Shown here: piece by piece, positions 1-64,000 of the stretch
Layout of the letters: each line of letters begins with the position of its first letter
Position numbering within the stretch: position 1 is the stretch's first letter
Assembly: GCA_964016885.1 (NCBI GenBank)
Contig: OZ024762.1
Span: 4,030,001-4,094,000, forward strand
Length of the DNA stretch: 64,000 nucleotides
Source of the DNA: Eledone cirrhosa
Lineage: Eukaryota
Direction: 5' to 3'
Made by a program: the position numbers and the translations under genes
Notes under the pieces: generated by a model
What the model was told of the DNA's origin: nothing
What the model saw: only the letters and a program-made list of their open reading frames with translations
Databases searched by the model: none

Positions 1-19
1 ATTAGTGGTCTCCTCAGTC

Positions 20-80
20 AAGTGCCGAGGACATTATGATTGTAAGTCCAACACCCTAACCATTAGGCCATATGGCTCCA
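20..80 (-). mobile_element. tRNA-derived SINE (family B), 5' head fragment
   Basis: Reverse complement reads TGGAGCCATATGGCCTAATGGTTAGGGTGTTGGACTTACAATC, an A-box tRNA-like head matching the copies at 60065-60306 and 63209-63474. Confidence 0.7.
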
Positions 81-174
81 CACACACACACACACACACA
101 CACACAATTATTTCAGTCATATTATACCATAAATTGATCAATGCTATACAGGCTAAAAACTGTATTTTGTAGAG

Positions 175-235
<61 letters not shown>

Positions 236-238
<3 letters not shown>

Positions 239-537
239 TGTTCCCTGACATTCGCGGAATTTTCTAACTAATAATTGTTTGTGGAAACCACCGCATATTC
301 GCGGAATCGTAAATATCTTCCACGATTTATTTTATGGATTTTTTCGTGGCAATATATATTTTAAACGCTAAATTATTAACAACAAAATACCCTACTTGCC
401 GGCCTATTGGACGCCCCTTCACATAAGTATATTTCACGTTTATAGGCATTATTATGGACCACGCCCAATATTCGCGGCTTTTCAGTCTTCACGGGTGCTC
501 TAGGAACGTAAGCCCCGTTAATGTCGGGGAACAACTG
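236..537. mobile_element. Tc1/mariner (Tigger/pogo-like) MITE
   Basis: Imperfect TIRs CAGTGTTCCCTGACATTCGCGG and (rc) CAGTTGTTCCCCGACATTAACGG; preceded by TA and inserted at a (TA)n/(TG)n junction. Confidence 0.7.
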
Positions 538-541
538 TGTG

Positions 542-585
<44 letters not shown>

Positions 586-991
586 AAGTTTCATACACTT
601 AACATGTATGCGTGACCTTCGGTTTCGGGGTCCATTTATGGCCACCAGTGTATTGTGGAGGAGCCCCTTCAACAATGGTCTCTTGTCCTGCATTGTCCTT
701 GCGCCTGATGAGGGCCCAGTGTGGAAATGGCTCCTCCATTATACAGTGGTGGCCATAACTGGATCCAGAAACCTAAGAAACGCATACACAGAGCCATATC
801 TAGGGTAGGGCAAGCATGGCACGTGTCATGGGCGCCCCCTGGACTAGGCGTTATTTCTATTAAAGTCAGATAAGCTATGGTGAGATAGTGAAAAAGAAAC
901 TTCTTGAGAAGAATGATCTGTCTTTGATTATGATGGGTGAGAAACACTGTTGTGGCTGGATCATTATATAAATTAATGGACACTATTATAT

Positions 992-1385
992 AAACTTGGA
1001 CACTAACATCACAACTTGAGAGGAGATTGGATGGCACATATACCCGCCTCTTAATGAGAGTGCAAAACCTATCCTGGAAACGACACCCCACCTTGTCTAA
1101 AATCTATGGCAAACTCCCTCGAGCCTCTGCCCTTCTAAAATCCCGGAGAGCTCAATTTGCTGGCCACTGTCACCGTGCCAGCAATGAAATCATATCCGCT
1201 CTCTTGCTCTGGAACCCTGACTCCAGCCTGACTAGGAGTAGGAAGCTGTCATTCCCTGACGTTATCTCTAGGGATACGGGAATCAGCAGACAGGACCTGG
1301 GGGCAGCGATGGGGGACAGGGGATTCTGGGGCATGAGAGTGAGATCCATCATCTCGACAGTAGTCGACGAGTGATGATGATGATA
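992..1385 (+). mobile_element. 5'-truncated RTE-clade (RTE-X-like) LINE 3' end
   Basis: Translation TWTLTSQLERRLDGTYTRLLMRVQN...RRAQFAGHCHR...LLLWNP resembles the RTE ORF C-terminus; the stop is followed by a (GAT)n tail. Confidence 0.85.
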
Positions 1386-1740
1386 TAAATTATTAGGCCT
1401 CCATAGGTAAAAATACAGTGCTGGGAACTACATGTTCACAGAGGGATACCTCATAGTATGACTTGTCAAATATGTTAATAGGGTTTTAATATTTATCACA
1501 GATCACTTCCTTTAAATACACTAACACTTATGCCAACACTTTACGTATACTTAAGCGTAAAGGATACCTATAGATCAAATGAAAATGCAGTTTAATGCCC
1601 TAAGCCCTCATTTATTTAAACTGTACTATCAATCTCATTGCCTAACAACTACTATATAACTTGCTGCATGGGCAGGGGCACAGTTTCAATGTTTGCCATA
1701 GGAGCTATTTTCCACTCTTACACCTCTGCCTCTAACTGTT

Positions 1741-2065
1741 TGAGTTCAAATCCCGCCGAGGTTAACTTTGCCTTTCATCCTTACGGGGTCGATAAAATAA
1801 AGTACCAGTAATGCACTGGGATAATTGCTGGCCTTGTGCCAAAAGTAGAAACAATTATATATACTAAAAAAGGGCCGTGAATTGGCAGTATCGGTAGAGG
1901 GTCGGACGCCGTGCTTTGACGCATAGAGTTACGGCCCTTGCCATTCTGAGATCAAATCCCACCGAGGTTAACTTTGCCTTTCATCCTTACGGAGGTCGAT
2001 AAAATAAAGTACCAGTAATGCACTGGGATAATTGCTGGCCTTGTGCCAAAAGTAGAAACAATTAT
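1741..2065 (+). mobile_element. Two tandem copies of tRNA-derived SINE family A
   Basis: B-box GAGTTCAAATCC, body GCCTTTCATCCTTACGGGGTCGATAAAATAAAGTACCAG and tail AGAAACAATTA; copies at 1741-1858 (5'-truncated) and 1872-2065. Confidence 0.85.
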
Positions 2066-2659
2066 TTAAACTAAATAAGCTCTCTTGCAATAGATTGAGT
2101 ATTATTTTCCTTGACCTTTTATCTACGGATATCACACACACACACACACACACACCCACACACACACCCACACACACACACACACACAAGCCAACAGTAG
2201 AGCCTCTATGTGGTTATCTGAATTTCTAGAAACAACAGTCACATTTCCACTGTCTTCAAATTAGGAATGACTCATTGAAGAATTTAGTCGAAGATATATG
2301 ATACTGGGGGGAAAATAGACAGGATGGTCATGTTGGGAATACCTTTGAGATTATGTCAGTTTAATGTGTCTATATATGTGTGTGTGTATATATAGAGATA
2401 CAGAGATATATATACACATATATAGAGTTGACACAGACACTCCTAGGGCTTCCTCAAACATTCTTTGATGCAGTTTCTCGTTGTTGTAACAGTCACGTGG
2501 TTAGAGGCAATTAATGGCGCTAAAAATACTGGTATCCACATATATATATATACATATATATATACACACATACACATACAGGCATCTCCATATATACATA
2601 GAGGCATACATACATATATACACATATATATATATACACACTTACAGGCATCTACATAT

Positions 2660-2735
<76 letters not shown>

Positions 2736-2907
2736 TATATATACTTACAGGCATCCACATATATACATAGAGGCATATATATATATATATATATATATAT
2801 ACGGTAGTGTCCAATCCGTATGAAGAACTCAATGTAATCCAAATATCATGAAAAGAGAAAATGCATTCAAAAATTTTCGATGAAAATCCCAGGAAAACAG
2901 AATCAAG

Positions 2908-3253
2908 ATAAATTAATAAAAACAAAGAACAAGTTCCTTATATTAAAAAATTCATCATTTTACGATCGTTTCTAGGATATATATATGTGTGGTGGTATGT
3001 ATATCATATAGATCTATGTAAAAATATTACAAACTATCAGAGGAAATATACATACCTTCACGTTATTTCTGAAGACAGCATATATATGTGTAGGTATGTA
3101 TATTCCCTCTGATAGTTTGTAAAATATTTACATAGATCTATATGATATACATACCAACACACACATATATATCCTAGAAACGATCGTAAAATGATGAATT
3201 TTTTTAATATAAGGAACTTGTTCTTTGTTTTTATTCATTGTTTTTATTAATTT
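2908..3253. repeat. ~150-bp-arm inverted repeat, Penelope-like pLTR fold-back
   Basis: 2908-3057 is nearly the reverse complement of 3092-3253. The ~35-nt spacer contains CTGAAGA, the 5' half of a hammerhead core. Flanked by (TA)n. Confidence 0.75.
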
Positions 3254-4005
3254 ATATATATATATATATATATATATACACTTACAGGCATCCACATATA
3301 TACATATATATATATGTATATATATATACTTACAGGCATCCACATGTACACCCATATAGACCATATCGTGCACATACACACACACTCACACATAAAAGGA
3401 ACACACACACACGTACAAAGCAACATACACACATAAATACACAAAAAGCAACATACACATACATATATTCATACATGTACATAAACAAGCTCACATTTGC
3501 GCGCACACACACACACACACATCCTCACCAAACACACATACACAACAGTCAAGACCACACACACACACACAGAACATATCGATAAACAGGTAGCTAACAC
3601 ACACACACGTGCACACAACACACACACATGTGCACACGCACACACGTGCACACAACACACACACATGTGCACATAACACACACACACATTGCGAAACATT
3701 CCTTAAGTGCGGGGAGTGCCTTTGATCCATTAGTCACGTGACTAGCTGCAGTGAATGGATGCGCATGCACACACACCTTCACATACATACACACACATGC
3801 AGTGAATGGAGGCGTACACACCTTCACATACATATACACACACACAAGCAGTGAATGGAAGCACACACACACACCTTCACATACCTATATACACACACAT
3901 GCAGTGAATGGATGCGTATGCACACACGCCCTAACACACACATATATATATATATATACAGACAAACATGCAGTGTATGATGCGCATGCACATACGTTAA
4001 CACTC

Positions 4006-4037
<32 letters not shown>

Positions 4038-4046
4038 ATATATATA

Positions 4047-4195
4047 AATTGACGGTCCCAGCATGGGTTTCACTGCTAGTACCGGTTACATCTCAGCGTA
4101 CTCAATAGGTAGTAGACACAGGTATTCGCTTCAATACAACACACGTAAATGGGTACCTTCAATTTATACACGTACTACAGTTTCGGCTACACTTA
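4047..4195 (-). mobile_element. Penelope-like pLTR fragment with 3' half of a hammerhead
   Basis: Minus strand GTAGCC-GAAA-C-TGTA-G-TA gives GAAA, a minimal stem III and a GUA triplet; the 5' half is lost into microsatellite. Confidence 0.45.
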
Positions 4196-4196
4196 T

Positions 4197-4228
<32 letters not shown>

Positions 4229-4234
4229 GTGTGT

Positions 4235-4820
4235 CTAGGGCGGGTAACATTCCCGAGATCCATGGACGAGTTCTCTCCAGCGGCCTCTGTCCCTCATTAT
4301 CGCTGCCATGTCCTGCGTCTCCAACAGACCAGGGTCTGTCCTTAGGGCATCAACATACGTTAACCTTGGTCTTCCTCTTCCAGCGTGTCCATGCAGGGGC
4401 TCCCACGTGAGCACTGGGTGCAGTGTCAACTCTGGATGTCGGTGAGCATGTCCAGCCAACCTCAGTCTCCTCTGTGTCACTTTTGAGCTGACTTTTGGGA
4501 GGCTCCCATACAGCTCTGAGTTTTTCATCCTCAGTGTATACTGATTAATGTTCAGAGCCATCCTCAGCATTCTCGTGTAGCAGCCATCCACCATCTGAGT
4601 GAGTTTCTTGGTCAGTGTCCAAGTCTCAGACTCCACTACAGCAACGAAGAGGCGGATTTTCAGGTCTTTACGAAGGTCCGACTTCCACACCGATCTCAAA
4701 CTGTGGCACGCCGCCCAGGCTTTGCTCTTCCTCTCGACCACATCATCTTCCATATTCCCAATTTTTGCTCCCAAATACAGGAAGTCCTCAACCAATTCTA
4801 GCGGCTTCCCGCCTACATTA
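4235..4820 (-). mobile_element. RTE-clade LINE fragment (RT C-terminus to 3' end)
   Basis: ORF reads LELVEDFLYLG...ETWTLTKK...DGCYTRMLR...RRLRLAGHAHR...GRGRPRLTY, typical of RTE. Confidence 0.9.
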
Positions 4821-4878
<58 letters not shown>

Positions 4879-5429
4879 GCACACATACATATATATATGC
4901 AAACACACACATTCAGAAGCGCATACATATACATAGAGTTACACACCTACAATGATACTTATAATTAAACATATAGTTACACACATACCTGTACGCACAC
5001 ACGTCTACACACATACACTCACACACGTCTACACACATACCCATACGCACACACGTCTACACACATACTCACATTCACACACGTCTACACACATACACTC
5101 ACACACGTCTACACACATACCCATACGCACACACGTCTACACATATACTCACATTCACACACGTCTACACACATACTCACACTCACACACGCACGTCTAC
5201 ATCACTATACATGTACATACACATATCTCTCTCTCTAAGTGTGTGTGTGTGTGTATGTCCACATGTATGTATATATATATATACACACCCTCACACACAC
5301 ATATATATCTATCATACACATGTACACGTTCCTTTGATCCCTATTTCTCGTTACTCCAATCACAGACACGTGACCAGCAAGGGTTTACTACCAAATTGTT
5401 GTACAAACACACACACACACACACACACA

Positions 5430-5900
5430 CATACATATGCATACACACATACATATACATATACATACATAGATATATAAGCACATACATATACATACAC
5501 ACACACATACATATAGATACACACATACATATACATACATACACACACACATATCATCATCATCGTTTAACGTCCGTCTTCCACGCTAAAGACGGACGTT
5601 AAACGATGATGATGATGATGAAATGTATGTGTATGTATGCATATGTATGTGTGTGTATATGTATGTGTGTATCTATATGTATGTCTATATGTATATGTAT
5701 GTGTGTATCTATATGTATGTCTATATGTATATGTATGTGTATCTATATGTATGTCTATATATATGTGTGTGTGTATGTATATGTATGTGCTTATATATAT
5801 ATATATACACATAGATATATAAGCACATACATATACATACACACACACATATATATATATAAACATACATACATACACACACACACATATACATATATAT
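5430..5900. repeat. Fold-back (direct-inverted-direct) duplication centred on a SINE-tail palindrome
   Basis: Perfect hairpin CATCATCATCGTTTAACGTCCGTCTT-ccacgcta-AAGACGGACGTTAAACGATGATGATG near 5555-5614. The marker TATAAGCACATACATATACATAC occurs + at ~5475, rc at ~5775 and + at ~5817. Confidence 0.75.
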
Positions 5901-6182
5901 ATACACATACATATATACATACATACATACACCCACACATCTATGTTCATTGACTTTACCATACAAATGCATGCGTATATATATATATACATATATATAC
6001 ACCCACACACATACATCCTTCCACTTCGCCCACATGTGTATATATCCGCAACACACACACATTTACGTAAATTGACTTTTTCACCCACACACCCTCCCAC
6101 GCCCCTCCCCCCGCCACCGAGAAACTGAGGAATCCTTCCACTGTCCCCCCCCCCGCCCCCCCCCCCTCTACCACTACTGTTG

Positions 6183-6249
6183 GTTACCATAGAAACCTAG
6201 AGCGACACCAGAGAGATTCCTCGTTCGATCACGTGTTTCCATCGACAAC
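6183..6249. promoter_or_regulatory. Candidate cis-regulatory module: two RFX X-box-like motifs and an E-box
   Basis: GTTACCATAGAAAC (6183-6196), CACGTG (6230-6235) and GTTTCCATCGACAAC (6235-6249) in a short CpG-retaining unique island between microsatellites. Confidence 0.4.
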
Positions 6250-6424
6250 TGCAAAATACATATATACACATATATACATACATATATATATATATATAGA
6301 TATATACACATATATACATACATATACATATATATATATATACATATATATATACATATATATATATACACACATACATTCATATATACACATATATACA
6401 TACACACATTCATATACATACACG

Positions 6425-6460
<36 letters not shown>

Positions 6461-6551
6461 TATATTCATACATCTGATCAACAGACGTTCGATGCCACAT
6501 GGATTCAACAACCAGAGAGGGGGGGGGGGTAGATAGATAGAGAGATAGAGA

Positions 6552-6611
<60 letters not shown>

Positions 6612-6669
6612 TACACGATGCCATGGGATACACAATTGGTTTTCGTGTCATTAATGAATTCCGCTACAT

Positions 6670-6691
6670 ACACACACACACACACACATGT

Positions 6692-6722
<31 letters not shown>

Positions 6723-7062
6723 TACACACACATACATACATATATACACAGTATTGGTTTTGCATAATTTGATATAATAAAAAAAAATGTGTACAGTGCA
6801 CATTTTTTAATGAATTCCGCTACACACACACACAGACACATGTACACACACATGTACACACACACACACACATGTACACACACACACACACACACACACA
6901 TGTACACACACACACACGCATGTACACACACACAGACATGTGTACACACACACACACACACAGACACATACACACACGCATGTACACACACACACACACA
7001 CACATGTACACACACAAACACAGACACATGTACACAAACACAGACACATGTACACACACACA

Positions 7063-7099
<37 letters not shown>

Positions 7100-7243
7100 A
7101 CACACACACACACACACATGTACACGCACACACACACACATGTACACACACATGTACACACACACACACATGTGTACACACACACACACATGTACACACA
7201 CACATGTACACACACATGTACACACACATGTACACACACACAC
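6670..7243. repeat. (CA)n / CACATGTA compound microsatellite
   Basis: Directly visible. Confidence 0.9.
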
Positions 7244-7369
7244 TTGATCCACAGAAGTTGGCTGTCCCATGGATTCCACCTCAGAGAGCGGTTGAGAGAG
7301 ATAAACGCAGAGACGCGCAGACATGATTGTATAAAGGATTGATCGACTTTCGTCATATCGGACCGAGGA

Positions 7370-7560
7370 AACACTGTTTCCGTTAGTCTTTCCAGTTGCT
7401 AGTACTATCTGTCGGTCGCAACTCCAGCTAGAAGGAGCAGCGTGAAATAAAGTGTCTTGCTCAAGGACAAAACGCATCGCCCGGTCCAGGAATCGGTCCA
7501 GGAATCGAACTCACAACCTCATGATTGTGAATCCAATTCTCTAACCACTCAGCCACACAC
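7370..7560 (-). mobile_element. tRNA-derived SINE family B
   Basis: rc: GTGTGGCTGAGTGGTTAGAG...GAGTTCGATTCC...TTGTCCTTGAGCAAGACACTTTATTTCAC, i.e. A/B boxes and a CORE-like central domain. Confidence 0.8.
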
Positions 7561-7663
7561 CTTCACGTGTGTGTATATATATATATATATATATAGACAT
7601 AGATACATATGTATGTGTGTCTATATATATATATATAGACATAGATACATATGTATGTGTGTC

Positions 7664-7698
<35 letters not shown>

Positions 7699-7806
7699 TA
7701 AGTATTTCCGAAGAAAACGCAAAGGAAAAAAGAGTGCTCTATGTATAAAACAGAGCTATTTAATTAGAAAGTCAACAACACAATATGTAACTACTCCATT
7801 ACCAAA

Positions 7807-7862
<56 letters not shown>

Positions 7863-7971
7863 TGTTAAACAATATATATATATATATATATATAAGTGTT
7901 AAACAATATTCAATGATTATGTCTTATGATTAAATCTTAACCATTTAACATCTCAGGGTATGTCATGTATC

Positions 7972-8034
7972 ATTATATTTTGTCTGATGAGGACGTACTG
8001 TTGTACATCCGAAATATGTATAATAAAATGTAAT
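7972..8034 (+). ncRNA. Minimal type-I hammerhead ribozyme (Penelope-type), HHR1
   Basis: Stem I ATTATATTTTGT/ATAAAATGTAAT; CTGATGA at 7984-7990; stem II GGACGTAC-tgtt-GTACATCC; GAAA; quasi-palindromic stem III TATGTA; AUA site, cut after 8022. Confidence 0.85.
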
Positions 8035-8119
8035 TGATCAAAAGAACATCTATTTTATTAATACTTATATTTTAATATATATATATATATATATAAATAT
8101 ATATATATATGTTTATATA

Positions 8120-8256
8120 TTTGTTTCTATTTTTGGAACAAGGCCAGCAATTACCCAGTGCATTACTGGTACTATTTTATCGACCCCCCCCCCTCCCGTA
8201 AGGATGAAGGTGAAAGACAAAGTTAACCTCGGCGGGATTTGAACTCAGAATGGCAA
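8120..8256 (-). mobile_element. SINE family A, 5'-truncated
   Basis: Reverse-complement match to 1741-1858. Confidence 0.8.
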
Positions 8257-8310
8257 TATATATAATAAGTTGAGGGAACCAGCATGTATTTCACTGGTAG
8301 TACCTGTTAC

Positions 8311-8368
<58 letters not shown>

Positions 8369-8543
8369 GAAGATCTATTTAAATTGTTGGGATACAACAA
8401 GCAAATATTTTTATAACTGATATAAAGCACTCAACAAATAATTGGAGTAAACATACGATATTAACTATCCGGGAGCTTCCAACAGTAATGGTCGCATTCT
8501 TTAAGGGTATGTCAATATTTATTTATAAAACTGCTCTATATTA

Positions 8544-8608
8544 TATTTTATCTGAAGAAAGCACACCATAATCTAACTTGGTGTCCTTGAAATATGTATA
8601 ATGAAATA
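8544..8608 (+). ncRNA. Minimal type-I hammerhead ribozyme, HHR2
   Basis: Stem I TATTTTAT/ATGAAATA; CTGAAGA at 8552-8558; stem II AAGCACACCA-loop-TGGTGTCCTT; GAAA-TATGTA-TA; cut after 8600. Confidence 0.85.
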
Positions 8609-8647
8609 AATATGGTTTTATAAATATAGTTTCCATTTGTTAATATC

Positions 8648-8699
<52 letters not shown>

Positions 8700-8702
<3 letters not shown>

Positions 8703-9045
8703 GGAGGTGAGTTTTATTGTAGTACAATAAAGCAATGCAGATATCGGATAAGAAGCACTCTACAGTTTGTAGGACTGGAGTATACATAATATATAAGAAC
8801 AAAAGATGGTTAAAAGAGTTCCATGTATTTTATTATGCGCATTTCAAAAACAAATATTTCAAAAACAAATATCATGTTGATTTAATCATGTTGATTTAAA
8901 ACTGCACTATCCACAAGTGTTTTTTAACCTTCATATCATGTCTTCCTGTTTTATCTGATGAAAACACAAATATTATTGCATGATGATATTTGTTTTTGAA
9001 ATGCGCATAATAAAATACATGGAACTCTTTTAACCATCTTTTGTT

Positions 9046-9052
<7 letters not shown>
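8700..9052 (+). mobile_element. Penelope-like pLTR fragment with inverted partial copy, in (TA)n
   Basis: 8791-8856 is the reverse complement of 8985-9050; contains HHR3; a near-identical family member lies at 25717-26002. Confidence 0.75.
8947..9017 (+). ncRNA. Minimal type-I hammerhead ribozyme, HHR3
   Basis: Stem I TGTTTTAT/ATAAAATA; CTGATGA at 8955-8961; long stem II AAACACAAATATTATT-gcat-GATGATATTTGTTTTT; GAAA-TGCGCA-TA with palindromic stem III; cut after 9009. Confidence 0.88.
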
Positions 9053-9111
<59 letters not shown>

Positions 9112-9512
9112 TACATACATTGTTTCATGTATGTCCTTAATAGCAATATGAAATATGAAATAGCAGTTTAGCCCTAGGTCAGCTGTGAACGAGCTGGCCT
9201 CAATAGTTAAAGCCATTCCAATGCTGATCATTTCACATCCTTAGCCACCAGAGCGACTATGTTTAATATTAAAAAAACCTACATTTTCTTAGGCGGTTAT
9301 ATATGATTTTAGGGGTAAGATGTGAGGGAACTGGCTGCTATTTCTGGCAGGTCTTAGTGACCATGTTTAGACGAGTCATTCGTTCGTTGGTTTGGTGTCG
9401 GTTTAGGGAACGTTATAAATAAACATATGTTGTAGAGGGAGAGAGGGGGACAGAGAGAGAGAGAGAGGGGGGAGGGGAGGACACTATCTCGTATTACAAT
9501 CAATCGTTCATT

Positions 9513-12500
9513 AATCATCATCATCATCATCACCACTACTACCATCATCATCATCACCACCATCACCACTACTACCATCATCATCACCACCACCATCACC
9601 ACTACTACCATCATCATCACCACCACCATCACCACTACTACCATCATCATCACCACCACCATCACCACTACTACCATCATCATCACCACCACCATCACCA
9701 CTACTACCATCACCACCACCATCACCACCACCACCACCACCACCACCATCACCACCACCACCACCACCAGCCCACTACTGTCCTCCTCCCCTACACCTCT
9801 TCGTCATCATAATTACTATCATTACCACATCTGTACCGCCACCCCCACATGGTGTTATATGAGAGTGAAATACACCACCACCAACACCCCCACCTACAAC
9901 AACACTACCACCACCACCACCGCCACCACACCACCACCACACCACATCACATCACACCACACCACACCACACCATCACCACCAACACCACACCACACCAT
10001 CACCACACCACACCACCACAACCATCACCACCACCACCACCACATCACTACCACCACCACCACCACCACACAACACCATCACCACCTCACCACCAACACC
10101 ATCACCACATCACACCACCACCACCATCAACACACCATCAACGCACCAACACACCATGCTCAAAACTACCACCACCACCACACCACACCACACCACCACT
10201 ACCACACCACCACAACCACCACTACCACACCACACCAACCACAACCACCACTACCACACCACACCACCACCACCACAACCACCACTACCACACCACACCA
10301 CCACCACCACACCACACCACACCACCACTACCACACCACACCACCACCACCACAACCACCACTACCACACCACACCACACCACCACTACCACACCACCAC
10401 CACCACCACCACCACACCACACCACACCACCACACCACACCACCACACCACATCACACCACACCACCACATCACACCACACCACCACCACACCACCACAC
10501 CACATCACACCACCACCACAGCACATCACATCACACCACACCACATCACACCACCACCACCACCACAGCACATCACATCACACCACACCACATCACACCA
10601 CCACCACACCACCACCACCACCACCACAGCACATCACATCACACCACACCACCACACCACATCACACCACCACCACCACACCACCACATCACACCACACC
10701 ACCACCACACCACATCACACCACCACCACCACCACACCACACCACCACCACAGCACACCACCACCACCACCACACCACCACACCACATCACACCACCACC
10801 ACAGCACACCACCACCACCACCACACCACCACACCACATCACACCACCACCACACCACCACCACCACCACACCACACCACCACCACCACCACCCCACACC
10901 ACACCACATCACACCACCACCACCACACCACCACCATCACACCACCACCACACCACCACCACCACCACCACAGCACAGCACACCACACCACCACACCACA
11001 TCACATCACACCACCACCACACCACCACCACCACCACACCACACCACCACCACACCACCACCACCACCACCACATCACACCACCACCACCACACCACACC
11101 ACCACACCACATCACACCCAAACTACCCTACCCTATATTTCAAGACACACCCTCCGTTGTACCCCAGTGCAGGTGGCTTGGAGGGAAAACACGACGGAAG
11201 TATCTTGTGGTAGTAGTGGTGGTGGTGGTGGTAGTGGTAGTAGTGGTAGTGGTGGTAGTAGTAGTGGTAGTAGTGGTAGTGGTGGTAGTAAAGACAGTAG
11301 TAATGGTAGGGTAGTAGTAGTAGTGGTAGTAGTGGTAGTAGTAGTAGTAGTAGTGGTAGTAGTGGTAGTAGTGGTAGTGGTAGTAGTGGTAGTAGTAGTA
11401 GTAGTGGTAGTAGTGGTAGTAGTGGTAGTGGTAGTAGTGGTAGTAGTAGTAGTAGTAGTGGTAGTAGTGGTAGTAGTAGTAGTAGTAGTGGTAGTAGTGG
11501 TAGTAGTGGTAGTGGTAGTAGTGGTAGTAGTGGTAGTGGTGGTAGTGGTAGTAGTAGTAGTAGTAGTGGTAGTAGTGGTAGTAGTAGTAGTGGTAGTAGT
11601 GGTAGTAGTGGTAGTGGTGGTAGTAAAGACAGTAGTAGTGGTAGTAGTGGTAGTAGTAGTAGTGGTAGTGGTGGTAGTAAAGACAGTAGTAATGGTAGGG
11701 TAGTAGTAGTAGTGGTAGTAGTGGTAGTAGTAGTAGTGGTAGTGGTGGTAGTAAAGACAGTAGTAATGGTAGGGTAGTAGTAGTAGTAGTAGTAGTGGTA
11801 GTAGTGGTAGTAGTAGTAGTGGTAGTGGTGGTAGTAAAGACAGTAGTAATGGTAGGGTAGTAGTAGTAGTGGTAGTAGTGGTAGTAGTAGTAGTGGTAGT
11901 GGTGGTAGTAAAGACAGTAGTAATGGTAGGGTAGTAGTAGTAGTGGTAGTAGTGGTAGTAGTAGTAGTGGTAGTGGTGGTAGTAAAGACAGTAGTAATGG
12001 TAGGGTAGTAGTAGTAGTAGTAGTAGTGGTAGTAGTGGTAGTAGTAGTAGTGGTAGTGGTGGTAGTAAAGACAGTAGTAATGCTAGGGTAGTAGTAGTAG
12101 TGGTAGTAGTGGTAGTAGTAGTAGTGGTAGTGGTGGTAGTAAAGACAGTAGTAATGGTAGGGTAGTAGTAGTAGTGGTAGTAGTGGTAGTAGTAGTAGTG
12201 GTAGTGGTGGTAGTGGTGGTAGTAAAGACAGTAGTAATGCTAGGGTAGTAGTAGTAGTGGTAGTAGTGGTAGTAGTAGTAGTGGTAGTGGTGGTAGTAAA
12301 GACAGTAGTAATGGTAGGGTAGTAGTAGTAGTAGTAGTAGTGGTAGTAGTGGTAGTAGTAGTAGTGGTAGTGGTGGTAGTAAAGACAGTAGTAATGCTAG
12401 GGTAGTAGTAGTAGTGGTAGTAGTGGTAGTAGTAGTAGTGGTAGTGGTGGTAGTAAAGACAGTAGTAATGGTAGGGTAGTAGTAGTAGTGGTAGTAATAG

Positions 12501-12520
12501 TAGTGGTAGTGGTAGTAGTA
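9513..12520. repeat. CAC/CAT-rich block (9513-11120) and GTA/GTG-rich block (11208-12520) with higher-order units containing AAAGACAGTAGTAATGGTAGG
   Basis: Directly visible; source of the long poly-T/H/P/V pseudo-ORFs. Confidence 0.9.
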
Positions 12521-12852
12521 AATGTTTTCATGAATGGAGGGCAGGAAAGATAGGTGGAGTGACGGTTGAGGGAGGGGGAGGGGGGAACTATCATCATCAT
12601 CACCAGCAGTATCACCATCATCATCATCGTCGTCATGACTATCATCTCCAATATCACCCCACACCACCCCAACGCTCTCAATAATCTATATAATTAGACA
12701 CAACTGAAGAATCTCGCGTACACACACACACACATATATATATATATACACACACATACATATATATATATATACACACACACATACACATAGAGAAACA
12801 CCCACAGAAACACACATATATATATATATATATATACACATACAAACACCCC

Positions 12853-12892
<40 letters not shown>

Positions 12893-13025
12893 GAGAAACA
12901 CCCACACACACACATATATATATATATATACACACAGACACATACACAGAGAAACACCCACAGAAACACACACATATATATATATACACACACAGAGAAA
13001 CACCCACATATATATATACACACAG

Positions 13026-13071
<46 letters not shown>

Positions 13072-13390
13072 GAAAAGTATAGAAATTATTGTAGCAAGAA
13101 GCCAACAGTATTCTATTATATATATATATATACATACACATACACACAGAGAAACACCCACACACACATATATATATATACACACACACACATATATATA
13201 TATATATACACACACACAGAGCAACACCCACAGAAACACACACACATATATATATACACACAGAGCAACACCTATATATATATACACATACACACACACA
13301 CACCCACAGAAACACACACACACACACACATGTATATATACACACATACACACAGAGAAACACACAGATATATATATATACACACACACA

Positions 13391-13428
<38 letters not shown>

Positions 13429-13503
13429 CGTATTTTTGACTAAAGGGATTTTAGCCTGATAATGGGGTTTAGAACCCTCAGATAAATGGGAAAAGATGAG
13501 TAT

Positions 13504-13574
13504 TGACCTACATGGGAGTCGAACCCACATCTTTGGTTATCGCGACCACTGTGCTACCATTACACCAACACATC
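13504..13574 (-). pseudogene. tRNA-like sequence (tRNA pseudogene or SINE head)
   Basis: rc GATGTGTTGGTGTAATGGTAGCAC-AGTGGTCGCGATAACCA-AAGAT-GTGGGTTCGACTCCCAT-GTAGGTCA has an A box, D arm, anticodon arm and T arm; the acceptor stem pairs poorly. Confidence 0.6.
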
Positions 13575-13678
13575 ACCCATATATATACACACATCCACAC
13601 ACACATGTATATCTGCAGACAGGAAATAACAAAATTACAAATCTCAGCTGTTATTGAGTATTCCATATGTTCGAGAGA

Positions 13679-13826
<148 letters not shown>

Positions 13827-13839
13827 ATTTATTTTTGAT

Positions 13840-13953
13840 GGAAACGACTTCTTCAGGGATATCACTGTTTCACTCAGTTGAAATCACCAGGAAGGCCATA
13901 CCTGATGATTTCAATCGAATGAAACAGGGCTAGTCCCGTAGAAGTAATTTCCA
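13840..13953 (+). repeat. Diverged fold-back palindrome with degenerate hammerhead core (Penelope-like)
   Basis: Arms 13840-13891 and 13901-13953. The right arm reads CTGATGATTTCAATCGAATGAAACAGGGCTAGTC; a related sequence with GAAACAGTACTAGTC is on the minus strand at ~18145-18190. Confidence 0.55.
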
Positions 13954-14003
13954 ACAGAAGGAGACTGTGTCTACTTTTTACTTAATGTATTGGATACGTT
14001 ATT

Positions 14004-14184
14004 TAATTGTTTCTATTTTAGGCACAAGGCCAGCAATTACCCAGTGCATTACTGGTACTTTATTTTATCGACCCCGTAAGGGTGAAAGGCAAAGTTAACC
14101 TCGGCGGGATTTGAACTCAGATCATACAGGGAGGTAACTCTATGCTTCAAAGCATGGCGTCCGACCCTCTACCGATACTGCCAA
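14004..14184 (-). mobile_element. SINE family A, near full length
   Basis: Matches 28656-28840. Confidence 0.85.
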
Positions 14185-14189
14185 TAATG

Positions 14190-14430
14190 GAAGTTTATAG
14201 GGAAACCTGGCCAAAATAACAACTGCAATTGGTCAAAGATGGTTAGGATTTGTAGGACATTGCTGGAGAAGTCAGCTGGAAGTTATACACAAGTTACTGT
14301 TGTGGGAACCAACTCGTGGGAGACACAGTAGAGGAAGACCTGTTTGAACCTTAATTGATCAACTCTCAGACAATACAAACCTCAGTAGAGAGAAGTTGTC
14401 AGGAGCAATGGAGGATTGTAAATTGTGGTG
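14190..14430 (+). mobile_element. RTE-clade LINE 3' fragment, decayed
   Basis: GNLAKITTAIGQRWLGFVGHCWRSQLEVIHKLLLWEPTRGRHSRGRPV* is similar to the ORF at 1027-1374. Confidence 0.8.
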
Positions 14431-14520
14431 AGAAGTTAAAAATTAAAAAAAACAAAAAACAAACACAAAGAGTGCAGTACAGTGTTAGTATTAGGTTCAC
14501 GCTTGAGAGTGGGGGAGGGG

Positions 14521-14548
14521 GACCTTTCGGGCATAAGCCCTTCATCAG
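14521..14548 (-). ncRNA. Degenerate hammerhead core in a Penelope-like pLTR remnant
   Basis: rc CTGATGA-A-GGGC-ttat-GCCC-GAAA-GGTC: core and stem II are intact, but stems I and III do not pair. Confidence 0.5.
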
Positions 14549-14697
14549 GAGAAACGTGGAAAGGAAAAGAGTTCCGAGGGTGTGAGGGGAGTGGTGGAAA
14601 GACATTAAAAGGGGGGAAAAAATTAAAGGGAAGCAAAAAAAAAAAAAATTAAAATGAGGGTAAAAAAATTTAAAATGAAATCCTTGGTACAGTTAGG

Positions 14698-14730
<33 letters not shown>

Positions 14731-14732
<2 letters not shown>

Positions 14733-14933
14733 CAAAGGAATTGTGGTAAGGAACCAGATGGACCATAACGCACCAGAGTACTCAATACTCAGGGTAGTAG
14801 AGTGGAAAATAGGAAAATATATATATATATATATAGGAAAAAGTATGACCCCGAGGGCAGAGCTCTGCCGTCGGAGTCATACTTTTTCCTATTTTCCCCT
14901 CTACTACTCTGAAATCCTCGGTACAGTTAGGTA

Positions 14934-14965
<32 letters not shown>

Positions 14966-14987
14966 CCTAACTGTACCAAGGATTTCA
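14731..14987. mobile_element. Penelope-like pLTR family P, fold-back copy
   Basis: Palindrome centred on GGCAGAGCTCTGCC. Shares GAGTACTCTGGTGCGTTATGGTCCATCTGGTTCCTTACCAC with the copies at 18311, 22627 and 26342. Confidence 0.7.
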
Positions 14988-15369
14988 CACATTTTCCAAT
15001 ATATATATATATATATATATACATACATACACGCACACATATATATGTGTGTGCGTGTGTGTTTATATGCATGTATGTGTATGTAGGAAAATGTGTCAGA
15101 TCCTTTGGTACAGTTAGGTATCTTTAAAAAAAAAGGAAAAAAATGACTTCTTCACTTGTAGCTCTAAACAATTTAATTTAATTTCATAATATTATGATTT
15201 TACAATTTGGTTTTGTAGATCTAAGTAAACTGTTAACCTCGGTGGGGAGATTTTTAAAGATTCCTGGATAACTTTCCTTGATAGCTTTCTCGCGTTCGTC
15301 GGTGGCGATTGTGTGTGTGTGTATTGTGCATCTCGTTCCACTTCGCGACAGGATAGGGGCTGGCCATTC

Positions 15370-16478
15370 ACACCAGTACACCAGTGCATCAGTTAACCAG
15401 TGCATCAGTTAACCAGTACACCAGTACATCAGTTAACAAGTACACCAGTACACCAGTGCATCAGTTAACCAGTACACCAGTACACCAGTACACCAGTTAA
15501 CAAGTACACCAGTACACCAGTACATCAGTTAACCAGTACACCAGTACACCAGTACATAGGTACACCAGTGCATCAGTTAACCAGTACATCAGTTAACCAG
15601 TACACCAGTTAACAAGTACACCAGTACATAGGTACACCAGTGCATCAGTTAACCAGTACATCAGTTAACCAGTACACCAGTTAACAAGTACACCAGTACA
15701 TAGGTACACCAGTGCATCAGTTAACCAGTACATCAGTTAACCAGTACACCAGTTAACCAGTACACCAGTACACCAGTACACCAGTTAACAAGTACACCAG
15801 TACATCAGTTAACCAGTACACCAGTTAACCAGTACACCAGTACACCAGTACACCAGTTAACAAGTACACCAGTACATAGGTACACCAGTACACCAGTTAA
15901 CCAGTACACCAGTGCATCAGTTAACCAGTACATCAGTTAACCAGTACACCAGTTAACCAGTACACCAGTACACCAGTTAACAAGTACACCAGTACACCAG
16001 TACACCAGTTAACAAGTACACCAGTACATAGGTACACCAGTACACCAGTTAACCAGTACACCAGTGCATCAGTTAACCAGTACATCAGTTAACCAGTACA
16101 CCAGTTAACCAGTACACCAGTACACCAGTTAACAAGTACACCAGTACATAGGTACACCAGTACACCAGTTAACCAGTACACCAGTTAACCAGTACACCAG
16201 TGCATCAGTTAACCAGTACATCAGTTAACCAGTACACCAGTTAACCAGTACACCAGTACACCAGTTAACAAGTACACCAGTACATAGGTACACCAGTACA
16301 CCAGTTAACCAGTACACCAGTACACCAGTACATAGGTACACCAGTTAACCAGTACACCAGTACACCAGTACACCAGTTAACAAGTACACCAGTACATAGG
16401 TACACCAGTACACCAGTTAACCAGTACACCAGTTAACCAGTACACCAGTGCATCAGTTAACCAGTACACCTGTACATC
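15370..16478. repeat. Complex minisatellite of 8-9-nt modules (CCAGTACA, CCAGTTAA, TCAGTTAA, TAGGTACA)
   Basis: Directly visible, with irregular higher-order repetition. Confidence 0.9.
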
Positions 16479-17304
16479 GTCTGGAAGGTGAAAGTCCACA
16501 GTTTAGGAGTCTGTTGTACATATTTACAACAGAACAATGAAGAGAGGAGTCAGCTAGTCTAGGACGCTGGGTTGCCGTCGGTTAACGACGAGGACCACAA
16601 CCAGTTGCTGGAAGATAGGAAGAGACAGCTTGTCTAGGGCGCTGGGTTCTCCGTCCGTAACGACGAGAGTCACTACTCAGTACATGTTTATAACAGAACA
16701 GCCAAGATAGGACACAGATAATCTCGGACGCTGAGAGGAGGAAAGTCGATTAAATCGACCCCAGTGCATTAACCGTAAGGATGAAAAGCAAAGCTAACTT
16801 CGGGGGAATTTCAAGTCAGAACGTAAAGCATGTTGCCCGATGCTCTACCGATTCTGCCTACCCACCACCCTATTAATTTAAATGAATATAAAATGAAATT
16901 ATTGATAAGATATTGCTTACAACGAAAGTACGAGGCACTGTCGTTTCCACTAAAGCACGGTCCTGGGATTCCATTGTAAAATATATATGTACTGTGTTTC
17001 CCTTAGTACCTACTCCAAAGATAAGTCCTAGCGCATTTTTGTGAGAAGAATTAATATGAAAAATATAAAACACAGATTTCCAGAGTCTTGCTGATTACTA
17101 ATATAATAAATTCTTTCAATGAGATTGTTTTTAACTCTATAATATATATCCTTTATTTTTGGCATCAGTATAATGATAGTTATCAGAACTGTTGTGCAGT
17201 TATTTTTTGTGTAAAAATATAAGTTTTAAAGGGAAAAATAATATAAGAGCTGTCTTATAATAGGGGGCACACGGTATATATAAACATGTGCTTAATGAAA
17301 GCAA

Positions 17305-17815
17305 CATGGCTGCTTCACAATCACCAGGTCGCGAGTTTGATACCACAGTGTAGCATCTTAGGCGGTGCCGGATTTAAGACAAATGAGGCCCTGTGCTAGT
17401 TAAGTTACTTGGGCCCTCAAGCAGGTAACCAGGTAAAAAAAAAAAAATGTTTTTTTGGGGGGGGAAGGAAGATGCCCAAACCAACGGGGCCCTGTGCTTA
17501 AACTCAACTAAACACAATGGTAAATCCGACACTGATCTTGGGCAAGTATCATTTACCATAGACCTAGTTAGACCCCTGTCTTGTGAGTAAAACTGGGTAG
17601 ATGGAAACTTTTTGGAAGCCCGTCCAATGAACTGTACTTGTAATTCAAAGGGCCAGCTTTGTTACATATTATGATATGCTGAATCTCCCTGAGAATTACG
17701 TTAATGGTACACATGTCTGTGGAATGCTTAGCCACTGACGTGTTCATTTCATAAGCAAACAGTTCCGTTGATGGAACAACTGGAACGTACGTTGTCGAAG
17801 GCGACGGAAGACCAT
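17305..17815 (+). mobile_element. tRNA/CORE-like SINE interrupted by a MITE
   Basis: Head GAGTTTGATACC; CORE-like ATCTTGGGCAAGTATCATTT...TTGTGAGTAAAACTGGGTAGATGGAAAC resumes after 17534. Confidence 0.6.
17363..17534. mobile_element. hAT-type MITE
   Basis: TIRs CGGTGCCGGATTTA / TAAATCCGACACTG; 8-bp TSD ATCTTAGG (17355-17362) / ATCTTGGG (17535-17542). Confidence 0.8.
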
Positions 17816-17927
17816 CCTATAAACGTGTTGATTTCCAGCCATACTGCTCTCCATAAGACATTCCTTTGTCTACAGTCAGTTCGTTAGGAAGGAAGTATCT
17901 GTCTCTCTCTCTCTATATATATATATG

Positions 17928-17994
<67 letters not shown>

Positions 17995-18310
17995 ATTTGT
18001 ATATATGTCTCTCTCTATATATATACACACACTCATATATAAATATATACATACTTAATGATGATTTTCCGGAGGAAGGGAACGGAAATAACTACAGTTA
18101 AATAAGGTATTCAGGATAAGAAGATAGATATTTATTTTATATAGAAATGACTTCGACGGGACTAGTACTGTTTCATTCTTTTGAAATCATTCTAGTAATG
18201 TACACGTCATTTCTATATGAAACACACATACACACACACATATATACACTTAACTTGGGTGTTTTCCCGATCACCATCGGGAATCCACCCCTAATTATAT
18301 ATATATATAT

Positions 18311-18503
18311 AGGAAAAGAGTCAGGACCCCGACGGCTGAGCTCCGGCCGATTCGATAGCTAGACCCGATCTAGCTGTCGAAAGGGCCGGAGCTCAGCCGT
18401 CGGGGTCCTGACTCTTTTCCTTATTACCCACTCTATTACCGTAAGTATTGAGTACTTTGGTGCATTATGGTCCAGCTGGTTTCTTACCACACTTTCTTTG
18501 TTT
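18311..18503 (+). mobile_element. Penelope-like pLTR family P, palindromic copy with 3' half hammerhead
   Basis: 53-bp arms with loop CCCGA (18311-18421). The right arm reads GAAA-GGGC-cggagctca-GCC-GTC-GGGGTCC (stem III and GUC); the family tail then runs into (TA)n. Confidence 0.75.
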
Positions 18504-18526
18504 ATATATAATATATATAATATATA

Positions 18527-18559
<33 letters not shown>

Positions 18560-18732
18560 TTCTGATGCGTATTGGGAAGTGACAGCTGTTTAAAAAGGTA
18601 CTCAATACGTTAGTAGAGGATAGGTTTTCTATATTTTATATAGAAATGACTTGATTGTGTATGTGGTTATATATGACTGAAACCAATAAAAGGGTTTATA
18701 CACACACACACATACACACACACATATATATA

Positions 18733-18796
<64 letters not shown>

Positions 18797-19002
18797 GTAC
18801 TATCGATAATAGAACTTTTAAGAAAATGAAAATATCTCGTCCGATTCATCGGATTCATTTCGCATGTCCACACACACACACACACCTCTCTCTTACACAC
18901 ACACACCCAGATATCTCTCTCTCTCCCTCTCTCTCACACACACACACCCAGATCTCTCTCTCTCTCACACCCACCCAGATCTCTCTCTCAATCACACCCA
19001 CC

Positions 19003-19043
<41 letters not shown>

Positions 19044-19112
19044 CCCAGATCTCTCTCTCTCTGCGAGAGACAGACACGCAGATAGATATATATATAGATA
19101 GATAGATAGATA

Positions 19113-20355
19113 TATTTCTTTATTAGCCACAAGGGCGCACAAGAAAAGGGGACAATACAAAGACATACCGGGGATTTTACATACAGTCGTGTAAAAAAAT
19201 AAAAAACAAACAATTACAACAATCGAAATCCCCAATAGGGGGGAGGCACCACAAATGGGTTGTTTAATACCCCGTCGATAGAACAACCCTCAACTCCAGG
19301 AGCGTGTTGTGCAAGTGGTCCCTTCTTAGAGAGAGAGAGACAGACATACAGGTGGATAGATAGATAGACAGAGGGGGGGGGGGGGAGACGGTGAGACAAA
19401 TGGGGAGATAGATACAGATGGATAGATAGATATATATAGGGGTAGATATATAGAGAGTGATACATAGATATCTTTCTTTATTTGCCACAGGGGCGTACAA
19501 GAATGGGACATTACAAGACGTGGCGGGGGGGGGGGGTACATAAACATAACTTTAACAATGATAAATAACAATAAATTATATAAAAATAAAACAATTGAAA
19601 TCCCCATTAGGAAAGGGGGGGGGGGGGGGGGGGTAACGCTACTGCGGGGTTGTTTTACACCCCGTGGATAGAACCCCCAACACCAGGAACACGGTTTGTA
19701 GGTGTTCCCGTCTTCCCTCTGTTGATCTTCCTCAACCTATAGGTTTATATACAGAGGTGATACATAGATAGATAGACAGATATGTTTCTTTATTAGCCAC
19801 AGGGGCACAAAAGAAGGGGACAAATACAAATGGGGAGTTTACATACAGGTATATGAAAATAAAACTATTAATACAATAACAAATAACAATTGAAATCCCC
19901 AATAGGGGGGGAGGTGTTACACAGGGGTTTTACACACCCCGAAAAAATGTACAACCCTCATCTCCAGGAGCACCAAGAGTGAGTACTTCCTTCCTCTCTT
20001 CCTCTTTTTCCTCAACCTACAGGCTTATATAGAGAGAAGGCCCAACCACTCGGGCCATCTTTGCCTCATTCACCCACCTTTTATATAGATAGATAGACAG
20101 ATATGTTTCTTTATTAGCCACAGGGGCACAAAAGAAGGGGACAAATACAAAAGGGGGAAGTTTACATACAATAAAAACGTGTAAAATACTATCACAAATG
20201 CAATTGAAAAACCAATCGATCTTCCCCAACAGGGGGAGACATCACATATGGGCAACACATATCCCCGAAAAAAAGGCGCAACCCTCATCTCCAGGAGTAC
20301 GAAGAGTGAGTAACCCGTTCCTCTCTTCCTCTTTTTAGATAGACAGATAGATAGT

Positions 20356-20397
<42 letters not shown>

Positions 20398-20478
20398 TGT
20401 TTCTTTATTAGCCACAGGGGCACAAAAGAAGGGGACAAATACAAAGGGGGAAGTTTACATACAATAAAAACGTATAAA
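19113..20478 (-). mobile_element. Five stacked 3' ends of a Tx1/L1-like non-LTR retrotransposon in (GATA)n
   Basis: Copies start near 19113, 19472, 19783, 20104 and 20398. Each sense end reads TTTGTCCCCTTCTTTTGTGCCCCTGTGGCTAATAAAGAAA plus (TATC)n. One keeps the ORF end KRWVNEAKMARVVGPSLYISL* (20017-20082). Confidence 0.7.
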
Positions 20479-20531
20479 GTAGATAGATAATAGATAATAG
20501 ATAGATAGATAGATAGATATATATATTTCTT

Positions 20532-20563
<32 letters not shown>

Positions 20564-20651
20564 CGATATATAGATAGATAGATAATAGATAGATCGATAT
20601 ATAGATAGATAGATAATAGATAAAAAGTAAGCCAGTATGGTAAATTCTTAC

Positions 20652-20895
20652 GTGTGATTGTAATATCATTCGGTGCTGTGGTAACGTATACATCCTTCAT
20701 ATTATTGTTGTCACCAGAGGCGGCACAACTGCCACCGTCAATTCCAGAGCCTCCTGTGCCGCACAAGCCCCCTATACAGAATGCCCGTTCCACACTGTAT
20801 AGGACCGAACACACACTCATGGTTGCGATCTGGGCAGTTCCGGGGCCGCATGAAAGATCATTGGGACACGGCAGAAGATTTAACATGGATCGCAT
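20652..20895 (-). CDS. Probable first coding exon of an unidentified host gene (81 codons + 1 nt, phase-1 donor)
   Basis: Non-repetitive, GC/CpG-richer ORF MRSMLNLLPCPNDLSCGPGTAQIATMSVCSVLYSVERAFCIGGLCG...DVYVTTAPNDITIT. In-frame TGA 8 codons upstream; consensus donor C|GTAAGA at 20651. Product not recognised. Confidence 0.6.
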
Positions 20896-21273
20896 GAAGA
20901 CGGCTAACTTAGCTGGTCAGCTGATTGCTGTTAAGTCGGTGGTGTTGTTGTTGTTGTTGTGTGTGGTTGTTGTGTGATGTGTGTGTGTGGTTGTGTGATG
21001 TGTGTGTGTGGTTGTGTGATGTGTGTGGTTGTGTGATGTGTGTGGTTGTGTGATGTGGGAGGTTGTGTGATGTGTGTGGTTGTGCATGTGGCTGTATGTG
21101 TATGTATGTGGCTGTGTGTGTATGTATGTGGCTGTGTGTATATGTATGTGGCTGTGTGTATGTGTGTTATTGTTGATGATAGTGATGTGGGTGGTGGGTA
21201 AATGAATGAAAAAAGAAAATTGACAGCGACGAAGAGAAACTGTAGTAGTAGTAGTAGTTGTGGTAGTAGTAGA

Positions 21274-21311
<38 letters not shown>

Positions 21312-21319
21312 TAGTGGTG

Positions 21320-21362
<43 letters not shown>

Positions 21363-21370
21363 TAGTGGTG

Positions 21371-21402
<32 letters not shown>

Positions 21403-21418
21403 GGTAGTAGTGGTGGTG

Positions 21419-21450
<32 letters not shown>

Positions 21451-22023
21451 GAGATATTTTTTTAACAAAATGAATGAATGAACGATTAACAGTTCATAAC
21501 TTTTGATGGTGTTATTGAGGTGGTGGTGGTGGTGTTACTGAGGTGGTGGTGGTGTTATTGAGGTGGTGGTGGTGGTGGTGGTGGTGGTGTTACTGAGGAG
21601 GGTTTTATTGTTGTTACTGAGGTGGTGGTGGTGGTGGTGGTGGTGTTACTGAGGAGGGTTTTATTGTTGTTACTGAGGTGGTGGTAGTGGTGGTGGTGGT
21701 GTTATTGAGGTGGTGGTGGTGGTGTTACTGAGGTGGTGGTGGTGTTACTGAGGTGGTGGCGGTGGTGGTGGTGTTACTGAGGAGGGTTTTATTGTTGTTA
21801 CTGAGGTGGTGGTGGTGGTGTTATTGAGGAGGGTGTTGGTAGTATTGTTGTTTTTTTTGCTGTGGTGGTAGTGTTGTTATTGTAGTGTTGGTATGGTAAC
21901 GGTTTCTTTTTTCTCCCTTTATGGTGAACTCCCGATGTTTAAATTAAAATATATCCATATAAATATATATATATATCTATATCTACATATTTATATATCT
22001 ATATATAGAGAGATATCTATATT

Positions 22024-22059
<36 letters not shown>

Positions 22060-22585
22060 TATCAAAATGAAATTCCAAAGGCAAGAGAGATAGATATATA
22101 TTGTTGTCGAAATGGCAAGAGCTCAGCTGTCGGGCCCCGACTTTCTAATATATATATAAATTTCTAATTATATATATATATTGTTTATATAAATCCAATG
22201 CAGGCTTAATCGTTTATTCGTTTTCTTTCTCTTTTCTTCTTTTGTTTCATTCGTTCTTTCTTGCCTTCTTCTTCTTCTTCGTCTTCTTTCTTCCCCCTTT
22301 TTCTCCTCTTCTTTTTCGTCTTCTTCATCAGATGTCGGAGAAGAAAATGATTATAATGCTGACGATAACAAAACAACAATATCAGACGAGCGCGAAGAAG
22401 CGGCGGAAGAAGGAGAATTAACAGGAAGTCTGTGCTTTTAAATCCTTTCTTTAGTTCAGGTTAAATAATCCCAACTGGTACTGAAGCAAAACCCCTCATA
22501 AAAAGAGCGGGGAGACACTTGTGGTGGTCGTCATTCTTTGTAATTGCTGCTGTTGTTGTTGCTTTATTCCCGAGAAACATGTATA

Positions 22586-22618
<33 letters not shown>

Positions 22619-22626
22619 TAAATATA

Positions 22627-22747
22627 TAGGAAAAAGTATGACCCCGACGGCAGAGCTCAAGCCGTTTCGACGGCTGTTTCTGGACAATGTACTGTAGGGT
22701 GTGTGTGTACGTTATGGTCCATCTGGTTCCTTACCACAATTCCTTCG

Positions 22748-22750
<3 letters not shown>
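22627..22750. mobile_element. Penelope-like pLTR family P, inverted split copy
   Basis: Minus-strand half hammerhead GTCCAGAAACAGCCGTC-GAAA-CGGC-ttgagctct-GCCG-TC, then a plus-strand tail CGTTATGGTCCATCTGGTTCCTTACCAC running into (TA)n. Confidence 0.7.
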
Positions 22751-22805
<55 letters not shown>

Positions 22806-23007
22806 TGATTAGTTTTTTCGTTGTTTTGGTATGGTGTGGTTGGGTTTTTTGCCTGCCGCAATTTTCAATTTGTCAAGCTATTTAAACGTAATGTTATTAC
22901 TCTAAGGACCTCTTACCCCTATTGAGTGCTTTGCTACTCATTCCTTATTGTAGGTCGACTTTGCTTGGCCACAGCCAAAGCTTCGATTTTACTAAGCTTC
23001 CACTTAT

Positions 23008-23077
<70 letters not shown>

Positions 23078-23694
23078 ATATAATATAATGTAAGAACGGG
23101 TAAAAACGTTCTTTGCCAACTAGTGTCTTAGTTAGTGTGTGCGTGTTTAATGTATGTGTAGCTATGTAGTGTGTGTGTGTGTGTGTGTGTGCGTGTTTAA
23201 TGTATGTGTAGCTATATAGTGTGTGTGTGTGCGTGTTTAATGTATGTGTAGCTATGTAGTGTGTGTGTGTGCGCGTGTTTAATGTATGTGTGTGTGCTCT
23301 ATGTACAGTAGTGTGTGTGTGTGTACATATTGATATGCAGTGTGTCAATGTACTGTAGGGTGTGTGTGTGTATCTATGTACTGTGTGTGTGTGTGTGTTA
23401 TAATAGTCACGAGATAAATCAACCAGTTCTAACTGCTGGAGGGAGAGAGAGAGAGAGAGAGAGAGAGGCAGAGATAGACAGAGAGGGGAATAACGAGAGA
23501 AACAAATGCAGAGAGGGAGAGATAGAGAGACAGACAAAGACAGAGAGGGAGATAAAGAGAGAGAGGCAAAGACAAAGAGAGAGAGACAAAGGGGGAGATA
23601 GATAGATAGATAGGGATAGAGAAAGAGAAAGAGAGAGACAAAGAACATGCAGTGGACTTTCTGTATGAAACACTTGGAACATACACATACACAC

Positions 23695-23703
23695 ACAACA
23701 CTG

Positions 23704-23741
<38 letters not shown>

Positions 23742-24080
23742 CACTGACATATACACACACAACACTGACATACACACACACACACACACAAAACACTGAC
23801 ATATACACACACACAACACTGACATATACACAACACTGACATACACACAACACTGACATATACACACACACAACACTGACATATACACACACACACAACA
23901 CTGACATATACACACACACACAACACTGACATACACACACACACAACACTGACATATACACACACACAACACTGACATATACACACACACAACACTGACA
24001 TACACACACAACACTGACATACACACACACACACACACAACACTGACATATACACACACACAACACTGACATACACACAA
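23695..24080. repeat. CAACACTGACATA(CA)n minisatellite
   Basis: Constant motif with variable (CA)n spacers. Confidence 0.85.
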
Positions 24081-24129
24081 CAGCCATATACACACGCAAC
24101 ATACAGGCAAGCACGGAACTGGATTGATG

Positions 24130-24164
<35 letters not shown>

Positions 24165-24399
24165 CGTGGATTGTAAAAGATGAAGAATCCTTCAGTTTCT
24201 CTCTCTACACACACGCACACACTCATATAAATATACACACCCACACACTCACACACACACACATACATACATGTATATATGCATGTTTGTATGTATATAA
24301 TGTGTGTATGTACGTATATATGCATGTATATATGCATGTTTGTATGTATATAATGTGTGTATGTACGTATATATGCATGTATATATGCATGTATGTGTG

Positions 24400-25432
24400 C
24401 GTATCAATATACATCAATATATATATGTGTGTGTGTATGCGTGTGTGTACGTGTGCGTATCAATATACATCAATATATATATGTGTGTGTGCGTGTGTGT
24501 ATGTGTGCGTATCAATATACATCAATATATATATATATGTGTGTGTGTGTGTGTATGTATCAATATACATCAATATACACCAATATATATATGTATATGT
24601 ATCAATATACACCAATATATATATATATATGTGTATGTGTGTATATGTATCAATATACACCAATATATATATGTGTGTATGTATCAATATACACCAATAT
24701 ATATATATATATATATATGTGTATGTGTGTGTATGTATTAATATACACCAATATATATATGTGTATATGTATCAATATACACCAATATATATATATGTAT
24801 ATATGTGTATGTGTGTATATGTATCAATATACACCAATATATATTTGTGTATATATGTATCAATATACACCAATATATATATATGTGTATGTGTGTATAT
24901 GTATCAATATACACCAATATATATATATATGTGTATGTATGTGTATGTGTGTATATGTATCAATATACACCAATATATATATATGTATATATGTGTGTGT
25001 GTATATGTATCAATATACACCAATATATATATGTGTATATGTATCAATATACACCAATATATATATATGTGTATGTGTGTATATGTATCAATATACACCA
25101 ATATATATATATGTATATATGTGTGTGTGTATATGTATCAATATACACCAATATATATATGTGTATATGTATCAATATACACCAATATATATATATTTAT
25201 ATATGTGTATGTGTGTATATGTATCAATATACACCAATATATATATATGTGTATGTGTGTATATGTATCAATATACACCAATATATATATATGTGTATGT
25301 GTGTATATGTATCAATATACACCAATATATATATGTGTATATGTGTATATGTATCAATATACACCAATATATATATATGTGTATGTGTGTATATGTATCA
25401 ATATACACCAATATATATATGTGTATATATAC
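24400..25432. repeat. TATCAATATACACCAA(TA)n(TG)n minisatellite
   Basis: Directly visible; more than 20 units. Confidence 0.85.
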
Positions 25433-25577
25433 TGTAGAATGTAAAGCAGTCAGTCAGCTGGTTAAGGACTGCTATACTCACAAACCACTACAGTCATCAA
25501 TACTTTAACAGCCACTTCTCATATAGCAACAGCTAATATATCCATATCCATATATAAATATAACAGCTAGTACATAC

Positions 25578-25610
<33 letters not shown>

Positions 25611-25641
25611 CATACATACATACATATACATACATACATAC

Positions 25642-25716
<75 letters not shown>

Positions 25717-25721
<5 letters not shown>

Positions 25722-25998
25722 AGATCAAAAGATGGTTAAAAGAGTTCCATGTATTTTATTATGCGCATTTCAAAAACAAATATCATCATGCAATAACATT
25801 TGTGTTTTCATCAGATAAAATAGGAAGACATGATATGAAGGTTTAAAAACACTTGTGGATAGTGCAGTTTTAAATCAACATATCTTTTTAACCATCTTTT
25901 GATCTTATATATTATGTATACTCCAGTCCTACAAACTGTAGAGTGCTTCTTATCCGATATCTGCATTGCTTTATTGTACTACAATAAAACTCACCTCC

Positions 25999-26002
<4 letters not shown>
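25717..26002 (-). mobile_element. Penelope-like pLTR fragment with inverted partial copy (same family as 8700-9052)
   Basis: Near-identical to 8700-9052 in the opposite orientation; flanked by (TA)n. Confidence 0.75.
25752..25822 (-). ncRNA. Minimal type-I hammerhead ribozyme, HHR4 (paralogue of HHR3)
   Basis: rc TATTTTAT-CTGATGA-AAACACAAATGTTATTgcatGATGATATTTGTTTTT-GAAA-TGCGCA-TA-ATAAAATA with a perfect 8-bp stem I. Confidence 0.88.
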
Positions 26003-26044
<42 letters not shown>

Positions 26045-26069
26045 TGTAATAAACAACATAAGATAATTA

Positions 26070-26130
26070 TTTCATTTACCAGTGGTTTCTTGAAAGCAAA
26101 CAAAATTTGCTTTCAGTCATCAGAATGAAA
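26070..26130 (-). ncRNA. Type-I hammerhead ribozyme, HHR5
   Basis: rc TTTCATT-CTGATGA-cTGAAAGCAAA-ttttg-TTTGCTTTCAa-GAAA-CCACTGG-TA-AATGAAA: 7-bp stem I, 10-bp stem II with a C-A mismatch at its base, GUA site. Confidence 0.8.
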
Positions 26131-26304
26131 AAAATCGTGGTGTATTTATTGATAGTGGATTTTAAAAACATAACAAGCTCTGTAACCTACATAGAGCACT
26201 CTTTTTTCCTGGACCTTTCCGACGGAATTACTTCATTCACACATATATATATATATATATATAAATATATATAAATATACACACTTGGATATGCACACAC
26301 ATAC

Positions 26305-26341
<37 letters not shown>

Positions 26342-26345
<4 letters not shown>

Positions 26346-26541
26346 AGAAAGTATGACCCCGACGGCAGAGCTCAAGCCGTTTCGACGGGTATTTCTGGAC
26401 TCAGTCCAGAAATAACCATCGAAACGGCTTGAGCTCTGCCGTCGGGGTCATACTTTTCCCTATAACCCACTCTACTACTCTAAGTATTGAGTACTCTGGT
26501 GCGTTATGGTCCATCTGGTTCCTTACCACAACTCCTTCGTT
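26342..26541 (+). mobile_element. Penelope-like pLTR family P, palindromic copy with 3' half hammerhead
   Basis: ~58-bp arms around CTGGAC-tca-GTCCAG; right arm GAAA-CGGC-ttgagctct-GCCG-TC-GGGGTCA; tail runs into (TA)n. Confidence 0.78.
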
Positions 26542-26580
26542 ATATATATATATATATATATATAAATACATATATATATG

Positions 26581-26757
<177 letters not shown>

Positions 26758-27416
26758 GCAATATTTAATACACATACACACAATAGCTAATACACGCATA
26801 TACAATGGCTAATACATACACTCATATACAACAGCTAATACATACATGCACATATATGCATACACATACACAACAGCTAATACATATATATAAATATATA
26901 ACAGCTAATACATACACATATATATAACAGCTATTACACACATATACAATAGCTAATACATACACACACACATATATACAATAGTTAATACATACATACA
27001 CACACAGAGGCAACAGCTAATACATACATACACACACCAGCTAACTCACATACACACATACATACAATAGCTAACTCACACATACACTAACAGGCGTGTA
27101 CAGTTAACCACCACCGCTACTGTAATACAGCATCATGTGTCTGTATGCTAGAAACAACAGCTAAAATCTCCCTCCAAACACACATCATTTTAACAAAAGG
27201 TGAAACATTGGTTTATGTTTTTTACAATCACCCATAGTATATCTAGGAGGCATACTATGGCTGATTGTAAAAAAACAAATACAGCTTGAGATAGCTACAG
27301 CTGGAATACTGTTGATCATGCTCTGTTGGTGGATGGTGGCTGACCTAGGGCTAAACAACAACAGCAGCATCAGTGTTAGAAATACCAATAGCTAAAGAGG
27401 TCAGTGAAGGTATGTC

Positions 27417-27646
27417 GTCTAGTATTTTAGGGCAGTGGTCCCCAACCATTGGGCTGTGGGCCATTTGGTACTGGGACACTAAGAAGTCCTTCACTATCGG
27501 TGAACAGTTGGCCCTGCCTGTCACTAAGGGTAGTCTAGTGTTTTAGGGCAGTGGTCCCCAACCATTGGGCTGTGGGCCATTTGGTACTGGGACACTAAGA
27601 AGTCCTTCACTATTGGTGAACAGTTGGCCCTGCCTGTCACTAAGGA
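27417..27646. repeat. 116-bp tandem duplication containing a hAT-Charlie-like terminus
   Basis: CAGTGGTCCCCAACC at 27433 and 27549; the two units are nearly identical. Confidence 0.8.
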
Positions 27647-27984
27647 CATTTGCTGTGAAGTTTTACAAATAGGCTATGTAGCCGGTAAACCCTACAGGGA
27701 CACAATACACATCACTAGAGCATTTCACCAGTCCCTTCCTTCTGTTGTCTATATCTGTTTATGTATATACGTGAGAGAGAGGGGGGGGGGCAGACAGGGG
27801 GGTAGAATGAGAAAGAGAGAGAGGATTTGAACTAAGAGATCAGAGAACTGTAACAAATAAGGCTCAACTTAGAACCCTGTCTAGTCCTAGTTACACTGTC
27901 TGATGGTGTCAGGATGGTTACAGATGGAAATACTTCAAATGTGCTACTACATCTGCTCCTCATGGATCTTCTAGTAGGTTAATC

Positions 27985-28325
27985 TTAACCTAGGGTTAAA
28001 CAACCACTGAAGCTAGCTGAAGTGGTTGCGGTGGTTGTGAGGCCTTCTTGATCAGTTGTGACCTAGGGTTAAACAGCCACTGGGGCCACCTGGTGGTGGT
28101 GGGGAGAGTAGTGGTGTGTCAACTGGATCTGATTAGACCTAGGGTTAAATAACAGCCACTGGGGCCATCTGGTGGTGGTGGGGAGAGTAGTGGCGTGTCA
28201 GCTGGATTAGTCTTGACCCAGGCTTAAATATCAGCACTGGGGCCATCTGGTGGCGGAAGTACTTGTGGGTCAGTCATGACCTAGGGCTAAACAACAGCTA
28301 CCAGAGCCATCTGGTGGTGGTGGTG
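27985..28325 (-). promoter_or_regulatory. Degenerate ~65-80-bp repeat with four co-oriented CTCF-like motifs
   Basis: rc CCACCAGGTGGC (28085-28096) and CCACCAGATGGC (28164-28175, 28242-28253, 28306-28317). Each unit starts with a GACCTAGGGTTAAAC-like sequence. Confidence 0.45.
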
Positions 28326-28339
28326 GCGTCAGTATTGGT

Positions 28340-28525
28340 GGGGGATTGGCAGTATCGGTAGAGGGTCGGACGCCATGCTTTCCAGCATAGTTACGACCCT
28401 TTACGATCTGAGTTCAAATCCCGCCGAGGTTGACTTTGCCTTTCATCCTTACGGGGTCGATAAAATAAAGTACCAGTAATGCACTGGGTAATTGCTGGCC
28501 TTGTGCCAATAGTAGAAACAATTAT
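28340..28525 (+). mobile_element. SINE family A, near full length
   Basis: A box TGGCAGTATCGG, B box GAGTTCAAATCC, AATTA tail. Confidence 0.88.
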
Positions 28526-28655
28526 GTAAAATCTTTCCATTTTGCCTAATTTCTCCCTTTTTGGGGCCCTTTTTTTTCATGGTATTCCCTGCCTGGGGTT
28601 TTAGAGGTTGGCAGGTCTAATATAAGAGTTACTCTACATAAAAGTTATATATAAT

Positions 28656-28840
28656 TGTTTCTACTTTAGGCACAAGGCCAGCAATTACCCAGTGCATTAC
28701 TGGTACTTTATTTTATCGACCCCGTAAGGATGAAAGGCAAAGTCAACCTCGGCGGGATTTGAACTCAGATCGTAAAGGGACGTAACTATGCTAGAAAGCA
28801 TGGCGTCCGACCCTCTACTGATACTGCCAATCCACCGCCC
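28656..28840 (-). mobile_element. SINE family A, full length with 17-bp TSD
   Basis: TAAAAGTTATATATAAT at 28639-28655 and 28841-28857; head GGGCGGTGGATTGGCAGTATC. Confidence 0.92.
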
Positions 28841-29449
28841 TAAAAGTTATATATAATAGAGTCCTGTTGTAAATCAATCCGAGGACTTGACCGGGTAAAT
28901 ATTGAGCGGGAAGGGATAAAGGGCAAAAGTTGAGCTCAGTTGGATTTGAACTGAGAATGTGATGAACTGGAATAAATACAACAAAGTAATGTTTACTGGT
29001 GTTCTACTGATTCCAGCAGTCTCAGGTCTGATGGTGGTGGAGGGGGAGGGGGAGGAAGATGGTGGTGGTGGTAGTAATGGTGATGGTGATAATGGAGGGG
29101 GAGGAGGAGGGGATGGTGGTGGTAGTAATGATGATTGAAGGGGGAGGAAGAATATGGTGGTGATAGTATAGTGATGGTGGTGGTGGTGGTGATGATGTTG
29201 ATGATAATGATGATGGTGGTGGTGAGGAAGAGGTTGGAGATGATAGTGATGGTGGTGGTGAGGAGGAGGTTGGAGATGATAGTGATGGTGGTGGGGGGTG
29301 GAGATGGTGGTGGTGGTGAGGAGGGTGGTGGTGGTGGAGATGGTGACATGCCTCACTGAATAACTTCAATTGCTATCGATTTCTATATTGATCAAGTGAT
29401 CGATCACGTGAAGGCCACCTACTGCTGGCACGTGGTGCACAGTCTACTG

Positions 29450-30820
29450 CTGACACACACACAGATACACTGACAGACACACACACAGATACACAGATAC
29501 ACTGACATACACACACACACAGATACACTGACTGACACACACACACAGATACACTGACAGACACACACACAGATACACAGATACACTGACATACACACAC
29601 ACACAGATACACTGACTGACACACACACACAGATACACTGACAGACACACACACAGATACACAGATACACTGACATACACACACACACAGATACACTGAC
29701 TGACACACACACACAGATACACTGACTGACACACACACAGATACACTGACAGACACACACACATACACTGACAGACACACACACAGATACACAGATACAC
29801 TGACAGACACACACACAGATACACAGATACACTGACAGACACACACACATACACTGACAGACACACACACAGATACACAGATACACTGACAGACACACAC
29901 ACATACACTGACAGACACACACACAGATACACAGATACACAGATACACTGACAGACACACACACACAGATACACTGACATGCACACGCACAGATACACTG
30001 ACAGACACACACATATACAGACATACACTGACAGACACACACACATACAGACATACACTGACCCACACACACAGATACACTGACAGACACACACACAAAC
30101 ACAGACACACACACACAGATACACACTGACACACTGACAGACACACAGACACACAGATACACGCTGACAGACAGACACACAGACACACACACACAGACAC
30201 AGAGACAAGGACACACACACAGCAGTATGGCTCAGCTGTGGAGAATAATACAAACCATGATTGTTACTTATAAACTGACACACAGACACACACACATGCA
30301 CACATTTAACACACACACATGCATACACATAAACACACACATGCATACACATAAACACACACACATGCATACACATAAACACACACACATGCATACACAT
30401 AAACACACACACATGCATACACATAAACACACACATGCATACACATAAACACACACACATGCATACACATAAACACACACACATGCATACACATAAACAC
30501 ACACACATGCATACACATAAACACACACACATGCATACACATAAACACATACATGCATACACATAAACACACACACATACATACACATAAACACACACAC
30601 ATGCATACACATAAACACACACACATAAACACACACACATGCATACACATAAACACACACATGCATACACATAAACACACACACATAAACACATACATGC
30701 ATACACATAAACACACACACATGTATACACAAACACACACACACATGCATACACATAAACACATACATGCATACACATAAACACACACACATGTATACAC
30801 ATAAACACACACATGCACAC
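29450..30820. repeat. CAGATACACTGA(CA)n and ATGCATACACATAAAC(AC)n minisatellites
   Basis: Directly visible; explains the VC/VS pseudo-ORFs. Confidence 0.88.
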
Positions 30821-30899
30821 CTACTTTCACAAACACACACATGTATACATTTTTTGGGGACATCCTCTATGTATGTATATATATATATATATATATATA

Positions 30900-30977
30900 C
30901 AGTATGTCCCACAAAAATGTATACATACTTCGATTAGGATGCTGTTGAAGTGAGTATACATGTTTGGTGAAACCCTG
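30900..30977. mobile_element. Tiny Tc1/mariner-type MITE with an adjacent solo TIR at 30841-30868
   Basis: TA-CAGTATGTCCCACAAAAATGTATACA ... GTATACATGTTTGGTGAAACCCTG-TA. Confidence 0.6.
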
Positions 30978-31206
30978 TATATATATATATACACATATAT
31001 ATATATATGGGCTTCCATACAGTGTCTGTCTACCACTAGAGGGGAATTCTAAATGACTATGTAGCTGTGAAAGAGCTAACATTCCAACACAGATACAATA
31101 GCAATCAGTGGGATCAATCAGATCAATAGAAATATATCGGTTAAAATATGTGTAGCAGAGAGGACTGATGTTTAGGTAGGTGAATGACCACTGTAATGGC
31201 AGAACA

Positions 31207-32151
31207 TGTAGTAGTGGGGGTGTGGTGTGTAGTAGTGGGGGTGTGGTGTAGTGGGGGTGTGGTGTGTAGTAGTGGGGGTATGGTGTGTAGTAGTGGTTGG
31301 TGTGGTGTAGTGGGGGTGTGTAGTAGTGGGGGTGTGGTGTGTAGTAGTGGTTGGTGTGGTGTGTAGTAGTGGGGGTATGGTGTGTAGTAGTGGTTGGTGT
31401 GGTGGGGGTGTGTAGTAGTGGGGGGTGTAGTAGTGGTTGGTGTGGTGTGTAGTAGTGGGGGTGTGGTGTGTAGTAGTGGTTGGTGTGGTGTAGTGGGGGT
31501 GTGGTGTGTAGTAGTGGGGGTGTGGTGTAGTGGGAGGGTGTAGTAGTGGGGGTTTGTAGTAGTGGTTGGTGTGGTGTAGTGGGAGGGTGTAGTAGTGGGG
31601 TGTGGTGTAGTGGTTGGTGTGGTGTGTAGTAGTGTTTGGTGTGGTGTAGTGGGAGGGTGTAGTAGTGGGGTGTGGTGTAGTGGTTGGTGTGGTGTGTAGT
31701 AGTGTTTGGTGTGGTGTAGTGGGAGGGTGTAGTAGTGGGGTGTGGTGTAGTGGTTGGTGTGGTGTGTAGTAGTGTTTGGTGTGGTGTAGTGGGAGGGTGT
31801 AGTAGTGGGGTGTGGTGTAGTGGTTGGTGTGGTGTGTAGTAGTGTTTGGTGTGGTGTAGTGGGAGGGTGTAGTAGTGGGGGTGTGTAGTAGTGGGGCTGT
31901 GGTATGTACTGTGTTGTATGTATGTTCATTTGGTAGTAACACTACTACCACCACCACCACCACTGCTGTTGCTGCTGCTGCTACTACTACTACTACTACT
32001 ACTGCAACAATAACAACAACTACTATTACTACTACCACTACTACTACTACTACTACTACTGCAACAATAACAACAACTACTACTACCACCGCCACTACTA
32101 CTACTGCAACAATAACAACAACTACTATTACTACTACCACCACCACCACTA

Positions 32152-32184
<33 letters not shown>

Positions 32185-32220
32185 TTACCACCACCACTAC
32201 TACTACAGCAACAATAACAA
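31207..32220. repeat. G-rich GTAGTAGTGGGGGTGTG minisatellite with ~56-bp higher-order unit, followed by (CTA/CAC/CAA)n
   Basis: Directly visible. Confidence 0.88.
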
Positions 32221-33084
32221 GTATGGGGGAAGTATGGTACTCTCAGTCGCTTCACTCACCAGAGTCCAGGAGAAGCAGCTGCCTAATGAGTTCCCAGAGC
32301 TCGTGACACACTTTGGACTTGATTATGTTTTTTGGTAAAACCTTTGTAAAGTTGGGCACCAATAGTCAGCTTATCAACACAGTACTCTCTTAATTATATA
32401 TACTCTTCACCCACCTCACAAATTTCTGTTTCTTCATAGTGACCACTGGCTACTGTTTTCTGTCCTTTGTGGGGTAACTTTACTTCACTCCCATGCTGTT
32501 GTCATTGACAGCATTCGGATGTCTTAACAGCCCTTCCCCACGTTTCAGTTTTCAACTGTTTCTATAAATCTCAAATACCCTCAATACTTCGTCTCAATAA
32601 TTTACATTACATCCAATGAGAAAGTTCATTATTTTCAAAATGATTTGAAAATAGCCTAACAAATGTTTTATTGTAAAAAAAAATGCAAGTGTCTTTTGTG
32701 GTTATGGAAACGGAAAAGTAAGGGAAGAGCTAGGGCTACAGGGTTGCAGAAGAATGAGAGAATGATGGGCTCTAGGCCTAGTGCACGGCGGTATTAGGGC
32801 TATGGACAAGACCGCAAAAGCATTCCCATGGACAATGGCCAGTGACACCCACTGCAAGAGCCACGCCACCTCTTGGGGGCTCCTTTCTCAGACGGGCTGC
32901 TGACGTTCCAATCTTGCAGAGGAGCTTGGCAGTGCAATGTGGTATCGGAAAGGTTAAGGAGTTCACTTTTCAATCACAAGGTTCTCGGTTGAATCCTACT
33001 GGCTGACACCAGCCTCAGGTAAACCAATACATCATTACTATCTCCACCATTGCCACTGCCACTATCTCCACCACCACTAAATTC

Positions 33085-33745
33085 CTGAGGGGGTCATGGA
33101 GGCAGGGTCTTCAAACACTCCTTCCAGTGGGTCCTGTCAGAAGCAGTCGTCTCCAACTGATCCAGCTGGATCCTCAAGTGAGACCAGCTGAGCTCAGGGA
33201 TGTTATCCAACCATCTTGCTTGGGGTCCACCCCTGGGTCTCCTGCCGGTTGGGTTAGCCTGTAAAATCTGTCCAGTCATTCTTTCCTGAGACATTCTAAC
33301 CACATGTCCCCAGTATCAGAGCTGTGATCCCTCAGTCAGAGAAGTAGCAGCTCTACCTGGAGTGACTCTCCAGTGATTCTTTCCTGAGACATTCTAACCA
33401 CATGTCCACAGTATCAGAGCTGTGATCCCTCAGTCAGAGAAGTAGCAGCTCTACCTGGAGTGACTCTCCAGTGATTCTTTCCTGAAACATTCTAACCACA
33501 TGTCCACAGTATCAGAGCTGTGATCCCTCAGTCAGAGAAGTCGCAGCTCTACCTGGAGTGACTCTCTCATCTCTAAGTTACGCACTCTATCAAGAAACAT
33601 TACTCCAAGGACCCTTCGGAGTAACCCCATTTCAGTCACTTGCATTTGCGATCGTACTCTTTCGGTCACAACCCAAGGTTCACGGCCATAGGTAAGGGTT
33701 GGCACGGAAACCGAATTAAAGATAGCGAGTTTGGCTTTTACACCT
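33085..33745 (-). mobile_element. RTE-clade LINE fragment with an internal 98-bp triplication
   Basis: [11 protein letters not shown]...RMSQERMTGQILQANPTGRRPRGGPQARWLD; units start at about 33281, 33379 and 33477. Confidence 0.82.
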
Positions 33746-33931
33746 ACCTCCCTTATGATGATGATGATGATATATACACTTATATATACTTTATATATTT
33801 ATATATTTATTTAGAGAGATTGAGAAGAGAGAGAGAGAGAGAGAGAGAGAAGGCAAATGAATATACAAAGGTTATGTATTTAATGAAGAGAGACAAGCAT
33901 ATATATATATATATGTATATATATATACATA

Positions 33932-34012
<81 letters not shown>

Positions 34013-34015
34013 GTA

Positions 34016-34103
<88 letters not shown>

Positions 34104-34582
34104 GTGTGGTTATTCGAGATGAAGATACAGAGGTTATAGAGTTTAGAAATACAAATACAAAGTTGACACTAAGTACATAGAACTGGTCATTATGTGGGTG
34201 TCCTGTATTTTGATGTTAGATGAGCTTGTGTCACCACCACCACCACCACCACCCACTGCACCAGCACCACCACCACCACAACCCCCCACTGCACCACCAC
34301 CAGTTACCCCCCCCCCCCCCAGGATATAAGTTAAAAACTAGGATATCCACTCCAACCAGGAGCTCCACAATAAAGTGACATTCTTTCTGATGTAGATGTC
34401 CTGTTAAATGGCTGCCATAGATATGGAACAACATTTATAGTGTGCTGGTGAATCATCACCACCACCAGCCTCACCATCACCATTGTCATCACCATCATCA
34501 TCACCATTGTTGTCACCATCATGACCACCATCACCATTGTCGTCACCATCATCATCACCATCATGACCACCATCACCATATT

Positions 34583-35566
34583 CACTGCTATAGGTTGAAC
34601 AAGGGACCACAGTTATAGGTTGAACAAGGGACCACTGCTATAGGTTGAACAAGGGACCACTGCTATAGGTTGAACAAGGGACCACAGCTATAGGTTGAAC
34701 AAGGGACCACAGCTATAGGTTGAACAAGGGACCACAGCTATAGGTTGAACAAGGGACCACAGCTATAGGTTGAACAAGGGACCACAGCTATAGGTTCACC
34801 AAGGGACCACAGCTATAGGTTGAACAAGGGACCACAGCTATAGGTTGAACAAGGGACCACAGCTATAGGTTCACCAAGGGACCACAGCTATAGGTTGAAC
34901 AAGGGACCACAGCTATAGGTTGAACAAGGGACCACAGCTATAGGTTGAACAAGGGACCACAGCTATAGGTTGAACAAGGGACCACAGCTATAGGTTGAAC
35001 AAGGGACCACAGCTATAGGTTGAACAAGGGACCACAGCTATAGGTTCACCAAGGGACCACAGCTATAGGTTGAACAAGGGACCACAGCTATAGGTTGAAC
35101 AAGGGACCACAGCTATAGGTTCACCAAGGGACCACAGCTATAGGTTGAACAAGGGACCACAGCTATAGGTTCACCAAGGGACCACAGCTATAGGTTCACC
35201 AAGGGACCACAGCTATAGGTTGAACAAGGGACCACAGCTATAGGTTCACCAAGGGACCACAGCTATAGGTTCACCAAGGGACCACAGCTATAGGTTGAAC
35301 AAGGGACCACAGCTATAGGTTCACCAAGGGACCACTGCTATAGGTTCACCAAGGGACCACAGCTATAGGTTGAACAAGGGACCACAGCTATAGGTTCACC
35401 AAGGGACCACAGCTATAGGTTCACCAAGGGACCACAGCTATAGGTTGAACAAGGGACCACAGCTATAGGTTGAACAAGGGACCACAGCTATAGGTTGAAC
35501 AAGGGACCACTGCTATAGGTTCACCAAGGGACCACAGCTATAGGTTGAACAAGGGACCACAGCTAT
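34583..35566. repeat. 25-bp minisatellite GCTATAGGTT(GAAC/CACC)AAGGGACCACA, ~39 copies
   Basis: Period 25 (ACCACAGCTA at 34681 and 34731 is two units apart); two interspersed variants. Confidence 0.95.
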
Positions 35567-36302
35567 TGAACATTTTTCTCACGAGATACACTCTATTTCA
35601 TTTAATTAATGAAGAATATTGAGTAATTTACTAAATTTATTAATTAGTTCAGCGATGTATTTGTTTTGCAAGGTTTTTAATATGAAACAGTGTGATGAAA
35701 CAGATATTGTTATATTTGGGGAATACAACGGGAGGAAACATAGAAACATCACTGATGATGTCACAGTTGTGTGATGAAAGAACCCTGAGAAACTATATTT
35801 ATATCTATATTTTTAACTGTTGGTCAATCAATGATAAACATTGATCGCCAGCTGAATTAATTCTAAAAATATAAAGATATACTGAAGCGAAAACCAACCC
35901 AAACCAAACAGTGAGTGTGTTTTACTATATATTTCTGGCAATATTATAACAACATGGCCCTCCCCAAATATAACAATAATAATTAGTGCATTACTAAGAT
36001 CGTAATTTAACATATGATTCTTATGTAAAATATGTTTGAAGATTTAGGTTTAAATAGGAATCTGTTTCATAGAACCAGAGATGGTTTGTATCAAAAGAGT
36101 TATTGAAAAATATTGAGGTATTTGCTAAAGTCATTAATTATTTCATTACTAAGATAGTAACATGATATATATTTTTTGGGAAGGATTTTAATTCAATTAG
36201 GAACCCTTGAAAATGATTGGTTTTGTTTCATAGAACCAGAGCTGGTTTTGGTTGGGTTGGTATCAAAAGTGTTCAAACCCTACAATACAACTTTATATAA
36301 CA

Positions 36303-36536
36303 CTAGCAAAGGAGCCGTTGTTGCTGGGCACACCTTTCTCCACTGTAAATAAAGACCCCCTCTTACCTCAGAATGGCCGTCTTTAAATAGCCCCAGAACT
36401 CTGCTATATTAGAGGAGAGCAAGATTTAAACTATATGTTGACATGCTGCGGGAGCTAAATAACCTATGTATCAAATTTGAACAAAATCGGATGGAAAATG
36501 TGGAAATACATTGCATACATACAGACAGACATTTTT

Positions 36537-36572
<36 letters not shown>
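36303..36572 (-). mobile_element. Non-autonomous Helitron/HINE-like element
   Basis: rc: (TA)n, GTCTGTCTGTATG, CCGATTTTGTTCAAATTTG, ending GCTCCTTTG-CTAG|T. Confidence 0.55.
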
Positions 36573-36578
<6 letters not shown>

Positions 36579-37419
36579 TTTAGCTGCTATTTCTAGCAGC
36601 TTGAGCAACCACACAAAGGATTCCAAAAGTTCCCTTCCACTGCCTGTATTCCTTCTTCCATAAGATACTCAACAAGATAGAGATGATGGGGAGGGCGAGA
36701 GAGATGGAGGCTCTTCTGTGTTCGGACACATTTGTTGGGAGGTTTCTTGGCTGTTTTAATTGCTATTAATTGTGACATATTATCCCAATTTTTCCCATGC
36801 GGAAGAGACAGTGTTTTGGGGGAAGCAAGACATTACATACACATAAAGAAAGAATTATTATTAGGCTTCTACTGTTTTGATATGCTTCACTGTAGGAGAT
36901 AGAGATGGGTAAGTATGTGAGATTTGGCTAAACCAGTTGACACATTGAATAGCTATGTTAGCAGGAGCAAACGCTGGCCTTAAATGGTTTCTATATATAA
37001 ATATAAAACTACAGGAAGTACGTTGATTGTAGGGTTGAAGTGGCCTAATAACCAGCTAAAAACCATGTATTAACTACCTGACTAATTGTTAATGTGGTCA
37101 CCTTTTCCTTCTTCTTCTTCAGAGATCACAAACTGTTGATTCCAGGATATTCTACAGCTCAACTAACGACGATGATGATGATAATGATTATAATTACGTA
37201 GTAGATTCAACATGGTTTCAAGTGGTTCCTGTCTTAATTAAACAGGGGAGAGAACTGATTGGTTTTAAGTGTTTGTAATATACCAGAACTTTATTCGATG
37301 GTCGAATATGTTTTCCTAATTAAAACTAATTGCTTTTTCAGTTTGTTTATTTATCTCAGTTTTCTGTCGTCAGAAACACGACGAAAGCTTTCAATTCAAC
37401 TCGCCACCATGTTCTAAAC

Positions 37420-37716
37420 CAGAGGTTCTGAAAGTTCGCGCTACCATCTCCCGGGGGCCCTGGAGCCTTGGGGGTGTGGTAGAGATGATATAATAGAATA
37501 TTAGATATCAAATGATACATATAGTAAAATAAAAAAAAATATAATATTTATGTATACATAATATATATTATCTATTATATATAAATTGACAATTTTATTT
37601 ATTATATATTATTTACAATTTGCGTGTAGGCAGGTCTCTCTGGAAATAGGGGTGAGGGTATTATGTGGCCGTAAGGGGGGGGGGGGGGGGGGGGGCAAAA
37701 CGTTTGATAACCTCTG
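37420..37716. mobile_element. hAT (Charlie-like) MITE
   Basis: TIRs CAGAGGTTCTGAAA / TTTGATAACCTCTG; perfect 8-bp TSD TTCTAAAC at 37412-37419 and 37717-37724. Confidence 0.88.
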
Positions 37717-38286
37717 TTCTAAACACCGGTGCATATCATCATCATCGTGATTTTAACATCTGCTTTCCCTGCTAGCATGGGTTGGACAGGTTTACATAGA
37801 CCAAGTCAGTACTGAAGCAGGGCTACTGACTTCTCAGACAAGCTAGGGGTCTGTTATCTCATTTGTGTATGGTTTCACAATCTACCGAGTTCAAAGGAGA
37901 GGTTGTCATGCCTATTTTATAGCTTATTTAAAGACCTTTAAAATTCACTTCTTTAAAATTTTCAAATGTCAACACTTCCGGTTAGCGGCCGTTATATTAT
38001 AACACTTATAAAAATATCGCATATATTTCCGTCACTAATTTTCTCCTAATGCAGTTTATATATAATGTCGTCTTTTTTTAAATGTATCATGGATTACATT
38101 ACTGATTACATAAGACAGTGTAACAACGTCTTCGTTCAATCTCTGTGTATATTGTCAATTACGATTTTATTTGATGTATCATATCTACATCTACATGCAT
38201 ATATATTTGTGTATAATATCAATACACACACTACACATGCTAGCAGAAAAACGCCCCGTGGGCTGGTTTTTCTGCTAGTTATTAAT

Positions 38287-38410
38287 AATTGTTTCTACTT
38301 TTGGCACAAGGCCAGCAAATACCCAGTGTATTACTGGTACTTTATTTTATTGACCCAGTAAGGATGGAAGGCAAAGTTAACCTCGGCGGGATTTGAACTC
38401 AGAATGGCAG
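38287..38410 (-). mobile_element. SINE family A, 5'-truncated
   Basis: Reverse-complement match to family A. Confidence 0.82.
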
Positions 38411-39339
38411 TTATTAATAATGGTATATCGTGCAATGGCCATACTCGATAACGAGGGGGCAGCCATCATGTTTGTATGTATGTATGTATGTATGTATGTA
38501 TGTATGTATGTATGCATGCATGCATGCATGTATGTATGTATGTATGTATGCATCTATGCATGTATGTATGCATGTATGTGTGCATCTATGCATGTATGTA
38601 TGCATGTATGTGTGCATCTATGCATGTATGCATGCGTCTATGTATGTATATATACACATGTATATATATATATATATATATGTGCGTGTATATATAATTA
38701 AGTCTACATCCATGTAAGTAAGCATGTGTGAGGTTGTACGTGTATATTTACAACTTTCAAACTAATTAAATGACTTAATCAGTTAATTAATACATAAATT
38801 GCTAATTTAGGAAAATGCTGACTAGGAAAGTAATAGAGTCACAAAGTTGGAATTGTTATATAAATCATGTGTGTGTGTGAGAGAGACAGTGTGTGTGTGT
38901 GAGTGTATGTGTGACTGAGTGTGTTTGTGAGAGTGTGTGAGTGAGTGTATGAGTGAGTGTGTGTATGAGTGTGAGTATATGTGTGTGTGTGAGTATATGT
39001 GTGTGTGTGTGTATATGTGTGTGTGTGAGAGAGTGTGTACTTGTGTATTTGTGTGGTGTGTGTATGCATGTGAGAGAGAGTGTGTGTGTGTGAGTGTATA
39101 TGTGAGTGTGAGTATATGTGTGCGTGTCAGTGTATGTGTGAGTGAGAGAGTGTGTGTGTGAGAGAGTGTGTGTATTTGTGTGAGAGAGAGAAAGAGTGTG
39201 TGTGTGAGTGTGTGTGTGTATGAGTATATATGTGTGGGTGTGAGTGTTTGTGTGTATGTGAATAAGGAGAGAGAGAGAGAGAAAGAGAGAAGAAGGAGGA
39301 AATATTTCTAGCTATCCATATTTAGCTATCATAAAGATA

Positions 39340-39890
39340 TCATCATCATCATAATCGTTTTACGTCCGTTCTTCCACGCTAGCATGGGTTAGACAGGTTG
39401 TCCTGTTGTGGGCAGTGTCCGGTCAGCTGACCTTGTCTTGCTCATACAGGAACTGATTCTGGCTTCATTTCTACAGCTGGCTGCCCTTCCTAACACCAAC
39501 CTCACTTCTACAACTGGCTGCCCTTCCTAACACCAACCTCACTTCTACAGCTGGCTGCCCTTCCTAACACCAACCTCACTTCTACAGCTGGCTGCCCTTC
39601 CTAACACCAACCTCACTTCTACAGCTGGCTGCCCTTCCTAACACCAACCTCACTTCTACAACTGGCTGCCCTTCCTAACACCAACCTCACTTCTACAGCT
39701 GGCTGCCCTTCCTAACACCAACCTCACTTCTACAGCTGGCTGCCCTTCCTAACACCAACCTCACTTCTACAACTGAGTAAACTGGAGCGATGTGAAATAA
39801 AGTGAAACAACGCATCACCCGGTCCGAGAATTGAACTCACAACCTTTTGATTGCAAGCCCAATGCTCTAACCACTAAGACATGCACCTTT
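39340..39890 (-). mobile_element. tRNA-headed SINE with RTE-like (GAT)n tail, containing a 37-bp x ~8 internal array
   Basis: Tail CATCATCAT..CGTTTTACGTCCG; array TTCTACAGCTGGCTGCCCTTCCTAACACCAACCTCAC at 39468-39775; unexpanded relative at 41734-42075. Confidence 0.82.
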
Positions 39891-40454
39891 ATATCTATGT
39901 ATATATATATCTGGTGTGTGTGTGTTTATATGTCAGATCAGTACTGGGGCAGTCCTCTCTCCTCCCCCAGCTGGTACCCCCAGTACCGGAGCAGTCCTCT
40001 CTATCACCCCCAGCTGTCACATCCTGGATGTTAAAGTAACCCCCCCCCCCAGTACCGGAGCAGTCCTCTCTATCACCCCCAGCTGTCACATCCTGGATGT
40101 TAAAGTACCCCCGCCCCCCCCCAGTACTGGAGCAGTCCTCTCTCTCACCCCAGCTCTATATGTATATGTCAGATCAGTACTGGTGTAGTCCTTTCTTTTA
40201 CCCCTTGATGTTCTCCTGGATCAAGGAAGGGAGGCTTTGAGAGGATGTCTGTTTATGACTGCATCATCACCTAAAACTCTTAGCAAAAGCATGGTACACA
40301 CTATCAAACAGGGTCTCATTAGGCCCTTTTAAGGGTCTAAGCACTTAAAATATTATGGTGCCCCACTATGTACAAAATCAGCAAAGAACAAAAAAATGTT
40401 TTGGAATGACAAATATATTTAATTTAAATAAAATAGTGTCCTTTTTTCCTTGTC

Positions 40455-41017
40455 TCATGGCTTAGATTTGGATTTGCAATCATGAGGTTGTGAGTTCGAT
40501 TCCTGGATCAGACGATGCATTATGTCCTTGTACAAGACACTTTATATTTCATGTTGCTCTTTCTGCCAGGAGTTAGACTGGTAGATAGTATCAGCAATGG
40601 AGACCCTACCAATGGAGTCCCTACCAATGAGGACACTCCCACACAGTGACGCAAAAGCATGAAACGTTGTACCCCAGTCAGCTTTGTCACATGAAATATA
40701 AGAGACATGGCTTTATATTGATGCCAGTCTCGAATAACTCACACAGCCAGCGAGACAGGAATAGTCCTAGGGTTGCTGATGTCCTGGTCAAGCTGGGTTT
40801 TGGCCCCGTTACATGTATGTATATACCAGAGTTATGACCGGTATGTAGATTGTATCAGCAATGAAAGACCAATGGAAATATTGTTTCCTTGGTCTGATTT
40901 GACAAGTTTCATCCTACAGGGTCAATGGACCAGACACTGCCCACAACAGGACAACCCGTCTAACCCATGCTAGCGTGGAAGAACGGACGTAAAACGGTGA
41001 TGATGATGATGATGATG
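40455..41017 (+). mobile_element. Composite tRNA-headed SINE with RTE-like (GAT)n tail
   Basis: Head GAGGTTGTGAGTTCGATTCC; tail CCCATGCTAGCGTGGAAGAACGGACGTAAAACG(GAT)n, inverted relative to 39355-39425. Confidence 0.6.
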
Positions 41018-41214
41018 GTAAGTTAACGAGGGTTGGGATCTTGTTGATTAATTCAATTGACTCAATCATTATGATTGATCTCCAGTTGGTGCTCTTAGCA
41101 GGTGCTTAATGGCTCCCCACCTTTCCATAGCTACTAAGTCATATTCGATTGATGGCTGTAGCTATGTGTGTACGTGGTTATGATTGACAACAGAGGCAGA
41201 AAGTCAGAGGTTTT

Positions 41215-41243
41215 GGGTTAGGGTTAGGGTTAGGGTTAGGGTT
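41215..41243 (+). repeat. Short interstitial (TTAGGG)n
   Basis: (GGGTTA)4GGGTT. Confidence 0.8.
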
Positions 41244-41459
41244 TTGTTGATTCCATTGACCCCTTCCCCCAGTACCAAAGGAAAGTGAAGTGAAGTAGAG
41301 TGGAGTGAAATCTATCCTGGTGGGAATTGAAACCTAACCACTTCACATGGAAATGTACGCCTATACTAAAACACTCTACTGGCGAAATGTTTATGTTTGT
41401 ATGCAGAGTGTATATAATTATGTAACTAAGTATATATGCATATATATATACCCCCCCCC

Positions 41460-41500
<41 letters not shown>

Positions 41501-41733
41501 TATATACACATATGCAGGATACCCGTAGCTAAAAAAGGCCAAGGAAAACAATGCTCAATCTAATGCAAGAGAGATTATTTAGTTTATATTAGATTTCATA
41601 CACTTAACATGTATGAGTGATCTTAGGTGTCGGGGTCCAGTTATTTCTAGTATGCTAGCTTATTGTAAGCTGCTATATTACTGGTTTACTACAATACAGA
41701 CAAAGCTGGGTTTTTAAACCCTATATATATATA

Positions 41734-42075
41734 TCATCATCATCATCATCATTTTACGTCCGCTTTTCCCTGCTTGTAAGGGTGGGACGGGAACTGGTTC
41801 TGGCTTGATTTCTACAGCAGCATGCCCTTCCTAACACCAACCTCATTTACAGTGAGTGCTGGGTGCTTTTTTTCCGTGGCACCTCCACGACCACTTTGCA
41901 GTGGAATGATAGGGACCCCAGTCCCTATCATCTCATTTCTACAGCTGAGTAAACTGGAGCAATGTGAAATAAAGTGTCTTGCTCAAGGAAACAACACATC
42001 ACCCGGTCTGAGAATTGAACTCACAACCTTTCGATTGCAAGCCCAACGCCCTAACCACTAAGCCAAGTGCCTCCA
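41734..42075 (-). mobile_element. tRNA-headed SINE with RTE-like tail
   Basis: rc head TGGAGGCACTTGGCTTAGTGGTTAGGGCG...GAGTTCAATTCTC; (GAT)n tail. Confidence 0.82.
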
Positions 42076-42108
42076 TATATATATGGCAACATGACCCTCC
42101 CAAAGTAT

Positions 42109-42164
<56 letters not shown>

Positions 42165-42303
42165 CCTGATCACAATATATGTTGACCCCCACACCCCCAC
42201 CTATTTTATATGTGAGAAATAGGCAAAAATCCAAACTCCGTTTATAAGCTGAGGCAGCTAATCAACACATGGTTAGTAGGTGTGGTTTTGAAATTTTCAT
42301 GAG

Positions 42304-42446
42304 TATAAAAAAATATATTTCTATAAAAAATATATTTCTATAAAAAATATATTTCTATAAAAAATATATTTCTATAAAAAAATATATTTCTATAAAAAAT
42401 ATATTTCTATAAAAAATATATATTTCTATAAAAAAATATATTTCTA
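42304..42446. repeat. ~18-bp AT-rich minisatellite ATAAAAAAATATATTTCT x ~8
   Basis: Directly visible, at the 5' truncation point of the R4 fragment. Confidence 0.85.
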
Positions 42447-42449
42447 TCC

Positions 42450-42750
42450 GAGAGATAGAAATAACCCGAATGTGGAGGTTGAAGACAGAAACAATACCTA
42501 TAATTATAGGTGCTCTGGGAGTGATAAAAAAGCATGGACAAAGATACATCACCAAAACTCCAGGACTCACAAATATATACAGCATACAAAGAATAGCACT
42601 ACCGGGCATTGCACACATGATAGGAAGAGTACTCTCAATGCAGTGGAGCAAACACCACCAAAAACGACACGGCCCATACCCAACACGCACAGAACTACCC
42701 TTGGTAATGAAGTGATAACATGCAAAATAATAATAATAATAATAATAATA
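42450..42750 (+). mobile_element. R4/Dong-clade LINE 3' end (RLE domain) with (TAA)n tail
   Basis: EIEITRMWRLKTETIPIIIGALGVIKK...IQRIALPGIAHMIGRVL, followed by (TAA)n. Confidence 0.85.
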
Positions 42751-42871
42751 ATTGTTTCTACTTTTGGCACAAGGCCAGCAATTAATCAGTACATTACTGG
42801 TACTTTATTTTATCGACCCCGTAAGGATGAAAGGCAAAGTTAACCTCGGCGGGATTTGAACTCAGAATGGA
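42749..42871 (-). mobile_element. SINE family A, tail-to-tail with the R4 (TAA)n tail
   Basis: Family match; followed by a short fold-back of its own sequence at 42871-42896. Confidence 0.85.
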
Positions 42872-43171
42872 AATTCCGCTGAGGTTAACTTTGCCTATAT
42901 ATATAATATACACACTATATAGACACTATTTAACCCATTAGCATTTAAACTGGCCACATCCGGCCAGAACTCTCTCACCTGTCTCTGTTCAAGTTGGCCG
43001 TAACTGGCCGCTCGTACAGACGTTGTGGTATTTTTCTCGAAAAAGATAACATAAAAATCTCATAGATTTGATATTATGTGAGATAATTATGTAAGATAAA
43101 GTGTTTACCACAAAAATACAATAGTATATATAGAGTAATGTAAATGCTGAAAGGTTAACCAGCCCTGGAAA

Positions 43172-43465
43172 CATTTCGAGATAGTACCTAGTGCTCCTAT
43201 GATGATAGGGATGATCTTGATCTCATCACAGTCCCAAATCCTTTTTAATTCCTACTTTAAATCCTGGTACCAGTTAATTTTCTCCTTTTCCTTTTCTAAC
43301 ATTCTTGTGTGATAGGGGCAAGCTACATTTATAATCAAGCAAGATCTTTTTTCTTTGTCATAAACCATCAAGTCAGGCCTATTGTGATCTAATTCTTTGT
43401 TCGTTTGTATCTTGAAATCCCGTAGCACCTTCATCCAATCGGTTTCTATTACCGACTCTGGCTCA
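43172..43465 (-). mobile_element. R4/Dong-clade RLE-domain fragment
   Basis: KVLRDFKIQTNKELDHNRPDLMVYDKEKRSCLIINVACP...EKEKINWYQDLK...IIPIIIGALGTISK, a PD-(D/E)xK-type RLE. Confidence 0.85.
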
Positions 43466-43670
43466 ATGGACGTTAAACGACGGCGACGATTTGTTCAGTT
43501 TACATAAATGCCAGTGAATCACCTTTCCTATTAAATCATGCTTCCATCTTTTATAGTGAGTCTGGCCTTAGGTATTTACTCTCTGATACAATGTGAAGCA
43601 CAGTTTCCCCTCTCTCTCTCCACAGATCCTACAGAGCAGGCTAGCCTCCTCCTACATTATTATTATTATT

Positions 43671-43793
43671 ATTCTGAGTTCAAATCCCGCCGAGGTCAAC
43701 TTTGCCTTTCATCCTTACGGGGTCGATAAAATAAAGTACCAGTAATGTACTGGTTAATTGCAGGCCTTGTGCCAAAAGTAGAAACAATTATTA
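43671..43793 (+). mobile_element. SINE family A, 5'-truncated
   Basis: Family match; flanked by (TTA)n. Confidence 0.82.
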
Positions 43794-43829
43794 TAAAAGA
43801 ATATTATAGACATGTTATAATGGTGGTGA

Positions 43830-46800
43830 ATAGTGAGCTGAACTCCCAGAAAACACTGAATTGAAGCTATAAATTCCCTGGCTGTACCTGTTGTCCAGTA
43901 TAGTCTTATGTAATCAATTGGAATTTGAATGAACACCAACATATGGACATAAAAACTAGGAAACTGTTGACATTAAACAGGATGTAACAACAAAAAGCAG
44001 ACGTCCATAGGCCTTATCTTCCACGAAAAGAGGGCAGTAGTGGTCTAATCCAACTTGAAACATCCTATAAAAAGACATGATATGACTCCAAATGTACATC
44101 CAAAGTAACACCGAGTGGACAATACAGTTGGTAGGACAACAGGAATAGGGTAGGAAACTCCACCGAAAGCAGACATATTAATACAGACAAGAGCTTAACC
44201 TCCCTGATCAGGATGTTGATAATGAGGACATGCTACCCACTAAGGCAGCAAAAAGATGTAAAACAAAAGCCAAACAGGAAAGTTTGAAGGAAATGTCAAG
44301 ACTGTGGCAAGATAAACCATTGCAATAACACAAACAAGCTGGGGAAGCTGATGTAGATATGAAAAGGACCCATCAGTAATTGTATAGCACTGGTTTGAAA
44401 ACTGAAACACAAGGATTTATCCGAGCAGCACAAGATCAGAGTCTCCTCATGTAATCTATCAAGCTAATGTCTTGCAAAATGAGGCAGACACAAAGTGCAG
44501 ACTCTGTGATGACATGCTTGAGAACATTGACCACACTGTTGCCAATTGCTCAGTCCTTGCTCCTAGAGAATATAAAAACAGGCGTGATTGAGTTGGCCAA
44601 TACTTGCACTGGAGAATATGCCGGACCACTAAAAACTGATATGAACACCATCCACAGCCAGTCAACGAGGGAGAGAATGTTACTATCCTATGGGATTATG
44701 GGATACATACAGACAGGAAAATAAATGTTAACAGATCAGACAATGTTATCAAAGACCCAAGACAAAAAACATCCCTGTTAATTGAAATGGCAGTGACTAC
44801 TGACAGAACATCTCAGTGAAAGAATTTGAGGAACTATCTAAATACAAGGACCTTGAGATTAAGATAGATTAAAAATCACAATTATCCCCGTTGTTGTGGG
44901 TGCCCTAGGAATGATTAAGTGTTGTTGTGGGAGCCCTAGGAATGATCAAGTGTTGTTGTGGGAGCCCTAGGAATGATCAAGTGTTGTTGTGGGTGCCCTA
45001 GGAATGATCAAGTGTTGTTGTGGGAGCTCTAGGAATGATCAAGTGTTGTTGTGGGTGCCCTAGGAATGATCAAGTGTTGTTGTGGGTGCCCTAGGAATGA
45101 TCAAGTGTTGTTGTGGGAGCCCTAGGAATGATCAAGTGTTGTTGTGGGTGCCCTAGGAATGATCAAGTGTTGTTGTGGGAGCTCTAGGAATGATCAAGTG
45201 TTGTTGTGGGTGCCCTAGGAATGATCAAGTGTTGTTGTGGGTGCCCTAGGAATGATCAAGTGTTGTTGTGGGAGCCCTAGGAATGATCAAGTGTTGTTGT
45301 GGGTGCCCTAGGAATGATCAAGTGTTGTTGTGGGAGCTCTAGGAATGATCAAGTGTTGTTGTGGGAGCTCTAGGAATGATCAAGTGTTGTTGTGGGAGCT
45401 CTAGGAATGATCAAGTGTTGTTGTGGGAGCTCTAGGAATGATCAAGTGTTGTTGTGGGTGCCCTAGGAATGATCAAGTGTTGTTGTGGGAGCTCTAGGAA
45501 TGATCAAGTGTTGTTGTGGGAGCTCTAGGAATGATCAAGTGTTGTTGTGGGAGCTCTAGGAATGATCAAGTGTTGTTGTGGGAGCTCTAGGAATGATCAA
45601 GTGTTGTTGTGGGAGCTCTAGGAATGATCAAGTGTTGTTGTGGGAGCTCTAGGAATGATCAAGTGTTGTTGTGGGTGCCCTAGGAATGATCAAGTGTTGT
45701 TGTGGGAGCTCTAGGAATGATCAAGTGTTGTTGTGGGAGCTCTAGGAATGATCAAGTGTTGTTGTGGGAGCTCTAGGAATGATCAAGTGTTGTTGTGGGT
45801 GCCCTAGGAATGATCAAGTGTTGTTGTGGGAGCTCTAGGAATGATCAAGTGTTGTTGTGGGAGCTCTAGGAATGATCAAGTGTTGTTGTGGGAGCTCTAG
45901 GAATGATCAAGTGTTGTTGTGGGAGCTCTAGGAATGATCAAGTGTTGTTGTGGGAGCTCTAGGAATGATCAAGTGTTGTTGTGGGAGCTCTAGGAATGAT
46001 CAAGTGTTGTTGTGGGTGCCCTAGGAATGATCAAGTGTTGTTGTGGGAGCTCTAGGAATGATCAAGTGTTGTTGTGGGAGCTCTAGGAATGATCAAGTGT
46101 TGTTGTGGGAGCTCTAGGAATGATCAAGTGTTGTTGTGGGTGCCCTAGGAATGATCAAGTGTTGTTGTGGGTGCCCTAGGAATGATCAAGTGTTGTTGTG
46201 GGTGCCCTAGGAATGATCAAGTGTTGTTGTGGGAGCTCTAGGAATGATCAAGTGTTGTTGTGGGTGCCCTAGGAATGATCAAGTGTTGTTGTGGGTGCCC
46301 TAGGAATGATCAAGTGTTGTTGTGGGAGCTCTAGGAATGATCAAGTGTTGTTGTGGGTGCCCTAGGAATGATCAAGTGTTGTTGTGGGAGCTCTAGGAAT
46401 GATCAAGTGTTGTTGTGGGTGCCCTAGGAATGATCAAGTGTTGTTGTGGGTGCCCTAGGAATGATCAAGTGTTGTTGTGGGTGCCCTAGGAATGATCAAG
46501 TGTTGTTGTGGGAGCCCTAGGAATGATCAAGTGTTGTTGTGGGAGCCCTAGGAATGATTAAGTGTTGTTGTGGGAGCTCTAGGAATGATCAAGTGTTGTT
46601 GTGGGAGCTCTAGGAATGATCAAGTGTTGTTGTGGGTGCCCTAGGAATGATCAAGTGTTGTTGTGGGAGCCCTAGGAATGATTAAGTGTTGTTGTGGGAG
46701 CTCTAGGAATGATCAAGTGTTGTTGTGGGTGCCCTAGGAATGATCAAGTGTTGTTGTGGGAGCCCTAGGAATGATCAAGTGTTGTTGTGGGAGCCCTAGG

Positions 46801-49800
46801 AATGATTAAGTGTTGTTGTGGGAGCTCTAGGAATGATCAAGTGTTGTTGTGGGAGCTCTAGGAATGATCAAGTGTTGTTGTGGGTGCCCTAGGAATGATC
46901 AAGTGTTGTTGTGGGAGCCCTAGGAATGATTAAGTGTTGTTGTGGGAGCTCTAGGAATGATCAAGTGTTGTTGTGGGAGCTCTAGGAATGATCAAGTGTT
47001 GTTGTGGGAGCCCTAGGAATGATTAAGTGTTGTTGTGGGAGCTCTAGGAATGATCAAGTGTTGTTGTGGGAGCTCTAGGAATGATTAAGTGTTGTTGTGG
47101 GAGCTCTAGGAATGATCAAGTGTTGTTGTGGGAGCTCTAGGAATGATCAAGTGTTGTTGTGGGAGCTCTAGGAATGATCAAGTGTTGTTGTGGGAGCCCT
47201 AGGAATGATCAAGTGTTGTTGTGGGAGCTCTAGGAATGATCAAGTGTTGTTGTGGGTGCCCTAGGAATGATCAAGTGTTGTTGTGGGAGCTCTAGGAATG
47301 ATCAAGTGTTGTTGTGGGAGCCCTAGGAATGATTAAGTGTTGTTGTGGGAGCTCTAGGAATGATCAAGTGTTGTTGTGGGAGCTCTAGGAATGATCAAGT
47401 GTTGTTGTGGGAGCCCTAGGAATGATTAAGTGTTGTTGTGGGAGCTCTAGGAATGATCAAGTGTTGTTGTGGGAGCTCTAGGAATGATTAAGTGTTGTTG
47501 TGGGAGCTCTAGGAATGATCAAGTGTTGTTGTGGGTGCCCTAGGAATGATCAAGTGTTGTTGTGGGAGCTCTAGGAATGATCAAGTGTTGTTGTGGGAGC
47601 TCTAGGAATGATTAAGTGTTGTTGTGGGAGCTCTAGGAATGATCAAGTGTTGTTGTGGGAGCTCTAGGAATGATCAAGTGTTGTTGTGGGAGCTCTAGGA
47701 ATGATCAAGTGTTGTTGTGGGAGCTCTAGGAATGATCAAGTGTTGTTGTGGGAGCTCTAGGAATGATCAAGTGTTGTTGTGGGTGCCCTAGGAATGATCA
47801 AGTGTTGTTGTGGGAGCTCTAGGAATGATCAAGTGTTGTTGTGGGTGCCCTAGGAATGATCAAGTGTTGTTGTGGGAGCTCTAGGAATGATCAAGTGTTG
47901 TTGTGGGAGCCCTAGGAATAATTAAGTGTTGTTGTGGGTGCCCTAGGAATGATCAAGTGTTGTTGTGGGAGCTCTAGGAATGATCAAGTGTTGTTGTGGG
48001 AGCTCTAGGAATGATCAAGTGTTGTTGTGGGAGCCCTAGGAATAATTAAGTGTTGTTGTGGGTGCCCTAGGAATGATCAAGTGTTGTTGTGGGTGCCCTA
48101 GGAATGATCAAGTGTTGTTGTGGGAGCTCTAGGAATGATCAAGTGTTGTTGTGGGTGCCCTAGGAATGATCAAGTGTTGTTGTGGGTGCCCTAGGAATGA
48201 TCAAGTGTTGTTGTGGGAGCTCTAGGAATGATCAAGTGTTGTTGTGGGTGCCCTAGGAATGATCAAGTGTTGTTGTGGGTGCCCTAGGAATGATCAAGTG
48301 TTGTTGTGGGAGCTCTAGGAATGATCAAGTGTTGTTGTGGGTGCCCTAGGAATGATCAAGTGTTGTTGTGGGTGCCCTAGGAATGATCAAGTGTTGTTGT
48401 GGGAGCTCTAGGAATGATCAAGTGTTGTTGTGGGAGCCCTAGGAATAATTAAGTGTTGTTGTGGGTGCCCTAGGAATGATCAAGTGTTGTTGTGGGTGCC
48501 CTAGGAATGATCAAGTGTTGTTGTGGGTGCCCTAGGAATGATCAAGTGTTGTTGTGGGAGCTCTAGGAATGATCAAGTGTTGTTGTGGGTGCCCTAGGAA
48601 TAATTAAGTGTTGTTGTGGGTGCCCTAGGAATGATCAAGTGTTGTTGTGGGTGCCCTAGGAATAATTAAGTGTTGTTGTGGGTGCCCTAGGAATGATCAA
48701 GTGTTGTTGTGGGTGCCCTAGGAATAATTAAGTGTTGTTGTGGGAGCCCTAGGAATGATCAAGTGTTGTTGTGGGTGCCCTAGGAATGATCAAGTGTTGT
48801 TGTGGGTGCCCTAGGAATGATCAAGTGTTGTTGTGGGTGCCCTAGGAATAAATAAGTGTTGTTGTGGGTGCCCTAGGAATGATCAAGTGTTGTTGTGGGT
48901 GCCCTAGGAATAATTAAGTGTTGTTGTGGGTGCCCTAGGAATGATCAAGTGTTGTTGTGGGTGCCCTAGGAATAATTAAGTGTTGTTGTGGGTGCCCTAG
49001 GAATGATCAAGTGTTGTTGTGGGAGCCCTAGGAATAATTAAGTGTTGTTGTGGGTGCCCTAGGAATGATCAAGTGTTGTTGTGGGAGCCCTAGGAATGAT
49101 CAAGTGTTGTTGTGGGTGCCCTAGGAATGATCAAGTGTTGTTGTGGGTGCCCTAGGAATAATTAAGTGTTGTTGTGGGTGCCCTAGGAATGATCAAGTGT
49201 TGTTGTGGGTGCCCTAGGAATAATTAAGTGTTGTTGTGGGTGCCCTAGGAATGATCAAGTGTTGTTGTGGGTGCCCTAGGAATAATTAAGTGTTGTTGTG
49301 GGTGCCCTAGGAATGATCAAGTGTTGTTGTGGGAGCCCTAGGAATAATTAAGTGTTGTTGTGGGTGCCCTAGGAATGATCAAGTGTTGTTGTGGGTGCCC
49401 TAGGAATGATCAAGTGTTGTTGTGGGTGCCCTAGGAATAATTAAGTGTTGTTGTGGGTGCCCTAGGAATGATCAAGTGTTGTTGTGGGTGCCCTAGGAAT
49501 AATTAAGTGTTGTTGTGGGTGCCCTAGGAATGATCAAGTGTTGTTGTGGGAGCCCTAGGAATAATTAAGTGTTGTTGTGGGTGCCCTAGGAATGATCAAG
49601 TGTTGTTGTGGGTGCCCTAGGAATAATTAAGTGTTGTTGTGGGTGCCCTAGGAATGATCAAGTGTTGTTGTGGGAGCCCTAGGAATAATTAAGTGTTGTT
49701 GTGGGTGCCCTAGGAATGATCAAGTGTTGTTGTGGGTGCTCTAGGAATAATTAAGTGTTGTTGTGGGTGCCCTAGGAATGATCAAGTGTTGTTGTGGGTG

Positions 49801-52800
49801 CCCTAGGAATAATTAAGTGTTGTTGTGGGTGCCCTAGGAATGATCAAGTGTTGTTGTGGGAGCCCTAGGAATAATTAAGTGTTGTTGTGGGTGCCCTAGG
49901 AATGATCAAGTGTTGTTGTGGGTGCCCTAGGAATAATTAAGTGTTGTTGTGGGTGCCCTAGGAATGATCAAGTGTTGTTGTGGGAGCCCTAGGAATAATT
50001 AAGTGTTGTTGTGGGTGCCCTAGGAATGATCAAGTGTTGTTGTGGGTGCTCTAGGAATAATTAAGTGTTGTTGTGGGTGCCCTAGGAATGATCAAGTGTT
50101 GTTGTGGGAGCCCTAGGAATAATTAAGTGTTGTTGTGGGTGCCCTAGGAATGATCAAGTGTTGTTGTGGGTGCCCTAGGAATGATCAAGTGTTGTTGTGG
50201 GAGCCCTAGGAATGATCAAGTGTTGTTGTGGGTGCCCTAGGAATGATCAAGTGTTGTTGTGGGTGCCCTAGGAATGATCAAGTGTTGTTGTGGGTGCCCT
50301 AGGAATGATCAAGTGTTGTTGTGGGTGCTCTAGGAATAATTAAGTGTTGTTGTGGGTGCCCTAGGAATGATCAAGTGTTGTTGTGGGTGCTCTAGGAATA
50401 ATTAAGTGTTGTTGTGGGTGCCCTAGGAATGATCAAGTGTTGTTGTGGGTGCCCTAGGAATAATTAAGTGTTGTTGTGGGTGCCCTAGGAATGATCAAGT
50501 GTTGTTGTGGGAGCTCTAGGAATGATCAAGTGTTGTTGTGGGTGCTCTAGGAATAATTAAGTGTTGTTGTGGGTGCTCTAGGAATAATCAAGTGTTGTTG
50601 TGGGTGCCCTAGGAATGATTAAGTGTTGTTGTGGGTGCCCTAGGAATGATTAAGTGTTGTTGTGGGTGCCCTAGGAATGATCAAGTGTTGTTGTGGGAGC
50701 CCTAGGAATAATTAAGTGTTGTTGTGGGTGCCCTAGGAATGATTAAGTGTTGTTGTGGGTGCTCTAGGAATGATCAAGTGTTGTTGTGGGAGCCCTAGGA
50801 ATGATCAAGTGTTGTTGTGGGAGCTCTAGGAATGATCAAGTGTTGTTGTGGGTGCCCTAGGAATGATCAAGTGTTGTTGTGGGTGCTCTAGGAATGATCA
50901 AGTGTTGTTGTGGGTGCCCTAGGAATGATCAAGTGTTGTTGTGGGTGCCCTAGGAATGATCAAGTGTTGTTGTGGGTGCCCTAGGAATGATCAAGTGTTG
51001 TTGTGGGTGCTCTAGGAATGATCAAGTGTTGTTGTGGGTGCCCTAGGAATGATCAAGTGTTGTTGTGGGAGCTCTAGGAATGATCAAGTGTTGTTGTGGG
51101 AGCTCTAGGAATGATCAAGTGTTGTTGTGGGTGCCCTAGGAATGATCAAGTGTTGTTGTGGGTGCCCTAGGAATGATCAAGTGTTGTTGTGGGTGCCCTA
51201 GGAATGATTAAGTGTTGTTGTGGGTGCCCTAGGAATGATCAAGTGTTGTTGTGGGTGCTCTAGGAATGATCAAGTGTTGTTGTGGGTGCCCTAGGAATGA
51301 TCAAGTGTTGTTGTGGGTGCCCTAGGAATGATTAAGTGTTGTTGTGGGTGCCCTAGGAATGATCAAGTGTTGTTGGAGGTGCCCTAGGAATGATCAAGTG
51401 TTGTTGTGGGTGCCCTAGGAATGATCAAGTGTTGTTGTGGGTGCCCTAGGAATAATTAAGTGTTGTTGTGGGTGCTCTAGGAATGATCAAGTGTTGTTGT
51501 GGGTGCCCTAGGAATGATTAAGTGTTGTTGTGGGTGCCCTAGGAATGATCAAGTGTTGTTGTGGGTGCCCTAGGAATGATCAAGTGTTGTTGTGGGTGCC
51601 CTAGGAATGATTAAGTGTTGTTGTGGGTGCCCTAGGAATGATCAAGTGTTGTTGTGGGTGCCCTAGGAATGATCAAGTGTTGTTGTGGGAGCCCTAGGAA
51701 TGATCAAGTGTTGTTGTGGGTGCCCTAGGAATGATCAAGTGTTGTTGTGGGTGCCCTAGGAATGATTAAGTGTTGTTGTGGGTGCCCTAGGAATGATCAA
51801 GTGTTGTTGTGGGTGCCCTAGGAATGATCAAGTGTTGTTGTGGGTGCCCTAGGAATGATTAAGTGTTGTTGTGGGAGCCCTAGGAATGATCAAGTGTTGT
51901 TGGAGGTGCCCTAGGAATAATTAAGTGTTGTTGTGGGAGCCCTAGGAATGATTAAGTGTTGTTGTGGGTGCCCTAGGAATGATCAAGTGTTGTTGGAGGT
52001 GCCCTAGGAATAATTAAGTGTTGTTGTGGGAGCCCTAGGAATGATCAAGTGTTGTTGGAGGTGCCCTAGGAATGATCAAGTGTTGTTGTGGGTGCCCTAG
52101 GAATGATCAAGTGTTGTTGGAGGTGCCCTAGGAATAATTAAGTGTTGTTGTGGGAGCCCTAGGAATGATCAAGTGTTGTTGGAGGTGCCCTAGGAATAAT
52201 TAAGTGTTGTTGTGGGAGCCCTAGGAATGATCAAGTGTTGTTGGAGGTGCCCTAGGAATGATCAAGTGTTGTTGTGGGTGCCCTAGGAATGATCAAGTGT
52301 TGTTGGAGGTGCCCTAGGAATAATTAAGTGTTGTTGTGGGAGCCCTAGGAATGATCAAGTGTTGTTGGAGGTGCCCTAGGAATGATCAAGTGTTGTTGGA
52401 GGTGCCCTAGGAATAATTAAGTGTTGTTGTGGGAGCCCTAGGAATGATCAAGTGTTGTTGTGGGAGCCCTAGGAATGATCAAGTGTTGTTGTGGGTGCCC
52501 TAGGAATGATCAAGTGTTGTTGGAGGTGCCCTAGGAATAATTAAGTGTTGTTGTGGGAGCCCTAGGAATGATCAAGTGTTGTTGTGGGTGCCCTAGGAAT
52601 GATCAAGTGTTGTTGGAGGTGCCCTAGGAATGATTAAGTGTTGTTGTGGGAGCCCTAGGAATGATCAAGTGTTGTTGGAGGTGCCCTAGGAATAATTAAG
52701 TGTTGTTGTGGGAGCCCTAGGAATGATTAAGTGTTGTTGTGGGTGCCCTAGGAATGATCAAGTGTTGTTGGAGGTGCCCTAGGAATAATTAAGTGTTGTT

Positions 52801-55800
52801 GTGGGAGCCCTAGGAATGATCAAGTGTTGTTGGAGGTGCCCTAGGAATGATCAAGTGTTGTTGTGGGTGCCCTAGGAATGATCAAGTGTTGTTGGAGGTG
52901 CCCTAGGAATGATTAAGTGTTGTTGTGGGAGCCCTAGGAATGATCAAGTGTTGTTGGAGGTGCCCTAGGAATAATTAAGTGTTGTTGTGGGAGCCCTAGG
53001 AATGATTAAGTGTTGTTGTGGGTGCCCTAGGAATGATCAAGTGTTGTTGGAGGTGCCCTAGGAATAATTAAGTGTTGTTGTGGGAGCCCTAGGAATGATC
53101 AAGTGTTGTTGGAGGTGCCCTAGGAATAATTAAGTGTTGTTGTGGGAGCCCTAGGAATGATCAAGTGTTGTTGTGGGAGCCCTAGGAATGATCAAGTGTT
53201 GTTGTGGGTGCCCTAGGAATGATCAAGTGTTGTTGGAGGTGCCCTAGGAATAATTAAGTGTTGTTGTGGGAGCCCTAGGAATGATCAAGTGTTGTTGTGG
53301 GTGCCCTAGGAATGATCAAGTGTTGTTGGAGGTGCCCTAGGAATAATTAAGTGTTGTTGTGGGTGCCCTAGGAATGATCAAGTGTTGTTGTGGGTGCCCT
53401 AGGAATGATCAAGTGTTGTTGTGGGTGCTCTAGGAATGATCAAGTGTTGTTGTGGGTGCTCTAGGAATGATCAAGTGTTGTTGTGGGTGCCCTAGGAATG
53501 ATCAAGTGTTGTTGTGGGTGCTCTAGGAATGATCAAGTGTTGTTGTGGGTGCCCTAGGAATGATTAAGTGTTGTTGTGGGTGCCCTAGGAATGATCAAGT
53601 GTTGTTGTGGGTGCCCTAGGAATGATCAAGTGTTGTTGTGGGTGCTCTAGGAATGATCAAGTGTTGTTGTGGGTGCCCTAGGAATGATCAAGTGTTGTTG
53701 TGGGTGCTCTAGGAATGATCAAGTGCAAGTGTTGTTGTGGGTGCCCTAGGAATGATCAAGTGTTGTTGTGGGTGCCCTAGGAATGATCAAGTGTTGTTGT
53801 GGGTGCCTCTAGGAATGATCAAGTGTTGTTGTGGGTGCCTAGGAATGATCAAGTGTTGTTGTGGGTGCCCTAGGAATGATCAAGTGTTGTTGTGGGTGCC
53901 CTAGGAATGATCAAGTGTTGTTGTGGGTGCCCTAGGAATGATCAAGTGTTGTTGTGGGTGCTCTAGGAATGATCAAGTGTTGTTGTGGGTGCCCTAGGAA
54001 TGATCAAGTGTTGTTGTGGGTGCCTAGGAATGATCAAGTGTTGTTGTGGGTGCCCTAGGAATGATCAAGTGTTGTTGTGGGAGCCCTAGGAATGATCAAG
54101 TGTTGTTGTGGGTGCCCTAGGAATGATCAAGTGTTGTTGTGGGTGCTCTAGGAATGATCAAGTGTTGTTGTGGGTGCCCTAGGAATGATCAAGTGTTGTT
54201 GTGGTGCCTAGGAATGATCAGTGTTGTTGTGGGTGCCCTAGGAATGATCAAGTGTTGTTGTGGGTGCTCTAGGAATGATCAAGTGTTGTTGTGGGTGCCC
54301 TAGGAATGATCAAGTGTTGTTGTGGGTGCTCTAGGAATGATCAAGTGTTGTTGTGGGTGCCCTAGGAATGATCAAGTGTGTTGTGGGTGCCTAGGAATGA
54401 TCAAGTGTTGTTGTGGGTGCCCTAGGAATGATCAAGTGTTGTTGTGGGAGCCCTAGGAATGATCAAGTGTTGTTGTGGGAGCCCTAGGAATGATTAAGTG
54501 TTGTTGTGGGTGCCCTAGGAATGATAAGTGTTGTTGTGGGAGCCCTAGGAATGATTAAGTGTTGTTGTGGGAGCCCTAGGAATGATCAAGTGTTGTTGTG
54601 GGAGCCCTAGGAATAATTAAGTGTTGTTGTGGGAGCCCTAGGAATGATTAAGTGTTGTTGTGGGAGCCCTAGGAATGATTAAGTGTTGTTGTGGGTGCCC
54701 TAGGAATGATTAAGTGTTGTTGTGGGTGCCCTAGGAATGATTAAGTGTTGTTGTGGGAGCCCTAGGAATGATCAAGTGTTGTTGTGGGAGCCCTAGGAAT
54801 GATCAAGTGTTGTTGTGGGAGCCCTAGGAATGATCAAGTGTTGTTGTGGGTGCCCTAGGAATGATCAAGTGTTGTTGTGGGAGCCCTAGGAATGATTAAG
54901 TGTTGTTGTGGGTGCCCTAGGAATGATTAAGTGTTGTTGTGGGAGCCCTAGGAATGATCAAGTGTTGTTGTGGGTGCCCTAGGAATGATCAAGTGTTGTT
55001 GTGGGAGCCCTAGGAATGATTAAGTGTTGTTGTGGGTGCCCTAGGAATGATTAAGTGTTGTTGTGGGTGCCCTAGGAATGATTAAGTGTTGTTGTGGGAG
55101 CCCTAGGAATGATCAAGTGTTGTTGTGGGAGCCCTAGGAATAATTAAGTGTTGTTGTGGGAGCCCTAGGAATGATCAAGTGTTGTTGTGGGAGCCCTAGG
55201 AATAATTAAGTGTTGTTGTGGGTGCCCTAGGAATGATTAAGTGTTGTTGTGGGAGCCCTAGGAATGATTAAGTGTTGTTGTGGGTGCCCTAGGAATGATT
55301 AAGTGTTGTTGTGGGTGCCCTAGGAATGATTAAGTGTTGTTGTGGGAGCCCTAGGAATGATTAAGTGTTGTTGTGGGAGCCCTAGGAATGATTAAGTGTT
55401 GTTGTGGGTGCCCTAGGAATGATTAAGTGTTGTTGTGGGTGCCCTAGGAATGATTAAGTGTTGTTGTGGGAGCCCTAGGAATGATCAAGTGTTGTTGTGG
55501 GAGCCCTAGGAATAATTAAGTGTTGTTGTGGGAGCCCTAGGAATGATCAAGTGTTGTTGTGGGAGCCCTAGGAATAATTAAGTGTTGTTGTGGGTGCCCT
55601 AGGAATGATTAAGTGTTGTTGTGGGAGCCCTAGGAATGATTAAGTGTTGTTGTGGGTGCCCTAGGAATGATTAAGTGTTGTTGTGGGTGCCCTAGGAATG
55701 ATTAAGTGTTGTTGTGGGAGCCCTAGGAATGATTAAGTGTTGTTGTGGGAGCCCTAGGAATGATTAAGTGTTGTTGTGGGTGCCCTAGGAATGATTAAGT

Positions 55801-56340
55801 GTTGTTGGAGGTGCCCTAGGAATGATTAAGTGTTGTTGTGGGAGCACTAGGAATGATCAAGTGTTGTTGGAGGTGCCCTAGGAATGGTCAAGTGTTGTTG
55901 TGGGTGCCCTAGGAATGATTAAGTGTTGTTGTGGGTGCCCTAGGAATGATCAAGTGTTGTTGTGGGAGCCCTAGGAATAATTAAGTGTTGTTGTGGGTGC
56001 CCTAGGAATGATCAAGTGTTGTTGTGGGAGCCCTAGGAATGATCAAGTGTTGTTGTGGGTGCTCTAGGAATGATCAAGTGTTGTTGTGGGAGCCCTAGGA
56101 ATGATTAAGTGTTGTTGGAGGTGCCCTAGGAATGGTCAAGAAAGGCACCAACTAATTCATTGACCAGGTCCAAAGGAAACAACAATCTATGAGGTTCAAA
56201 ATAATTGTTCTAACTTCAACCATTCTCCTTCTCAGGAAACCTCTCTGTCTGATGTGTACATGCTTCAGGCCTCTGCTTGAGACCTGGTTGGAAGATGAAA
56301 TAAAATGGAAATCAAATGAAAAAAAAAAAAAAAAAAAAAA
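43830..56340 (+). mobile_element. Decayed R4/Dong-clade LINE (RT thumb, CCHC knuckle, RLE, poly-A) split by an 11.25-kb satellite
   Basis: AINSLAVPVVQY..DIKTRKLLT..YLPRKEG..GL; CRLCDDMLENIDHTVANC; LWDYGIHTDRKI..NRSD; IIPVVVGALGMIK [array] KGTN..IVLTST..LLRK; poly-A at 56319-56340; many stops and frameshifts. Confidence 0.9.
44890..56140. repeat. 31-bp satellite GTTGTTGTGGGTGCCCTAGGAATGATCAAGT, ~363 copies
   Basis: Period 31 (units at 44890 and 44921); the unit is the LINE codons for VVVGALGMIK plus one T. Confidence 0.97.
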
Positions 56341-56348
56341 TAATAAAG

Positions 56349-56530
56349 TGTTTCTACTTTTGGCACAAGGCCAGCAATTCGAAGGGAAATGTAAAGTCAA
56401 TTAAATCCCATTGAGGATGGAAGGCAAAGTTGGCTGTCACAGGATTTGAACTCAGGTGCTTTCTTATTTTATCAACCCCTGGAATGACGAGAGTCTAAGT
56501 TGACCTTGGCAGGATTTGAAATCGGAATAT
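56349..56530 (-). mobile_element. Degenerate SINE family A fragments abutting the R4 poly-A
   Basis: TGTTTCTACTTTTGGCACAAGGCCAGCAATT...GGATTTGAACTCAG. Confidence 0.7.
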
Positions 56531-56608
56531 AAAAAAATTTAAATAAATACCTTATGAAATATTACTTGGATACTCCAAGAAGTCTGCAAACAAAGTAAAT
56601 ATTATCCA

Positions 56609-56925
56609 CTGAACTGAAGACCCAGTATATTCCAATGTAAGGTCGACTGAATCTGGTTGAAACGATCTTTCTGTTGTTATATAAGTTTATGTGTATTTAA
56701 TGTTGCCTCAGTTGAGCTGAAGACCCAGTATATTCTGATATATTCCAATGTAGGATCTTAAGGCTGACCAAATTCTTCTGTTGTTACATAAGTTTATGTG
56801 TATTTAATGTTGCCTCAGTTGAGCTGAAGACCCAGTATATTCTGATATATTCCAATGTAGGATCTTAAGGCTGACCAAATTCTTCTGTTGTTACATAAGT
56901 TTAATGTGTATTTAATTTTGCTTCA
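56609..56925. repeat. ~107-bp tandem repeat x3
   Basis: GAGCTGAAGACCCAGTATATT at 56714 and 56821, with a diverged copy at ~56611. Confidence 0.85.
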
Positions 56926-57410
56926 CTCAAACTGTCACCAACTGTGAATATTTCTACTTTAGAACTTTTATATATTAATAGGAGATTAACATACATGGTG
57001 GTAGTGGTTGTAGTAGTAGTGGTGCTGTTGTGGGGGTGATGATGGTGGTGGTGGTAGTAGTAGTAGTAGTAGTCGGCGACGTAATAGTAGTAGTAGTAGC
57101 AGCAGCAGCAACAGTAGTAGTCGTGGGGTAGTAGTAGTGGTGGCAGTAGCAGTAATAGTACTAATAGTAGTAGCTGTAGTTGTGGTAGTGGTAGTGGTGG
57201 TGTAGCTACGATGGCAGGGGGTAAACATCACATCTTTATTAACAAAACAATGGTACTTCGTTTTATTTTACTTTACTTTACTTTACTTTACTGTTTTTGT
57301 AATTAATTTCCCAGATCAAACTAAATTAAACTTCTGGGATGATGATGATGGCAACTTAATAGTAATTAGAATCTCACACACATTATAATTACTGCATATG
57401 TGCACCTACA

Positions 57411-57449
<39 letters not shown>

Positions 57450-57912
57450 TTCTAAATAATTACGGGATATTATACAGCAATATTTAAAACTTATTGCCAT
57501 TTCTGCAATTTCAATATACATCTAAAAGTCTGTGATTGCTTGTTTGTCTGTAATGTGATACAGCCGAAAGGGCGCATAATGGGAAAATACTTTGAAAGGG
57601 AGTTGACCCTGGAATGGGAATACAAATGGAATAAAACAAGTTTCGCGTAAATCGAAGCACGGGTTCCTGAAATATTGGGTTTTTCAGGGTACCTTCATAA
57701 ACAGATAGAGAGAGAAAGAGATAGTGGTTGTGAGTGAGCAGATTGAAAGAGAGACATAGAGAGAGAGAGAGAGAGAGAGAGGGGAGACAGAGAAAGGAAA
57801 ATGCAAGAGAGAGAGCTGGTGGTGTTGTTGTGTATATATATATGTGAGTGTGTGTGTATATATGTATATGTGAGTGTGTGTCTATGACCAGAGTATATAG
57901 ATCACAGACACC

Positions 57913-57945
<33 letters not shown>

Positions 57946-57985
57946 GTATACACATACACATTTATATATACATACATATGCACAC

Positions 57986-58035
<50 letters not shown>

Positions 58036-58167
58036 GCCTTCCAGTTTCATTTCACATTATATTCATGTCTGTGTATATTTTAATTATTTAAAAATTATTT
58101 TTAAGTGAAGATGATTTAAAAAAAAAATTTTGAAGTGAACATGATCCAACGGGTCATGGGAGGTCTA

Positions 58168-58221
<54 letters not shown>

Positions 58222-58534
58222 GCGTGTGCATGTGTATGAATGTATACACACACACATATATATAAAGTTTTGTAGTTAATAGGAAGCATTGTGAGATATG
58301 TAATAAAAGAGCAATAGTTTTAAAAAAGCCGGTACAATGTGGTAGAAATATATAAAGGGCAAATGATGACAAATAAAACAGAACCAAGTATAGTTCAACA
58401 TGATATTTCAGAGTTATTACCCTCTTTTCAAATGTGTGGATGAAACAGTTCAAAAGAAGATGAACGATTAATATGTTTTATCTTAACTGACCTATGTGTC
58501 TGAAACATATACATAAAGCATAAATGAACTAAGT

Positions 58535-58790
58535 GAGAAATTAGGAATAAGAGGGATCAGATGCTGTTTACTCGAGAGAAGACTATGTTGGTATGGTCAC
58601 GTGATGCGCATGAAAGACGACAGCTGTATAAAAAAGTGCAGGGCGATCAAAATAGATGGAAGCTACAGAGTAGGCAGACCCAGAAAACCCTGGGACGACT
58701 TGATAAATTCCGACCTTACACCTCGCCAAGACAATGTCACTGGACCGAGATTTTTGGCGCTACGCAGTAATACAGAAGACCCGCCTTGCC
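58535..58790 (+). mobile_element. RTE (BovB-like) LINE 3' fragment
   Basis: GIRCCLLERRLCWYGHVMRMKDDSCIKKC...GRPRKPWDD. Confidence 0.85.
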
Positions 58791-58924
58791 TAAGTACAAA
58801 GCGAAACCTACAGTCAGTAGGCACCTCTTAACCAAAAATACACCCCCATCCCGCTACCCCTACCCCACCCCTTTCTCTGTAAAGTTATGTTGGTACCACA
58901 ACATCCAGTCCAAAATAAATGAGG

Positions 58925-59190
58925 TCGTGTAGGTGTCACGACAAAAAAACACAGTACACTCTGTAATGTGGCCGTGTAGGTAACACGTTAAAAACCTCCC
59001 AGTTCCACACTGTAAACGTGGTTGGTGTTAGGAAGGGCATCCAGCCATAGAAAACCTGCCAGACAGTCCTATACGAGCGAGACACGGTCACCCGACCAAT
59101 CTTGCCTCAAGTGGGACAACTCCCGTCTAACCCATGTTAGCGTGGAAGATAGATGTCAAACGATGATGATGATGATGATGATGATGATGA
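58925..59190 (+). mobile_element. SINE 3' portion with RTE-like (GAT)n tail
   Basis: GTGGTTGGTGTTAGGAAGGGCATCCAGCCATAGAAA...CCCATGTTAGCGTGGAAG..(GAT)n. Confidence 0.75.
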
Positions 59191-59640
59191 TATATTCATA
59201 CACACACACACATATATGAGGCTATCTACCTAAGGTACCAAGCAGTTTCAGTGAAAACAAATCTGAGTGTTTGTGAAGAGAACTCTTTAACTCCATAGAC
59301 ATACCTACACTTAATTCTAATATATAATTACTTATTCTTACTTATGATATATATTTTTCTTGTGAAGCTTTGAGAATAAACACCAAAACCACAACAAGGA
59401 ACCTACCTTTCTTTGGTGAGGAGCAAAGACGCATAACATCGTGAGGGTGGTGAACCAAGCACTTACCTAAAATAAAGAAGAGACGTACAATAATTAAAAC
59501 ATGAATTACTGTTGATCAACTACAACTACAACAACAATGGCAATGACACTAGAAGAATGTTGAACTACTTTAGTGTAAGGAGAAAAATAACTTTTAGTAA
59601 AATAATAGACATCCAACTTATTAATGAAATATAAATATTT

Positions 59641-59800
59641 AATTGTTTCTACTTTTGGCACAAGGCTATCATCTCAGTGCATTACTGGTACTTTATTTTA
59701 TCGATCCTGTAAGGATGAAAGGCAAAGTTAACCTCGGCAGGATTTGAATTCAGAACGTAAAGGGCCATAATGCTATGGTGCAAAGCATAGTGTCTGATGA
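59641..59800 (-). mobile_element. SINE family A
   Basis: Family match. Confidence 0.8.
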
Positions 59801-60064
59801 ATGACTGAAAATCTAATGCTGCCCTTTATGAAATTCTTCTACTTAACGATTGACCATTAGAGACACGACAATTAGTACCCAGTCCACCCTGTAAGGTGGT
59901 CGTGCTGGTGACATGATGAAAAAGTACCCAGTTGAACCTATTAGTTGGTCATTTTGGTGCCATAATATAAAAATTTGAGAGGACTTTCAATCATGTCAAA
60001 GATACGACAACCTCCCCAGTGCTGGTCTAAGTCTAAAGTTTGTCTTCAGCCATTTAAGGCTCAT

Positions 60065-60306
60065 TAGGCTGGTGTTTATCCTGGTTTCATGGCTAAAGTG
60101 ACTGAGGGTACAAGACTACCCCTGGACAGGACGCCAATCCATCACAGGGTTAAACTCCCAGCTATTGCTGGTACTCATTTTCAGCTGAGTATACTGGAGC
60201 AACGTGAAATGAAGTGTTTTGCTCAAGAACACAACACAACCCAGGAATTGATCCCACAACATTATTATCATAAGTCCAACACCCTTACCACTAGGCCATG
60301 TGTCTC
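60065..60306 (-). mobile_element. SINE family B
   Basis: Close match to 63209-63474. Confidence 0.82.
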
Positions 60307-60832
60307 CCTAGTGCTGGTGTCATAACGAAATGCACCGAGTACATTCTGTAAAGTGGTTGGCATTAGAAATAACATCCAGCAGTAGAAATCAGACCCAAAC
60401 TATGACATATATAAAGAAGACATGGTGTCCTGTCTCAAAGGGCAGTAACTCTTAAGGACTGACTTCTGTAAGGACTGACTTCTGTAATGACCATTTCAAC
60501 TACTATAACACTCATATACTATAACTCTCTCTCTCTCTCTTTTCTCTCAGTGTTCCTCTCTCTCACTCAGTCTTTTCTCCTTATCTTCCTTCTCTTTCCC
60601 CTCTCACTCACTCTATCTTTTCTCCCTACCTTCCATCTCTCTCACTCTTTCTGTCTGACTGTCTCTCTCTTCCGTCTCACTCTCCCTATCTTCCCCTCTC
60701 TCTGTCTCACTCACTCTATCTTTTCTCCCTACCTTCCATCTCTCTCACTCTTTCTGTCTGACTGTCTCTCCCTTTCGTCTCACTCTCCCTATCTTCCCCT
60801 CTCTCTGTTTCACTCTTTCTATCTTTTCTCCC

Positions 60833-60870
<38 letters not shown>

Positions 60871-62168
60871 TTCCCTCTATTAATTCTCATGCCCTCATTA
60901 TCACTCACTTTCTCTCTTTCTCAATCACTCACTAACTGTGCCTCGCACTCTTTATCCCACTCTCTCTATTAGTTCTTACCCTCTCACCTTCTCCCCCCCC
61001 CCCTCCCCACACCCCCATGTACTTTCTGTCTGTTAAATTGACTTTCATTGCCTCTAGCACTGAATGTCTGGCGAAACACACCTGCACACATGGACACACA
61101 CACATACATGCACACACACACATGCATATACATGCACACACACATATGCATACACAAACACACATATGCACACACACACACACACACGCACATGCACATA
61201 CACATGCACACACATACAGTCACACATTCATATGCACATATACGCACACACTTGCACATATACACGCACACACATGCACATATACACACACACACAAACA
61301 GTCAAACACATACATACAAATAGACAAACAAGGTAAAGCTAACTTCAACAGGATTTGAACACAGAATACAAAAGGGACGTAACTATATGCCACAAAGCCT
61401 GTTGTCTGACGCTCTACCAATTCTGCTTAATAATGGAAGAGTTTGTTATATTACTAAATCCCTCCAAATTCTTGGTTATTTTCAAAGTTGCTTTAAAATT
61501 AAAGGCAATGTTTTTATTAGAAAGATGGGTGAGACGGGGAGAGGGGGAGTGTGAGGTGGAGAGAGGGGGAGTGTGAGGGAGAGGGGGAGTGAGGTGGAGA
61601 GAGAGGGGTGAGGTGGAGAGAGGGGGAGTGTGAGGGAGAGGGGGAGTGAGGTGGAGAGAGAGGGGTGAGGTGGAGAGAGAGGGGGAGTGTGAGGGAGAGA
61701 GAAGAAAATAAATATATAAATTTTCTGTTTGGTACTAACCCCCCCCCATCTCTCTTGCAACTTGTTGACCTTTGTACAGCCCCCCCCCCCACAACACTAC
61801 CACCGTTTCCTCTACCCTACCTTCACAACAACGCTGCCACCCTGAAAATACCTCTACCACCATCACCGTGACAACACCCCTAACCATCACCACCACCACC
61901 ACCACAACAACAACACTGCCACCCTGACAACACCTCCACTTCAATCACCATGACAACACCCCTAACCACCACCACCACCATGACAATTCCCCCCCCCCCC
62001 CCCATCACTATGACCCCCCACCATGACCCCCACCCCACCACCACCACACAATCTCTAATTACAGGAGAAAGGAAAACACATCTTAAGGAAGTTTAATAAC
62101 TTAAATCACTTATGTTTCTATGGAAGAAGAAGAAGAAGAAGAAGAAGAAGAAGAAGAAGAAGAAGAAG

Positions 62169-62199
<31 letters not shown>

Positions 62200-62619
62200 T
62201 GTTGTTGTATTTTGACTAGCATTAGGTAACCATTGAGGACACGTGGTGGCCTAGTGGTTAGGGTGTTCGGCTCATCATTGTAAGGTCATAGGTTTGATTC
62301 CCAGACAGGGCAGCTGGTTGTGTTCTTGAGTAAGACTGGGTACCCTATCATTAAAACACCCAAGAACATTTTTATGACATTGTTATAATGGTGTGACACA
62401 CCTGTTTTGTATATCTGCACGAAATGAGGGTAACACCTAAGGTTTACACCAGGTGTAATTCTGAACTACCAATGTGAGACTACAACAAGACTCAGTACAC
62501 GCAGTTCCCGTGACAGTTCACTTCAGCTCTTATTTATAGAGTTTCGCCTAGTCCACTTTTAGTTACATGGGGGTATTTAGGGGTTTTTCCCCCACAACAG
62601 ACATACTACATATATGAGG

Positions 62620-63025
62620 CCAGCTAAACCTACATAGGTGTTAGCTGTAATAATATGGTAGAACTGGGGACCCTATCATTAAAACGCCCAAGAAACCTCC
62701 TGTAAGACACAACCTTGTAGAAGACCAGCTAAAGCCACATAGGTGTTAACTGTAATAACAACATGATAGGACAGGGGACCCTATCATTAAAACACCCAAG
62801 AAAGTTCGCATGAGATACAACCATGTAGAAGACCAGCTCAACCTACATGGGTGTAAGCTGTAACAACATGATAGGACTTGAGCCCATACTATTAAAACAC
62901 ACATGAAACCTGCTATTAGATAAGATGAACTAAACCTACATGGGTGTGAGCTGTAAGAATAACATGATAGGACTTGGGACCTTATCATTAAAACACCCAA
63001 GAAACCTCCGATGAGATACAATCTC
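62620..63025. repeat. Degenerate ~105-110-bp tandem repeat x ~4
   Basis: Recurring GGGACCCTATCATTAAAACACCCAAGAAA and AAACCTACATGGGTGT..GCTGTAA; outlier copy at ~62338. Confidence 0.75.
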
Positions 63026-63208
63026 AAGGAGGTTCGTTAAACCACTCATGCACCTAACACAAACACATACCACACTGCCTGTGACAATACTGAATTGTAA
63101 CGTTGACACAAAACCTCAAGAATTTCTCACTAAATGCACTGCTTTTGATTTTCAAATAAATTTGAAACTATTTGAAGAATATGGAGGGATTTAGTAATAT
63201 AACTAACT

Positions 63209-63474
63209 AAAGTCTGTCTTAAGCCAGTGCTCATCCTGGTTTCATGGCGTGAAGCGACCAAGAGTACAAGACTCCCCTTGGACACGGCACCTGTCCATCG
63301 AAGGGTTAAACTCCCCAACTATTGCTGGTACTTATTTTCAGCTGAGTATACTGGAACAACATGAAATGAAGTGTTTTGCTCAAGAACACAACACACAACC
63401 CAGGCCCAGGAATTGAACCCATGGAATTATGATCATAAGTCCAACACCCTTACCAATAGGCCATGTGCCTCCAC
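63209..63474 (-). mobile_element. SINE family B, full length with 13-bp TSD
   Basis: AATATAACTAACT at 63196-63208 and 63475-63487; rc head TGGAGGCACATGGCCTATTGGTAAGGG...GGTTCAATTCC. Confidence 0.88.
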
Positions 63475-64000
63475 AATATAACTAACTGGTGTTTGGAATA
63501 TAATTTAACAAGGTTAAGGTTTTTAGATAAATATACACACTTTAACCATTTGTTAACATATTTGTAATGAAAGACATTGCTTATTGTTTTCAAATCATTT
63601 TGAAAATAATCAAGAATTTGGAGTGTTTTAGTAATATAACTAACTTTTTCATTATTAAGCTGGTGTATGGAACATAACTTAACAAATGTTCTTATATGAA
63701 ATTATGATGGAAGGTTTTTAAATAAATATAATCACTTTAACCCTTTTGTTATCATATTTCTAATGAAAGACACTGTTTATGGTTTTTGAATAATTTTGAA
63801 AATAATCAAGAGTTTGAACGGATTTAATGAAATAATTAATTTTCTCATTATTTAAGTTGGTGTTTTCGAAAATAGTTTTAATGAAACACACAGCATATGA
63901 TTAATTTTGAAAATCATCAAGAACCTGGAGGAATTTAGTAATATAATTAATTTTCTTATTATTTATCTGGTGTTTGGAACATAATTTAAAAGTTCTTACA

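Follow-up and report, generated by a model that had tools for sequence, protein, structure and literature searches.

Three hammerhead ribozyme motifs lie in tandem on one strand within about 1 kb of the Eledone cirrhosa genome. Is such a trio an RNA-processing device, or is it what dense retrotransposon insertion leaves behind? The locus is part of a stretch of 64,000 nucleotides (contig OZ024762.1, positions 4,030,001 to 4,094,000 of the forward strand; hereafter the window, in whose numbering all positions are given). A preliminary description had noted the three motifs, HHR1 to HHR3, and proposed that a plus-strand transcript would release circularisable, retrozyme-like RNAs assembled from independent insertions.

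The motifs were located with a descriptor made up of CUGANGA, a paired stem II, GAAA, UH and a stem I of at least 6 bp. On the plus strand of the 64-kb window it found cores at 7984, 8552 and 8955, all three with an AUA triplet, and on the minus strand a fourth motif belonging to the HHR3 family (core 25814); a looser fifth motif was seen at 26123, also on the minus strand. When the 64 kb were subjected to 100 local dinucleotide shuffles no motif was obtained, as compared to the four real ones. HHR1 (7972..8034) is a type I hammerhead motif with a G-C closing pair, a 12-bp stem I (7972-7983/8023-8034), the core CUGAUGA at 7984-7990, stem II at 7991-8010, GAAA from 8011 and helix III with its loop at 8014-8021. 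HHR2 (8544..8608) has an A-U closing pair, an 8-bp stem I (8544-8551/8601-8608), the core CUGAAGA at 8552-8558 and stem II at 8559-8588. HHR3 (8947..9017) also has an A-U closing pair, with an 8-bp stem I (8947-8954/9010-9017), its core at 8955-8961 and stem II at 8962-8997. Judged from their sequence, self-cleavage is predicted after 8022, 8600 and 9009, at spacings of 578 and 409 nt. The scan and the shuffles thus confirmed three intact plus-strand motifs with the cut sites and spacings first described. The claim of a palindromic helix III was also borne out, as the 8-nt segments are fully self-complementary, identical in HHR1 and HHR2 including G-U pairs and a Watson-Crick palindrome in HHR3. 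All three motifs share with type I hammerheads the CUGANGA/GAAA/UH core, helices I and II and a short helix III with a palindromic loop permitting a dimeric fold, and each of them, folded in isolation, forms its stems with probabilities of 0.52-0.99.

The Rfam search suggested in the preliminary description was run: in 5000-12000 no hammerhead family reached E≤5, and in 7905-8070 and 8460-8645 none reached E≤10; the matches obtained were microsatellite-driven miRNA and snoRNA noise. Because the Rfam hammerhead models do not match, the assignment rests on core, pairing and covariation. The stem II sequences had been called unrelated. Instead, 120 distinct motifs from the loci examined, which come from few families and are not independent events, share a plan in which 3 bp are followed by an unpaired position, with C on its 5' side, and then by an upper helix. 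Positions 1-3 and 5-8 are paired in 101-119 of the 120, with several pair types (compensatory); position 4 is unpaired in 118, and the first position, A-U in HHR2 and HHR3, is paired in 112. The unpaired C at position 4, seen in nearly all of these motifs, is a candidate tertiary or protein contact.

Each hammerhead sits in a unit of its own. From left to right, a (TA)n tract carrying a short duplicate of the unit 1 tail end (7811..7894) is followed by the inverted tail arm of unit 1 (7895..7923, minus strand), consisting of the final ~29 nt of the tail; loci L093-L100 contain the same stretch in sense, ~68 nt past the short end of the forward arm. The forward arm of unit 1 (7926..8074, plus strand) is the pLTR of a Hydra-type Penelope-like element (PLE) family, running from a shared 5' zone to the short 3' end, and a further (TA)n tract (8075..8120) closes the unit. 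The spacer between units 1 and 2 (8121..8312) is made up of a very high-copy repeat fragment and ~55 nt absent elsewhere: the repeat part (about 8121-8260), which is unrelated to the units and presumably SINE-like, has matches in 17 of 49 loci, and neither 8255-8312 nor the right flank had a match in any of the 49. Unit 2 follows a (TA)26 tract (8313..8365) and comprises an inverted tail arm (8366..8465, minus strand), which in L101 and L102 continues the forward arm in sense, and a forward arm (8466..8648, plus strand) that is the pLTR of a second Hydra-type family. A (TA)25 tract (8649..8699) is common to units 2 and 3. In unit 3 the inverted tail arm (8700..8857, minus strand) and the forward arm (8888..9047, plus strand) flank an inversion junction (8858..8887) with two short local duplications (periods of 15 and 14 nt) that differs between copies; the forward arm is the pLTR of a young Hydra-clade PLE, starting at its shared 5' end (8888) and stopping at the short 3' end, and a (TA)30 tract (9048..9107) lies to its right. 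Within unit 3, 8789-8857 is perfectly complementary to 8986-9054. This 69-nt inverted repeat was overlooked in the preliminary description and spans the GAAA, helix III, the cut site and the 3' strand of stem I of HHR3. At 7700-7810, adjoining the TA tract of unit 1, there is also a fragment related to the 26123 family in which no hammerhead core was seen; it is probably a fourth insertion in the same cluster.

Every unit proved to be a dispersed multi-copy repeat with (TA)n on both sides, an inverted tail arm and a forward ribozyme arm. The searches gave 111 first-look candidates for unit 1, 2855 for unit 2 and 938 for unit 3; 40 were scored for each, at 90-99% identity for unit 1 and 92-97% for unit 2. 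The flanks differ between dispersed copies, and each unit belongs to its own TA-bounded family; the earlier suggestion of independent insertions is supported. The two arms are joined head to head, and the forward arm, which carries the hammerhead, stops at an internal end that we call short. Of the HHR3-family arms, 69 stop at the short end, another 69 reach the tail end ~90 nt further and stop there, and 23 run past it; 134 of the 138 short and tail ends enter TA-rich sequence. Head-to-head pairs combine one short and one tail end in 42 of 47 cases in the HHR3 family and in 12 of 12 HHR1-like cases. Many loci were chosen with hammerhead-bearing queries, which biases the arm-end counts; in loci not picked for their shape the same pairing was found in 8 of 12 (HHR3 family) and 4 of 4 (HHR1-like), and in the other four HHR3-family loci one arm runs on beyond the tail end. 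Mutually duplicate loci and the window's own place are excluded from the arm, chimera and neighbour counts, and HHR2-like rows from the arm counts, because the HHR2-like reference itself ends in TA and makes tail-end classification unreliable.

The forward arms share a 5' end. Among the 15 contig joints listed from runs X21 and X23, which are one sample with 132 further joints, 13 reach 8888-8889 from different places and a 14th reaches 8890. The inversion junctions vary from copy to copy, and because of this the units appear to be made afresh rather than copied whole. Arm ends at the cut site were looked for as a sign of cleavage in vivo, and no peak was found: only 2 of 174 HHR3-family arms (L039 and L184) start within 5 nt of it, whereas the 10-nt bin containing the shared 5' end holds 45, which fits an uncut template. 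In L184 and L039 the arm starts 1 and 3 nt ahead of the predicted cut, and one of these two insertions has an 818-codon frame; both are possibly rare copies of cleaved RNA.

The parent of unit 3 was reached from three copies that share a longer 5' flank. Searching by the Pfam GIY-YIG domain (PF01541; 30 loci and 20 long-frame stretches) yielded other PLE families only, and 0 of the 20 long frames had units 1-3 as their own pLTR. The HHR3 unit is the pLTR of a young PLE with an 821-codon RT-endonuclease frame: its forward arm matches the 3' ends of copies with an ORF (L125, L135) at 99-100% identity and the full-length L298 at 96%. The parent is organised as pLTR(HHR3)-tail-5'UTR-821-codon ORF-3'UTR-pLTR, with full units in L298-L300, where tandem arrays (L298 2006-6113, L299 and L300) have a period of 3.85-3.9 kb (3854-3936 nt) and near-identical 821-codon open frames. 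A stop-free frame of 821 aa was listed for 57 of 150 scored matches (hand count). The tail was considered as the start of the ORF and this was ruled out, as it is 5'UTR, lying ~70 nt before the first in-frame ATG and ~90 nt before a conserved-looking second ATG.

Two domains were recognised in the parent protein by motif, RT with YRDD at 378 and, at the C-terminus, an endonuclease of the GIY-YIG type with YFGST at 714. The protein further contains DKT at 143, a CxCx5C linker at 680, CxxC at 780, preceding a conserved E, and CxH at 808; at the RWK position it has RLRW at 56, followed by T or I instead of K. Pfam gave no domain in the C-terminal 460 aa, the part that was scanned, and no CCHH motif was seen in the endonuclease when the protein sequence was inspected by eye, with no alignment to CCHH-bearing references. 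Fifteen database relatives were found, at 31-38% identity. By these motifs, rather than by an RT tree, the parent is placed as a Hydra-clade PLE.

For units 1 and 2 the exact parents were not found, only sister families with broken ORFs that are 45-58% identical to the HHR3 parent. In six sister-family loci (L208, L218, L228 and L302-L304) the pLTR, at 83-86% identity, lies on the same strand as a Hydra-type ORF. The sister family of unit 1 (84-86%) shows pLTR-ORF-pLTR in L302, where the ORF is frameshifted and shares 52-56% identity with the HHR3 parent, and that of unit 2 (83%) is found downstream of an ORF that contains DKT and shares 58% identity with the same parent (L303). Units, parent and sister ORFs together agree with the first assignment of these motifs to PLE hammerheads with an unstable, palindromic helix III. 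In the shared 5' zone of HHR1-like parents there is a TCA site resembling an initiator, where transcription would start, and 31 nt upstream of it a TATA-like box is present. The box lies outside the solo unit and is absent from the window copy.

How do these families compare with known elements? For the Hydra clade, (TA)n targeting and hammerheads have been described (PMC8557442, Craig et al. 2021), and the marks given there are DKT instead of DKG, a CxCx5C linker, and CxxC and CxH around conserved E and N. Our parent resembles the clade in a single ORF that encodes RT and then a C-terminal endonuclease, in DKT, CxCx5C, CxxC and CxH, in the (TA)n target and pLTR hammerhead, and in an inverted 5'-truncated copy with a tail at one end only. 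It differs in the length of its unit, 3.85-3.9 kb as compared to the usual <3 kb, in a tail of about 90 nt instead of the 30-40 bp given for PLEs, and in its many intact, near-identical copies (PMC8557442). The hammerhead, with its 8-nt self-complementary helix III, long stem II and C mismatch, is unlike all Hydra motifs in File S2 of that paper, and the published cephalopod Hydra-1_Obim carries a different one according to its supplement.

Dispersed single PLE hammerheads in their thousands are already in print (PMC4209133), as are inverted 5'-truncated copies, a tail at one end only and TA targeting (PMC4209133; PMC8557442). The motifs of Cervera and De la Pena 2014 are likewise type I with a 2-bp helix III, a palindromic loop and a long helix II, occurring as thousands of mostly single dispersed motifs from truncated PLEs in which close pairs are on opposite strands (PMC4209133). 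Compared with the minimal consensus given there, no bulged base is present between 9 and 10.1 in our motifs, the G10.1-C11.1 pair is found only in HHR1, and stem I is 8-12 bp and A/U-rich. By eye, TA-bound 3' ends of other PLE families (L103, L104, L108, L109, L115 and L120) show a U3/A8-type hammerhead-like variant with a CCGG palindrome, which may be the U3-A8 variant of PMC4209133.

An experimental counterpart is PAc, the Poseidon PLE of the green anole (Frangieh et al. 2024; PMC11167929), whose hammerhead cleaved only with the element's protein, was dispensable for insertion and gave no RNA-seq ends at its cut site; an uncut template was used in vitro by this PLE. As in our families, two fixed 3' ends flank a tail downstream of the hammerhead, the target is AT-rich and copies read through the uncut ribozyme (PMC11167929). 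The tail lies in the 5'UTR here, whereas it is inside the ORF in PAc, and the short and tail ends are paired in almost all two-armed insertions here, whereas no strand difference in the start site was seen for PAc in vitro (PMC11167929).

Taken together, our results make it very probable that the locus holds three pLTR ribozymes of different TA-targeting PLE families which came by three independent insertions and share a strand by chance; the shared strand is likely chance because the three units likely arrived independently. We propose that the parent endonuclease would cut both strands of a (TA)n tract (partly after what is reported in PMC11167929) and that from both ends reverse transcription of an uncut RNA would be primed, at two fixed internal positions that lie ~90 nt from each other in its 5' part. 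One cDNA would often reach the 5' end of the RNA and the other would stop early, and head-to-head joining of the two would give a unit of ~180-350 bp. Such an insertion would leave TA tracts on both sides as targets for the next one, and in this way three families may have inserted within 1.1 kb. The selected role of the ribozymes would be in tandem transcripts of the parent, as homodimers or with help from the protein, and at this locus the hammerheads are likely passengers. What we describe are new families of a known clade in what is likely a chance arrangement. Titles and abstract openings in the literature that was searched, with subscription papers and repeat databases outside the search, contained nothing on these families or on strict short-plus-tail pairing.

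All PLE hammerhead types passing the descriptor were counted in sixty-nine 10-kb stretches on a fixed grid (689,800 bases). The 23 motifs found, one per 30 kb, correspond to about 100,000 in the 3.0-Gb genome, an estimate that rests on these 23 and therefore spans roughly 63,000-150,000. Within 1.1 kb of 94 anchors, kept after dropping loci whose anchor failed the descriptor, 22 neighbour insertions were found against 6.9 expected, a ~3-fold enrichment (P 3e-6), as predicted if TA tracts are shared targets. Five of these neighbours are on the same strand, 12 on the opposite strand and five two-armed (P 0.14 against 50:50). At these rates the genome should hold between 14 (if insertions are uniform) and 140 (if they are clustered) same-strand triplets spanning no more than 1 kb, which gives no support to the trio being special. 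Among the other loci with two or more neighbours, 0 of 4 had all three motifs on one strand, which leaves the triplet number an estimate. With ~100,000 motifs genome-wide and insertions that share TA patches, the cluster is likely an ordinary by-product of dense TA-targeting insertion and not a circular-RNA device. The grid motifs were on the minus strand in 18 of 23 cases, on contigs that are arbitrarily oriented, and in the 294-kb neighbourhood the strands were 7 and 7; this skew is probably chance.

We nevertheless weighed the circular-RNA proposal at the level of RNA structure. A plus-strand read-through RNA would fold HHR1 and HHR2 into a double hammerhead in cis with swapped stem I strands, cut after 8022 and 8600, and release a 578-nt piece whose ligation would give a circle with a complete chimeric hammerhead, an accidental proto-retrozyme. 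The pairing that this demands is indeed there in the sequence: the swapped stems I pair over 8 and 12 bp and helix III over 8 of 8 positions. In an RNA ending just past HHR2 the modelled dimer comes within about 2 kcal/mol of the two monomer folds, and for HHR1 and HHR2 the homodimer, taken in isolation, is ~6 kcal/mol more favourable than the monomers, all in nearest-neighbour energies that ignore tertiary contacts and folding order. The same calculations place the constrained dimer 14 (nascent), 22 (two-unit) and 30 kcal/mol (three-unit RNA) above the free ensemble at 37 C, as compared to 12, 8 and 9 kcal/mol for the two monomers, and the palindrome duplex contributes only -2.2 kcal/mol. The earlier heterodimer idea therefore stands as to sequence compatibility, whereas the fold is predicted to be disfavoured. 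A partnership of HHR2 with HHR3 is 88 kcal/mol above the ensemble. In every RNA modelled with the inverted arm, the stem probabilities of HHR3 drop to 0.00 and the energies differ by about 42 kcal/mol; HHR3 is thus predicted to be sequestered by that arm in any RNA starting upstream, which makes the proposed 409-nt piece unlikely.

The genomic copies bear on the same proposal. The 578-nt piece (8023-8600) is whole in 1 of 40 scored places, which is the window's own, and it is accordingly no dispersed unit between cut sites of the kind that retrozymes have. An insertion derived from the circle would be expected to carry a chimeric motif; among the 159 motifs with both flanks classified (of 224) there are 0, which counts against the 578-nt circle. 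The TATA-like box of HHR1-like parents is, as noted, missing in the window copy, metazoan PLE hammerheads are described as of low activity even as dimers (PMC4209133), and the anole hammerhead required its PLE protein and left no RNA-seq ends at the cut (PMC11167929). Animal retrozymes are reported to derive from PLE pLTRs (bioRxiv 10.64898/2026.07.22.740005), and the non-LTR retrozymes resemble our locus in having several same-strand type I hammerheads a few hundred bases apart and related to pLTRs (PMC7229834; bioRxiv 10.64898/2026.07.22.740005). In these sources, though, a retrozyme repeats one homologous unit in tandem and is expressed as circles, whereas three different families are present here, with TA tracts and an unrelated repeat between them, in a composite found once, and repeat analysis of the locus showed no tandem period of homologous hammerhead units. 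With HHR3 predicted to be locked, the dimer predicted to be disfavoured and the composite unrepeated among the scored matches, the retrozyme-like RNAs of ~578 and ~409 nt are not supported, and we regard the HHR1:HHR2 circle as very improbable. The general form of the idea, that compatible cross-family pairs such as HHR1:HHR2 fold as chimeric double hammerheads and release circles with an intact ribozyme, seems to us equally improbable; same-strand pairs within 600 nt are estimated at 1,000-3,000 genome-wide. If chimeric circles do arise, the locus would be a snapshot of retrozyme birth from Penelope-like debris, and the proposed PLE origin of retrozymes would become directly testable.

Could the solo units instead be small transcribed SINE-like elements, with an internal promoter and cleavage in trans as same-family homodimers? 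The very high copy number and the shared 5' end would fit, as would the ~14 kcal/mol by which the HHR3 homodimer is favoured over two monomers, and an internal promoter is cited for Drosophila Penelope in PMC8557442. Such elements would be copied whole, and the variable inversion junctions speak for units made afresh; the match of 99-100% to the 3' ends of ORF-bearing copies and the position of the TATA-like box of HHR1-like parents outside the unit also argue against it, leaving this explanation very improbable. A host function under selection, with the trio acting for instance as a terminator or an RNA-decay signal of a plus-strand transcript, has in its favour three intact cores on one strand. 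Units this young, at 92-100% identity to dispersed copies, need no selection to keep their cores intact, chance alone predicts 14-140 triplets of this kind, and the only clear Pfam exons nearby, in the 145 of 189 candidate frames scanned, are minus-strand LRR/CARD exons about 35 kb away, which makes a selected module extremely unlikely.

The surroundings of the cluster offer a few further observations. In ~60 kb to its left and 100 kb to its right Pfam recognised no plus-strand exon in the 145 of 189 candidate frames that were scanned, and the locus may still be genic. The LRR- and CARD-like exons lie on the minus strand at G000:C23:3990106-4003375 (L244, L245), about 35 kb to the left, and the gene's 5' part could reach in the direction of the cluster, on the other strand from the hammerheads. 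A second cluster of two insertions occupies 26240-25720 on the minus strand, where a TA tract separates an HHR3-family unit (core 25814) from a member of another family (core 26123) whose helix III segment is 9 nt long. At about 46000-56000 a steady GC skew of about +0.5 over 10 kb is probably a long satellite array, and a dispersed 72-bp minisatellite family is found near several insertions (L084 2231-3786, also L097, L102 and L046).

The cluster itself carries little weight, as it is what a TA-targeting hammerhead retrotransposon leaves at such a density. More is offered by the parent, a very young Hydra-clade PLE whose 821-codon frame is intact in dozens of copies and which is a ready substrate for in vitro work, named by Craig et al. 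as the next step for PLEs (PMC8557442). The near-constant pairing of short and tail ends points to priming that is coupled between the two cut strands on a single RNA, which would extend the anole result and can be tested. Finally, the copies extend across an uncut ribozyme and their ends do not accumulate where it would be cut, which bears on what the hammerheads of Penelope-like elements do.

Follow-up and report, generated by a model that had tools for sequence, protein, structure and literature searches.

Hammerhead-bearing and fold-back modules within (TA)n tracts of Eledone cirrhosa DNA as probable insertion stubs of several Penelope-like families

The window, i.e., the whole 64,000-nt stretch of Eledone cirrhosa DNA analysed here, is microsatellite-rich animal DNA with 255 tandem-repeat rows and a GC content of 0.27 to 0.52; its short interspersed repeats appear octopus-like. 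The region described here contains three (TA)n-bounded modules that share a common build; on the hammerhead strand, this build consists of (TA)n, an inverted tail, an inverted copy of the 3′ end of the body, the 5′-truncated body itself, and (TA)n again. The first of these modules (module 4) is flanked by a (TA)n/(TACA)n tract (25571–25714) and comprises a 5′-truncated, hammerhead-bearing body on the minus strand (25712–25885), whose inner 3′ end abuts (TA)n, an inverted copy of the last 30 nt of this body (25886–25915, plus strand; 100% complementary to 25712–25741), and an 88-nt tail that is inverted relative to the body (25916–26003, plus strand). A (TA)19 tract (26003–26040) separates module 4 from module 5, which contains a hammerhead-bearing body (26041–26167, minus strand), an inverted copy of the last 7 nt of the body (26168–26174, plus strand), and a 69-nt tail (26175–26243, plus strand). 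The third module, a member of a family designated P, follows a (TA)n/(CA)n tract (26244–26342) and consists of a tail-less arm that represents the body (26343–26400, minus strand; its inner 3′ end also abuts (TA)n), a second fold-back arm that represents the inverted copy (26404–26463, plus strand), and a tail of approximately 78 nt (26464–26541, plus strand) flanked by a further (TA)n tract (26541–26760). The longest pure (TA) runs across the separating tracts are 14, 19, 16, and 34 units, respectively, in agreement with an earlier, first-pass annotation of this DNA, which had described (TA)n between all modules.

All hammerhead calls reported here are based on our own type I descriptor rather than on Rfam. 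This descriptor identified five motifs in the 64-kb window, including three on the plus strand (7972–9017) and two, HHR4 and HHR5, on the minus strand in modules 4 and 5, respectively; by comparison, 200 dinucleotide shuffles (2-kb blocks) contained 0.155 motifs on average and at most 2. A relaxed scan, allowing one core mismatch and a stem I of at least 6 bp, yielded nothing beyond these five motifs. Rfam returned no hammerhead family in the whole window, where a tRNA-like match was the only one at the gathering threshold, and none among the 48 sub-threshold matches obtained for 25600–26700 at E ≤ 5. HHR4 (25752–25822) has an 8-bp stem I, a long and interrupted stem II, a palindromic stem III, and an AUA site with a predicted cut between 25760 and 25759, while in HHR5 (26070–26130) stem I spans 7 bp, stem II spans 10 bp and follows a C·A mismatch, and the cut at the GUA site is predicted between 26077 and 26076. 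In both, stems I, II, and III connect the CUGANGA, GAAA, and UH boxes, and, judged by their sequence, both are real, complete type I hammerhead motifs; their cores are separated by 309 nt and their predicted cut sites by 317 nt. The first-pass annotation, which had placed two ribozymes about 320 nt apart on one strand and had assigned a GUA site and a 10-bp stem II to HHR5, was thus accurate in these respects; its description of both ribozymes as intact holds for the motif sequences but not for all predicted folds. HHR5 alone is predicted to adopt a three-way junction as its minimum-energy fold, and pairing of its stem I is predicted to decrease to approximately 0.08 within a minus-strand substrate covering 25700–26150. 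For stem III of HHR4, the predicted pair probability is 0.0, both as a monomer and in the 25700–26150 minus-strand transcript; this stem is predicted to form only in a dimer and, therefore, to need a like partner. Self-pairing of stem III is predicted to yield duplex energies of −10.5 kcal/mol for HHR4 and −8.2 kcal/mol for HHR5, as compared to 0.0 kcal/mol for the mixed duplex of the two. Two further observations concern hammerhead sequences elsewhere in the window. HHR1 to HHR4, which differ in sequence, present a 3-bp base of stem II followed by a C-containing mismatch and a longer helix (window positions 7972–9017), and the minus strand at 14523–14549 contains CUGAUGA, a 4-bp hairpin, and GAAA, without a matching stem I and away from (TA)n, possibly representing a remnant of another minimal hammerhead family.

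The common build is also found in the plus-strand cluster (modules 2 and 3). For modules 2, 3, 4, and 5, respectively, body and inverted copy overlap exactly over 13, 69, 30, and 7 nt, and the tails measure 88, 90, 88, and 69 nt; among the three modules of the region described here, tails are thus 69–88 nt long and inverted copies 30, 7, and ~58 nt long (module 4, module 5, and P). Module 5 represents the weakest case, as its tail reading hangs on the 7-nt overlap, for which the probability of a chance occurrence anywhere in the island is approximately 0.03. Modules 3 and 4 are 97.6% identical over 167 nt, as expected from the reported near-identity of HHR4 and HHR3, and have the same body and tail; because their joints and neighbours differ, they represent separate insertions of one family, and duplication of the first cluster as the origin of the second is excluded on the same grounds. 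By contrast, blastn between modules 4 and 5 gave no match at E < 0.01, consistent with HHR5 being unrelated to HHR4. A (TA)6+ tract is located 31–41 nt away from each of the five hammerheads in the window, as compared to a background of 0.12 for a distance of 45 nt or less. The 5′ starts of the bodies of modules 3 and 4 nearly coincide (8866–8900 and 25865–25885) and joints in family P bunch at 26398–26409, hinting at a fixed RNA 5′ end, with possible ascertainment bias in both observations.

The fold-back of family P, reported previously as lying next to HHR5, is present at 26343–26461 (z of about −24, minus strand). In this module, the overlap between body and inverted copy (~58 nt) is as long as the body, and a fold-back therefore results; the structure is the overlap of body and inverted copy and no special ribozyme. 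Family-level support was assessed in public reads with the P stretch at 26384–26540 only, in four of eight listed public runs, none of the eight being an RNA run. Matches were found in 16,039 contig records of one run (X1), in 44 of a run bearing another organism label (X5), and in 21,231 and 22,015 reads of two RAD runs (X6 and X7); as RAD reads start at AATT sites and loci repeat, these read counts are not copy numbers. We found (TA)n directly after 26464 in 211 contigs and in 3,360 (X6) and 3,265 (X7) reads, and (TA)n after the end of the tail (loose ends at 26530 and 26537) in 137 and 50 contigs, 1,763 and 1,148 X6 reads, and 2,018 and 1,317 X7 reads, respectively. Family P thus has two discrete, family-wide 3′ ends, at 26464 and at approximately 26530–26540, each joined to (TA)n. 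Thirteen of the 15 displayed joints (20 were found) switch strand, each at its own pair of positions; nine of these 13 start at 26398–26409, which is only a hint, since upstream joints are invisible with this stretch and AATT read starts are located nearby. Depth in X1 decreases from approximately 401,000 to 10,500 upstream of 26403, a ~38-fold drop between bins 26402–26407 and 26396–26401, and the natural upstream sequence of P is AT-rich (125 X1 contigs with an agreement of 0.47, and one X5 contig). Centres of the fold-back also vary among copies in the window (26402, ~18362, and ~14860). Three details of P copies were observed in addition. The copy at 22625–22749 lacks the part of its second arm between the loop and the middle of the tail and has about 20 unrelated bases in its place, which looks like a deletion at the tip of the hairpin. 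The fold-back of the copy at 14732–14931 is centred on a 6-nt palindrome and has a short (TA)n between the end of the body and the tail, suggesting that the inner TA of the element is able to expand or to serve as a target. A short TA-adjacent repeat is present three times (14678–14700, 14912–14934, and 14964–14985), twice in direct and once in inverted orientation, and one of these copies truncates a P tail.

We consider the three non-coding modules to be independent insertion stubs of three Penelope-like families, likely formed from two target-primed cDNAs each, and assign this reading a probability of roughly 80%. The shared build was observed directly in all three modules, as were, for P, two (TA)n-joined 3′ ends and many different inversion joints; two target-primed cDNAs per insertion are inferred by analogy with the anole Poseidon protein (PMC11167929). 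In the mechanism envisaged, both strands of (TA)n would be nicked, as in the anole Poseidon system; one 3′ end would prime at the outer site and copy the tail plus a variable 7–69 nt, the other would prime at the inner site and copy the body with its hammerhead, and the two cDNA ends would then be joined. Where both cDNAs halt at about the same point, a near-perfect fold-back, such as that of P, would be produced. As an insertion would leave (TA)n on either side, later insertions may land in adjacent positions. Hammerheads would be passengers of the element end and are predicted to require a partner whose stem III palindrome matches their own; cooperation between neighbours from different families would therefore not be expected. 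The symmetric arms of P would also be explained by snap-back of a single cDNA, a process that could not yield modules 2–5, because these have a long arm without tail and a short arm with tail. A Penelope-like origin from several distinct families, as proposed in the first-pass annotation, is supported, the origin by the insertion architecture common to the stubs, which bear the structural marks of Penelope-like element (PLE) insertion ends. The role of (TA)n as a landing site, proposed at the same time, is likewise supported by the proximity of all five hammerheads to (TA)6+ and by P ends that abut (TA)n in thousands of reads. Candidate clades for these stubs, which are known here as non-coding sequence alone, include Neptune, Hydra, Penelope/Poseidon, and Naiad. 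Neither a reverse transcriptase nor a GIY-YIG domain was found among the 71 open reading frames of the window with Pfam (two weak matches fell below the cut-off), as expected for truncated stubs. Exact-pattern scans gave no match for the P motif in viral or metagenome contigs and no match for the HHR4 motif in metagenome contigs.

The proximity of two complete motifs on one strand raises the alternative of a functional multi-ribozyme cassette or chimeric retrozyme, in which a minus-strand transcript would be cut at HHR5 and HHR4 and the resulting 317-nt RNA would circularise and spread. The distance between the predicted cuts falls among the sizes described for retrozyme units in animals (PMC7229834). 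However, a cooperating HHR4/HHR5 cassette is unlikely because no mixed stem III dimer is predicted; in addition, the chimeric stem I of the 317-nt product would have only 4 of 8 pairs, with mismatches at positions 2 and 3, and HHR5 stem I is predicted to pair poorly in the 25700–26150 substrate. Retrozymes also require a tandem unit (PMC7229834; Li, Clavereau and Pollet 2026, 10.64898/2026.07.22.740005) of at least two tandem copies; no tandem repeat of a unit is present here, modules 4 and 5 do not align, and the module 4 family also occurs at 8699–9054 beside a different neighbour. The previously proposed cassette is thus, on these predictions, highly improbable as a functional unit.

For family P, two other origins were considered. 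The first-pass annotation had interpreted P as a palindromised half-ribozyme, and a related possibility is that P derives from a hammerhead that lost its 5′ half when template switching replaced this sequence, with GAAA, stem III, and GUC as the remainder. In the P arms, GAAA is indeed followed by a 4-bp stem and GUC, with pairing that appears by eye to be preserved in the divergent copy at 22107, and this element is located near the inner 3′ end in a position resembling that of true hammerheads. On the other hand, CUGANGA is absent from up to 80 nt upstream and up to 100 nt downstream in six of six P arms of the window; it is also absent from the 48 nt preceding GAAA in the AT-rich natural upstream sequence of P (public contigs, with 18 nt inside the stretch included), while the stem II regions of the five hammerheads of the window span at most 36 nt. 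Over the 48 nt upstream of GAAA, P thus does not qualify as a hammerhead, and the half-ribozyme label is unsupported, although a decayed origin or a more distant box is conceivable. The ~38-fold fall in X1 depth at 26396–26407 further indicates that the apparent 5′ arm of stem II in P belongs to the inverted copy only, and read depth and loose ends together exclude the central arms of P as a stem II; GAAA can also be read as the loop closing a small hairpin formed locally. Descent of P from a hammerhead is, therefore, an unlikely origin. Even less likely is an origin of P separate from that of the hammerhead modules, as a fold-back DNA transposon of the MITE type that targets TA sites. While the inverted arms of ~58 nt, the flanking TA, and the very high abundance of the family would fit such an element, MITEs have fixed terminal inverted repeats as both ends, and P has a 78-nt tail outside one arm, two alternative 3′ ends, centres that differ among window copies and among public reads, and a tail motif in common with the hammerhead modules. 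We consider this MITE-like reading largely refuted.

The tails of families that otherwise cannot be aligned contain a common motif, RCTC followed by 12–21 nt, GAGY, and RCT, which begins 2–6 nt past the inner 3′ end (25920–25947 in module 4, 26177–26200 in module 5, and 26469–26495 in P). In P reads, no variant was seen at 26489–26495, the seven downstream motif positions, among the variants listed (11 more exist), while the spacer varies. The motif was found at 9 of 15 loci overall, six of which had been used for its derivation; among held-out loci (3/9, p = 0.23) it was not enriched as a marker of (TA)n insertions. A conserved hairpin was rejected as an explanation, since a helix is predicted in only three of nine tails, suggesting a sequence motif rather than a structure. 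We regard its presence across families as a small new lead.

Another proposal of the first-pass annotation, that modules accumulate in one orientation, received mixed support. With module direction coded by the side of the tail and neighbours defined as adjacent modules less than 1 kb apart, all three modules described here have the same direction, as do all three at 7.7–9.1 kb, and in a strict module set for the window 5/5 adjacent pairs agree (p = 0.031), a set that contains both clusters that prompted the idea. When three looser modules were added (18050–18220, 18560–18650, and 22100–22148), agreement was 5/8 (p = 0.36), with all discordant pairs involving these three. This tally omits the HHR1 module, which may belong with a tail at 7700–7810 and whose inclusion gives 6/9 (p = 0.25), as well as the P copy at 14732–14931, which has tail sequence on both sides and is thus ambiguous in direction. 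Co-orientation of stubs across the window is, therefore, unproven. It is possible, though doubtful, that landing is polar, with a neighbouring stub setting the direction of a new insertion and thereby building co-oriented, cross-family (TA)n arrays, an effect compatible with, and additional to, the insertion-stub explanation. A possible cause would be an element protein that recognises tail DNA, as the Drosophila virilis endonuclease needed tail sequence for recognition and cleavage (PMC11167929). Concordance in the strict set and the shared tail motif favour this idea; the discordant looser modules, the inclusion of the idea-generating clusters in the strict set, the lack of any strand of its own in (TA)n, the absence of motif enrichment near (TA)n in held-out loci, and the small number of tails with a predicted helix weigh against it. 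More speculatively, and with a rather low likelihood, the motif with its near-palindromic end may represent a common cis-element bound by a dimeric protein, on RNA to set the inner start and on a DNA stub to orient the next insertion, such that (TA)n arrays would fill in a co-oriented manner with families both with and without hammerheads. No report of co-oriented hammerhead stubs in (TA)n was found in the literature searched, with subscription journals and repeat libraries outside its coverage. If the tail motif or cross-family co-orientation held genome-wide, this would provide a pointer to the binding signal of the protein and to a rule of target choice in Penelope biology.

Endonuclease-bearing PLEs (Naiad, Hydra, Neptune, and canonical PLEs) are described as having an inverted 5′-truncated copy, a tail at one end, and a bias for (TA)n or microsatellites (Craig et al. 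2021, PMC8557442; Arkhipova et al. 2013, PMC3846280), with the (TA)n bias reported for Naiad and Hydra and the microsatellite bias for Neptune (PMC8557442). The modules described here resemble these elements in that an inverted truncated copy is located on their 5′ side, only one end is extended, (TA)n is the target, and a hammerhead is found close to the 3′ end, but they are non-coding stubs of 200–290 nt in which no open reading frame was found, with tails of 69–90 nt across modules as compared to the published 30–40 bp. On AT-rich DNA, the Poseidon protein of Anolis carolinensis (PAc) nicks both strands and extends each of them, with reverse transcription beginning at two positions on either side of the tail; it is a predicted dimer, and the hammerhead was dispensable for in vitro insertion and showed cleavage only when the protein was present (Frangieh et al. 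2024, PMC11167929). Similarities to PAc include two discrete 3′ ends bounding the tail, an AT-rich target, a hammerhead upstream of the starts, and an AC-rich run that ends the tails of modules 2–5; in contrast, the evidence for PAc is biochemical, while here it consists of sequence and read ends, and the two ends are farther apart than in PAc. Family P provides read-level support, from another animal, for the two-start model derived from the anole protein, and the window as a whole represents a clean, if unexceptional, case of Penelope-like insertion structure, in which several families illustrate how products ranging from a 7-nt inversion to a complete fold-back can arise when the overlap between two cDNAs varies.

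For metazoan PLE hammerheads whose palindromic helix III is small, dimers are considered the active form, with poor cleavage by monomers (Cervera and de la Pena 2014, PMC4209133). HHR4 and HHR5 share with these type I hammerheads a full core, a 1–2-bp helix III, a palindromic loop, and a predicted need for dimerization, and differ, as predicted from sequence, in their long, interrupted (HHR4) or 10-bp (HHR5) stem II and in their AUA and GUA sites. Like animal non-LTR retrozymes (Cervera and de la Pena 2020, PMC7229834; 10.64898/2026.07.22.740005), the modules are short, non-coding, PLE-linked, and carry a type I hammerhead; unlike retrozymes, they have no single tandem unit, neighbours of different families are split by (TA)n, and the tail is inverted. 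According to the supplement of PMC8557442, Octopus Naiads prefer (TA)n and have no canonical hammerhead, features shared by family P but not by the hammerhead-bearing modules 4 and 5. However, an 11-nt P motif had no match in that supplement, and no match between P and the last ~600 nt of Naiad_Obim and Naiad_Ovul was evident by eye; the fit of P to Naiad is, therefore, limited to the missing hammerhead and (TA)n, as an N-terminal GIY-YIG open reading frame was not found and these two Octopus Naiad 3′ ends are unmatched. Among other cephalopods, recently active Penelope-like families have been described in Octopus vulgaris, with no mention of ribozymes in the passages considered from the main text (PMC13282606), and 235 hammerhead matches have been reported for the giant squid (PMC6962438).

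Several other features of the window were observed alongside the modules described above. The (TA)-adjacent modules at 18050–18220 and 18560–18650 have a 21-nt stretch in common, and both are opposite in direction to the P copy located between them; the former also contains inverted arms of 13 nt at 18139 and 18206. A TA-flanked island with a tail motif at 22805–23005, in which neither an inverted overlap nor a hammerhead was found, possibly represents another family. The tRNA-like Rfam match is located on the minus strand at 13504–13574 (34.4 bits) and is probably the head of a SINE. Two long inverted repeats, at 2945–3204 (117-nt arms) and 28337–28839 (200-nt arms), are both 95% complementary.

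Follow-up and report, generated by a model that had tools for sequence, protein, structure and literature searches.

The window analyzed here, a stretch of 64,000 nucleotides from the Eledone cirrhosa contig OZ024762.1, contains a tandem array of about 11 kb that has replaced a single PVVVGALGMIK segment in the decayed remains of a 5'-truncated LINE. We regard this array as an ordinary TE-derived satellite. Its variants would be the product of neutral mutation at this one locus, in a short, older duplication amplified at a later time, and their lean toward third codon positions would be due to chance. We put the probability of this one-locus reading at roughly two in three.

Extent of the Array and Support in Reads

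44889..56140, plus strand: 31-nt tandem array, 363 units with 18 haplotypes (the commonest unit is found, e.g., at 44982-45012)
44889..44919, plus strand: first unit, in the frame of the left flank, with a private C at position 1 and a T at position 28
53693..54528, plus strand: block holding all seven units with indels (units 285-311)
55800..56140, plus strand: last 11 units, which carry all six recurrent variants (from the haplotype string)

Each unit begins with the final base of a Pro codon, followed by the ten codons VVVGALGMIK. Exactly 31 nt are found in 356 of the 363 units, and indels in the other seven. Position 1 of the unit is the Pro codon's third base, and all counts are taken over the 356 full-length units. 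The initial annotation had described the unit as coding sequence of the LINE that keeps the frame of both flanks, and this is what we find: the frame runs on from the left flank into the first unit, and the last unit leads in frame into the KGTN of the right flank. That last unit bears both TG>GA and A26G. The polarity of the variants at 55800-56140 suggests that homogenisation has gone least far at the right end of the array. The TE homology of the monomer is seen in proteins as well, where the PVVVGALGMIK motif occurs in 101 of 120 close homologues.

The array is real DNA and no assembly artefact. In two short-read runs of one sample, contigs of the array have word depths of 975 and 1605, and single relatives have depths of about 6 and 10; the loose ends of the array contigs continue into the next unit. 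The array depth is about 157 times the median of the eight single relatives listed per run, so the short reads back at least about 157 copies. This depth is compatible with one locus, and a second array is not needed to account for it. The cluster of indel units at 53693-54528 is possibly a read or assembly error, its pattern being as from a noisy long read.

The Host LINE and Its Decay

43792..44888, plus strand: left flank, a 5'-truncated, decayed RLE-type LINE from the post-RT region through a CCHC knuckle and a restriction-like endonuclease to the Pro codon
56141..56340, plus strand: right flank, with the end of the ORF (one stop), a short 3' UTR and poly(A) at 56319-56340, followed by TAATAA

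Aligned with the full-length RT protein P0020, the left flank corresponds to residues 716-1099, with nine stops and six frameshifts over 1.14 kb of flank, and the right flank covers the last 45 residues with one stop. A HMMER search finds 2273 homologues of the left flank at E<=0.001; the decayed copy gave no matches in word-based protein searches, whereas HMMER, or a closer intact relative as query, did. The RT domain is absent from this truncated copy, and RVT_1 is present in all three full-length homologues scanned. The zf-RVT match in the left flank is weak (E 0.004), a CCHC knuckle (C-x2-C-x8-H-x4-C) lies at about 44496-44552, and the PD..D motif of the homologues' restriction-like endonuclease is present in decayed form. 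P0020 also matches solved R2 proteins (E 5e-28). The R4/Dong clade prefers TAA-repeat targets; the element and both neighboring copies in the window adjoin TAA/ATT runs, and no target-site duplication is seen. Judged by the CCHC knuckle and decayed endonuclease at the end of its ORF, its poly(A)/TAATAA end and the R2-protein matches of its homologues, the element appears to resemble LINEs of the R4/Dong type. Relatives of its 3' UTR (56268-56315) are numerous in the contigs of a related organism, where their depths sum to about 5000, and the likely host species has several as well.

Eighteen of 54 conserved flank residues are altered, which corresponds to a decay of about 16-18%, possibly an overestimate since the reference homologues come from other organisms. 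The consensus unit keeps five of five conserved residues and is thus better preserved than the flanks; at 13-16% decay, the chance that a unit has no disruptive change is 0.08-0.13. The decayed flanks speak for the one-locus reading, and the intact consensus peptide speaks against it.

Variants and Codon Positions

Nine positions of the unit are variable, with 9 and 10 linked, and the remaining 22 of 31 are invariant.

Position 1: C, confined to the first unit
Positions 9 and 10: TG>GA (GTG>GGA) in 24 units, 6.7%
Position 13: T in 210 units, A in 146
Position 16: C in 269, T in 86, A in 1
Position 25: G in 303, A in 53
Position 26: A in 354, G in 2
Position 27: variant in one unit
Position 28: C in 249, T in 107

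There are three singleton alleles among the 356 units, and the third positions 4, 7, 19, 22 and 31 show no variation across the array. Our per-position tabulation contains all the variant sites named in the initial annotation (GGT/GGA, GCC/GCT/GCA, ATC/ATT and ATG/ATA), every one at a third position. The chance of about 1% that had been assigned to this pattern can be reproduced for the four named sites (4/4, p = 0.007-0.010). However, that figure omits the GTG>GGA variant, and with it the p-value lies between 0.013 and 0.056. Third positions account for five of six common sites (p = 0.013), five of seven recurrent sites (p = 0.037), six of nine sites overall (p = 0.029) and, if position 1 is dropped, five of eight (p = 0.056). 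Base composition is rejected as the cause, the G+C count being 5/11 at third and 10/20 at other consensus positions.

The synonymous excess is the proper test, because alleles of active templates should be synonymous. It is not significant, for either the recurrent events (3/6, p = 0.31) or all events (5/9, p = 0.12), in a test that rests on six to nine events and has low power. Changes tolerated by homologues make up 5/6 (p = 0.095) and 7/9 (p = 0.075). The excess claimed for third positions is therefore present as a lean that is real, statistically weak and spotted post hoc, but it does not extend to a significant excess of synonymous changes. The first part of this result counts against the one-locus reading and the second part in its favor. 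A literature search, covering mainly openly available texts, met no paper that matched in full a query on codon-position bias in TE-derived arrays.

The lean would also follow if the array had started from two, or at most a few, founder units copied from the RNAs of different active subfamilies, the reverse transcriptase having jumped between them with a 31-nt overlap during insertion. Synonymous differences at positions 1, 13, 28 and perhaps 16 would later have been amplified and recombined, and the remaining variants would be later mutations. Several observations agree with this. Between units 1 and 2 there are three differences, every one synonymous, which is also a point against the one-locus reading. 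The consensus peptide is intact, and the codon-position tests given above lean the same way, with a best-case likelihood ratio of 6-12 for a free third-position rate. In six records from a related organism, the alignment begins at the T of position 1 and the loose ends upstream of it continue as normal coding sequence; it follows that this T was templated and that the junction has no microhomology. The accessible text of PMC2718515 describes the R2 polymerase as capable of template jumps. However, the anchored first and last units both read T13, C16 and G25 and are not the two haplotypes predicted, and two founders of the same age as the flanks would by now be expected to differ through decay at about four to six non-third positions, of which two recurrent ones are seen. 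Moreover, the jumping described in that text is end-to-end rather than internal, and ordinary tandem arrays are frequent in the window, which makes the prior low. We therefore consider two founders unlikely, though they deserve to be kept in view.

Other Copies of the Motif

42428..42752, plus strand: 3' fragment from another RLE LINE family, with (TAA)n at its end, PIIIGALGVIK in single copy and 10/31 differences from the unit
43153..43655, minus strand: fragment of a third RLE LINE family, with PIIIGALGTIS in single copy and 13/31 differences from the unit

The neighboring copies read GGT GCT at 42509 and GGA GCA at 43197-43192 (minus strand), in agreement with the initial annotation, which had gone on to propose such copies as templates of the array units. 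As templates they must be rejected at 10 and 13 differences from the unit, of which just 2/10 and 3/13 are bases that also occur in the array. A pattern scan of metagenomes yields six further relatives with 8-10 differences each from the unit; these are distant, and none is a paralog. Ten of the 11 third positions vary among them, the eleventh being fixed by the search pattern, and for this reason we attach little importance to codons shared with other copies. The idea that other copies might be arrayed at the same motif is not borne out in a small sample, with a single unit in both neighbors (2/2), in all six metagenome loci (6/6) and in the six related-organism records.

The proposal that all array variants are alleles of paralogs is not supported by the protein columns, counted in the 101 motif-bearing members of the 120 close homologues. 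Gly at the GTG>GGA column occurs in 0 of 101 homologues (and in 0 of 52 of a second, more distant set); the Met column has Ile in four of 101, and the Ile column has Val in 22 of 101. GTG>GGA thus appears to be no allele of an active element, because Gly is never found there among these homologues, and this absence favors mutation at one locus.

Repeated conversion of units after insertion, by dispersed paralogs or by cDNA of a still-active relative, would account for both the intact consensus and the third-position variants, and paralog-templated repair is one of the routes to TE-derived repeats listed in the accessible part of PMC9659126. However, among the matches listed for the likely host species, the 3'-end relatives are about 10-20% different and of single-copy depth, and no contig in the two runs spans the motif and downstream flank at >=80%, although such coverage holes prove nothing. 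Donors as distant as these would bring several linked differences per tract, but the haplotypes lie at most four bases from the consensus with the 22 invariant positions noted above; the neighboring copies are excluded as donors as well. This route seems to us highly improbable.

Other repeats lie around the two neighboring copies. A SINE-like repeat forms 124-nt inverted arms at 42745-42868 and 43671-43794, which are 98% complementary, 802 nt apart and each bordered by TAA/ATT runs. Past the poly(A) of the host LINE, at about 56345, lies another copy of this repeat, the third, with greater divergence. There is a 26-nt hairpin at 42832-42896. By eye, 42931-43158 is a short MITE-like element bounded by TTAA, with terminal inverted repeats that are imperfect; it was missed by the repeat finder and adjoins the minus-strand LINE fragment where the 3' end of the latter is truncated. 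Farther upstream, an array of eight 37-nt units (39465-39775) resembles, by eye, a dispersed repeat near 41810-41842 and is likely a second repeat-derived array, and a short internal run of the telomere-type repeat TTAGGG lies at 41216-41242.

Growth of the Array

Variants of the array are nested and regionally distributed. The 25A allele lies on 28T in 52 of 53 units, 26G occurs only with GA, and 16A lies on 13A. Along the array, 25A first appears at unit 98 and GA at unit 210, while the 13A-16T type is concentrated in the first 105 units. All four gametes are present in eight of 15 variant pairs. Identical runs of 15, 14 and 11 units repeat at offsets of 11, 12 and 10 units, i.e., by block copying in stretches of 10-12 units; in 30 shuffled controls the longest repeated run has a mean of 8 and a maximum of 11. 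The nesting, the regional spread, the block repeats and the four gametes all favor the one-locus reading.

The insertion is much older than the expansion, because the flanks have decayed by about 16% and the units show three singleton alleles. The same facts contradict the suggestion that iterative reverse-transcriptase jumping was the source of many units, since the units are nearly without private changes in a copy with such flanks. The initial annotation had also argued against point mutation of one seed. This holds for mutation confined to the expansion: simulations with one seed and mutation only during growth (four settings, 60 runs each) give 0.0-0.1 common sites against the six observed, and that model is rejected. 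The variants therefore predate the main expansion. The argument does not reach further, however, to mutation that preceded growth. Variants older than the expansion are also what two founders would give.

Two-phase neutral simulations, in which 2-8 old units with 5-10% divergence are subsequently expanded, match the observed counts (variable sites, haplotypes, singletons, pairs with all four gametes) in 21-47% of runs. We count this in favor of the one-locus reading, while the use of six hand-chosen, unfitted settings (150 runs each) counts against it. All but one of the common sites fall at third positions in only 1.4% of 277 comparable neutral runs, which, like the likelihood ratio given above, counts against this reading. 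A second array in the window serves as a control: at 34583-35566, a 25-nt unit repeated 39 times has the same architecture, with four variable sites, two of which always change jointly (a linked double change in 13 units), and has no match to RLE-LINE proteins. The existence of this look-alike is a further point for the one-locus reading.

The codon pattern could be mimicked, too, if sequence context steered mutation, the unit being 3-periodic with short palindromes and thus open to out-of-register template switching, with changes 3 nt apart as the outcome. At positions 8-11 the TG>GA allele reads GGAG, the same four letters that the 13A allele has at positions 11-14, a shift of 3 nt. In the presence of 13A, 16T completes a 6-nt palindrome, as does 25A in the presence of 28T, and such palindromes allow adjacent units to pair. 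However, the pattern was noticed post hoc, 8/93 changes on such backgrounds create a new 6-nt palindrome, and folding energies are no better than those of shuffled sequences (z from -0.6 to +1.0 in 4/4 stretches). We doubt this explanation strongly. By the same folding energies, hairpin selection is rejected as the main cause.

For the one-locus reading, we propose the following course. An initial 31-nt duplication without junction microhomology would have been followed by a long phase as few units, in which some six to nine substitutions collected. A recent expansion by slippage or unequal exchange, with breakpoints within units, would then have recombined left-half and right-half alleles. 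The codons would have been under no selection at any stage after insertion.

Relation to Known Systems

Satellites derived from LINE ORFs are already known, and the array described here is another case. According to the accessible part of PMC9659126, HinfI comes from CR1 ORF2, and PROsat and Pvc20 come from L1 ORF2; retrotransposon-derived arrays are also described in the part of PMC7004042 available to us. The present array resembles the satellites of the former source, as far as they are described there, in the head-to-tail amplification of a piece of an ORF, in its common variants and in its higher-order blocks. In contrast to them, it still sits inside the parent copy, whose two flanks remain in frame, its unit is short (31 nt), its parent is of the RLE type and its depth fits one locus.

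Dong-R4 LINEs are abundant in coleoid cephalopods, as stated in the accessible parts of PMC8967140, PMC13282606 and PMC9115989. The element shares with LINEs of this kind a CCHC knuckle and restriction-like endonuclease at the end of the ORF, which in full-length members is a single RT ORF, and poly(A) beside TAA repeats; unlike them it is 5'-truncated and dead, and it is likened to them by domain order and 3' end. The R2 enzyme, whose jumping is covered by the part of PMC2718515 at hand, is a related RLE-class RT. Such jumping could yield a duplication without microhomology, but R2's jumps take place end-to-end at junctions and would not give hundreds of near-identical units in a copy that has decayed by about 16%.

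This locus provides a clean case of a satellite caught in its parent LINE, which should be useful for studies of the birth and turnover of arrays. If an origin from two templates were true, template switching by reverse transcriptase could found a satellite, and the variants of the satellite would preserve synonymous differences of extinct master elements or subfamilies. Such a route to satellite birth would be directly testable across genomes.
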